Shown: piece after piece, positions 1-64,000 of the stretch
Layout: every line of letters begins with the position of its first letter
How positions within the stretch are numbered: position 1 is the stretch's first letter
DNA from: Lama guanicoe
Lineage: Eukaryota
DNA length: 64,000 bases
Direction: 5' to 3'
Assembly: GCA_013239625.1 (NCBI GenBank)
Contig: MU053810.1
Coordinates: 4,310,071 to 4,374,070, forward strand
Notes under the pieces: model-generated
The model's input: only the letters and a program-made list of their open reading frames with translations
Database searches by the model: none
Told to the model about the DNA's origin: nothing
Translations under genes and position numbers: made by a program

Positions 1-45
1 GGTGACCTCGAACCAAACCTGCAAGATCTCCGAGGTATTCCTGTA
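1..45 (+). mobile_element. Right end of a Tigger1-like DNA transposon (cut by the window edge)
   Basis: gaaccaaacctgcaagatctccgaggtattcctg followed by TA resembles the Tigger1 3' terminus and TA target site. Confidence 0.6.
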
Positions 46-1640
46 TTCTAGAGCTGAAAGTGTGCTCCATGGATGCCCAGAGATATCTGACCACTGGAAA
101 TATACCAACAAGGAAGGGAAATGTGCTACTGGAAATATACCAACAGCAGGGAAGGGAAGTGTGCTGTCAGGCTGGTGATTGCCTTCTCATCCCTTCTCAG
201 AACAGCAAGCGGGCAAGCCACAGCCTTGGCTCTTGTCATTTTTATCTTTTATACCAATTAAGCCCGTTAGTACACTGTCAGTTCAATAGTCTCAAAAGCA
301 AAATGATTTTTCAAGGTACCGAGGTATCTTTTTCATTGGTTGCCAGACTAATCCGGGGAAAATGAAATCCAGCCACTATAATACATAAATCTCTTGCTTT
401 TCCAGTTGCCTCTCTAATTATCCTATGACAGGCGCTGATACATGGTGGAATTAGAGGAATTATTCCAGCAGATTTGCCCTTCACTGCAGGCTTCAGGGTT
501 GTTCCAAGGAACTCATGTGTTAGCACTCTGTTCTTGGAAACAGTGGAGGGTCTGGCACCTGCTGGTTTCCCCGGATGCTAAGGATCACGGGTCTCCATAG
601 TTGGTAATTAATTCTAGCTTTTAGTCCTCAACTCATTGCCTGGAAGTTTAACTCGAAACAGCATTGACTCGGGTGTGTCACCTTGGCCACCTTTCCTTCT
701 TTCCTATCTCTTATCACCCCACACCATCTTCTCCTGGTTACTTAAACTGCTGTTTGGGAGAAGGAAGCATTTCTGCTTTCTCCAACCAAAGAAACTGGGT
801 GTTTATTGAGCTTTATACTTCACTGTTACAAACCACCTAAGCTGAAATCTCTAGATGGGGACAGTGCCGAAGGGTAGATTTGAAGATGAGGGACTTCACT
901 GGAGGAAGAAGCAACATAGGGGGCAAATTGGAATGACAAATGCTTCTCTCACCAGCTTGTTCATAGACATGACCTCCATAAGTCGGGAACAGTGTCTTAT
1001 TCGTCTTTGTATCTTCAGAACACAGTCCTATGTTTGGCACTTAGGAGTACTCGGTAAGCATTTTATGCACTGAACAGAACACAGACACACAGCTGAACCA
1101 GGAATGGTGGTCAATTAATCACTGAATACATTTGATGGAGTGATGGGAGAAGAGGAAACAACTTCTTGCCTCTGGTTTTATCCCCAAATATCTCTCCTCT
1201 GAGTCCCTATTTGAAGCTATGTGCTTATATAACTCATTTGCACAATCAGCTCTAAACTGAGCTGCCTTTCAAATCATGGTATATTAACAATTGTCATACC
1301 TATGGGTAGTGGATTATTTGTGTAACTAAAAGTGCCCAGACAAAATAGTTATTTCACATAATCACTTCACAAATATGAAGCATTGCCTGCTATTTGAAAT
1401 GTAATGACTTGTATTTCCAATTCCACTCTGGGTCTGATAGTGCTGGTAATGCGTTTATTGCCGAGGGTGGCTGTAGAGTCTGCAGCTGTTAGTAGATAAA
1501 TCATTATCTTGGAGTTGGCCCTGTTTATCATCTGCCTAGACTTTACAAAGAGTGAAAAAAAAGAAGAAAAAGCTGTCACTCTAGTGACACTATAGTAAGC
1601 CTCCCTGATTTCCAGCAGCCATGAGTACCAAGTAGAACTA

Positions 1641-2100
1641 TTGATTGATTGATTGATTGATTGAAGTATAGTTGATTTACAATGTTGTGTTAGTTTCAGG
1701 TGTACAGCAAAGTGATTTAAACATATATGTGTATGTTATTTTTCAGATTCTTTTCCATTATAGGTTATTACAAAATAGAAGATATTTACTATAGTTCCCT
1801 GTGCTATACAGGAGGTCCTTGTTGTTTATCTATTTTATATATACACTAATGTGTATATGTTAATCCCAAACTCCTAATTTTTCCCTCTCCCACCCTTTCC
1901 CCTTTGGTCATCATAGTTTGTTTTCTATGTCTGTGAGTCTCCTTCTGGTTTGTAAATAAGTTCATTCTTTTTTAGATTCCACATGTAAGAGATATCATAT
2001 GACATTTGTCCTTCTCTGTCTGACTTACTTCACTTAATATGATAATCTCAAGGTCCACATTGCTGTAAATGGCATTATTTTATTCTTTTTTATGGCTGAG
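1641..2100 (-). mobile_element. 5'-truncated L1 3' UTR fragment (artiodactyl type) with tail decayed to (TTGA)n
   Basis: ttgaagtatagttgatttacaatgttgtgttagtttcaggtgtacagc...ttttatggctgagt is the typical L1 3' end; tgagtaccaagta occurs at 1622-1634 and 2097-2109 (possible TSD). Confidence 0.85.
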
Positions 2101-2113
2101 TACCAAGTATCAC

Positions 2114-2230
2114 TTTTTTTGTGTTTGTGGGGGGTAATTAGATCGATTGATTAATGGAGGTACTGTGGATTGAACCCAGGACCTCTTGCATGCTAAGCAC
2201 ATGCTCTACCACTGAGCTCTACCCTCCCCC
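2114..2230 (-). mobile_element. Camelid tRNA-derived SINE (Vic-1-like)
   Basis: Reverse strand reads ggggagggtagagctcagtggtagagcatgtgcttagcatgcaagaggtcctgggttcaatccacagtacctcc, with A/B boxes and an A-rich tail; matches the copies at 51098 and 54831. Confidence 0.85.
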
Positions 2231-3059
2231 ACAATATCACTCTTATTGCTAGCTTTGCAGATGTCAACCTGGGTATGTTCATATTTGAATCAGAAAACAA
2301 TATTTTCCTGAAACACATTTCTTTGAAAATCTAGTGTCTTGTTCATTCATTCAAAAGGATTGCAACAGTGTAAGTGTGTGCCTGACCCTGCCAGTCAGTT
2401 GCTTTTTCTTCAAAGCCCTTTCTGAAAGGCACAAGCTCTGTGTTGAGCACGCTTGGGGAAAGTGACTGCAGAAGTGGCTGTGTCAGTCAGAGGCCAACTT
2501 GTGCTTGCAGGTTAGAGGGTCAGAACGAGGAATCTGCTGGGCTTTGGTAAATTTATTTCATGTGTAACACGTGCACTGGAGTTCTCTGAGGTTGAAGCTA
2601 TCAACCAGTGAAAGCCAAACAATTGACTTGAATCAAGGACAACTGAACAAACCGGAGAGACACAACATTCAGGTTCAGGTTTAGGTTCATTTTCCATGTT
2701 CATTATCTGAACAGACAGGTCTTCTGTTGCTAATGTGGCCTCTTTGAGGCTGATGATCTTTATTATAAGTTTGAATATATTTCTTTCCCCTAAAACTGGG
2801 ATTTGATAACAGAAGAGTAGTTATTAAGGTGCTTGGAGCTAGGAACCTTTTTAACTTTTTAAAAGAATTTTTAAAGGACCAGCTAAAATGTTAGGTATTT
2901 TGATTTTTGGACTCAAGTTCCTCAACTGCTGTACCAGTAGAGAACGCATGTTCCCATGTCTTACCTTGTAAATCTACTGCCCATATGTAAGGGGTTTTAA
3001 ACCCCTCCTAATTTCATTTTTACCATTAAAATATTTGGGGCTGTATTTAATAGAGAAAT

Positions 3060-3250
3060 AGATTGAGTCAGGAATCCTAGATTCTAGACTTGGCATTGTC
3101 TAGCTTTCTTACCCTGGGGATCTCATTTAAACCCTCTGAGCCTCAGTTTCCCCAATTGTAAAAAGGAAAAGGATAATAGTGTCTTACATTATTTGATGAT
3201 CATATCTAATAAAGTATGTCAGAGTATTTCTAAACAATGTAAAGTCAGTG
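3060..3250 (+). mobile_element. MIR SINE (ancient)
   Basis: Core motif ttaaaccctctgagcctcagtttccccaattgtaaaa. Confidence 0.7.
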
Positions 3251-4429
3251 CTTCTGTTTAGACAAGATCTGGATGTAAAAACTGGATCGTGTAATTGCTG
3301 GAGGGGTGGTGTTCGGTTTTCATCTCAAAATCAGATTCCTTTGAAACTTCTCCATTACGGATGTTCTTATAACAGAGTTAAAAGAAAAAAAAGGAAAGAA
3401 AGAAACACAGCTACAGGCAACCATTAGGATGAGTCAGACTCTGTGTCTAAATAAAGAGTCACATTTCACATCTCTGTCCTAAGGGGTCAATATCTATAGT
3501 CACCCAAGACAAACAAAGTTACGTATGTGAATGCAAGCCAGCCATGATACCAGGCTATACAAGTACTCATTTTTAGTTAGCTCTTTTATATCACATTTTC
3601 TTGGCTTCTTCCAAATAAAAATCTACCCTGTCAGCTTTCTGTGAAGACCCAGATGTGACTGGCCTAGGAAAACCTGAAATATAAAAATGAGAAATGTTTT
3701 CAGTGACTTGGATTCTTTTGGCTTTGGAGAAACCCAAAGGAAACAGTATCTAGTGAACATTTATTATATATCCCCCTTATGAAGTGGTTTTCTTTACAAT
3801 GTTGCATAAGTCATACTAATTCCCATAAATTTTTGGTAATTTTTTAGGATTCCTGCATAGGCAAGATTGTTATCTGTAATCTTTGCAATATCTTTAGCAG
3901 AATTTTACATTTGCAACACAGAATGTAAAACAAGTTGGAAGTTGTTTTTTTGTTTTTTGGGTTTTTTTTTTTAAATCTAGTTACATTTTAATTGTTTCCA
4001 GTTTTTCAAAACAAGACCAAGGATGCACAGAAATGCCTGTGGCTTGTTATTCAGAGCACGTTGCTCTATGATAGTAGGAAAATAAGCTCAGGAGGACCCC
4101 CCTCTCTGCTGCCACCCCCTCTCTCTACTGTCTGTAGACGCTCCACAATCAAACACCTAGATTATCTGATCTGTGAACTTTACAGACTTTCAAGGTAGGT
4201 GACATTACAGCAATCTCAAGTTCAGCAAGGTGACCAAATGATTTAGTGTTAAACTGAGACCCTTGAGAATAAGGAGTGGGTGCTGTTAAATTTGTGCCAT
4301 GACAAACAGCATAAATGAGGCAGTCCCAGAAAAGCAGGTAGGAAGTTGGCCTTCCCATTTCAGGTCCAAGAAGTGGTTGGTGCTGCTGAGTGACTCCAGG
4401 ACTGGAACTGTCTTCTAATAGGCATTTGG

Positions 4430-4595
4430 AGTCTGTGTATCTGCAAGGGGCTGGTTCTAGGACCGCTACCAAAATCCACAGATGCTCAAGTCCCTTATAT
4501 AGAAGGTTGAGTACAGTCAATACACCCAACCTGCTATATCAGACAATTGGTGAATCCTTGGATATGAAATCCACACATATGGAGGGCTGACTGTA
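4430..4595. mobile_element. MER2/Tigger-family MITE remnant
   Basis: accaaaatccacagatgctcaagtcccttatata and the terminus atatggagggctgactg followed by TA. Confidence 0.65.
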
Positions 4596-4665
4596 GTGAC
4601 TTATGCCACAGCTTCCTGAAGTTTATAAGCTTCAATAACCATAATTCCCCAACAGCTTTTCCAAA

Positions 4666-6195
4666 TAAGTTCTTCCATTTTTATTTTTGTAAGAAAACCA
4701 AAAACAACAAAGTCACCACCAAGCACAGGACAACTCGCCAGCAAGGTCTTGGTCTCCCTCCCTCCTTCCCGTCCCAGGTGCTGTCAGCAGTGTCAGGGAG
4801 GTACTGATGTTAGCTTTTCCCAAAGGGAATATTACAAACAAGGGCTTGGAAGAGGGAGGGAAGCCTCAAGTTCTTCATCAGTGAGACGTTGCTTAAAACT
4901 GATTTGCTTTAAATAACTGGTATGTTTGAAATGCCGGAAAGGAAGACCATGCTATCAGAATCATAACCCTCTTTCTACATGTATCCCTGCAAGTGACACG
5001 TTGGCTTGGTGGAGGGCGGGGTCAGAATTGTTTTAAGGAATCAGAACAGTTTCATGAGCTTGCTCAGCACTCCCAGAACAAAAACTAAGATAAAGATAAA
5101 TACATGCTGTTTGTTAGGCGTATTCTATGGAGGGTCAGGGGCTGCAGGTCTAGAGTCATTGTTAGTTTATTTAGAGCCAGTGAGAAGGCTAGGCCCCAGC
5201 CTTGGACACCGGAGTCCTAAAGAAAAAGCGGAGAGAGTCCCATAACCCTGATCACCTTCTGCTGAAAGAGGGGGATGGAGAGGAGGTCTTGGCTGCTGGC
5301 CTCTCCCCAGCCCACGAGCCTGCAGAGGAAGGACCCTGATTCCTTAGGGGTGTCGGGTGAGCCCCAGGAGGCTGATCAGCAGAAAAGCACCAGGCTCAGG
5401 CTTCGGGCTGGAGGGGCCACTCGCATGGGGACCCGGCTGCAGCCTTCATCCCCAAGGTGGCCTGTGGCACAGGGGGTTTAGGCATAGCCACCAGCCATCT
5501 GACTGGTGGCTGCATTGCTGTCTACTCCTCACCAGGCCTCGAAGCTGAAGAAAGAGCTCACTCCATAGGCAATCATCACTAAACACAAAAAGAAAGAGGC
5601 AGCTGCCCACTGGTTATACAGCCCGGTGCCCTTCAGGGATGTCAGTTCAAACGCAGCAGAGCACGTGATGAAGGCCATGACGTAAAGAACGGTGGCGCCC
5701 ACGTTAAAGATCATTAACACCAGCGGCCAGGGCACCATGTACAGTTTCATGTGCAGCTGAAACAGGTAGAGGATGAAGAAAACGATTGTCACTAGCCAAA
5801 GGAAGACAGCGACGAACATCACCCAGCCATAGGCTGGGTACTGGTGGTATGGGATGTCGGCAATCAGGGCCCACACCAGCAGCCCTAGCACCAACTGCAG
5901 CAGCATGAGCGCACCGAAGCTGGAGCACACGAAGCCCCAGATGGGGGCGCAGCGCGGAGATCGGGGCGCAGCGCCGAGACCGAGGCGCCGGCTCCCTCGT
6001 GGGGCTGCTGGTCCGTGTGCTCGCTTTAGCCGGGAACTCGGCCATGGCGGCTCCCCTTGCCTCCCGAGGTCGCTCTGGCCGCCGCTGCCGCAGCCGCCGC
6101 CGCTCCCACGGCGGGTGCCGGCTCCTTCGCGGCTCCTCGCGCGGGGTTCTGGCTCCCGCTGCGGATCTCGGCGCTACCGGCAGTTGGTTTTGGGT
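4666..6195 (-). pseudogene. PLLP: Processed pseudogene (retrocopy) of plasmolipin, with 5' UTR, CDS remnant (ATG 6045 to original stop 5478-5480) and 3' UTR
   Basis: Translations MAEFPAKASTRTSSP and GALMLLQLVLGLLVWALIADIPYHQYPAYGWVMFVAVFLW...GGYA* match PLLP; intronless; frameshifts near 5935-6000, 19-bp tandem duplication 5941-5978, premature TGA 5529-5531; AATAAA on the minus strand at 4680-4685. Ends are approximate. Confidence 0.95.
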
Positions 6196-6910
6196 AGCTT
6201 TCCAAACACTTCCACCTGTCACATAGGATGTCCAAGACACGTGCTGGGAACAGATTACTAAACTGTCTGTTGCTCATTTTACCAGGCTCCTACCTTCCTG
6301 GAATTAAACCTTGCAACCAAGTTGAGGGACTTGAAACTTGAACTAACACTAATTTGACCTCATTCTGTTAACCAGCAGACAGGATACCAAGACTGAAATT
6401 AGGATAGACATTTACTTGGGCTGCTTTTTCCCCTCTTCTCATCCAATTTCTCTCTCTCTCCCTCCCCCCGTCTCTAGGGAGAAATAAGTGAGATGTACTA
6501 ATATTGAATAGATAGTTATATATGTGATCGTGCATATGAAATCATCTCTCTGAATTACGGATATTTGAATAGTTTATGGGTTGGAGCTACTCTGCTTAAA
6601 GCTACTCTGACTTTTCAGCACAGGCTATGGTGTTGACATATGTTTTCATTTCTCTTGATGGATACTCTTGGTCTCAGATAAGTGCATATATAACTTTACA
6701 AGAAACTGCCAAATTGTTTCTAAAGTGATGGGACCATTTTACACTCCTACCTGTAATGTATGAGAGTTCAGTTGCTCTACATTCTTGCCAACACTTGGTA
6801 TTGGCAGGGATTTTTATTGTAGACATTCTAATGAGTATGTTCTAGTATCTCATTGTGGCTTTACCTTGCATTTCCTGATGACTAATGATGATGTGCACCT
6901 TTCATGGCTC

Positions 6911-7082
6911 ATTACCCATTTGCATGCCTTCTTTTGTCCAGTGTCTGTTCTCATCTTTTACACACGTATCACAACGCAGAGTACTAACCACTATACGATC
7001 ACGGCGAGCTACTGTGGACATATTACCCATTTGCATGCCTTCTTTTGTGCAGTGTCTGTTCTCATCTTTTACACACGTATCA
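6911..7082. repeat. 61-bp direct repeat (6911-6971 and 7022-7082, one mismatch) flanking the tRNA-His fragment
   Basis: attacccatttgcatgccttcttttgt(c/g)cagtgtctgttctcatcttttacacacgtatca occurs twice. Confidence 0.95.
6970..7019 (-). pseudogene. tRNA-His(GTG) 5'-half fragment (first 36 nt, ending at the anticodon) plus 14-nt upstream sequence
   Basis: The reverse complement of 6970-7005 is GCCGTGATCGTATAGTGGTTAGTACTCTGCGTTGTG, identical to the start of mammalian tRNA-His(GTG); it is preceded by gtccacagtagctc. No 3' half or B box, so it is not a functional tRNA gene. Confidence 0.93.
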
Positions 7083-10000
7083 GATTGTCTTCATATTACA
7101 GATTCTAAGAGCTCATTATATAAATTACATAAAAATTCTTGGCCAGATACGTGTTTTGCAAAAATTTCCTCCCAGTTTGTGATTCACATTGTAATTTTCT
7201 TAAAACTAACATTTGAGGAGCAGATATTTTAATTTTAATGAAGTCCATTTTATCGTTTTTTTATTTTTACTTTTTGATGGCTGGCATTTTCTTTTATTTT
7301 TTTCCTAAGAAACACTTGCCCACTTCAGAATTGAATTTTCTTCCTCTAGGTTTTGTTCGGAAACATAATTGATTTTTGTCTGTTCATCTTGTGTGAGAAC
7401 ACTGCTAAATTCAGTTATTAATTTTTATTAATTTTTGATACATTATTTAGGATTTTTTCCACAATCTTGTTGTATGTAAAGAGAAACAATGTAATGTTTT
7501 TAACACATTTTAGTATCAGGTTAATACAGGCTTCAGAAAATAAGTTTGGATGCATTTTCTCCTCCTCTAATTCCTGAGTTTGTGTCAGATTGATATTAAT
7601 GGAATGGAATCTGTCAGTGAAATCATCTGCGCATAAAGTTTCCTTTGTGGGTAGCTTTTTGATTATAGATTCAAATTCTTCAGTAGAATTAGAGCCATTC
7701 AGATTTTCTGTTTCCTCTTGAGGTAGTTTTTGGTAATTCTGATGTCAATAATTTATGGTTTTTTTCATGATTAAGCTTGCTAGGACTTTATCATTTTTCA
7801 TATTTTTTCAAAGACAATGTTTATTTGTTAATATTGTTTTCTTTGTGTGGATCTGTGCTTTTTATTATTTTCTGCTTTCTAGGCATTTTGGGATTATTTT
7901 GATCTTTTCATAATTATTGTTAAAGTAGACATTTAGATAACAGATTTTAAATCTTTCTCTTTTTAAAATGTAGTCATTTCTAGTTATAATTTTTCCTCTG
8001 AGCACTATGGCTATCTTTTATATATTTTAATGTGTTGTGTTTCATTATCACTTATTTTGAAAATTTTTTCTAATTTATCTTTGACTCCTTTTTCAGTCCA
8101 TGGATTATTTTAAAATATATTGTCTAATTTTCAAGCATTTGGGAATTTTAAAATATCTTAGTGTTACTGACTTCTAATTTGACTCTTTCATGATCAGAAA
8201 ATGTATTTTGTCAGTTTCCATTTCTTTTGCAATTTATTTAACTTATTTTATGGTTCAGCATATGGCTTATCTTAATGAGCAGTTCATGTGCTATTGAAAC
8301 AAATATGTATGTGTAATGCAGTTGGATAAAGTCATCTGTAGCTGTTAATTAAGTGAAGTTGGTGGATGGTGTTTTCAGATCTTTAATATGTTTACTGATT
8401 TTTTGCCTACTTGATCTATTTACTGATGAAGAAGTAATTTAAAAACCTCAGCTATAATGTCTATTTCTTTAATTCTGGCAGTTTTTGCTTCATATATTTT
8501 GCATTTCTATTGCTAGTGCATATGCATTTAGCGTTGCTAGGTCTTCCTAATGAATTGTGTTTTTTTGCCATTGTACAATATCTCCTTTTTATTCAACTAA
8601 TACCTTTGCCTTTAAGACCAATTTGCTACTTATACAGCCTCATCATCTTTCTCATCCTACTATTCACCTGGAAATCTTTTCCAATCCTTTTACTTTCAAC
8701 ACATCAGCATGTTTCTATATTTGTAAAATGAATCTTTCTAGTTTATAAACTATATTATCTAGCTGAATCACTCTTTAATATAAAGTATAATAGTCTTGGC
8801 CTTTTAATTGGATTGTTCTGTCCATTTGCATTTAATATGCTAATTGATGTTGCTATGTTCAAGATAAATTTGCTATTTTTCCCCACTTGTCCCATATATT
8901 TTTTCCCCCTCTATCTTCTTTTGGGTTCATTGAAATCTTTTACTTTTTCATGTTATTCTTCTTGTTTTTCTTTTTTTAACCTATTTCTGTTGTATTACTT
9001 TCAGTGGTTGCTCTAGGACACAATATTCATCTTTAGTTTATCAGTATTTCTTTAGTTTCACTACCGCACTGCTTTTCATCCTCTCCAGTACTAACCACTA
9101 TACGATCACGGCGAGCTACTGTGGACCTTTACACACGTATCAGATTGTCTTCATATTACAGATTCTAAGAGCTCATTATATAAATTACGTAAAAATTCTT
9201 GGCCAGATACGTGTTTTGCAAAAATTTCCTCCCTGTTTGTGATTCACATTGTAATTTTCTTAAAACTAACATTTCAGGAGCAGATATTTTAATTTTGATG
9301 AAGTCCATTTTATCGTTTTTTTATTTTTACTTTTTGATGGCTGGCATTTTCTTTTATTTTTTTCCTAAGAAACACTTGCCCACTTCAGAATTGAATTTTC
9401 TTCCTCTAGGTTTTGTTCGGAAACATAATTGATTTTTGTCTGTTCATCTTGTGTGAGAACACTGCTAAATTCAGTTATTAATTTTTATTAATTTTTGATA
9501 CATTATTTAGGATTTTTTCCACAATCTTGTTGTATGTAAAGAGAAACAATGTAATGTTTTTAACACATTTTAGTATCAGGTTAATACAGGCTTCAGAAAA
9601 TAAGTTTGGATGCATTTTCTCCTCCTCTAATTCCTGAGTTTGTGTCAGATTGATATTAATGGAATGGAATCTGTCAGTGAAATCATCTGCGCATAAAGTT
9701 TCCTTTGTGGGTAGCTTTTTGATTATAGATTCAAATTCTTCAGTAGAATTAGAGCCATTCAGATTTTCTGTTTCCTCTTGAGGTAGTTTTTGGTAATTCT
9801 GATGTCAATAATTTATGGTTTTTTTCATGATTAAGCTTGCTAGGACTTTATCATTTTTCATATTTTTTCAAAGACAATGTTTATTTGTTAATATTGTTTT
9901 CTTTGTGTGGATCTGTGCTTTTTATTATTTTCTGCTTTCTAGGCATTTTGGGATTATTTTGATCTTTTCATAATTATTGTTAAAGTAGACATTTAGATAA

Positions 10001-11146
10001 CAGATTTTAAATCTTTCTCTTTTTAAAATGTAGTCATTTCTAGTTATAATTTTTCCTCTGAGCACTATGGCTATCTTTTATATATTTTAATGTGTTGTGT
10101 TTCATTATCACTTATTTTGAAAATTTTTTCTAATTTATCTTTGACTCCTTTTTCAGTCCATGGATTATTTTAAAATATATTGTCTAATTTTCAAGCATTT
10201 GGGAATTTTAAAATATCTTAGTGTTACTGACTTCTAATTTGACTCTTTCATGATCAGAAAATGTATTTTGTCAGTTTCCATTTCTTTTGCAATTTATTTA
10301 ACTTATTTTATGGTTCAGCATATGGCTTATCTTAATGAGCAGTTCATGTGCTATTGAAACAAATATGTATGTGTAATGCAGTTGGATAAAGTCATCTGTA
10401 GCTGTTAATTAAGTGAAGTTGGTGGATGGTGTTTTCAGATCTTTAATATGTTTACTGATTTTTTGCCTACTTGATCTATTTACTGATGAAGAAGTAATTT
10501 AAAAACCTCAGCTATAATGTCTATTTCTTTAATTCTGGCAGTTTTTGCTTCATATATTTTGCATTTCTATTGCTAGTGCATATGCATTTAGCGTTGCTAG
10601 GTCTTCCTAATGAATTGTGTTTTTTTGCCATTGTACAATATCTCCTTTTTATTCAACTAATACCTTTGCCTTTAAGACCAATTTGCTACTTATACAGCCT
10701 CATCATCTTTCTCATCCTACTATTCACCTGGAAATCTTTTCCAATCCTTTTACTTTCAACACATCAGCATGTTTCTATATTTGTAAAATGAATCTTTCTA
10801 GTTTATAAACTATATTATCTAGCTGAATCACTCTTTAATATAAAGTATAATAGTCTTGGCCTTTTAATTGGGTTGTTCTGTCCATTTGCATTTAATATGC
10901 TAATTGATGTTGCTATGTTCAAGATAAATTTGCTATTTTTCCCCACTTGTCCCATATATTTTTTCCCCCTCTATCTTCTTTTGGGTTCATTGAAATCTTT
11001 TACTTTTTCGTGTTATTCTTCTTGTTTTTCTTTTTTTAACCTATTTCTGTTGTATTACTTTCAGTGGTTGCTCTAGGACACAATATTCATCTTTAGTTTA
11101 TCAGTATTTCTTTAGTTTCACTACTGCACTGCTTTTCATCCTCTCC
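7068..11146. repeat. Tandem duplication of 2,019 bp (7068-9086 and 9128-11146, offset 2,060)
   Basis: Line-by-line comparison shows only 7 substitutions; the ORF track repeats at offset 2060 (8510/10570, 8557/10617, 8813/10873). Confidence 0.97.
9087..9126 (-). pseudogene. Second, shorter tRNA-His(GTG) 5' fragment (26 nt) plus the same 14-nt upstream sequence, at the duplication junction
   Basis: agtactaaccactatacgatcacggc-gagctactgtggac is identical to 6980-7019. Confidence 0.93.
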
Positions 11147-14100
11147 CCACATTCCTCTTCTTACACTTCATGCCTTTCCCTGTATAAATTTAATTGTCTC
11201 ACATCAGTATAATTCCATGTAACTGTCCCCCTCAGTGCTTTAGGCTGTTTTTATTTCTTTTACTTTTATATACATTATTAACCTCATCTTGCAGTTACGC
11301 TATTTTTACTTTAACAGGCAGTTGTCTTTTAGAGGAATAATAAGAAACATTATCTGTTATATTGCCCGGGCTATTTTTTGGTTTTTTTGTTATTCATTCC
11401 TCTGGGATGGAAATGAGTTCACCAGTTCTGAGTTCACCTAGTATTCTTTTCCTTCAGCCTTAGGTCTGCAGGCAATGCATTACCATAGCTTTCATTTACC
11501 TTAAATGTATATATTTCACCCTAGTTTTCCGAAGCATATTTTCATTCAAATATAGAATTCTGGGTTGACAGTTTTATTTTTCTTTTAGCACTTTAAATAT
11601 GTTTTTCCATTGTTCTCTGGCCTCTATTGTTCCTGTTGAAAAGTCTGCCATGATTTGTATCATTTTCCCCCATCAATCTTTTTCAGTTTTTTTCCTTATT
11701 GTTGGAACCATCAGTTTTTATACTTTTTAATTAAAAGATTAGTTTATCTCTGAATTCTTATTTGTTTGATTTTTTAATGAAAGCCATATATATTATAAAC
11801 TATATATAAATACATGCTATAAATGCCATGATTTCAACAAACTTTTAATCAAAACATGAAGACAAGATATCCTTATTAAATGCTTTAATGTCTGCTCAGT
11901 TTGAAAATTCCCTTTTAAATGTTGCTTGTCGGGTAGTAATATATGTAGAGTTTTCTTCTATGAGGACATGGGTAACATTTAAACAAACAGTAACTTTTGT
12001 GAGATTTTTCCTTTAGTCTGGTTTCTTCTTACTAATGGAAATAAAATTACCATTACAGTAAGCTGGAAGGCTGCTTCTAGTCCCCAGTGGCATGCTTCAG
12101 AAACCTTGTTGAGTTTTATGCATCTGGTAGAGACAAGTGGATCATCTTTCATAATACGTTCAGTGTCTGCTGGCCTCCGGACTGAGTCTGCTTGTGAACC
12201 TTGGCCTCTCAGTAACAGAAATCAGCCCTTGAATGAAGAGTTATTAATGACATTCATTAAGCATCAATTTCCATTTCCCCCAGGGAGGAGAAATCTCCTA
12301 GATAATTTGCACAGTGTACCTCATTTATTGTGTTAAATGTATTTAAATAATGATGGTTGAGTTTTAAGTTTTATTCAAACTTCACAAAGTTGAGTCATTT
12401 GTTCTGTGTTATAAATAAAAGAAAAGATACCACAGTTAAGAATTTTAATAGAACTGGGGTAAAAAATAAATCTATAACTTAAAATAGGTAATGCTATCAT
12501 CAACTAACCATGACTTGGTGGTTAAAGAAATAGGTGTCCGGTTCCTCCTGGCTGATTTATGGTATTGAAAACACAGCTAGACATTAAAGTCTCTCTGGAA
12601 AAAGAAGAATGATCAAAGGCAAAGAGCCTAATATTCCATTTACAAGATTATTTACAGGATTATTTTTGTTCACTTTCCAAGCTATTTCTCTTTGTTTTGT
12701 TAATTCTCTGATCATCATCTACACTTATCCAATTTACTTTGGAATACATCTTTAGATTTTACCTCAACAAGTAAAAATTTTCTTCTGAACGATTGTGTCA
12801 TCCTTTCATTAACATTCACACTCCACGTACTCTAAGGAGTTCTTGCTATATATTTCTGTCCTCTTCCTTTCCTCACCCTAACCTCACCCCAGAGAAGTCG
12901 TAACCTGATTATAATGTCTTCAGTTCAAGCTGCAGATAGAGATCTTGTCGGTGACATCTACAATGCTGTTTCTTGCTTAGGTACATCATATCTGATTTCA
13001 TTTGGGCCTCTGGCCTATCATACAGTTGGGTAATGTGTAATGATGGTACCTTGTGAAAAATAATTTCTGAAACAAACTCTTATGTTTCAGCAGGTTCTTT
13101 TAGGGGCAGCGTCCTAAAGATTGGGTTAATAATCTCTTGGAGGAAGTCTTGAGTAGCTTAACCTGGATGCCACTTGCTTTCTCTGCAAAAACATCTTTAA
13201 GCTTGAGATGTTTTCCATTTTCAGGTCTATTTTTAAATTCTTGATGTTTTCTGAGACCTGGATCTTTTTTTTTTTTAAAAAAGTTGAATCAAGTGAGAAT
13301 CGACGTTGTACACTGAAGCTTTGATTGAGAGTGGGTGGTGATTCATACATTCTGAAGGTTAGAAATTCTAAGTGGACACTTAGGAATTTTGCTGCTTTGA
13401 GTTGCTGGCTGGCCTCCCTCCATTTCAATGGAAACAGTTGTGGTCCATTTAATACTATAAAGAGACATTCCTACATTTCCTTAATAACATTTTTGGGGGA
13501 AATTAGTGGCAAATTTTTAGATGGTAAGAATATGAACCTTCCTAGATGTTCATGTGGTTAAACTTGTTCATCAGGATCTATTTTAACCACCTCACTGGTA
13601 TAAATAAAGTAATGTAAGCAGCGCTATTCTCTACTAATAGGTCCCATAGATTGAAAATGAGCTTGTCAGCTCACCAAATCAGGCATGTGATCTGGGGGTC
13701 TTCATCAACTTCCTTCATTCTCATCTTATTTATAAGTTAAAATAAAGTTTTTTTTTTGTTTCCTGGGGTTTGTTTGTTTGTTTGTTGCTTCAAATGTTGT
13801 TGCTCCTACTGCAACAGTGGCCCAAATTGGCTGACATGACTAAAATTGTCTTGATGGAAATCCTTGGTTTAATTTTTCCCTTTGTGTATCTACTGGCGGT
13901 CTTTCTGCTCTTGGCTAAAGTCTGAACCATCTCTATGCTTTGTAGCACTCACTGACATAAGAGGATCAGTGGACTCGGGGCTTCAGCTGGTGAATTTCCC
14001 TGATGGCAGCCAGGGCTGAGGGTGGGAGCTGCGAACACTCATGGACTTGATCTTTGCTGACCTCTGAATTATAACAGGACAACGATTTTTAGTTTTATTT

Positions 14101-14599
14101 GACATGACGACAAATCACTGCTCCTTGTGGAATCAAAAGGGTCATTCTTTTCTTAAATAGACCAAAATTTAAAAAAAATTCTACAATGTATTATAAAATT
14201 TTAATATCTAAGAGTAGTCTGACATGACAAGACATTTTATTTAACAGTAAACAATTAAAAAAAAACACTTTTTTAAAGTTTTCTCCTGGATCCTCAGTTT
14301 CCCTTCTTTTGTGAGTAGAATTCTATTTTGGATTAGGCTAATAGTCAAAGTTCAGAAACTGCCAGAGCATCTGTGATATGGCTGTGTTCTCTGATGCCAA
14401 TGCTTAGCTGTTGCTAAGGGAGTATAAGAAAACAGTGGCTACTCATATTTTATTGAGCAGACTGCACATAAATTCTGACTCTAACCAGAAGAACGGGTGC
14501 TTTATTACAACAAAATGACTTTCTAACCTGGAACTTGGTTTCATATATACTCTATCATACTGATCTCAATTCTGACATTCAAACTTTTTGGCTTGGAAA

Positions 14600-15730
14600 A
14601 AAATGTTTATATATTTATAAGTTGTATGCATTATACATGTACAACCTTCAAACTGTATCCAAAACCCAAGTGAAGAACACAGCTATTATCACTGAAGACC
14701 CCTACGTGCTTTCCCATTTCATGTATCACCTTACTTTTTAATGATAGCTTTACCATGAATGCTTGTATCTCTAAGAAATAAATGGTAAATGTGCAGGTGT
14801 TTGAGATCTATAATAATATAATTATACTCTGTTTTCTTCTGCAACCTTCTTTAAAATTTTTTTAAAGTTTTAAATGTAAAATACACTTAAAATAAAATTT
14901 AGTATCTTAACTCTTTTCAAGTGTGCAGATCAGTACTATTAAGTATACTCATATTATTGTGCAACCAATCTCCAAAATATTATCTTGCAAAACTGAAAGT
15001 CTAACCCATTAAACAACAGTTCCTGTTCTCCCGACCCTCAGTTCCTGTCAAGCACCATTCTACTTTCTGTCTCGATGACTGTGTTGGCTACCTCATATGA
15101 GTGGAATCATACATTATTTGCCTTTTTGTGACTGACTTGTTTCACATAACATAATATCCTCAAGTTTTACCAGTGCTGTAGTATGCATTAGAATTTCCTT
15201 CCTTTTTAAGGCTTAATGCATCATTCTTTTGCTCCATATTAAACTCGAGGCCTAAACCATGTTGGTATTTATAGCTATTGTTGTTTAATTTTTACTGCTA
15301 TATATTATTCCACTACATGATCATTCCATAGCTTATTTACCCATTCTGGTTTTTGTGGACTTCCAGTTGTTTCTAGGGTTGGTTGGTTTGCTTATGTTAT
15401 TACCAGTTCCTCTGGAGAGGTCTTGCTCATGGCACCTTGCTTGTGTTTTGCGTACCTGTTCAGGAGATTTTCTGGAGTATAAACCTAGGGATGTGCTGAG
15501 TGATAGAGTATACACATGCCAACTTTACTAGACAATGCCAAATTCATGTCCAAAAGTATTTATACCGATTTATATTTTTGCATGAGAGTTCTTGTTGCTT
15601 CATGTCATTGCCAGTGCTTGATATTGTCAGAATTTTTCATGTCTGCCAATCTGGTGAGCGCTAAGTGATATCTCATCAGGGTTTTATTTTGCATTTCCCT
15701 AATTGCTAACAAAGTTGGGGGATCTTTTGG
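14600..15730 (-). mobile_element. Old L1 3' fragments (two nested or adjacent L1M-type pieces)
   Basis: atcttgcaaaactgaaagtctaacccattaaacaac, ctacctcatatgagtggaatcatac, ttttgcatttccctaattgctaac. Boundaries approximate. Confidence 0.7.
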
Positions 15731-16084
15731 TATGTCTGACTTGAATCTTCAAATCCTTTTTGGACTAACAGTGAAGAAATATAAGTTGAGGGAGAAACAG
15801 AAAACTTTCTCTATATCCAAACTTTAACTCTGTAGCTGTAACTCTGTAATTATTAACTCTGGCAGCTTTTCCCCCTGGTGCAGCAATTTAAATATATAAA
15901 ATGAACACTGCCTTTAAACCCCCTGTTGAATGACTTCTTTCCTTCTAATGCTGCTCACAAGATTTGAATGAAAGAAGGCCCATGGTCTACTAGCCCCACT
16001 ATGAGAAAGCTCAGAGGACCAGAGTCTAACATTTTTGACTGAGAGATGACTGGGAATATGTATGTGTGGGTGTAAAACACATTT

Positions 16085-16344
16085 TTTTTAACAAGAGGAC
16101 AATTATCTTCTTCCTTTTTAAAGTCCCAAACCACTACCCCAACATCCTCTTTTGTTTTTAGCTAAAGATGGTATTTAAAGTGAGGATTTCAGCCACAGGG
16201 GGGAGATATTCAGTTCTCCTGTGTCTCTCCATGTTATTAAACTTTTGTTTGATTTTCTCCTGTTAATCTGTTTCACATCAATTTAATTCTTAGACCAACC
16301 AGAAGAACTTGGAAGGGTAGAGGAAAATTTCTTCCTCCCTTACA
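16085..16344 (+). mobile_element. ERV1-class LTR fragment (MER34/MER39-like 3' end)
   Basis: attaaacttttgtttgattttctcctgttaatctg...gaagggtagaggaaaatttcttcctcccttaca terminal motif. Confidence 0.55.
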
Positions 16345-16754
16345 CTGTATATACTGAAATACTTTTTGTTCCGCCCTTCTCTACCCATGACTAACAGTAG
16401 CCTGGAGAGTTCTACCAAGTGGAAGACTTACTTGTATGAGTCTTTGGTCTGATGCTCAGCCATCATTATGTTTTCAAAGGGCATGCTGAGATAAATGCAA
16501 TGGGTATTTAAGGTATTTTTAACATCGTAAGTATGTATGGCATACACACTGCCTGGAGTGATCAGAAACACAGTGGGTGCTCTGTAGACATTTGGTGATG
16601 GCAATGAAATGCTAAGAATGGGTGACCTTAACAGCAGTGCAGATAATGCTACTGTGTTAGGTATTAGTCATGTGATCTTAGTTTATACCTGCAATAACCA
16701 TAATGAATATTTATAAAGCATGTTATATTTGGCAAAGCTTTTCTTAGATATATT

Positions 16755-17070
16755 TGTCAGGATAGGCTAAGTTCGGCCGTACTTAGAACAATCTCCAAAA
16801 TATTCTTGGTTTAACACAACAAAGGTTCATGTCTCATTCTTGCAAAGTCATCTGTGGGGAGAAGTGGTCCCCTAGACCTTGATCAGGACTGCTTTTGCTT
16901 GAGACACTTCAGTATCAAAGTGTGCTACCAGGGTCACCACAGCAAGCAAAGGGACAAATCATATATTAGCTCTTGACTGCTTCTACCTGGAATTGACATA
17001 TGTCCCTTCTGCTCAGATTTCACTTGATTAAACAAGTCCTGTGGTCCCATCAAGCCTTGAACTGGCAAGT
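16755..17070 (-). mobile_element. Ancient MLT1 (MaLR) LTR fragment
   Basis: tgtcaggataggctaagtt...ggtttaacacaacaaaggttcatgtctcatt pattern. Confidence 0.5.
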
Positions 17071-17077
17071 GCAATCC

Positions 17078-17710
17078 TGTTGTTCCCGAACTGAACTCAG
17101 GTCCCCTCACTGGACACGTGGCAAAGTCAGTCTCCTGACAGCGAGTTGTGGTGAAAGAAAGCCCAGCATTCATTGCAGGGTGTCCAGGAGGAGAACGGGC
17201 AGCTGGAGCTCAAAAGACCCAAACTCCCGATGGCTTTCAGGCAAGGGTTTTAAGAGGCAACATTAGAGGGTGAGGGTCACAGGGTGTGTGATCAGCTGGT
17301 GGACATTCTTCTGGTGGGTTGGCGGTGGGGTAACAGTGTTTCGGGAATCTTAATCATCAGCCTTCTGGTTCCAACCCGCCTGGAGACTACGTGCTTGTGG
17401 TCAGCATGTAGTCACCATCCTCCACCTGGGTGGGGGTCTTGGTTTCCGCAGAACAACTCAAAGATATGCATCAGATTGTTACGTAGATCCCTTGAGGAGG
17501 AATGAGGAGTCCTGTGTCTCTATTTTATCCCTGAACTATTGTGCAATCTACCATGACTTTTCTGGCTTAAGTGCATTTCTTCATTTTGCAGTCCCTCACT
17601 TCTGTAACCATTAACTGTCTGAGTCTGCTCTTTGGAACTTGGGGAGGGCCCCACAAGAAGCAAGGGGAACGGAGGGGGTTGTACTGGGGAGGGCCTCCTG
17701 CTCAGGTCCA
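17078..17710 (-). mobile_element. ERV1 solo LTR (artiodactyl type)
   Basis: TG...CA termini with a near-perfect 4-bp TSD (atcc/gtcc) and LTR-like internal sequence. Confidence 0.7.
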
Positions 17711-20700
17711 GTCCCCCCGCACCCTTTTCTTTGACACTCCTCCATCCTGAGGGGAACAGTGCAGGACAAGAAAGGGAATGAAGATTAATCATAAACTCAG
17801 CAGAGGAATTCAGTTTTAGGGGCACTCAGTTTCACTGTGACCCAGAACGAAATGAAAACATGAAATATTGGTGAACAGAGTAGTCACTCCACCTGCGTTA
17901 TCTAATTTGTCACTGAGTCTGTCAATGAGCTCTATGAGGGTCAAAATTTTAGTACTCTTATTTTTCAGGTGAAAAAAAAGAAAAAAAAAGAACCAGAAAG
18001 GTTGAATAACTTGCCCACGGCCACACAAATAGTAAAAGAGGGGCCAGCCTTTGACCCCACCCCTTGAACTCCAAACCTCTTATTCTTTCCACCCGTCACA
18101 GGGATGAGTTCATTGCTCAGAGTGTGTGTTTAGGAACAGACTTCACTTGACTTGGTTTATTTTGCAGAGTAGTCACCCTCTTGGCAAGCATGTATCTAAA
18201 GTATCAGTGTGCAGCCAGCCATCTGACTCTGAGGGCAGGATGATTGTAATGCTTGTTTTTTTGCTGCTGAGAAAGTTCCCAGGTGGACAGGGGGAAATCT
18301 GCCCAGGACCCTGGGGCACACCCGCTGTCTGCTGAGTGGCCCTAGAGGATCTGAGCAGAGTGAGTTTTTGGAGATTGTCTCTACACACCTCTCCACTTAG
18401 AGACCAGCCCACTATGTGTCCCACCATGACCTGCTCCACACCCACAGCCAACAGCCCGGAGAAAAAGGAAGTTCAGCCATCAGCCGGCTTTCCTTTGGGG
18501 GCCAAAGTGTGGTTTCCACTTTACAGAGGATGACAGTACATCCTTAAAAGGTTCAATCACTTGTCCAAGGTCACAGGGATAAAGGAATGTGGGAGGGGGA
18601 GCCCTGGACTCCACAATCCTCAGAGAAACCTTTTTTGGTTGTATCAGACAGCTTAAAAGGGGCCCCACAGAATGTTTGCTGTGAACTTCTGAGAGTAGAT
18701 AAGAGAAAGAAGGGGCTGTCCAGCACCCATCTGCTGCAAAGAGTCCATTCTTTGGTAAAAGGGAAAAGAGTTAATGACTATGTCATAAATCAGTCTATCA
18801 TTATCATCCCCCAACAAATGTGAAACATTGAACAATACGTGTGAACCATTCCCTCGAAATCCAAGAGTGAGTGTGTCATGGCAGGAAAGAGTGAACATGT
18901 GTACAGACTTGCACACACACACCCCAAACATACAATCAAGACTTTTCTCATGATCTTATGTTCCTAGTCTCTTCATTGCTCAGTCCTTTCTGAGAATAAC
19001 CAGATGTAAAAAGGAATGTACTTAAACAACAAATAAGAAGTAGAGGAAAAAAAAAGATTTTTATAAGTATTAGGGGTTTGGGATTATGTGTGGTTTTAGT
19101 TTTTTGTTTTTTTTTTAATTTGGGGTAAAACTCTAATTAGGGCCAATTTTTATTTTGATTTCTATAAAGTAGTCTTACTACCAAAAATATTTCACAGGCT
19201 CCCCAATTTGCAGTTTCTTATAGATTTGTGTTCGGGAAAATAGTTCTGGATGTATGGCTTAAGAAAGTGGATCATTTCCAAGACCAAGTCCCCAACATGC
19301 ATTTGGTTTCATGATTGCTGTGAAGTCATGTGGAATGTATGGGAACAGTCCATAAGGTCAGACAGGCAAAAAAGCAGTTCTGATTACTGGAGCCCAACAG
19401 GTTGTGGACATCAGAAAACAGAGAAGTCTTGCTGTAGAGCTGATGTGAAATCCACCCCCCCATCCTGGCTCAATTTCTTAGTAACTGATGATCAGACAGA
19501 CCACTGCCACCCACCATGACTGACTGCCTTTACATTTTATGAATGCCTTTTTTTTCTTTTTGAGAATATGTGAAATTTAATGGGCTAAATTCTATCATGG
19601 GAGGAATGTTTATGAGAATAATAACTGCATTCCTCAATGACTCAAATATTTATACACGGAGGTGTTGAGGCCAGTGTATATGAAGTGGTCTGACACAGCT
19701 TAAAAGCTCTTGATGGATTTCTACATATAAATAATTGACATAAAATCTGCGTGGTGTTCTCCCATGTGTATTAAAGCAAATGGCCTGAGGATCAGGGTCG
19801 GACTGCTGCTTTGCTTGTGTTACTCAACAGATAGGCTGAGTCTATTTTCTCTTCTCCCTCCTTGATTTTCTCCTTACTGCCCTCTTCCTTCCTTGTTGTC
19901 TTTCTTCAACAAATAATTATTGAGGGGTAACTACAGGCTTTTCTAGGTGCTAGAGGAACTGCCATGAACAACATATAACTGTCTTCTCCTAGAGGTAACA
20001 TCTGAGAGTAAAGGGGACACATTGCAACAAATAGAGAAAGATCATTTCAGGGAGGGATGAGTGCTGTGTGGTTAATGGGACGGGGCTTGGCAGTGATGCC
20101 AGATTGGGTAGCCAGGGAAGGAGTCTGCATCTGAAATGTGAGCAAGTGACCCTGGGAAGACATGGAAGAGAGAATCTCAGGAGGAGGGAAGAGCTGAAGC
20201 AAACGCAGAAGGCAGAGGGCGGGTTTGGTTCTGAGAGCCTGTGTGGCTGGAGCAATGACAGCAGGTGATGACAGATGCAGGATGAGAAGGTGGCCAGGAC
20301 CCAGATCGCACACTTGGGATTGCCTGCTGCTAAGGAATTCAGATTGAAGAAGCTATTGCTGTATCATTTTGTTTCAGAAGTTTTCCACGGTTTGGGTTTC
20401 ATCTTCTCAGCTATACGTCCTCCAGTTCTGCGGCTAATAATTTCCCCTTCGGAACCGTGGCCCCCTACTCCCTCGAAGGTGGTGACATTACTCTCTCCTC
20501 ATTTTTTCCCACCCCTCTGACTGCTCTCTATGCTCATTCACATACTCTTCCTCAGCAAACCCCTTGGCTCTTGCTGTGCCCAGGTATCACCCTCGACAGT
20601 CCTCTTTCTTTCGACACCCTCTCTGGGTGACTTCTTTTGGACCATGGTTTCTATTATGACTAGTTTCCAGCCCAACCCTGACTTCTCAGCAGAGTGTAGG

Positions 20701-21864
20701 GGCCAGCTGGACATCCAGTGGGAGATGTCCAAACTTTTCAGTGTCAACTTTTCTAATGTCTCCCTTTCCCTGAAGGATGAAACCAAAGTTCCCGAGTGAC
20801 CCTCTATGCTCTGACCATGCTTCATCTTCAACCACGTACCTGTATCTTCCTCCCAAGGCTGTGAGACACCAAGAGGGCAGCTCATACGTTAGTCACCACC
20901 CCACCTTTTCCCCCAAGTGCACTTCACTGAAAAGTTTGTTCCACGTACCTCTGGCCACCAAATGGGTGTCAGGTGGTGCCCTAGGGTCTCAGCACACAGA
21001 GATGAACAGGGACTCCTAGATTCACGGGTGAGACAGGAAGTCAAAGATGAGGATGACTGAGTTTGAGATAACCAATATCCCCTCAGAGAAAATACTAAAA
21101 ATGAAGAATGTACTTAAATTTGTTTAAAGAGCCCATCAAAAAGCTTTTAGGAAGGAAACTGAGTCAAAGCATGATTTGGGAAAAAGAAAGAAGGGACAGA
21201 AAAATGGTTAGTAAATGGAAGTTATGTAGGAGAGGAAAAAGTGGGCAAGTTATTTCTGAACTTCAGGTGAAAATGCCTTCTGAAGGAGCAGGGAAGAGTG
21301 GGGATTTCTAGATAGGAAGGAGACAGATAGGCAGCCAGCCAGGGATGTCTCCATACTTCCTCCACTCGGTTGTGGGCAGTGGCTCCAATGGCCCCATGTT
21401 ACAACCTTCACCAGGGAAAGGAAAGTGATCTCCCTAACTGGGGGAGACCTCCTGTAGATCCAGGCTCTAGATTAAGTAAAAGGAAGTAAAATATGCTCAA
21501 GATGAAAATTGAATCCTGGGTACACAAAACAGAGGTGTGACAAATGACATGGCAGATAAAGACAGCCTGAAGCTGGTCATTTCAGTATGACGATAAGCGT
21601 AAGCTGATCCTTCCACATCACTGCTATGAACAGGCCTGAAGGCTGGTCCATGGTGATGTCTGGCCCCGAGCAGAGTAAAGGGGGCTGGCCATGAGAGAAA
21701 TCAGACAGCTGGTCCAGTCCTGATTAGCAAGATGCTCAAACCTGATGGGTCCACCAGCATGGAGTCGTCAGTGGTGGACTTTGACTCCTCTAAGGAAATA
21801 CTGATCTGTGCTAGTTAGGATTGGAGTCAGTAATGTACATATTAAAGAAAAATTAATTTACATT

Positions 21865-22180
21865 TGTTTTTTTTAATTGAAGTATAGTCAGTTTACAGTG
21901 TTGTGTCAATTTCTGGTGTACAGCACAGTGCTGCAGTCATACATGAATATACACATATTCATTTTCATATTATTTTTCACTGTGAGCTACTACAACATAT
22001 CAAATACAGTTGCCTGTGCTATACTGTATAAACTTGTTTATCTTTTTTTTATATACCAGCCAGTATCTGCAAATCTTGAACTCCCAATTTATCCCTTCTC
22101 ACCCTCTTCCCCCTGGTAACCATAAGTTTATTTTCTATGTCTGTGAGTCTGTTTCTGTTTTATATATAACTTCATTTGTC
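21865..22180 (-). mobile_element. L1 3' end fragment followed by a (TG)n(AG)n microsatellite
   Basis: aattgaagtatagtcagtttacagtgttgtgtcaatttctggtgtacagc...ttctatgtctgtgagtctgtttctg. Confidence 0.8.
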
Positions 22181-22183
22181 TTT

Positions 22184-22214
<31 letters not shown>

Positions 22215-22691
22215 CACTTGTTAAAGACGGTAAAGAAGACTTATTCAAGGGAGATTACCACAATAGGGTTTTGCCATTTGAAGAGAGACCAGGCTGAACT
22301 CCTAATACAATAAAGAAAAGTGGGGATTTGTAGTCAAGGAGCAGGTGGGAGTTGATGGATGGAAAATTACTTACAATAGGTAACCTGTAATTTCAGAGAT
22401 ATGGATGACCATTGCTGGTCCCCAACGCAATTTAGATTCAACCAACACTTAAAGAATATTTACAATGTGAAAGTTGCTGTTGAGTCCTTCCATGTATTAT
22501 TCATTTCATTCATGCAAGTATCCTGTGATGTAGTATCGGTAACCCAGTTACTGGCCTGTGGTTATTTCAAATTAGAACTATTTTCATCATCGACAGGTTT
22601 ATAGTTGCTCCCATTGAAATGCAAACCTTTTCATGTCACCATCACATATAAGAACAATTGCTATAAGAAGCAAAGTTTTTTTTTCTTTTAA

Positions 22692-22692
<1 letters not shown>

Positions 22693-22722
<30 letters not shown>
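22693..22722. repeat. (TG)n microsatellite
   Basis: About 15 TG units, directly visible. Confidence 0.95.
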
Positions 22723-22725
<3 letters not shown>

Positions 22726-25700
22726 GGGTTCTGTTTCTCCGAGTCAACCATTCTCTTCCCCACCCAACTCCCAAATGAAAAATGCGAGTGATAGGTTTGA
22801 GAAGGAAATTTTATTTATGATGGGTGTGGCAAAACTGGACCCACATCACCCAAATATCTTAGCAAGACATTGATGGAGCTGGTCTTGTCTCCCATGGTGC
22901 GGGTCACTGTCCAGGCAGGATATGAGGGATTATCCAGGGAGGGCTGCTGTAAGTGTGCAATGTCTTCGGCTCTTACGTAGAGCTGTGCTTCATGATTGGT
23001 AAGCAACTGGGGTGAGACTCCCTTGGCAATAACCACCTGGCTCAGTGCAGTTCTAAGCTGAGTTGTGACAGCATCAGCTGCAGCAGGTAATGATGCAGGA
23101 GGGGCCCTAATAAACTCTCCCCTCTGCCATTAGAATCATCATGGGAAGCAGCCACGTCCTGGCCACTACCTGGCGTGGTTCCTTGACGTGCATCCCTTCC
23201 TTCCCCTCCCATTTACCTACTCACTGATGCTGTGATGCCATTAACAAAGAATAAAGCCCCCTCACTCCCCAGTTTTGAGGAGAGCTTTAAGGGCAGATAC
23301 CCTTCAGAGAGGTAATGCCTTGACCTAAATTGACACAGAGGTGACGGTTCCCAGTGGATTAGGACTCAGGTTCTGAGTCTTTGGGAGCTTTTGACCGTCT
23401 ACCCTCTGCAACCAGATTTAAATGAGCATTTAACAGAGTCTTTTAGAGAAGGTCTGGGAGCACCAGGAGGAACTGCTTGGCTCTCAGGTAAAATTCAAGA
23501 CAGCCCATAATAAAATAGTCACTTGCCTTTCAGTGTGATTGGAGTGAGGGAATACATGTTCCACTGGAAAGAATTTGAGAAGCAGGTTAAGGGTGACTGA
23601 GATACAGAGCAGGCATGTTGGCCTCAGTAGCAAGAGGAGACTTGGATTGCCAGTGGTCTTAGTGCCACCTCATCGTCCTTCATCAGAACAGTGACACAGT
23701 CACGTCCACTTCAGCCAGTCTGTTAGTGATGTTTTCCTTAAAGTCACTCTCTCCTGAGTTGTTTGTATAGCATCCAACATAGCATGTCCAGCTATGGAGA
23801 AAGCTGAAGCGCCGTGACTTTTCATTCATTTATCCTTAGGAACAAAGGTCACCCCTGGTAACTGTCCTTTCCTAAGACAGCCTCTGAGTTCACAATGACT
23901 TGTGACAGCCAGCCAGCCAGCCTCTTAATGGAGACCTTCCTTTTACGGGGAAGAACTCTCCTGAAAGCCCTGCATTTGCCTCCTTCACTGCAGGGCAGAT
24001 AAAGGAGCTGTCACTCCAAATCATGCCCAGAGAACAGTTATCTTCTCAAGTACAGGAGTTTATGCTGTCAAGGAAGACTAGCAGAGCTGGGCTGTTCTGA
24101 CTTTTTACCCAGTGCTCTTCTGTTCCTAAAAAAAGAAAAAGAAACTTCCCTTTGCTCCACTGTCATCCCTGCCCCCACAATGTGCCTTATAAACTTGCAT
24201 GGTTGTGGGGCTGGAGGTGCTTTTTGGATGAAAGTTGTGGGGGTGAGGAGTGTGGGGGGATGATTTAATTAGAGGACCAGGGGCTGGAATGGAGAGATAA
24301 GTGAGGCAGTGCCCAGTGGCCATTGGCAAGTCCAGGAATGGTGGAGTACGAGGCAGGCTGCCAGGGAAATTGCTGCTTCCAGAACAGCATTGGCACTCTT
24401 AGTTGACATACTCTCCAAGAGAGGGGGAAAAAATCATCCAGATTCTTTAAATAGACCAATAAAAATATTACTTCCTCTATTTCTTTTCTAATTCGGCCTT
24501 TACACACTGGGGAGGCAGACAGTGTGAGGGGGTGGAGGTACCTGCTTCCTGTTCCTTCCATGCATGGTCCTCGCACATGCAAGGCAAGACTGGCCAATCT
24601 GAACTCACGCTTTCAATCCTTCATTCATTTAACTGCCATTCATGATGGCCTCCTCGGAGCCAGCACTTCCTAGATGCTGGGGATGGAGCAGTCAACACCG
24701 ACACCCTCCCTACGTGGTAGAGAGCTGGGCACCACACTAGGCCAGGGATGCTGAGTCAGGAGAGGGGACCCAAACAGTCCAAGGGCTTCAGTAAGACAGG
24801 CTGAAGAGGAGGACACTGGGGCAAAAGTTTGAAGGATAGGTGCGTCTTCGCCAGGCTTCAAGGTAGGGAAGTCCCTTCCAGATGGAAGAAAGCTTCTTAA
24901 TGGCAAGTTGCAGCTTACAATGGGTCTGGCACAAGATGTGACAGTGTAACAGGGACACACCTGAGGCCAGTCACCAGTGCACACACTTCCATCTCTTTCC
25001 TCCACCTTGGTACAAAATCCTGATTTCAGCCCTTACTCAGCCACTGTGGCTTCCTGGGCATTATCAGATGCCACAACAAGTTATCCTCTCTCACACCGTG
25101 TCACCCCAGCCCAGCCTTGGGGACAGTGTGAACACCTGTCAACCCTCTGTGCTTAGGGACCAGAATGAGTCTCCTTTTCAGTCAAACCCATTCAAAAGAA
25201 AAAAAAAAGTTGGGGATGGATAATTGCCTGGTGAGCTGCCTGTTTTGTGATGTTTGACAGCCACCCTGGATCCAACTTAGGTACCATCCAAACTCTCAAC
25301 CTGACGTCGCAGTGAGGCATCTTGCTCAAGTCCTGAATTAATAAATAGATCTCGTGACTCAAACTTACATCTATCTACACTTCAAATCCCCCTTGAGCAT
25401 CACTAGGGAGAAGACAAAGAATTACAGATCAGACCTGAGTCGCTGACACTGAAGGGAAGGCAGGGAAGAGAGGGAGAGTCTCACAAGAGAAAAGAGAAGA
25501 AGCGGAGGGGAGAAGGGAGGAAGAAAAATAAATAGCTGGAAGGGAAGGTGGAAATCAGGAAATCAAAATTGCACAGGAGCTAGAGGGAGTAGGCAAGGCT
25601 GCAGAGAAGTCGTGTAGCAAAGACAAAAGAAGTGGTCCTTGGGCTTGGAAACAGGTGGGTCATAAACTGGGCATAGACTGTTTCAGTGATTGTCGTGAGT

Positions 25701-25859
25701 TGAGGTGCAAAGAGTTTATCTATAAGGAAGAAGGGAGAGAGAAGGTGGGAACTGTTAAAGCCATGGATTTGCGATGGAGGCTTTTTTGTTGTTTGTTTTT
25801 AACATTGTAGAGATTTGGGTTTGTTAACCTGCTATTAGGAACAGAAAAAAAAGATGAGG

Positions 25860-26043
25860 GGAAAACTGGTGAAATCCAAATGAAGTCTGGAGTTGACTGT
25901 AATGTATCAGTGTTGGCCCTTAGTTCTGGTGAATGTCCCATGGTGATGTAAGATGGGTGTAGGATATATGGGGATTCTCTGTACTATTGTTATGACTTTT
26001 CTGGAAATGTGAAAGTATTCCAAAATGATAGGTTTATTTTAAT
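25860..26043 (+). mobile_element. L1MC/MD-type 3' end fragment
   Basis: actggtgaaatccaaatgaagtctggagtt...ggattctctgtactatt...aaagtattccaaaat. Confidence 0.65.
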
Positions 26044-26310
26044 GTGAGCTCTTGGGAAGATGCCTCTAATGAGAGACCACGAGGCGAGAAAGGAGCAAGA
26101 CTGGTAGAAAGGCAGGGCCAGCGACCAGACCTAGGAGGCAGGTTAGGACAGAGAGAGAAGAATGTTTGTAGTTGTGATGGTGGGATGTTCAAAGCCATTT
26201 CGTGGAGGGGATCTGCTTACTGTGTCAGAGAGAAGGTTCTATTATTGGCTAATTTGAGGGAGGAAGAAACGGAAGGCGAAGGGAGTGAAAATCTTCTGAA
26301 AGCCACGGTG

Positions 26311-29300
26311 GGGAGCGAGCGCGCGCCTTGGCCGCGGCGGGCGGCGCGGAGCCGGCGCGCGGAGCCCCGGCGGCGGCCCGGCATGGGCGTCTCCCGCGGG
26401 CCCGGCGCTGGCCGGGCGAGGGCCGGATGGAGCCGCGGGACGGCAGCCCCGAGGCCCGGGGCAGCGACTCCGAGTCGGCCTCCGCCTCGTCCAGCGGCTC
26501 CGAGCGCGACACCGGTCCCGAGCCGGACAAGGCTCCGCGGCGTCTCAGCAAGCGGCGCTTCCCAGGGCTGCGGCTCTTCGGGCACAGGAAAGCCATCACC
26601 AAGTCGGGCCTCCAGCACCTGGCACCCCCTCCTCCTGCTCCTGGGGCCCCGTGCAGTGAGCCTGAGCGGCAGATCCGGAGCACTGTGGACTGGAGCGGGT
26701 CAGCGACGTATGGGGAGCATATCTGGTTTGAGACCAACGTGTCAGTGGACTTCTGCTATGTTGGGAGGCAATACTGTGTTGCTAAGATGCTGAAATCAGC
26801 GCCCTGGAGAAAGTGTGCCCCCTGCAAGATTGTGGTGCACACCCCCTGCTTTAGAAGATAAATTTCCACTGTAAGCCATCCTTCTGTGAATCAGGTTCCA
26901 GGAATATCCGTGAGCCAACCTTTGTGCGACACCACTGGGTACACAGGCAACGCCAGGATGGCAAGTGTCGGCACTGTGGGAAGGGCTTCCAGCAGAAGTT
27001 CACCTTGCACAGCAAGGAGATCGTGGCCATCAGCTGCTCTTGGTGCAAGCAAGCATACCACAGCAAGGTGTCCTGCTTCATGCTGCAGCAGATTGAGGAG
27101 CCGTGCTCCCTGGGGGTCCATGCTGCCATGGTCATCCCACCCATCTGGATCCTCTATGCCCGCAGGCCCCAGAATACCCTCAAAGCAAGCAAGAAGAAAT
27201 AGAGGGCATCCTTGAAGAGGAAATCTAGCAAGAAAGGGCCCGAGGAGGGCCGCTGGAGACCCTTCATCATCAGGCCCACCCCGTCCCCCCTTATGAAGCC
27301 CCTGCTGGTGTTTGTGAACCCCAAGAATGGGGGCAACCAGGGCGCCAAGATCATCCAGTCTTTCCTCTGGTATCTCAGTCCCCAGCAAGTCTTTGACCTG
27401 AGCCAGGGAGGACCCAAGGAGGCGCTGGAGATGTACCACCAGGTGCACAACCTGTGGATCCTGGCTTGCGGGGGGACGGCGCAGTTGGCTGGATCCTCTC
27501 CACCCTTGACCAGCTGTGCCTAAAACCGCCCCCACCTGTCACCATCCTGCCTCTGGGCACTGGCAACAACTTGGCCCGCACCCAATTGGGGCAGAGGCTA
27601 CACAGATGAGCCTGTGTCCACGATCCTGTCTCACGTGGAGGAGGGCAACGTGGTACAGCTGGACCACTGGGACCTCCGTGCTGAGCCCAACCCTGAGGCG
27701 GGGCCTGAGGAGCGAGATGAGGGCATCACCAACTGCCTGCCTCTGGATGTCTTCAACAACTACTTCAGCCTGGGCTTTGATGCCCATGTCACCCTGGAGT
27801 TTCACAAGTCTCGAGAGGCCAACCCAGAGAAATTCAACAGCTGCTATCAGAACAAGATGTTCTGTGCTGGGACAGCCTTCTCCAACTTCCTAATGGGCAG
27901 CTCCAAGGACTTGGCCAAGCACATCCGTGTGGTGTGTGATGGGACAGACCTGACCCCCAAAATTCAGGACCTGAAACCCCAGTGCATTGTTTTCCTGAGC
28001 ATCCCCAGGTACTGTGCAGGCACCATGCCCTGGGGCCACCCTGGGGAGCACCACGACTTTGAGCCCCAACGGCACAATGATGGCTACCTCAAGGTCATTG
28101 GCTTTACCATGACATCCCTGGCAGCGCTGCAGGTGGGCAGGCATGGTGAGCGGCTGACACAGTGCCAAGAGGTGCTGCTCACCACATCCAAGGCCATCCC
28201 AGTCCAGGTGGATGGTGAACCCTGCAAGCTTGCAGCCTCATGCATTTGCATCGCCTTACGCAACCAGGCCACCATGGTGCAGAAGGCAAAGTGGTGGAGT
28301 GCCGCCCCCCTGCACAGTGACCAGCAGCTGGTGCCAGAGCAGCTGCAGATCCAGGTGAGCAGGGTCAGCGTGCACGACTACGAGGCTCTGTACTACGACA
28401 AGGAGCAGGTAAAAGAGGCCTCTGTGCCACTGGGCACCGTTGTGGTCCCGGGAGACAGTGACCTGGAGCTGTGCTGCGCCCACATCGAGAGGCTCCAGCA
28501 GGAGCCCGGAGGTGCTGGAGCCAAGTCCCTGACATGCCAGAAACTGTCCCCCAAGAGGTGCTTCCTGGATGCCAGCCACTTCTACAGAATTGACCGGGCC
28601 CAGGAACACCTCAACTATGTGACTGAGATTGCACAGGACAAGATTTATATCCTGGACCCTGAGCTGCTGGGGGCATCTGCCGGCCTGACCTCCCAACCCC
28701 TACTTCCCCTCTCCCCAGCTCGCCCTGCTCGCCCACGCCCCGGTCACTGCCAGGGAATGCTGCGCTGATTGAAAGGTGAAGAGCTGATTGAGGCCACCAG
28801 GCGGAACAATTTCTGTAATCTCCAGGAGCTGCACCTAGCTGAGGGGGGCCCCATGCACCGTGTCGAGTGGGGCCGCACACTCCTGCACCACGCGGTCAGC
28901 ACTGGCAGCAAGGAAGTGGTCTGCTACCTGCTGGACCACGCCCTAGATGCTGTGGAGGAAAATTGGGAGACTTGTCTGCACCAGGCGGCAGCCCTGGGCC
29001 AGCGCACCATCTGCCACTACATTGTGGAGGCCAGGGCCTCGCTCATGAAGACAAACCAGCAAGGCGACACTCCCCGGCAGCGGGCTGAGAAGACTCAGGA
29101 CACCGAACTGGCCGCATATCTGGAGAACCGGCAGCACTGCCAGATGATCCAGAGGGAGGACCAGGAAACGGCTGTGTAGGAGCAGCAGGAGGGATGAGCC
29201 GGCCAGAGGATGAGGCCAGAGGATGAGAGTCCCTCCTCGTGCACCTCACTGCCACATTCCAGTCGGACAGCCACGGGGACGGGCAGAGGGGACCCAGGCC

Positions 29301-29871
29301 CCAGGAAAGGAGCCCTATGCTGCCCCCTGAGAAGCTGCCCAGACCTAGGGCTGGACTCTGAGGAGCTGGGGAGTCTCACCCGTCCCCCTGAGGCCCCAGC
29401 CTAACCCAGAGGCCCACAGGGGAACAGGAAACTGGACTGGGCTGGGCAGGCCTTTGCGGGGCTGGGGCTCGGCCACTTCAGAGCGGCCCTCACCTTCACT
29501 GCAGTGGGTGTCCTGGAGCTTAGGGGCTGCAGCCAGGAGGACAGAGGGGTTTGAGGCCCTATCAGGGAGCCTTCAGGAAGAGGCTTCCTAAGCCTTTTGG
29601 TCCTCCAGGACCCCCACTCTGAGGCTCCTGGGAGCCTGGGCCCCCTCTCCTGCCCTGAGCCCACCCTCCCCAGGGCTTCCTCCTGGAAACACAGAGCCTG
29701 CTGCATTTGCCTGCCCGCTGCCCTGCTTAGCACCTACCACGTGACCCTCCTCCTGTACCCAAGTCATTTCACCTCGACTGTGTGGCCTGGGGGTTGGGAT
29801 GGGGCTCTCACGGAGACACGTTTACAGCTGGGTGGGACTCAGTAGAGTGGATTTTTTTTCAAAATAAACAA
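26311..29871 (+). pseudogene. DGKZ: Full-length processed pseudogene of diacylglycerol kinase zeta (CDS remnant ATG 26427 to TAG 29177-29179)
   Basis: [28 protein letters not shown] start, C1 domains, MARCKS-like basic region, [20 protein letters not shown], ankyrin repeats and C-terminal ETAV*; intronless; frameshift near 26850, TAG at 27200-27202, -1 frameshift in the GGDG motif (27467-27480); perfect 12-bp TSD aaagccacggtg at 26299-26310 and 29872-29883; short A-rich tail from 29861. Confidence 0.97.
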
Positions 29872-32032
29872 AAAGCCACGGTGTATAAGGGGACAGGAAG
29901 AACACAGAGGGCAATGTAGAAGATCTGGGCGCCGTGGGGGGTGGCAGGCACTTTACTGTGTGAAGCTTTCAATATTCCGTTCTGTCACTTAATAACATTC
30001 AGCCTCTGGTTTCGTACACCCAGTCCAGGTTACTGTTGTCACACTGTCTGCTGGCTCCAATCTAATGAAAATATTCATCTCAAGGTAGCTTTACAGATTG
30101 ACAACTGTCCAGTGAGACTGGCTGAACTATTGGCTGTCTGTATTCATAGTAACTAACAGAGGATGCGTCTGTTCAGTTTCACATAAGCTGTGGGTCTGCG
30201 GGAAGTGAAATGAATGCTTGTTCATCCTTTGCCTCCTTCCTTGGCTATGAGCGCTTCCGACCCAACCATGGTCTGATGGTCCCTCCTCTGAACTCTCTGA
30301 CGTCCCAGCCCGATAATGTTACTCACTTCTCTCAGCGACGGCCAGCACCATATGCTTCGGTGGGAGGTAGCTTTATCTCATGGTGTTGCAATCACTTGTT
30401 TATTTGATGCTCTGGAGCTAGATTAAAATAAGTATGTTGCATCTTTCAAATGCTCGATATGAAAACATTTTCTTGTAAAGGTTATTAGAAGTGGTGACCA
30501 GAGGGTTTCTTACCCATGTAGCTTAGACCCATATCCTGACTCCCTGGTAACCCAGAATTCCAGATGTTTGGCTCATTGTTTCTTTTTTCCCTCTCGCTTC
30601 TTATGGACTAGAATACATGCACACCAGCGGGCTCCCTGCGTTTGACTCTCAGCGTGTTAGGCCATACTTGATAGTTCATTTTAGTGTGTTAATGACACCA
30701 TTGTGGTCATTATGCCCAAATTAAGCAGGAAGTAGTGGAGGAAAACTCAGATAAGGACAGCATCACACAGAGACCCTAAGCGGATTCAATGTGCAGAATG
30801 GAAGTCTTGCTAAATTTCGAAAACCACAGCTTCCAAAACCACTCTTATTCACCAAAAAGGAACCACCATGATACCGGTCCATTCAGTTACCAGGACAGCA
30901 GGGCTCCCTGCTCCAGTGGGACGTGGGGATATGCAGATGGTGAAATTCTCGGACTGAGAAATTCTGTGAGTACCTGGCTGCAAGCCTCCATCTGGTCAGA
31001 AGAGGGCAGAGGAAGAAAGAGGGCAGATTCTGGACTGCTATGGCAGGGGACAAGTGTGGGGGCCACGAAGAGAAAGAGAGAAAGGCAGAGAGATTAGGAA
31101 CAGATCGGAGATCTGGAGTCCAGGATTCTGGCTGTGTGAGTGGAAAAGTGACTTGAGTTTGAATGGTAGATTATTATTTCCCAGAGCTTGTCTGTCACAG
31201 TCAGTATGAAGGAAAGGTCCACAAAAAAGAGCCAACAAGACAGTTCCCAGGAGGTAACACAAAACTCTCCCCAACTTTCCAAACAGCTGTCACAGACAAG
31301 AGATGTCTGCTTCCCTCTCCCCAGTATGATCATGGGGGGACGAGGAAAGTGATTCCAGTGCCTCGAGCTAGGAGTAGCCTGGACTCCAGGTTGCCTTTGG
31401 TGATGTTTGATTGCCCACTTTGAGGACCATGCTATGTAGTATGTGTACCTGCCTAGACATATGTGTGTATATGATGAGCTAGACCAGTGTCAGCTTAAAA
31501 TTTTTTAAGTAAGATTCTTTTTTTTTTTGAGAGGCAACACATTTTTTTATCCCACTATTCTCAGAGATTAAAAAAAAGAAAGAAAGAAAGAAAAATCCAA
31601 GAGACGAGGGCAAATTGGCTTATCTCATCCATGTGAAAAGCAAATGGAAAAACAACCAGTCACAAATGGATCTTGTCAGGGTGATGTGGCATAACTGACC
31701 CTTGACCAGTCCTTGCGGGCAGCTGTTTTTAGCCAGGATAACCTCCGCATGAGGCCAAGTGCTGGGTCGTGGCTGAGGCCCCCTGGGAATGTCGCCGTTC
31801 CCACGGATACTTCAGCTGGAAGGCGTCTGTGAGCCCTTGGGCCACGTCAGACCCGCTGCCGTCCACAGGCTGCCACCAAATCCTGCTCAGGACAAAAACA
31901 AAGTCCAGAGTGTTCCCCGCACCGGATGGAACATGAATGATTTTACATCGCGTATGTCGTGGCAGGTTTGTGATCTTTAAGAATTTAAAGAGGAATGTAC
32001 AGTCAGTGAAAATACAGCAGCAAACAAAACAG

Positions 32033-32050
32033 TTGCCCCCAGAGGGCAAG
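32033..32050 (+). promoter_or_regulatory. Candidate CTCF-binding motif within a mildly CpG-enriched non-repeat segment
   Basis: TTGCCCCCAGAGGGCAAG resembles the CTCF core CCASYAGRKGGCR; motif match only. Confidence 0.35.
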
Positions 32051-34344
32051 TTTGCTGAGAGCAGATGTCTTTGCACCAGAGGTGCTGCTATGGGCCAGAG
32101 CTGGGTGTCCCTGACCCATGCATGTCTTCAACAAGCACGTGGGGGTTGAAGGCAGGTTTCTGAGGAGTAAGGCGGCAGGGCAGGGCATGTGGCATCGGTA
32201 ACTGATGCGAAGGGCTCACTGTCGATCTGTTATGTTGAGAGAAATAGAAATGACACCCCGTCCCCATCACTGAGTGCTTGTTGTTTTTTTGGTTTGGGAT
32301 CATCTGGATGAAGGTTTATCTCACTGAATAGTAATCTGAGAGTCTCTAACCAGGAAGGTGCCAAACACCAAATGTTAGCTATGTTTGAAGCTGAAGTCAT
32401 ATCGTTTGAATAACTTAGTCACTTACCTTGGCTGCAACCACCCCCAATAAATCCCTAATAAGCTATGACTATGCAGACTTATGCATTCATTCAACAAATA
32501 CTTATTCTTACTTACTACATGCTCAGGCACTGTCCTAGGCTCTGGGAGCAAATGACAATGTTAGTTAACCCAAGGCTTTGGTCTCCAACTGCATTCTGTG
32601 GGTGCTGGCCAAGGAAAGCTGACATGAATCCAGGAGAGGTCTCTGCAGGAAGACTGGGAAGACCCCCAAATTCTGTCCTGTGCCTCCATTCTCCTCCACT
32701 GCCTAGTTCCCATGTGGCTTCTGCAGAGCAGAGCACTCTCCAGAGCCTACTGGCTTCTAGAAGCAAGGAGTTTTATAGGACCCATCCAGAATGAAAGGGC
32801 TTCCAAGAAAGACCAAACCAAGGGTCAATCCTCCAAGAGATGACTCCTACTGGGGGACCTTACAGAGCCCTTGCCCAGTGGACATGAGGGTCATCAACCC
32901 TGCACTCCACACCCAGCAACACTAGGACTTCCACCAAAGTGGTGACTCTCAGACTTTTTCTGCCCCGGAGCACTTTAGGGAGGACTCAGGTGAAGGGGAG
33001 AGGTCCTAGATGTCATTTTCCGGGATTTCACTCAGGGCCAACCATTGGGACACAGATTCGGAGGTGGCAACTAGACACTTTCTTTTCCAGTCCCTAGTCA
33101 TCCTGTCCTTTCCTGTCCTCTCCTCTGGGAAGGTCTCTGACTGAATGGATTGATTAAAGCAACTGAACTGATCAGATTTTGTTGTGAAGTCACCTTGAGC
33201 TTTCTGGGTGGCCACAGAGCTCCCTGGTCTCTCTGAAGTCTTTCTGGTTGATGCCTAAGGTGAGTCATTGGAGCACTTTGGACATGGCCTTAGAGTGAGC
33301 AAACACCACATTTGCAAGAATCTTTGAGGACACTAAGGCTAATCCCCTCTGTCCCTACTTGTCACTCACAGCCCTCTGCCACATTCTGACAGGTAGTTAT
33401 CAGTGACAGGACTTCTCTACCTCAAGGTGGCCCGGCCCACTGATAGCTCTAATGGACAGAAAGTTCTCCTGCTATGGGAACCTACTTTCATTCTATATTA
33501 AACTTATTTCCATTTTAAAGACAAAGCATCGCTTTCATCTTGATGTAGGACCATTTCAATAACTGACACCTTTGTCTTTGGTGAAGCATGTGGGTTGGGA
33601 TTCTCACACCCAGTGGGAAATGAATGATTTCTCTATGGCATTGGGTCAGAGAGACAGAATGCCCCCTTCCCTGCACCTGGAGCCCAAAACAGACAACTGC
33701 GGACTCCTTGCAGCCCCGTTTTCTGATCCCGTGAGCAGATTCCACCAGGGAGGGCCCTTTGGGTTTTCCTGGCTCCAGATTATTGAACGATTAGTTTGAG
33801 ATTCAAGCACATTGTTGTCTCTTCCTTCTCTTACAGTGGATATAGTGTTGCGTATCTTCTCTTCTACAGACATTTCAGGGACAGTGCAAGGACTCCACTG
33901 AAACTTTGCCAGGGAAATCAGAATCCAGTCACCAGGAGATTCCAACAGCCCCTATTTTAAAACGTGTGATATTTTGAGGTGGATGCTCAGTGCATCTTTG
34001 CAAAGTCTGGTGATTTCCTTCTGGGAGGGTGCTTGAGGAAGAGCAGATTCTCCCAGGTGGCTCTTCGGCTGGAGCTAATTGCCTCTTCCCTTTCAGAACA
34101 CGTGCCGATGTGCCTGGTTCATAGCGCTGCTCCTAACTTACTATTAGCAAAACATTATTATTTGCCAGGTTGTGACTATGTGTATCCTTCACTCGGGTGA
34201 TGAGAGCATCAGGTCCAACAGATATTAAAGGCTAGAAGCCGATTATCTTCATGATGGATAATGTTGCTAAGGATTATGTCAGCGTGGGACAAAGTAAAGG
34301 AGAACTTAGCTGGAACTGAGGGCATTAGCTACAAAAAAAGGAGG

Positions 34345-34655
34345 TGTCTTAGTCGGTCTGGGCTGCTATAAAGAAAATATCATAAACTGGGTGGGTATAA
34401 AGAGCAGATGTCTATTGCTCACAGTTCTGAGAGCCCTCTTCTAGTTGCAGAGTGGTTTTTGGTTGTATCCTTACGTGGCGGAAGGGGCAGGGATGCTTTC
34501 TCAGGCGTCTTTTGTGAGGGAATTGGTCCTATTTATGAGGGCTCTGCTCTCAAGTCTTAATCGCATCCCAAACGCCCTACCTCCTAATGCCTTCACTTTA
34601 GGATTAGGATTCCAGCATACGAATTTTGGGAGGACACAAGCATTTAAACCAGAAG
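34345..34655 (-). mobile_element. MLT1A-like MaLR LTR
   Basis: tgtcttagtcggtctgggctgctata...aaactgggtgg...gctcacagttctg...gaattttgggaggacacaa. Confidence 0.75.
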
Positions 34656-34757
34656 TGGAACCATCATACTTCGAAGGATAGAGTAAAACACATAGTTTTG
34701 ATGCAGATTATATGGTAAACCAAGGAAGAATTTTAAAAATAATTCTGTGCTCAGCAT

Positions 34758-34760
<3 letters not shown>

Positions 34761-34795
<35 letters not shown>
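34761..34795 (+). repeat. Pure A35 tract
   Basis: Directly visible. Confidence 0.95.
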
Positions 34796-37173
<2,378 letters not shown>

Positions 37174-40100
37174 CCTATCCTTACGCACTTTTTCAAGTAA
37201 TTAAAGGAAAGTCAAAATCTTGCAGACTGATCAAAGGAAACCATAATTACTGGAATGCCCAAAGAACAAGAGGAAAGTTCTAATCATGAACAATTAGATG
37301 TGCAAGTGAATTCGGAGGCTTCTGCATAAGAAGAAAATGTAAGAGTGTTGAATACGTGTGTATCGTAAGAGGAAGATGTTAAGGTTATACAAATTTTGTA
37401 ACAAAATGAGACTAGAAAGCTGCAGTAGAATCAGAGTATTTTAGAAGGAAAGCAACCTTCAGGTCATCTTATCTCTCTCCCGTTTTGTAGATGATGGAAT
37501 TTGGACGTGGAGAGCTTAGGGAAATAGTCCAAAATCAGACACAGCAGGACCATAGCCAGCAGGGATGTACCTTTGCCTTTTGACTCCAAACCCCTCCAGG
37601 GATTTTTCTCCTACTCCATTATATTTAAAAGTTTGCAAATAATCTGTAATGAAAGGAGAAATGAAATGCTGTTGATAAAATCCAGCGCACAGGGCCTCAG
37701 TAATGGGCAGTAAGCTCATTTTTCACTATGATTTTATCATCGGTCTGAGAGTGAAGGACATCATCGCCATTTGCAAATGCTATTAAATTAGGGTATGGAG
37801 TTGACTGTTACGAAAAAGAATTTCAATTTAGACATTCCAAAATGTCGATTTACTGGGAGAAAACATTTGTATTAATCTGGAAAGCAGAATCACGTTCTTC
37901 GGAGAGATCTGGAAACTGACATGTTTTTCCCCACTCCCCTGACCTGAAAATATCTCATTTTGGGGGTCCCTCAAGGGTTAAAATTACTTAGAAATGTAGA
38001 AGAAGGAGGGGAAGGGAGGCAGCAGCACAGGCTGCAAAAGCCGAAGGAAAGAAGACAGAAATAATGTATAAAGGATGGTGACACCTGCATTCCTTCTCCT
38101 CCGGCACATGTAGACTGCACCCATGCCACAAACATCCATGAAGCCAGAGCCAGGCCTGGGAGGCACCCAGGAACAAAACTGTGGGAGCCTCTCTCCAGTG
38201 CTGAGACCAGCGGTGAATCAGAGACCTATTCAGAGAAGGCCCATGCCAAGGAGCCCCCTCCTGCCCCCGCCCCCCCCGCCACATTGCCAGGATCAGTATC
38301 CCCTGACTATCCCTGCCTTTTCCAGTTTTCTTAATAACTTTCCAAGTTTTTGAAAGAACGTCTTGGGCGCATTGCCGCTGAACGGTTAGCTTTGATGAGT
38401 CCATAACCATCTTTCAGAATTTTGTCACCTCTGGCTCATCGTTCTGGAGTGAAAAAAAGGTAGATGGAGCCCTGAGTGAGTGTTGACAGCCTGGATTAAT
38501 TTCTGATCCCTGTCTCTTTCCAGCTCTGTGACAAGTTACTGAACATTCCTCAACTTGGGATTTGGGGTTCAAGGAGGCCCCCAATAAAAATAGCACTTCT
38601 CACTGCTGCCTGGAATTTGATCAGTTGAGAACTGAAACAAAGTCGTAAGGCAGATGGGTGTCAAAATGACACCTGTGTTCTGGGCAAAGATGATGCCGGA
38701 GAATTTGGCTTATAGCTGTGGGCTTGTAGACTTTCTCTTATTGAATCTTAGATGTGCATACTCACCCACCCTCCGTCACTGCAGGGCCCACTGGGACCTC
38801 TTCCTGGAGAAGCAGGATAAACAGGGGGGCTTAAAGCCAGGAGTTGTCCATTGGCACCCCTCTGCATTTAAAGGAAGCATCAGAAGTCTAGAGGAATCTA
38901 ATACCTGAGCTTCTCATCTTTAAAATACTCATCTCATGTTAATCTGATGGCTATGATGAGGCATACAGGGAAGACTCTATATCCAAGTGCTGGAAAATTG
39001 TGACCTGCCTATCTCTCTTCCTCCCTCCCCTTTTCCTCCCTCTTTGCCTTCCCTCCATCCCTACCTCCCTCTTCTCTGTTTAGAGGAAGTTATTTTAGAA
39101 ACAAATCTACCCAATTTGTTTCAATTGCCTGAAAATGTTTACTACCAGTGTATCTCTGCTCTAGCAACAGTACCTTTTTCTCTCACCCCTCCTTCCCTAG
39201 CAAGTCACAAAAAAGGGGTGTGTGTGTGTGTGTTTGAATGTTATCTGTAAGTTGTGGGTCTCCTCTTGCAATACTACTGATAATTACTCTATTTAAAGTG
39301 TAACATGGAAGTAATCTGGGAATTAGTGCTACATAAAACTTCCAATAAATTTAAGATAGTATTTTGAGGCATTAAAGTCGCTTTTTATTTTGCTATAAAA
39401 GAAGGATGGTATCATGCAGAGAGATGCTCATGGGGATGTGTGTTAATGAAAGGAAAACCTTAAGGAAGGTAAAATGGTTATGCCTTTGCCTTTCAGGCCA
39501 GTATTTTGGAGATGGGATTTATCAGCCTTCTGTCATTTCCCAGAATAAATGTGCCTGGATGTTTCCTTGCTTTTCGTCCCCTGAATGTCACCTGTTTTGG
39601 GTGTCACGGGTCCTGTGGCACAGATACAGGTATAAACAGGTGTGCCATTCTGGCTTCCAGAGACTGTCAGGTTCTATTTCAGGCTTAGTTCTGAAGCTGT
39701 TGTGCGATAAACCAAATGTCACATTAAACGTAAGATGGGAAACTCACATATGAGAATAAATATCACAATACTCACTAATTAAATGATAAAAAAAAATTCA
39801 CCATAGACTTGGACTATCCAATCACTGAGAACTAGTGCTGCTAAATTTTAGGTCAGATGCAGCAACTAGTCCCCACCAATCAGCCAGTGCGAGTTCCTGA
39901 CATGGACTCTTGCTCTCTGCTTAAATGCAGAATTTAAAACAAGAACCGGTGAAGCTATCTATCTGCCTCTGCAGGCTGAGCTGCCTTTTGCAGAATCATC
40001 AAGCATTTCAGTCCCTCTTTGAGACGCTATGCTTTTGCCTTTCACAAGCAAACCCCATCTGGAAGCTTTTGCTCAACGGCCCAGGGTCCCCTGAGAGCAG

Positions 40101-42009
40101 GTTCGACTTGGTAGGACCGTGGTCCAGACCGACATGGTTTCTAGCTCATCATTTTTGAAGCAGATAACACGTTCTAGTTGAAAATATTGCCTTTGAAACC
40201 AGCTCCCTGAGAATGTAGCTTCCTAGAAATTGCAGTGTTAACATTTTCTTTTTTTAGTATCACGACAGGCCTTTCTCTTTGCTAATGATTGTGTATTTAA
40301 TAGTCTCTGTGTTCATTGATTTATTTCTATAAATGTCATTATTTAATAAGTAGTTATTGTGTGCCAACTGTATGCTGGGCAGTTCTTCTGGGCCCTGGAG
40401 ATAGAGGATTGAATAGGGCGTAAGGAAGTTTCTTGTTCTCCTAGAATTTGGAGTCTTCAGATGTGGAAAAGTCAATGAACCAGGAGTTACATGCACACAT
40501 TTTTATACAGTGCTCACTATCTGTCATGCTCCCAACAATCTTATGAGGAGGATACCATTATTATCTGCATTTTTGCAGATGAGGAAATTGAGGTCCTTGC
40601 AGCTCCAAGGCTCATATAAGTCATAAGAGACTTAACTGATTACAGGTGCTGTGGCTCCAGACTGTATTTCCTTCACCTCCACATGGAACATTAAAATATA
40701 ATGAGGCTAGCTTCAATGGAGACATCACAGTAGGCCTCTCTGAGAAGATGACCTGTAAGCTGAGGTCTGAATAACCAGGAAAAGTCAACTGTGCAAAGAA
40801 CAGCATGTCCGAAGGCTCTAAGGCACAAATGAATTTGGTGCTATAGAGCATTTAAAAGGAGACAAGCATGGCTGGCAAGTCAGAGGGAAAAAGTACACAG
40901 TGAGGCGGTGATCCAGAGGCCAAATTGGGTTAGGTTTTGTCAGCCAAGAAAAGGAGAGAATGTGAACATTGATTATTTTGTAAAATACTGCAGTGCCAAA
41001 AAAGTAAAATAAATTTAAAATCACAAAAACCTGTCATTTACTGTTGATTATTCATACAGTTTTTCTTCTGGGCTAATGACCATGAAGTCTGCAGCAGTTA
41101 GAAAGAAAAGGAAATGGGAGACACATCCAACGCAGGGATTTTTAAATTGGCTCCTGGATTTTTAGAAATACAGAAAAATGTCAGGCATCAGTAACATCTG
41201 CTTCTATGTCATCTTACATAGTTATGATATAAACATTCAAACTGGAAGTGGGTTGGAGTTCCCAGCGAATGGCGGTAGAGCTTCAACAAGATCGCTGTCC
41301 GCATTTGTTCGGTACCGTATGATTATGGATCTCAATTCTCCGGCATGGATTTTCTCACATCTGGATGTTTTCAGAGTTGGTTTGCATCTTACAATCAAGA
41401 CGTACGTGTATATGCTACCAAAATAATTGGCAGGGTCTTTCAGAAGTTGCCATTTCTGCATCTTGCTGGGAAAGGACAATATGAAAATCGAGCTATTTAC
41501 CATTTGAACAGAAGCCAGAGCCAGTGAAATAAATCTTTCCAGTGGACGCATGACTCCTCTGGAAGGAGTTAGACATTTGAGCGAGTTCTGCCTTTTTCTC
41601 TATTATACTCCAGCTCCACCTGATTCACAGATGGTAACTCCATATGAAAATGATGTTCCCAAAGTTGAGGCCTGGATTCTGTGCCTTCAGCAGTCCCTTG
41701 ACCTTGTATGTTAGACAACCATAGACAACCCCTCAGTATTGACCCTGCCTTTCCTCAGATTCATCCCTCACACTGGTCTCCTGAAGGATCCAGTCAGTTA
41801 TATGGAATTTTAGCTCAACTACCTCATTGTCTTTTTCAAAATTAAAAGATACATAAGGTGTCCTAAGTCTGGTGGGGTATCATCGCCATATGGAGTGTAG
41901 TAACAGAATGCTACGTTAAATGCTTCTCTGTAGTTTTCTGCTGTCCCTATTTCTAGACTTGAGCTAACCCACCCTGCCTGTCTCTATCAGGTATCACTGA
42001 AAACAGCAC

Positions 42010-42240
42010 TAGCATTTGTTAAGTGCTTCCTGAGGGTCAGACACCATGTTAAGTTCTTTACCTGGATGCCTCAAGCAATCCCCACAACACCCCTGGATGG
42101 CAGGTACTGGCATTAGCATCTCCATTTTACAGATGAACAAACTAAGTCCCAGAGATGATGAGTAACTTGTCCTCAGTCACATCACGTACCCAGTAAATGG
42201 GACAGCTAAGATTTGAATCTAGACAATCCTACGTACTCAC
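42010..42240 (-). mobile_element. MIR SINE
   Basis: tccattttacagatgaacaaactaagtcccagag core. Confidence 0.7.
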
Positions 42241-43095
42241 CTGTGCCCTTGTCTTTTACCCTCTTATCTAGAGATGCCAAGAGAAAGAAGATTCACTGCG
42301 TCAGGGTGACTCCATCTAACACTTACCTAGACTAGACCGTAAGCTCCTGGAGGCAGGAATTATGTCTCACAATTTTCCAGGACCCAGCCCAGCACCTGGC
42401 ACATAATCTCTGTGTGATGATTATTGGTGGGTGGATTATCCCTGTTCAAGTACAGGAAACCTTATCGGATTGATCTGAAAGTATTAGCTTGCCTACAACA
42501 AATCAGTACCATTTCCCTTTCTCTTTGGTGGTGTTGGATTTATCTTCTAATATTTTGTTTTAATAGATGGCAGATACGCAGTTTCTTAGAACTCTTTTGT
42601 ATCAGAGTCCTGGCAGGAAATAGATGATTCGCTCAAACTGAGTAGTTGGGGAGTACAGTAAAAAGAGGCTGTTTGGAAAGAGGCAGGCAGGGTTTCAAGG
42701 AACGCAGCAAAAGATAGTACAGAATTCCAAGGCTAGTGGCTTTGGAGGTGTCATCACCCCTCCACTTGAAAAGGCAAGGGTGGGGGGTGGTCCTAGGCTC
42801 CAGAGAGAGAGCAGAATGGAGAAGACCAGCTGGCAAGAGCTGCGGCTGGGGGTAGAAAACAGCCACAGCAGCCCAGCAGGGAGGAACAGGAGACTAAACC
42901 TTGGCTTTTCCCTTCTCCTACTTCCCTCTCCTGTTCATCTTTCCTGTTGGTTGAAGGTAACTGGAAGCCAAGGTGCAAGGGAGCCCTTGCTGCAGCCCTG
43001 AAGCCAGTCTCCTGGGCACAGATGAAGTGCAGAAAGTGGCTGTGGAGCAAGCAGACAATATTCATCAAAACTTGTGAGCAAAGCCCAGAGCATAG

Positions 43096-43708
43096 TGATG
43101 GAAGAAGTTTTCACATTTTAGGGTACCACGAAGTCATTCTGGCTTACGCATGATTTGGCTTGAACTAACTGGAACAGCCTGTCTTATGGCCTGTCAAACA
43201 TGCATTGTATATCTGCTTTAACCATTAAAGAAAAGAAGGCATTTAAGAATCAAAGTGGAGTAACTGCAGTTCATGCATTCAAAGGGAGCTGGTGAACATT
43301 GTGGATATGGTTTCAGACATGTTCCTGCATCCCTGAGAAGCTGAATTTTCTGAACGATATCAAACTCAAGGACACTACCAATCTTAAACAGTATCTGCTG
43401 GCAGTTGCCAGCTGCAACCTTAGGGTCTTAAGGTCTCCCCATGGAACTATGCAACCACTTCAGACCTCAACTAATCCTTGCTTAATAAGCACCCTTTTTT
43501 CTTGCCAGCTCCAATCCTGATTCTTAACAAACAATTTTGTAATTTTGAAGGTTTTGCCTTTATTAGCCTATCCCATTTTGGAGTCCAGCAGAACACAATT
43601 CAAGTGCTTCTTGAATCTGTGTCTCCCAGGCTATAGTCCTCAGTGTCCATCGAGTAAAACTCTTTTCTATTCCTGTTATAGGTTGTTTATTGGTTATTTA
43701 CATCAACA
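43096..43708 (+). mobile_element. ERV1-class solo LTR
   Basis: TG...CA termini with perfect 4-bp TSD ATAG (43092-43095 and 43709-43712); AGTAAA-type polyA signal near 43652. Confidence 0.7.
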
Positions 43709-46457
43709 ATAGCCCACAGAGTTCAAAACTGTACTGATGACCTATTATAACTCTAACTTGATCCATGTGCATTCATTTCAGTAACTAGTTGTTGTTCGTA
43801 CATGCTAGGCAGTTTTCTCATACGAGCTAGTCAAAGTATGTAAATTGAGCCAGATTCTTCTAGTTTTTGAAGTGCAACTTTAGGGAATCTTGGAAATGTT
43901 AGCTCTTCAAAGATGCTTGGGCAATATAATGCATCATCAACTCCAGGGCCTAACACACAACTGTGAATAAATTTATCCATGGGGAGTGTGGAGTAACTGT
44001 AAAATTGTTCTCACACAGAATTTCCTCAGAAGACTACGGAGTCCTGTCCTCATGGAGATTTTTCTTGATGGCAAGAGCTGCGGCTGGGGTTTAGCATCAT
44101 TTTTACTTCATACTGTTGATATAACATTTGTTTTTACATTAAAAAATATGAGTTCTGAAGACATCAGGTGCTGTCTTTCCTTAGAGTAGCCAAATAGGTG
44201 ATACTGAGCATTACTTTCTGGTTTTCAGATTAGAAAAGAACTGGTGGCACACTGAAATCAACAAGTGACATCATGATGAAGCAAAAATGAATCAATGTGC
44301 CTCGAAAAATAGCAAATATTAAGCAAAATTAGGACCATTTATAAGCAATGCTGTTGTTTTTGTTTTGTTTTTTGGCTGTTACTTTGACAGGCAAATTGAA
44401 TATACTAAGAAGCTGTATGAACAACTAGTTAGTCTATTAGCTAGAACCAGAGGCAGTTTCCAATGTAAGTGCTGTAGAGGCATTGTATTAGCATTTCCAC
44501 ATTGCTTATGATTGCTGTCATTTTGCCAGTTTCACTTCCTGTGTAATAAAATCAGCATATTCTTTGCTGAACACTGTGGAGCCCGGGTCTAGTAGCATGC
44601 ATTCCATGTTTACATTTTCCCTGCAAGGTGTTTCATGACACTCTGAATGATACAAGCTGATGATACAAGTTGATAGATTTTCAGACTAAAGGATATTATT
44701 TGAAAAGCCTCAAAGGGCAGGACTCTTCACACAAAAGCTGAATTGGTTTCTGAGATGAACGTTCTGCTTTGGAATGGGGCTCCGGGGACACAGGACATGT
44801 GCTTTGCTAACCCTTGTGCCTAGAGCAAGGCTCTTGGTTTCATCTCTTCAGTTGTAGAATCATTTTGCTAACTTTTAATGGTTGCTGTGTTGCTTTCCAG
44901 CTTTAAAGTTCCATAATTTTCTGCTACCCAAAATCTAAAGTGGTCTTAGAGAGTATTTTTAAAGTTCTCTAGATAAAACATATTCAAAACAAATGCATTA
45001 ATTTCTCTGGCCTCCAAAGACAACTACCATGAATATTGCCCAAAGTGTGGAATTGATGACTCTGAAAATCCATGGGCCATTCATATTTTCCACTGCTGCA
45101 TTAGTGGCATTTCTGTTTCTTATAAAGTAAGCAAGGTTTGTGTCCTGTAAGGAAATGAGTGACAATGTAGAGAAAGTGATGGCACCTCCCATGTGTTGAA
45201 TTCTTGGCCTTTTCAAAGCTACAAAAGCCAAAAAAAAAAAAAAATGAATAGGAGGCAATTAAAGACCATGGATTGATTGCTAATTATTAAACTGACTTCA
45301 AATCAATATAAATGGACATGATTATCCAAATATCAGACTTCTGTCAAACCCAGGCCACTGAGGGAAAAACACCTGAACATTTCACAGAAGTGGCCAGCAG
45401 TGCACTTTATTTTGTCTGTCCTCACTCAGCATTTATTCGTTCTAATTTAACTTGGAAGTCTCAATTTTTACAGTTTTACCTAAAATTCTATAAACTATAT
45501 TATATAATCCTCAGACCAAGGTATAAATAAACTTGGAGCTAAGTAAAGGGAGACACTTAGAAATACACATAATAAAGGCAAGGGAAATGAGGTTTCAGAG
45601 CCTGACTCTGAAGAACAGATACAATAAACAAAAAGTAAACAGAAAATTGTGTAACTGAAATGGTAAGTAATATTCATAATAGAGTTGTGTACCATTAATG
45701 AGATACGGAGTTATTTGAGAAACAGTGTATAACATTAAACTTTAAGGTTTTCATCAAAATGGTTAATTTTTCTTTGAAGTTTTGGTGCTGTAAGAGATGA
45801 GCTACTGTATATATTATTTACTTATTTGTTTGTTTTAATTGAAGCATAGTCAGTTACAATGTGTCAATTTCTGGTGTACAGCACAATGTCCCAGTCATGC
45901 ATGTATGTACATATATTCGCTTTCATGTTCTATATCTCACTTATTTAGAAGAACAGAAGCCCGGCTGATGGCTGATGTTGGGTGAATGTCAGAGTCCCAA
46001 CATTAAACAGATGGCACACACAAATTAGGATGCTTCTAGATGGCTTGTTAATAGAGGGGCTGATTACAAAGGAGGCTGTAAGATAAGATATGCAAGAGCT
46101 AACAGAAGCCAAGCTATTCCCACCCCTTGTTCCAAAGAGCCAGAAGAATTTACTGGAACCTGGAATGAGACAGAGTTGGGTAGAGCAGGTGGCCTGGTGA
46201 CCTTCTGTCAAGGCACACAGCAGGCTGGGGTCACCTCACAGAGAGGAACCCTGGAAGTAAATTCTCTGGCCCCACTCTTTTCAGTCCCTCCAGTCTCCTT
46301 CTGGGGTTTCCCATTCTCTGAACCCAACTGGAAGCCAGAGATCATGGCAGTCCACTGATGCAGTTGAGATTTCGGAGTCTATTAATGTAGTTCAATGATA
46401 GAGAAAGGTGGAGTGTAGGTTGAAGGTCAGAGGCACACCTGGCACACTACTTCTACT

Positions 46458-46919
46458 TGTGGTGGGTTGAATTGTATTCCCCCTGCAAAAGATATGTTCA
46501 AGTTCTAACCCGGATGACCTCAATTGGAAGCAGGGTCTTTGCAGATGCAGTCAGATTAAGATGAGGTCATACGAGGTCAGGATTGGCCCTAAGTTCAATA
46601 ACTGGTGTCTATATGAGAAAGCAGGGGAACATTTGGACACAGAGACACAGAGGATACACACAGGGAAGAAGCAGGTATGTAATGATGGAGACAAGAGATG
46701 GGAGAGATGCAGCTGCAAGCCAGGGAACAGCAAGGATTGCCAGCAGCCCCCAGAACTTAGGAAGAGAAAAGGAAAGATTCTTCCCTAGAGCCTTCAGTGG
46801 GAGCACAGCCCTCCAGAAACCTGGATTTCAGCCTTCTGGCCTCCAGAGAATCAATTTCTGTTGTTTTAAGCAACCCAGTTAGTGGTGATTTGTTCTGTCA
46901 GTCCTAGGAAACAAATACA
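46458..46919 (+). mobile_element. MLT1B/C-like solo LTR
   Basis: tgtggtgggttgaattgtattccccc...agggtctttgcagatg...gtcctaggaaacaaataca. Confidence 0.85.
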
Positions 46920-47997
46920 GAAAAAGCAGCCATGTTGTCCGGTACCAGTGGAATATAAGTACTGTTGATTCTCCTTCACTTGATTCTTTCAGTCCTGTGA
47001 TCACAGCCCCAAAGCTAGGTAATATATGGTGTAATCTTAGGGTTGGGAGTGTTTGGAGGTGAGGGAGGAGTGTACCTGCGAGGACTGAACACTAGTGTTC
47101 TTAGACTCCTGGGTTGGAGTCTAGGCTCACACAAACAAATGCGCCCCTACCTGGCTACTCTGTGGCACGCTGACCAACCAGCCTTCCCTACGATTCCCCG
47201 GGACTCATTCCTAGAACCTGTTCTCCCTACTCACTGAGACTGACCTGCTTGTATTTGTCTTCCTTCCAGAGTCCACCGTCTTCACTATATATGCCAGGCC
47301 ATGCTGCCTCAATTTTGTTCGCCAGCATCTTTGCATCTCCCAGCCCCACTAACCAAGATTTCACATACTGCTTTCAAAAAAATAAAAGCCAGTTTACAAA
47401 AGATAGCCAACAGGAGGATCCATAGACCAGTCAATTAATCCCTTCTTTGCTTCCCTACAGCATCTTTCTTAATTTGGCATCATCATAAATTAGGAACTTC
47501 TGCTTCAGGCCAAATTGGAGTAACAGGTCCCTGCTTTTCTCTTCCTTGTTCCTGAAACAACTAATAAACTAGGAGGAAGTACGGAGTTGAGAGGATAGAG
47601 TTGGAAGCTCAGGGCAGCCAGGTTGGCTGGTGTCCACAGGGCAACGTACTAAAGAGAAGAGAACTACTCAGAGAGACAGCACTGGAGATCTGGAGAAGGT
47701 CCTTCCCACGTCTTCTGCTGAGTTTTTTGTGATTTTTTTTTGTTTTGGTTTGGTTTTTTTAGGGTCCTTGATTTTAATGTACACTCCATCATAGACATCT
47801 TTGTTAATTTGGAAATGGAAAAATGAATGGTTATTTTGTCTGTACAGTTTGGCAAATAAAAATGCAGGGAGCAAGAGAACACACATATAATAAGGATAAA
47901 CATGGACCCACACTCTCCCCACTTCTATTCCTAGTCCTGGAGACCCTTGCCAATGTATCATGCCAAGAATAAGTCAACCAATCAACCAATCTACCCA

Positions 47998-50634
47998 CAG
48001 CTGACCTTTGAACAGTATGGAGGTGGGAGTGCCAAACCTCTTTGTAGTCAAAACTCCGTGTATAAAGTCTGACCCCCTGCAAACTTAACTACTAGTAGCC
48101 TACTGTTGACCAGAAGCCTTACCCCCAACATAAATAATTGGTAAGCACATATTTTGTATGTTACATGTATTCTATACTGTATTCTTACAATAAAGTAAGC
48201 TAGAGAAGAGAAAATGTTATCAAGAGAGTCATGAGAAAGAAAAAATACATTTATGGCGCTGTACTGTATTTAGTGATAGCATACATTTACATCATCTGTT
48301 TACAAGATGAATTGTCTGTCAGTACCTACATCAATATTGTCTTATATGATAAAAAAAAATGATGTGGGTGTTATATGCATCACTAACACTAGACATTAAA
48401 ACTGAAAAGACAATGTGGAAAAGAAATTCATATTTACTTATAGGTGTAAAGATTCGTGCATTGAAGATGAAGAAGCAGCAGCATGGCTGCTTTATGGTGG
48501 CCCAGTGTAACTGAAACAACTGCCTGTAGACTCGTGAATGAATCATTATAAGATTTGTACGGCATACACTTTGCAGTCATATTCATAACATAGTATGGGA
48601 GACTGTTACTTTTTTTAAAACCACTTACATCTAATGATAGGCTGATAACGCAGTTTCTCCCGTTGGGAGAGAGACAGGCATCTATTGCATGGTAATGTAA
48701 TTCTTTGAAAACAAAGTTATAACATAGGAAGAAAACTAACACGTTATTAGTTTTATATTAAATCTCACTCACCTTACACCTATGTAAGGAGAGGCCATCC
48801 ACCTCAATACAAGTCCTGCAAACGCGAAGTTCTGCATGTGTATTTTTTTTCTAATTTTTTAAACACTTTTATTGATTTATAATCATTTTACAATGTTGTG
48901 TCAAATTCCAGTGTAGAGCACAATTTTTCAGTTATACATGAACATTATATATTCATTGTCACTTTTTTTCTTTGTGAATTACCATAAGATCTTGTCTATA
49001 TTTCCCTGAGCTATACAGTATAATCTTGTTTATCTATTCTACAATTTTGAAATCCCGTCTATCCCTTCCCACCCTGCACCCCCTTGGCAACCACAAGTTT
49101 GTATTCTATGTCTATGAATCTATTTCTGTTTTATATTTATGCTTTTTGTTTCTGTTTTTTTAGATTCCACATATGAGCAATCTCATGTGGTATTTTTCTT
49201 TCTCTTTCTGGCTTACTTCACTTAGAATGACATTCTCCAGGAGCATCCATGTTGCTGCAAATGGCATTATGTTGTCATTTTATGGCTGTATGGTATTCCA
49301 TTGTATAAATATACCACTTCTTCTTTATCCAGTCATCTGTTGATGGACATTTAGGCTGTTTCCATGTTTGGCTATTGTAAATAGTGCTGCTATGAACACT
49401 GGGGTGTGGTGTCATCCTGAAGTAGGATTCCTTCTGGATACATGCCCAGGAGCAAGATTCCTGGGTCATATGGTAAGTCTATTCCTAGTCTTTTGAGGAA
49501 TCTCCACACTGGCTGCACCAAACTGCATTCCCACCAGCAGTGTAGGAGGGTTCCCTTTTCTCCACAGCCTCTCCAGCATTTGTCATTTGTGGATTTTTGA
49601 ATGATGGCCATTGACTGGTGTGAGGTTATACCTCATTGGAGTTTTGATTTTCATTTCTCTGATAATTAGTGGCATTGAGCATTTTTTCATGTGCTTATTG
49701 ATCATTTGTATGTCTTCATTGGAGAACTGCTTGTTTAGGTCTTTTGCCCACTTTTGGATTGGGTTGTTTGGTTGTTTCTTACTAAGTCGTATGAGCTGCT
49801 TATATATTCTGGAGATCAAGCCTTGGTCGGTTTCATTTACAAAAATGTTCTCCCATTCCATAGGTTGTCTTTTTGTTTTACTTATGGTTTCCTTTGCTGT
49901 GCAGAAGCTTGTAAGTTTCATTAGGTCCCATTTGTTTATTCTTGCTTTTATTTCTACTGCTTGAGTAGACTGTTCTAGGAGAACATTTTTGAGATGTATG
50001 TCAGATAATGTTTTGCCTATATTTTCTTCTAGGAGGTTTATTGTATCTTGTCTTATATTTAAGTCTTTGATCCATCTTGAGCTCATTTTTGTGTATGGTT
50101 TAGAGAGTGTTCTAGCTTCATTGCTTTACATGCCTCTGTCCAGTTTTCCCAACACCATTTGCTGAAGAGACTGTCTTTATTTCATTGTATATTCTTGCCT
50201 CCTTTGTCGAAGATTAGTTGACCAAAAGTTTGTGGGTTCATTTCTGGGTTCTCTGTTCTGTTCCATTGGTCTATATGTCTGTTTTTGTATCAATACCATG
50301 CTGTCTTGATGACTGTAGCTTTATAGTATTGTCTGAAGTCTGGGAGAGTTATTTCTCCAGCCTCTTTCTTTCTCTTCAGTAATGCTTTGGCAATTCTAGG
50401 TCTTTGATGGTTCCATATAAATTTTATTATGATTTGTTCTAGTTCTGTGAAATATGTCCTGGGTAATTTGATAGGGATTGCATTAAATCTGTAGATTGCC
50501 TTGGGCAGTGTGACCATTTTATCAATACTGATTCTTCCAATCCAAGAGCATCTGCGTGTGTATTTCTGTTTATTTATTGAAAAAATCCACATATAAGTGG
50601 ACCCGCATAACCCGTATTGTTCAAGAGTCAACTG
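47998..50634. mobile_element. Tigger2-like DNA transposon interrupted by an L1
   Basis: Inverted termini cagctgacctttgaaca / tgttcaagagtcaactg; internal cttacaataaagtaagctagagaa. Confidence 0.8.
48846..50550 (-). mobile_element. 5'-truncated L1 (ORF2 C-terminus plus 3' UTR), relatively young
   Basis: ORF fragments [55 protein letters not shown]; 15-bp TSD tctgc(a/g)tgtgtattt at 48831-48845 and 50551-50565. Confidence 0.95.
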
Positions 50635-50669
50635 TGTATATGTATAAAGTATATGGTACTTCCAAGAAA

Positions 50670-51940
50670 TGAAAATATAAGGAAAGTAAGGAAAAAATAA
50701 TAAGTAAAAACTGCCTATATTTACAGATGATTTTTTCTTTTTTTAAGAAATTCTGGAGCAATCTACAAATCAACTACTACAACAAATAAATTTACCTAGG
50801 TCTCAGAATTCAAGGTCAATATACAAAAATCAGCTGTATATCCATACGGTAGAAGCAAACGATTGTAATGTGAAATTTTTAAATCAAGAAACACAAGGTA
50901 ACTAGGAATACATTTAACGAAAGTTGTGTAATACTTGTACACTGAAAACTATAAAATATTGCTGAATTTATAGATGATCTAAATGAATGGAGAGACATAC
51001 CATGCTCATGGTTTAGAAAGTCAATATTGTTAAGAATTTTTTCTCCCCAAATTTATGCACAGGTTCAGTGCAATTCTGATCAAAACCGCAATTCTTAGGG
51101 GGAGGGTGTAGCTCAATTGGTAATTAGCATGCATGAGGTCCTGGGTTCAATCCACAGTACCTCCTCCAAAAATAAATAAACCTGATTACCTCCCCCATCC
51201 CTCAGCCAAAATAAAATAATTTTAAAAAATGATGATACATAAATAAAAAATATTAAAAAATAAACCCCGCAATTCTTGAGTAGAAATTGACAAATTGATT
51301 CTAAAATTTATATGGAAAAACAAAGGCCTTAGATTAGTTTGAAACATAGTTTGGAAATAGACCCTTTTTTTTTTTATTTTTTTTTTTTTTACCAAAGCAT
51401 CAAAGCAATTCAGTAGATAAAGTCTTATCCACATATGATGTGGGGAAACTGGATACACCAAGAAAAACTGAACTTTGACATCTTCATTCTGCACAGAGAA
51501 ATTAATATTAGATGGATCAAAAAATAAAAGCTAAAACTACAAAGCATCTGGACCAACATAAGTCCATCTCTTCATGACCTTGTTTGCCAAAGATTTTCTT
51601 CAGAAATGATACCAAAAGCTCTAAATGCAAATGAAAAAATTGACAAGTTGGACTTTATCAAAATGAAAAACTTACTCTCATCAAAAGAAGACAGGCATTA
51701 AGAAGTGAAAAACTATATACCCTTTATGTAATCAACCCCACAAAATAATAGTAAAAGACAAAAATACAGTAAAAAAAAAAAGTTGGGAAAAGGCTTGAAC
51801 ACATACCTGGTCAGAGAAAGTATACAAATGACCAATAAACACATAAAGAAGTAGTCAACATCTTTGGTCGTCAAAGAAATGCTAAATAATTCCACAGTAA
51901 AGTATCATTTCACACCAACTAGAATGGCTAAATACTAAGG
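50670..51940 (+). mobile_element. Old L1 ORF2 remnant
   Basis: caaggtcaatatacaaaaatcagctgta, aatgaatggagagacataccatgctcatgg, gacaaattgattctaaaatttatatgg. Confidence 0.8.
51098..51261 (+). mobile_element. Vic-1-like SINE inserted in the old L1
   Basis: gggggagggtgtagctcaattgg...gaggtcctgggttcaatcc; TSD ccgcaattctt at 51086-51096 and 51267-51277. Confidence 0.85.
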
Positions 51941-53869
51941 GGCTATCAAAATTCTTTTATTATGCAGAAGAGATTTTTTAAAAATCAAATATCTCCTAAT
52001 TTAAAAGAAGTAGTGCATTTGCAGAAACTTGGAGATTCTTCTCCAGTATATTTAATTTCTGATAGTGGTAATAATTATTTTAAGGGTCCATTTCTGTAAG
52101 ATTCTGCATATGTGAAATTATAGGACTATTAGCAAGAAAGAAGTTAGAAGGTCTGTTTTGATGTCTAAAGGGTATTCACCACTACAGAAGTTTCCCACCA
52201 CTCTCTGTACTTATTTTCAGCTCTTGGGTAACTGTAAAGTCTGTTTTTCACACCCTGTGAATATTTGACTGTAGAACTTAGTCTAATGGTTTGTAAAAAT
52301 CTACACACATAGTAGTTATAAACCAAACAGCATTTCTTCCGGCCATACCTATTTTACAAAACACAGCTAACCCTTCTTCTGGACAGTTTCCAGTCCTTCT
52401 CTGCAGGTTTCAGCCTCAAGAAAATACACACAGGCTGTTTGCCTCCAATGTCTGTTCTGTTAAAAAGAGAAAGAAAAAAAAATTACAGGAGCTATTTGGC
52501 AGGTAGAACAGAAAATCGTATAGAAAAACAACCTGACTAACATCCCATTAAGCCTTCCTGATTTATTTCAGGGGGCTCAGATTATGTAAGTGTTTCTTTA
52601 ATTATGTATGTATTTATTTTAAATTCATATTTTACCCATACGCACAGCCATGGTTGAGTGTAAATTCACCCTGCCCATAACAACAAATTTTCAGGCAAAT
52701 GCAATTGACGTCTTCACCTTCCAGAGAAATTAAAAAACAGTAACGTAGAACAGCCCTGTGTAGAAATGATCATTGCCGAGTGTTTTTTCCATCTTTCTTT
52801 TTCCTTTTTTATTATTCTAATACTTAGCTGGCCCATCTTGTTAATGGGTAAAATGTTTGGATAATATTCTGGTTTGAAAGAATGGGGCGGGGGAGAAACT
52901 TTTGGAAAGACCACTTTATTAATTCCTTGTAGATTTAAAGTATGAAGATCAAATGTACATATATATATAATGAAACATTTATGACTTGGAAAAAAAACGT
53001 AGTTAAGAATATTTCAGAAGAGCCTTTGTTGAGCTGCCAAAAATCTGGATTATGAGTTTTAAGTGATGAATATTGATCTCATTAGCTAATTCTCCATTTC
53101 TATGACTTGTAATGAGAGTAATCACTAATGTGCAATCCATAGATAGACATCCCCAGGTTTTGTTTCAGCTAGTCCTACACGTTTCATCCCACACCAAATC
53201 TTTGCACCTAATTACTCCAAGCAGCAAAAGTAGCATTTTTGCATTTCATAATCTTTCCTCTCCTCCTCTCTTTTTCCCACAAGAGATATTAATAGGTGGC
53301 AGCTGCAATAGTATTAAAATTGTAAAATTACCATTAAATTCCTTCATTCATTCAGTAAGTTTTTATTGAGTACCTTAACACGTGGCTGGCCCTGTTCTTG
53401 GCCAGGAGACAAAACAGGAAATGAAAGAGACAAATATTCTGCCCTCATGGAGCTTAAACTCTAGTGATGGGATACAGACAATAAATACATGAGAGAAGTT
53501 CATATATGACATCATAGGTGGTGATAATTAGTAAGGGGGGAAGTTAAGAAGAAACATCTGGATAAAGGGAGATGCACCTAATCCAGTTTTGGATAATTGT
53601 GAAGTTACTGCATTCCCATCACATCCCAGCCCTGACAGAGAAGATGATCTTTCTCCTTAAATCATAAATTGGGATCCTTCCAATGCAACATGGAATAGAG
53701 ACTTTCCAACATGACTGTGACCTAATCTGATCATCTCATCTGCGCTCTTATATACAAAATTATGTTACACATTATCAATTTGTTTGCCTTCCTGATGTCA
53801 GTTGGACTGAGTGTTTGCTGCTGATACCAATAGAGACACTGTAGATACATGGGAAGTTAGTCTGTTAGA

Positions 53870-54060
53870 AGATAAGGCACAGATTGTAGAGCAAACAGCC
53901 TTGGTTCAAATCCCAGCTCTCACCAGCTGTGTGACAACAGGCAAAGTCCTAAACTTCTCTGTGCCTCAGTGTCTTCAGCTATAGAGTGAGGATGGTAACA
54001 CTTCATAGTGTTGTTGTGTTAATGTGTATACAAAGCACTTAGAACAGTGACTGATGTGTT
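53870..54060 (+). mobile_element. MIR SINE
   Basis: ggttcaaatcccagctctcaccagctgtgtgac...cttctctgtgcctcagt. Confidence 0.7.
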
Positions 54061-54830
54061 GTTTATTACATGAAACAATACAGAGAAGACCACCTGGGGT
54101 ATTTGTTCACCAGGTTTGCAAATTTAGGTTGGATTGAATATTAAGTCCAATACCACACTCCCTTCTCAAACACTGTGGATGAACGCTATTTTGTTTAATA
54201 CCTTGGAGCAATACTGGATTTAGTGAAGTTTTCTGTGAGACTGAAAGACGTGAGAAAGGCTGTATTTCTTAGTTATGTTGTGGTTCTTCTCAAGGAAAAC
54301 GGAGTCCCTACATATCAGAAAAGCTTTATTTATTCTTTACTCTTTATTGTCTTTTTCTTTCCACTAAGAGGTAAGCTCCACAGGATAAGAATTTAATTTT
54401 TGCTTTGTTTCTGTTTTTGCCTTGTTGTTGTTTTGTTTTGTTTATAGATGTACCCCAAGTACCTAGAATAATGTTTGGCATGTGGTAGACATTCAATACA
54501 TTGGATAAATAAATGGACAAAAGAATGAATGAATGAAATACAATGTAAATAGAAGTCTGAGGAGCCAGCTTTAATTCACCTAATTACCCAAAGCAGCAAA
54601 AGTATTTCCACTTAGTCACTAATCCCAGTAGGGTTTTGTTACTTATCTATCTGTAAAATTTACTCTTTTTTGGAACTTCTATGGAATGCCAGTCTATATA
54701 AGGAAATCTGCTGGACTGTGGGCCCTAAACAGGCTTACAATTTAGTGGCATAAATATGAAAGGAACAGAAATAAATAACACAAAGTACAAAGAGCTAGGT
54801 ATTCTGAAAAGAAAAAAAAAGTGAATGTAA

Positions 54831-54970
54831 GTGGGAGGGTACAGCTCAGTGGCAGAGTGAGTGCTTAGTGTGCATGAGGTCCTGGGTTCAATCCCCAGTA
54901 CCTACTCAAAGAATAAATAAATAAGTAAACCTAGTTACCTCCTCCCCCCCACCAAAATTAAATTAAATTT
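54831..54970 (+). mobile_element. Vic-1-like SINE
   Basis: gggagggtacagctcagtggcagag...gaggtcctgggttcaatccccagtacc; TSD aaaaagtgaatgtaa (54816-54830) / aaaaagtgagtgcaa (54971-54985). Confidence 0.85.
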
Positions 54971-56499
54971 AAAAAGTGAGTGCAATCCAGTGGGAGAGGT
55001 AACTAGAGGAATCAAAGAAGATTCCTTGCTGGCTTTGTGTCTTTCAGGCTGATTCGTGTGATCGTCCCATGAAGTCATCTTAAATAAATCTTTTGAAAAT
55101 TAAGGTATTTGTCAAGTTCACAAATGCTGTGAAAGCCTGAGAGAAAATACATGAGGAGTTCTAGTTAAACAAAACAGAACCAAAGAAGCAGGGAGAGAGG
55201 ACCGTTGTTTTCCAGGGAACCCTGATGAGATTTTATAAGTCTGATTATTTTTCAGTTGATTCATATATATTTACACCTCTAGTTGTTTTGTTACTTCTCA
55301 GAGTTATTTATGTTATTTAATTTGTAGAAATACACAGGGTTATATGACATCTGCAGAGTGAGAATGTGTGTATCTGGCAATGATTACTTATATTCATACA
55401 GAGTAACATTACAAATGCATTAAATCCAGATACCCCAAAGAAATTGCAGTTATAAATTTCACTCACCAGAAAAGCAGACATCAACATTTCTTTATTTTTT
55501 ACCTTTTTAAGATTTAATCTTTATGATATTGAAAAAAAGATTGTCTCATTTTTTTAAAAAAGCAACTCTGCTGAAAATCATTTATGCTTTTGATAATGCA
55601 AGTCCTGGGAATGAAACCTTTATTTTAAAAAGTTGAAAACTGTTCAATTTTGTGTAGATAAAGCAATGGGAAAATACCAAAATTAGAAAATTATAACTCC
55701 TTGATAATTGAAAGTCTCTGGTTTGTTTGCTAAACCATCTTTGGTTGCACATGAAGTAAATACAGTGGGACAGCGTGACAGTCTTGAATCAGAATAATAA
55801 CGGCTAATGTTGACAGGACATCTCTTAAATGTCAGACTCTCTTCTAAGACTTTACATTTTTTAACTCATTGGATCCTTATCATAACCATGGGAGGCTGAT
55901 GATTTTACTACTTCAATTATATAGATTAATAAACCAAATGAGAGGCATTAAGGGAACTGCAGTCTTCCAGGGCCAGTAAGTTGCAGAGTAGAAATTTGAA
56001 CCAAGATCCCTTTCCCTCTAACTAGATAATCCCCAAAGACCCTGAACCAAGTGTGTTGACCCAGCAGGCAAATAGTAGTTATATAGTCGATGTAACTATG
56101 GCAACAATCCAGCCTCTGTCTTTCTCCCTGTAAGATTATTAGGACTTTGGGGGGGGTAATTATTACATTGAAGTGCTTTAGAATTCTATGAATATTTTAT
56201 GAGAAGACAGCAGTGAAGATCAAGTTCAAATGCTGGATGATGGAGTATTTCAACATTTTTTCTTGTATGTTTTCATAATATTTAGCTTTATATTTCATCA
56301 TTTCTGATCCACAGAGGTTTTAAAGGCATAAATGACAAGAGCCAATCACAGACAGGAGGAGAGGGGGGAGTGGAAAGAAACATTTATTGAGCACATAATT
56401 GGGGCAGGACTGGGCTAGGGCCTTTGCAAGTATTATCTCAAGTAATGCACAGAGTAATTCTATTATTCATTTATTCATTAATTCATTCACTGAATTCAT

Positions 56500-57042
56500 T
56501 TAAATTCAAATTTAAAATATATATATATATGTGTATATATATATATATTCCTTTTCATATTCTTTTTCATTATAGGCCATTATAAGGTATTGAATATAGT
56601 TCCTTGTGCTGTACAGTAGGACCTTGTCGTTTTATCTTTTTATGTATAGTAGTTCGTATCTGCTAATCTCAAACTCCCAATTTATCCCTCCCCACCCCAT
56701 GTCCCTCCACTAACCATAAGATTGTTTTCTATGTCTGTGAGTCTATCTCTCTTTTGTAAGTAAGTTCATTTGTGTCCCTGTTCCTTTTTTTGAGTCCACA
56801 TATAAATGATATAATATGATATTTTTCTTTCTCTTTCTTTCTGGCTTACTTCACATAGGACAATCTCCAGGTCCATCCATGTTGCTGCAAACGATATTAT
56901 TTTATTCTTTTTTATGGCTGAGTAGTATTCCATCGTACATGCATACCACAACTTCTTTATCCAGTCATCTATCAATGGACATATAGGTTGTTTCCATGTC
57001 TTGGTTATTGTAATTAGTGCTGCTATGAACATTGGGATGTGT
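56500..57042 (-). mobile_element. L1 3' end fragment
   Basis: ORF 56766-57032 MFIAALITITKTWKQPICPLIDDWIKKLWY...MEYYSAIKKN is the L1 ORF2 C-terminus. Confidence 0.9.
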
Positions 57043-60019
57043 ATTCTAAGATTCTCCTAATGTTCTAGTTTTACTTTTGAGAAAAGTGAAGGTCAGAAAG
57101 TAAAATAATTGGCTCTAGGTCTCAGTGAATCAAGATTCCAGCTCAGTTCTATCTGCATTCAAATGCCACAGCTTTTCTAGTCTGCTGTGTATATGTAACC
57201 TCACAGACCAGACTCTTTTCATGTATCCAGTGCTCCCTTCCTGTTTATGTGGCTTTCCATGTGGAAATCATTAATCCCCTTTCTTGCCATTGAACATAGT
57301 CCTTGGGAGAACCACACAGCTAACTTTTTTGTTTTCTTTCCCCCACACGAAGCAGACTGGGACCAAGATAAACATATAAAAATTTGTATCCACTTACTTA
57401 GGACACCAGACATGACTTTTGTGGGCTAATATGTACATTTAATCAAGGTAACTTAAAGGATTGGAAGAATTTATGCGCCATCCAAAAAGGCTGATTTTCT
57501 CCTGGGAAATAGCTTGCACACAGGGATTACCATCCTTGTTCCAAGAGAATGATTGCTCAACAATTGTTGGACCAAATTCTGTAATAAGCAGAGACTAAGC
57601 AGTGGAACACTGGGCTTGTGTCCAACTGATACCATGTGGACACACAGCACTCATCCTCCATCATCTGTTAGCCAGCTTTGCCTTCTTCTGGAAACTTCAT
57701 TTGTCCTTACCCATAGAACCACACTTTTTTTTTTTGAGGTGGAAATGTTTCTGTTCTCTTATTTTACATTTATGCTATAGCCATCACCACCCATGTGCTC
57801 TAGACCTTTCTGTCTCCCCGTCATCTCTATGTGCTCAGCAGGTCTCTTGTAAAGGTAGGAACATGGTGAAATTCAAGTCTGTAAAAGGCAGTCCTACTGC
57901 GATCTTTTCTTGAAACCACAAGGGGCTGTAATAATGTCTACTGCTGAGAGAAATTGCCTCCCATCAAGTACTACAAACAGGGCAATTCTAAATACCCGGA
58001 ATCAGCTGGGGATTCAAGAGTTCCTCTCTCATGGCAGTGTTAACAAGACTCTTCAATACTCTTCTTGGCCCTTTTCTTCCATCTAGGAATGAGGCACTAG
58101 GATTTGGAAGATCCAAGTCTCAGCTTTAGCTCTGCCATTTAGGATTCCTTAGCCACCTCCAGCCTCTGTTTCCTAATCTACAAAATGGGGAGAATAACAC
58201 TGGACTTGCCTGCTTCATAGTGTTGTCATGAGGAACAAATGAGCTAATATGTGTGAACCTGTAAACCATAAAACATTCCATAAATGTAAGCTGTTAATAT
58301 TATAATTATGACCCATGGATTGAGATACAATTGGGTGTTTTCACTTCAGCTCTCTATGACCAGCCATCATTTCAAGCAGGAGGACTTGGCTCGATGATGT
58401 AGAAACACATCGCTGAGTGTCAGTGGCATCTCCATATCACCTGACTGCCTCCACTCACAGAATGACAAAGGGCAACAACACAGATCTCAGGGATTTCACA
58501 CGGGAGGTTCTAATAGCATCACTTCTTGTCTGCTTTCCAGAAGACAGTGGAGAAATTCTGTAATTCTGTTCATTTGATGACATCTTAAATATTATTAAAA
58601 GACTAACTTTAGGACTGGGCTCTTAGCAAACATCAGGTACATGGTCTAGAAGGTGTCACATAATGGCTAAGGGGTCGGTGCTCTGGAGTCTGCCCAATGT
58701 TCTAACAGTATTTTAGTTGGGATTGCACTTGTTTATGCTATCAGGTCAAATTAATCTTGAAATATTGGTAGTTTAACCTACTGTAAGTTTATTTGATCTC
58801 TTATGTAAAATCTGAAGCAGGTCAATAACAATTCTCTGCTCCATCTTTGGTGTCTCAGGAATTCAGGCTCCTCCCAACTTGAGACACTGCTATCTCAACA
58901 TATGACCTCCAGATTTGCCAAGAAAAGGGGAAAAGCTAGTATAAAATTGACCCACCAGCTCTTGAATGCCTTGGCTGCGATGTGCCACCCACCCTTCCCA
59001 TTCATGTTGCATGGGCTGGAGAAGTCTTCTAGTTCTGCCTAATTACCAGCCTGGGTAGCATGGGCCACCCATGTTGCCAGGAAGTAGTGGGGACTCACTA
59101 TGAAGAAGCATTCAGGGTCCCTACTGTACCCAGCTTCACTCTCTTCTTAGCTAAGGGAGTTTGGGCAAGTTAGGTTTCCTTATGTATAAAATAGAAGTAA
59201 TAGTAATTTCTCCCTCACGTGGCTGTTGGGCAGATGGATCAAGTGAAATGTACATAAAACACTTAGCAGAAGCCCTGGCACAGAACACGGACATAATACA
59301 CGTTAGGTGTGATTGCTGTTAGTGATTCAGATTGGCCTAATAGTCAATTGTATTAGGAGCTGATTTCGAAATTATTTCAAGGAGAGCCTTCAGCGCTAAA
59401 ATCAGTTTATTTCCAGGAGGCTTTGAGGTTTTTTTCCAACAACAACTGAAACATTAGAGTTTCATAATTTCTTATTGAAGCTCTTCTCTTGCTATAAAAC
59501 CAATATTCTCTTGATGTAGGTCAGTTTTCTCCAAAGACCAGATGAAAATGCATTTGTGTGATATGGTATCAGCTGTTCGAAGGGTTGGTCATTTTCTGTG
59601 TCAATTGACCAAGACCAAGATGTGATTTTTTTTTCTTTCAGGTGCCTATTTTGTTTGTATTTAAAGCCAACTGGAGCTTTCTTTCTCTAGTAAGTCAAAA
59701 TTGCCAGAAAGATTAGACCAGATGTATTCAGCAGGCAGAAAAATTCTTATGCGTCCTGGCCACTGGTTCACCCCTCAATGAAAAGCGAGGGAAAATGAAC
59801 ATGTACTGATTACCTGCTCTGAGCTCTTGATGTGTCATTTCATTTAATCATCGCAGTTCATCTGTGAGATTGGTACCATCCCTCAGTTTGTAGATGAGAA
59901 ACTGAGTCTCGGGGAGGAGATCTTCAGAGCTAGTAAATGGCAGGTCTTGGATTTTGAGCCATGCTTTGAGGGAGGGGGGAAAAGTCATCAGAAGAATATA
60001 CACTTTGCAATGAGAGAAA

Positions 60020-60133
60020 GGTGAGTTTGAATCCCGGTTTTGCCTCTTACCAACACTGGATCTTGATTAAGTTACTTAATCCCGTTTATCCATCTGTACA
60101 TAATGAAGGAAGTAATATCAACAGTAATGACCA
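60020..60133 (+). mobile_element. MIR fragment directly upstream of the FSCN1 insertion site
   Basis: gtgagtttgaatcccggttttgcc...aagttacttaatcccgtttatccatctgta. Confidence 0.55.
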
Positions 60134-62706
<2,573 letters not shown>

Positions 62707-62719
62707 AACAGTAATGGCC

Positions 62720-62965
62720 AATACATATAGGGCTTATCGGCAGGAAGTTTTACATGGCTTACTCTTCCAAGTTCTTTTAATGCACTTTATGTATACTAAC
62801 CTAATTAATCTACACAACTATGTCATTGAGATGGGCAACATCATTATCCCCATTTTACAGAAGACAGAACTGAAACACTCAGGGATTAAGCAGCTTGCCC
62901 AACGGCCATGTCCGATGGCCAGTAATCAGTAGAGTGTAAATTCAAACCAAAGTTTTCTGACTCCC
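62720..62965 (-). mobile_element. MIR SINE
   Basis: attatccccattttacagaagacagaactgaaac core. Confidence 0.7.
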
Positions 62966-64000
62966 CGCCCCCTGCCACCCCACCACCACCCTGTCTGAGT
63001 CCTTAGGTCCCAGCTGTCCTCTGTTCAAGGTAATAATGCTGGCAGAACAAATTAGCAAACACATGAAGTGCTGTGCCCACCCACAGGAGGGCCTCGGTGA
63101 ATACACGTCATTATCAACATCATCTGCAATACTGACATGGTATTTCCAAGGGGGGTCTTCCCTCTGAGAAGGGGCAACCTGGCCTGAGGACCTCTGACCA
63201 CTGACCTAACTGTGAATGACTCTTCATTCCCTTAATCCATCAAAATGCATCCCTCTCACCCATTACATAGTCATGAATTCTGTCTTTCTGTGGAACAGGC
63301 ATATGTAAATTCTCTTATCTTAAGAAAAACAAATTTGGGGTGGGACTGTCCAGTCTCCATTAGTCTATGTCAGGCAGGTTGTCTGCCCAGTGGAAAGGCT
63401 GTGGGTGATGAAATGCAAGGAGATTAAGGACCCAAATCATGGCATTTGAGACCATCCCCCAATAGGTGTGTTACCTGGATAGTTTAACTGCTTGGAGATT
63501 TTATCATATATTTGGTTTTTGCTAGTGGTGAGCTTAACTATAATCTTCATAAACTGATTCACCATTATTCCTCTTGTTAGCTCGAATCGTTAAGAATGAT
63601 TCCTCGTTTCCTTTTAGTCCATTTCATCACAGAATCTAAGAGATGGAGAGAAGCGCTCTTTTCAGATGAGCAGTTAAATGGACAGGAACAATAAGAGAAA
63701 ATGTGGAAGGCCTGAAATCTCTAGACTAGTTATGACATCTGATGACTTTGGAGGAAACTGTAAGATGGAACTACTTGCTAGCTGAACGTAAAGATAATAC
63801 ACTAGTATTGACTACAGAGAGCAGTCGTATAAGTTTCTAGGAAAATATTTCCCTAACCTCCAGGCAAAAGCATAGACTCAGTGAAGACAGATAAGTCTCA
63901 GAATCGTTTCCTTAGGTGAATCCATAAGGGAGCTACAATTTATGAACACGTCTAATGGCCCCATCTTCATCTTCTTCCTCTAACACTGAATAAAATAAAA

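Follow-up and report, generated by a model that had tools for sequence, protein, structure and literature searches.

A tRNA-His half present twice at a nested 2-kb duplication in Lama guanicoe: possible target-primed capture of a pre-tRNA with template switching

Tailless retropseudogenes were reportedly first described by Schmitz et al. in 2004. In a later screen (Noll et al. 2015, PMC5322556) they are 3'-truncated copies of tRNAs, processed or unprocessed, which lack an oligo(A) tail, end at a break in a loop, share 2–18 nt of complementarity with the target and are flanked by a TSD; that screen accepted TSDs of 8–35 nt only and removed genomic duplications. The TSD lengths of full-length L1 peak at 14–16 bp (PMC2912911), and in NER-deficient cells L1 TSDs of 40, 47, and >100 bp are reported; as many as 10% of HeLa events had TSDs of >100 bp, and lengths in cells reach several kb (PMC5223499). 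For L1 in cells, three insertions with locally templated DNA have been described, as have small tandem duplications (PMC11702581), and in another report an L1 cDNA linked sister chromatids, producing a tandem duplication (PMC7058536).

The window, which is the whole stretch of 64,000 nt analysed here, contains a site at which the original prediction placed a perfect 36-nt tRNA-His(GTG) 5' half, ending at the anticodon, between unusually long direct repeats of 61 bp. Both parts of this description hold. The minus strand from 7005 to 6970 is identical at 36/36 positions to +1 to +36 of the intact tRNA-His(GTG) genes of this genome, and the 61-nt direct repeat R (6911–6971 and 7022–7082 in the assembly sequence) has a single mismatch (6939 C / 7050 G), a match expected by chance at about 1e-34 per position pair. 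The insert, T1, occupies 6972–7021 and consists of a leader and the 5' half of tRNA-His on the minus strand. It is 5'-complete and 3'-truncated, as a tailless retropseudogene of at least 30 nt should be, covering half of a 72-nt gene. The predicted absence of poly(A), the C at −1 and the TG overlap with the repeat are all present in the sequence, and the 2-nt overlap with the target at the anticodon is within the 2–18 nt of complementarity, next to a loop break, that is typical of this class. The standard tRNA cloverleaf places the anticodon end in a loop; an MFE fold did not recover the full cloverleaf. ARAGORN found no functional tRNA in the window (0 genes), and an Rfam scan of the window reported two other tRNA-like matches but not the tRNA-His fragment. 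The coordinates are collected in Table 1.

Table 1. Features of the tRNA-His insertion locus, in window coordinates
Feature	Position	Strand	Description
R copy 1	6911–6971	+	Target DNA inside an old interspersed repeat; 6970–6971 is the 2-nt tRNA priming overlap
R2 inside R copy 1	6957–6971	+	3' copy of the proposed true TSD
T1, tRNA-His(GTG) +1 to +36	6970–7005	−	Anticodon at the end, no tail; 36/36 identical to intact genes
T1 leader, −1 to −18 of L002(−)	7006–7023	−	7022–7023 common to the repeat
Middle block, 2065 bp	7022–9086	+	R copy 2 (7022–7082) and B (7083–9086); the target site without an insertion
T2, −16 to +26 of L002(−)	9087–9128	−	42/42 identical
R2	9128–9142	+	Proposed true 15-bp TSD, 5' copy; same sequence as 6957–6971 and 7068–7082
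2019-bp duplication, copy 2	9128–11146	+	Copy 1 is 7068–9086; 7 mismatches

A search for the source locus found the source gene in the animal's own genome. Among eight distinct intact tRNA-His genes, the T1 leader is best matched by the flank of L002(−), an intact 72-nt tRNA-His gene (G000:C9598:8484792-8484845), being exact to −14, different at −15 (position 7020) and equal again from −16 to −18 (17/18 nt). The prediction had allowed that the leader might be filler, which it is not, as an intact gene carries the same upstream flank. As to the template, for which either an unprocessed pre-tRNA or tRNA gene DNA had been offered, the first of these fares better than the second: the leader ends at −16/−18, much as the 18–21-nt leaders of eight other copies do. 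Three intact tRNA-His genes (L002–L004) are clustered within 2.4 kb (G000:C9598:8483198-8485539), two of them divergent, with the leader end and the trailer start in common; three more intact genes are on C9322.

A survey of the genome gave 23 tRNA-His 5' fragments, two at this locus and 21 others. The 3' end is at +36 in 19 of the others, at +37 in one and at +30 in one, counts in which shorter fragments are under-represented because both survey queries ended at +36. A TSD of 10–19 bp, anchored on the anticodon TG, is present in 19/21 (mode 15–16), while L010 and L022, which fell outside the TSD filter, have repeats of 7 and 12 bp; in no case (0/21) is there a TSD longer than 19 bp. Leaders of 18–21 nt resembling a gene of this genome precede eight of the 21, seven clearly and L010 in part. 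The anticodon end, the TG overlap and the retained leader are thus the norm for the His class here. The view that leader retention is unusual is rejected on these counts, and unprocessed tRNA sources are already stated in PMC5322556. The priming site lacks a TTTT/A motif both at this locus and throughout the His class in this genome. When 28 loci of 2–3 kb each were compared with themselves, direct repeats of at least 25 nt at at least 90% identity were seen only in the two loci of the present site, a comparison from which L047, L049, and L050 were left out and in which 3-kb loci could miss a kilobase-scale duplication.

The leader-bearing halves (L006, L010, L016, L019, L020, L025, L026, and L027) have 5' ends at −18 to −21, and their leaders can be traced to particular tRNA-His genes or close paralogs, giving a fossil map of Pol III starts and of germline-active genes. 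Mature tRNA-His carries a G at −1 that is added post-transcriptionally. Among the 13 leaderless copies there is a G at −1 in seven, and in three a single base lies outside the TSD. These three are L012, L014, and L018 (G000:C2834, C55222, and C7351), in each of which a lone additional G separates the TSD from +1; this G, as expected from mature, G-1-bearing tRNA-His, would be a genomic record of the post-transcriptional G-1. Both this G and the leader stops at −18 to −21 bear, indirectly, on whether such copies were made from RNA by L1 ORF2p.

The description of the locus in the original prediction, accurate as far as it goes, overlooks a second copy of the tRNA half (T2) and a 2019-bp tandem duplication (7068–9086 and 9128–11146, with 7 mismatches in the window self-comparison). 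T2 sits at the duplication junction and has the same leader and tRNA as T1. On the plus strand the order is A-R-T1-R-B-T2-R2-B-C, where R2 is the final 15 nt of R, such that repeats of 61, 2019, 40, and 15 bp are nested around two inserts and the locus exceeds the empty site by 2171 bp. The 40-bp repeat flanks the middle block, 6980–7019 being the same as 9087–9126. The target region has many genomic matches at 66–88% identity (74–88% for the R region), as would be the case for an old interspersed repeat, which we take to be L1.

Two independent insertions were considered for T1 and T2 and ruled out, since the probability that a second independent His half falls within 2.2 kb is about 5e-5 even if the common leader is left out of account; the two therefore derive from one molecule or from one DNA copy. 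The leader of both matches L002(−) only, among the eight intact genes, and L002(−) is the assigned source of none of the 18 other His fragments scored.

The junctions of the two copies, taken together, have an ordinary geometry. The T1 3' junction (6971) and the T2 5' junction (9128) enclose a perfect 15-bp TSD, so that, with respect to the 8–35 nt limit of the published screen, T1 alone is flanked by 61 bp whereas the outer junctions of T1 and T2 are flanked by 15 bp. A random landing in the 10–19-bp range has a chance of 0.16 within 61 bp and of 0.005 within 2065 bp. With its TSD taken from the outer junctions, the locus looks like a regular insertion that has been interrupted by 2065 bp copied from the empty site. 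The 61-bp repeat is probably not a TSD but one edge of a local duplication of about 2 kb. A need for the widely staggered break, or the RNA-patched repair, that had been suggested from T1 alone is thus not supported: the priming junction is typical of the class, and T2 supplies the 15-bp TSD.

If the 61 bp were nonetheless a true TSD of T1, made by a distant second nick, T2 would have to come from a later tandem duplication of 6980–9086 accompanied by a 47-bp deletion. T1 by itself does have 2-nt overlaps at both ends and does extend to −18, and long L1 TSDs have been recovered in cells (PMC5223499), but such a history seems quite improbable given that none of the 21 other His copies exceeds 19 bp and that the deletion would have to start exactly where the earlier junction lay and still leave the 15 bp typical of the class (chance at most 0.16).

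A further candidate is endonuclease-independent patching of a break by pre-tRNA cDNA or tRNA-gene DNA, along the lines of class 2 TSIPs or RNA-templated repair. The locus resembles class 2 TSIPs (PMC5110952) in its short insert from a distant template, lack of poly(A) and use of microhomology; the missing TTTT/A motif and the blunt join at 9086/9087 are also in keeping with a patch. Class 2 TSIPs have no TSD (PMC5110952), however, whereas duplications of 15 bp and 61 bp are present here, and the 3' junction is common to a recurrent class of retrocopies, being the same as in 19 copies with normal TSDs. A DNA donor, moreover, gives no reason for the stops at −16/−18 and +36. A patch without a TSD fits poorly, and we regard this explanation as very improbable.

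The reading that we favour, giving it not quite even weight, is that a pre-tRNA-His from L002(−) was captured in one TPRT event of L1 type that was resolved by template switching, the product being a tailless retropseudogene. What is observed is the set of component pieces, the gene of origin, the geometry of the 15-bp TSD and the statistics of the His class; we infer from them the RNA template, L1 as the enzyme, the single event and the following order of steps. A nick at 6971/6972 would prime on the anticodon loop through 2-nt pairing, and the cDNA would reach the pre-tRNA 5' end at −18. The free cDNA end would then anneal, again through 2 nt, 61 bp upstream on an intact empty target, which could be the bottom strand before its cleavage or else the sister chromatid, and be extended by 2065 nt; the middle block would have no insert because its template was still empty. 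Next, another incomplete copy of that RNA or cDNA (+26 to −16) would be joined to the extended end with no microhomology, and its attachment to the target, at a distance of 15 bp from where the first nick was made, would provide the normal second junction. We propose no function for the locus, which would be a mutational scar.

Several observations are consistent with this single event. The 15 bp given by junctions 6971 and 9128 is within the class range of 10–19 bp and at its mode of 15–16, and the switch at 7021/7022 coincides with the end of the cDNA, which is where a free 3' end would be. The T2 junctions show no microhomology at +26 (9086/9087) and 1 nt shared at −16. T1 reaches −18, beyond the end of T2 at −16, and the leader of L026, which belongs to a related leader group, is likewise 18 nt long and begins with A; T1 would on these grounds resemble a full-length cDNA, for which a completed simple insertion is not an easy origin, although the reading to −18 assumes one substitution at −15 and depends on three bases, two of them common to the target. 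In its strictest form the proposal would have a single polymerase-bound pre-tRNA copied twice in one germline event, in the order RNA, 2 kb of genomic DNA, RNA, and target, the last reached at the normal 15-bp stagger, and this version we hold to be unlikely. Were it true, L1 capture of a 50-nt nuclear RNA would write a nested duplication of 2.17 kb through repeated switching between RNA and DNA templates, and small-RNA halves would be the signature of tandem duplications caused by L1 that have stayed hidden because screens based on TSDs throw them out.

The empty middle block and the 40-bp repeat that flanks it can also be accounted for in two steps, by a normal tailless insertion with a 15-bp TSD followed by later replicative repair in a heterozygote, copying 2065 bp of the empty homolog with template switches at −14 and +26. 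The eight differences (7 + 1) could then be allelic, and the three CpG transitions among the seven have the look of a natural spectrum. Against this, it would have to be a coincidence that the later break came no more than 2 nt from the earlier 5' junction, and the T1 match at −17/−18 would be chance too, at an estimated 1 in 16, which makes this sequence of events rather improbable.

The differences between the two members of the 2019-bp pair are unevenly placed. Four are in the first 170 bp, three in the last 275 bp, and none in the middle 1575 bp, for which P is about 2e-4 under uniform placement; CpG transitions make up 3/7. Such end-clustering suggests that the assembler collapsed the middle or that gene conversion took place, and a tandem arrangement of two haplotypes could also give it. 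Divergence of the pair is 0.35% overall, rising to about 1.6% should the ends be the resolved part, and one mismatch in 61 is compatible with both values. Among the 41 matches listed there is no third near-identical copy of the 2019-bp unit, nor is there a separate contig for an alternate haplotype among the 41 matches listed per search (40 of 645; 40 of 52 candidates scored).

An assembly artefact would be one in which a heterozygous insertion with an ordinary 15-bp TSD was laid out in tandem as the left part of the insertion allele, the empty haplotype, and the right part of the insertion allele. The locus splits exactly into these three pieces, the mismatches of the pair are confined to at most 275 bp from its ends, and the assembly that was searched (2.05 Gb) is in 55,231 contigs with N as a gap mark elsewhere, for example at L026. 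That explanation, however, requires two junctions that are present on neither allele, and the window has no N letters, including at both of these odd junctions. T1 and T2 would, besides, be one physical DNA, yet they differ at −15, and no one k-mer length is compatible with both the overlaps (48–50, 42, and 61 nt) and the spacing between each junction and the nearest difference (28 and 21 nt). The word share is at most 0.85 in every public run listed, as an artefact would have it; these runs (n = 20, from 8 studies) contain 0.70–0.85 of the words, which is below even the 0.88–0.94 expected from an empty or simple-insertion allele, and shares below the prediction for any allele neither support nor refute the junctions. 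On balance we consider an artefact doubtful.

The favoured reading, of a single TPRT event with template switching, can be set against the described systems point by point. In common with tailless retropseudogenes there is a truncated tRNA with a leader, no oligo(A), a loop break, 2-nt complementarity and, if taken from the outer junctions of T1 and T2, a TSD, and the half, the leader and the end point are all ordinary, so that this part of the finding is explained. The RNA is here twice, however (−18 to +36 and −16 to +26), and local DNA of 2065 bp separates the two copies. Given that the screen in PMC5322556 limited TSD length and removed duplications, a case of this kind would probably have been missed or dropped by it. 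With the events in PMC11702581 and PMC7058536 the locus has in common a TPRT end joined to nearby copied DNA and a duplication junction that is spanned by a cDNA, for which the sister chromatid may have been used; those events were in somatic or cultured cells with L1 or mRNA as cargo, whereas here there is a 50-nt pre-tRNA half with two nested junctions in an assembly. The repeats of 61 and 2019 bp are both within the range of tens to thousands of bp for long-TSD L1 insertions in PMC5223499, in which there is one insert and one long repeat pair; this locus differs in having a pair of inserts and repeats nested in one another while still keeping a 15-bp TSD. Taken together, the reports of L1 in cells (PMC11702581, PMC5223499, and PMC7058536) make the proposed outcome plausible. 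In the literature searched, which consisted mostly of openly available main texts, no tRNA half captured twice in a nested duplication was found. The core, a tRNA half with a pre-tRNA leader, is already known, and the nested, twice-captured layout is a variant of it.

If the junctions hold in reads, the locus would preserve, as few natural sites do, the outcome of long template switching at a TPRT intermediate, which has so far been reported mainly from tumours and cultured cells, and would indicate that capturing a very small nuclear RNA can seed kilobase tandem duplications. What looks like a long TSD may be no more than the margin of some larger duplication. This is a single locus in one assembly, and no sign of function was seen there.

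About 700 bp from the tRNA insert, and in the same orientation, the minus strand of the window carries, at about 5150–6200, a copy of a MARVEL-domain gene (PF01284, E 6.9e-22) that has no introns and is frameshifted. It has an ATG at 6045 in one frame, the domain (5529–5906) in another, and a GC-rich 5' UTR; its start resembles plasmolipin, and the copy is probably a processed pseudogene. Elsewhere in the window there are tRNA-headed SINE-like copies with A-rich tails at 2155–2226 (−) and 54835–54906 (+), and a weaker one near 51098–51232. The first two, which ARAGORN did not call, score 40.5 and 38.7 bits against the Rfam tRNA model and are 87% alike.
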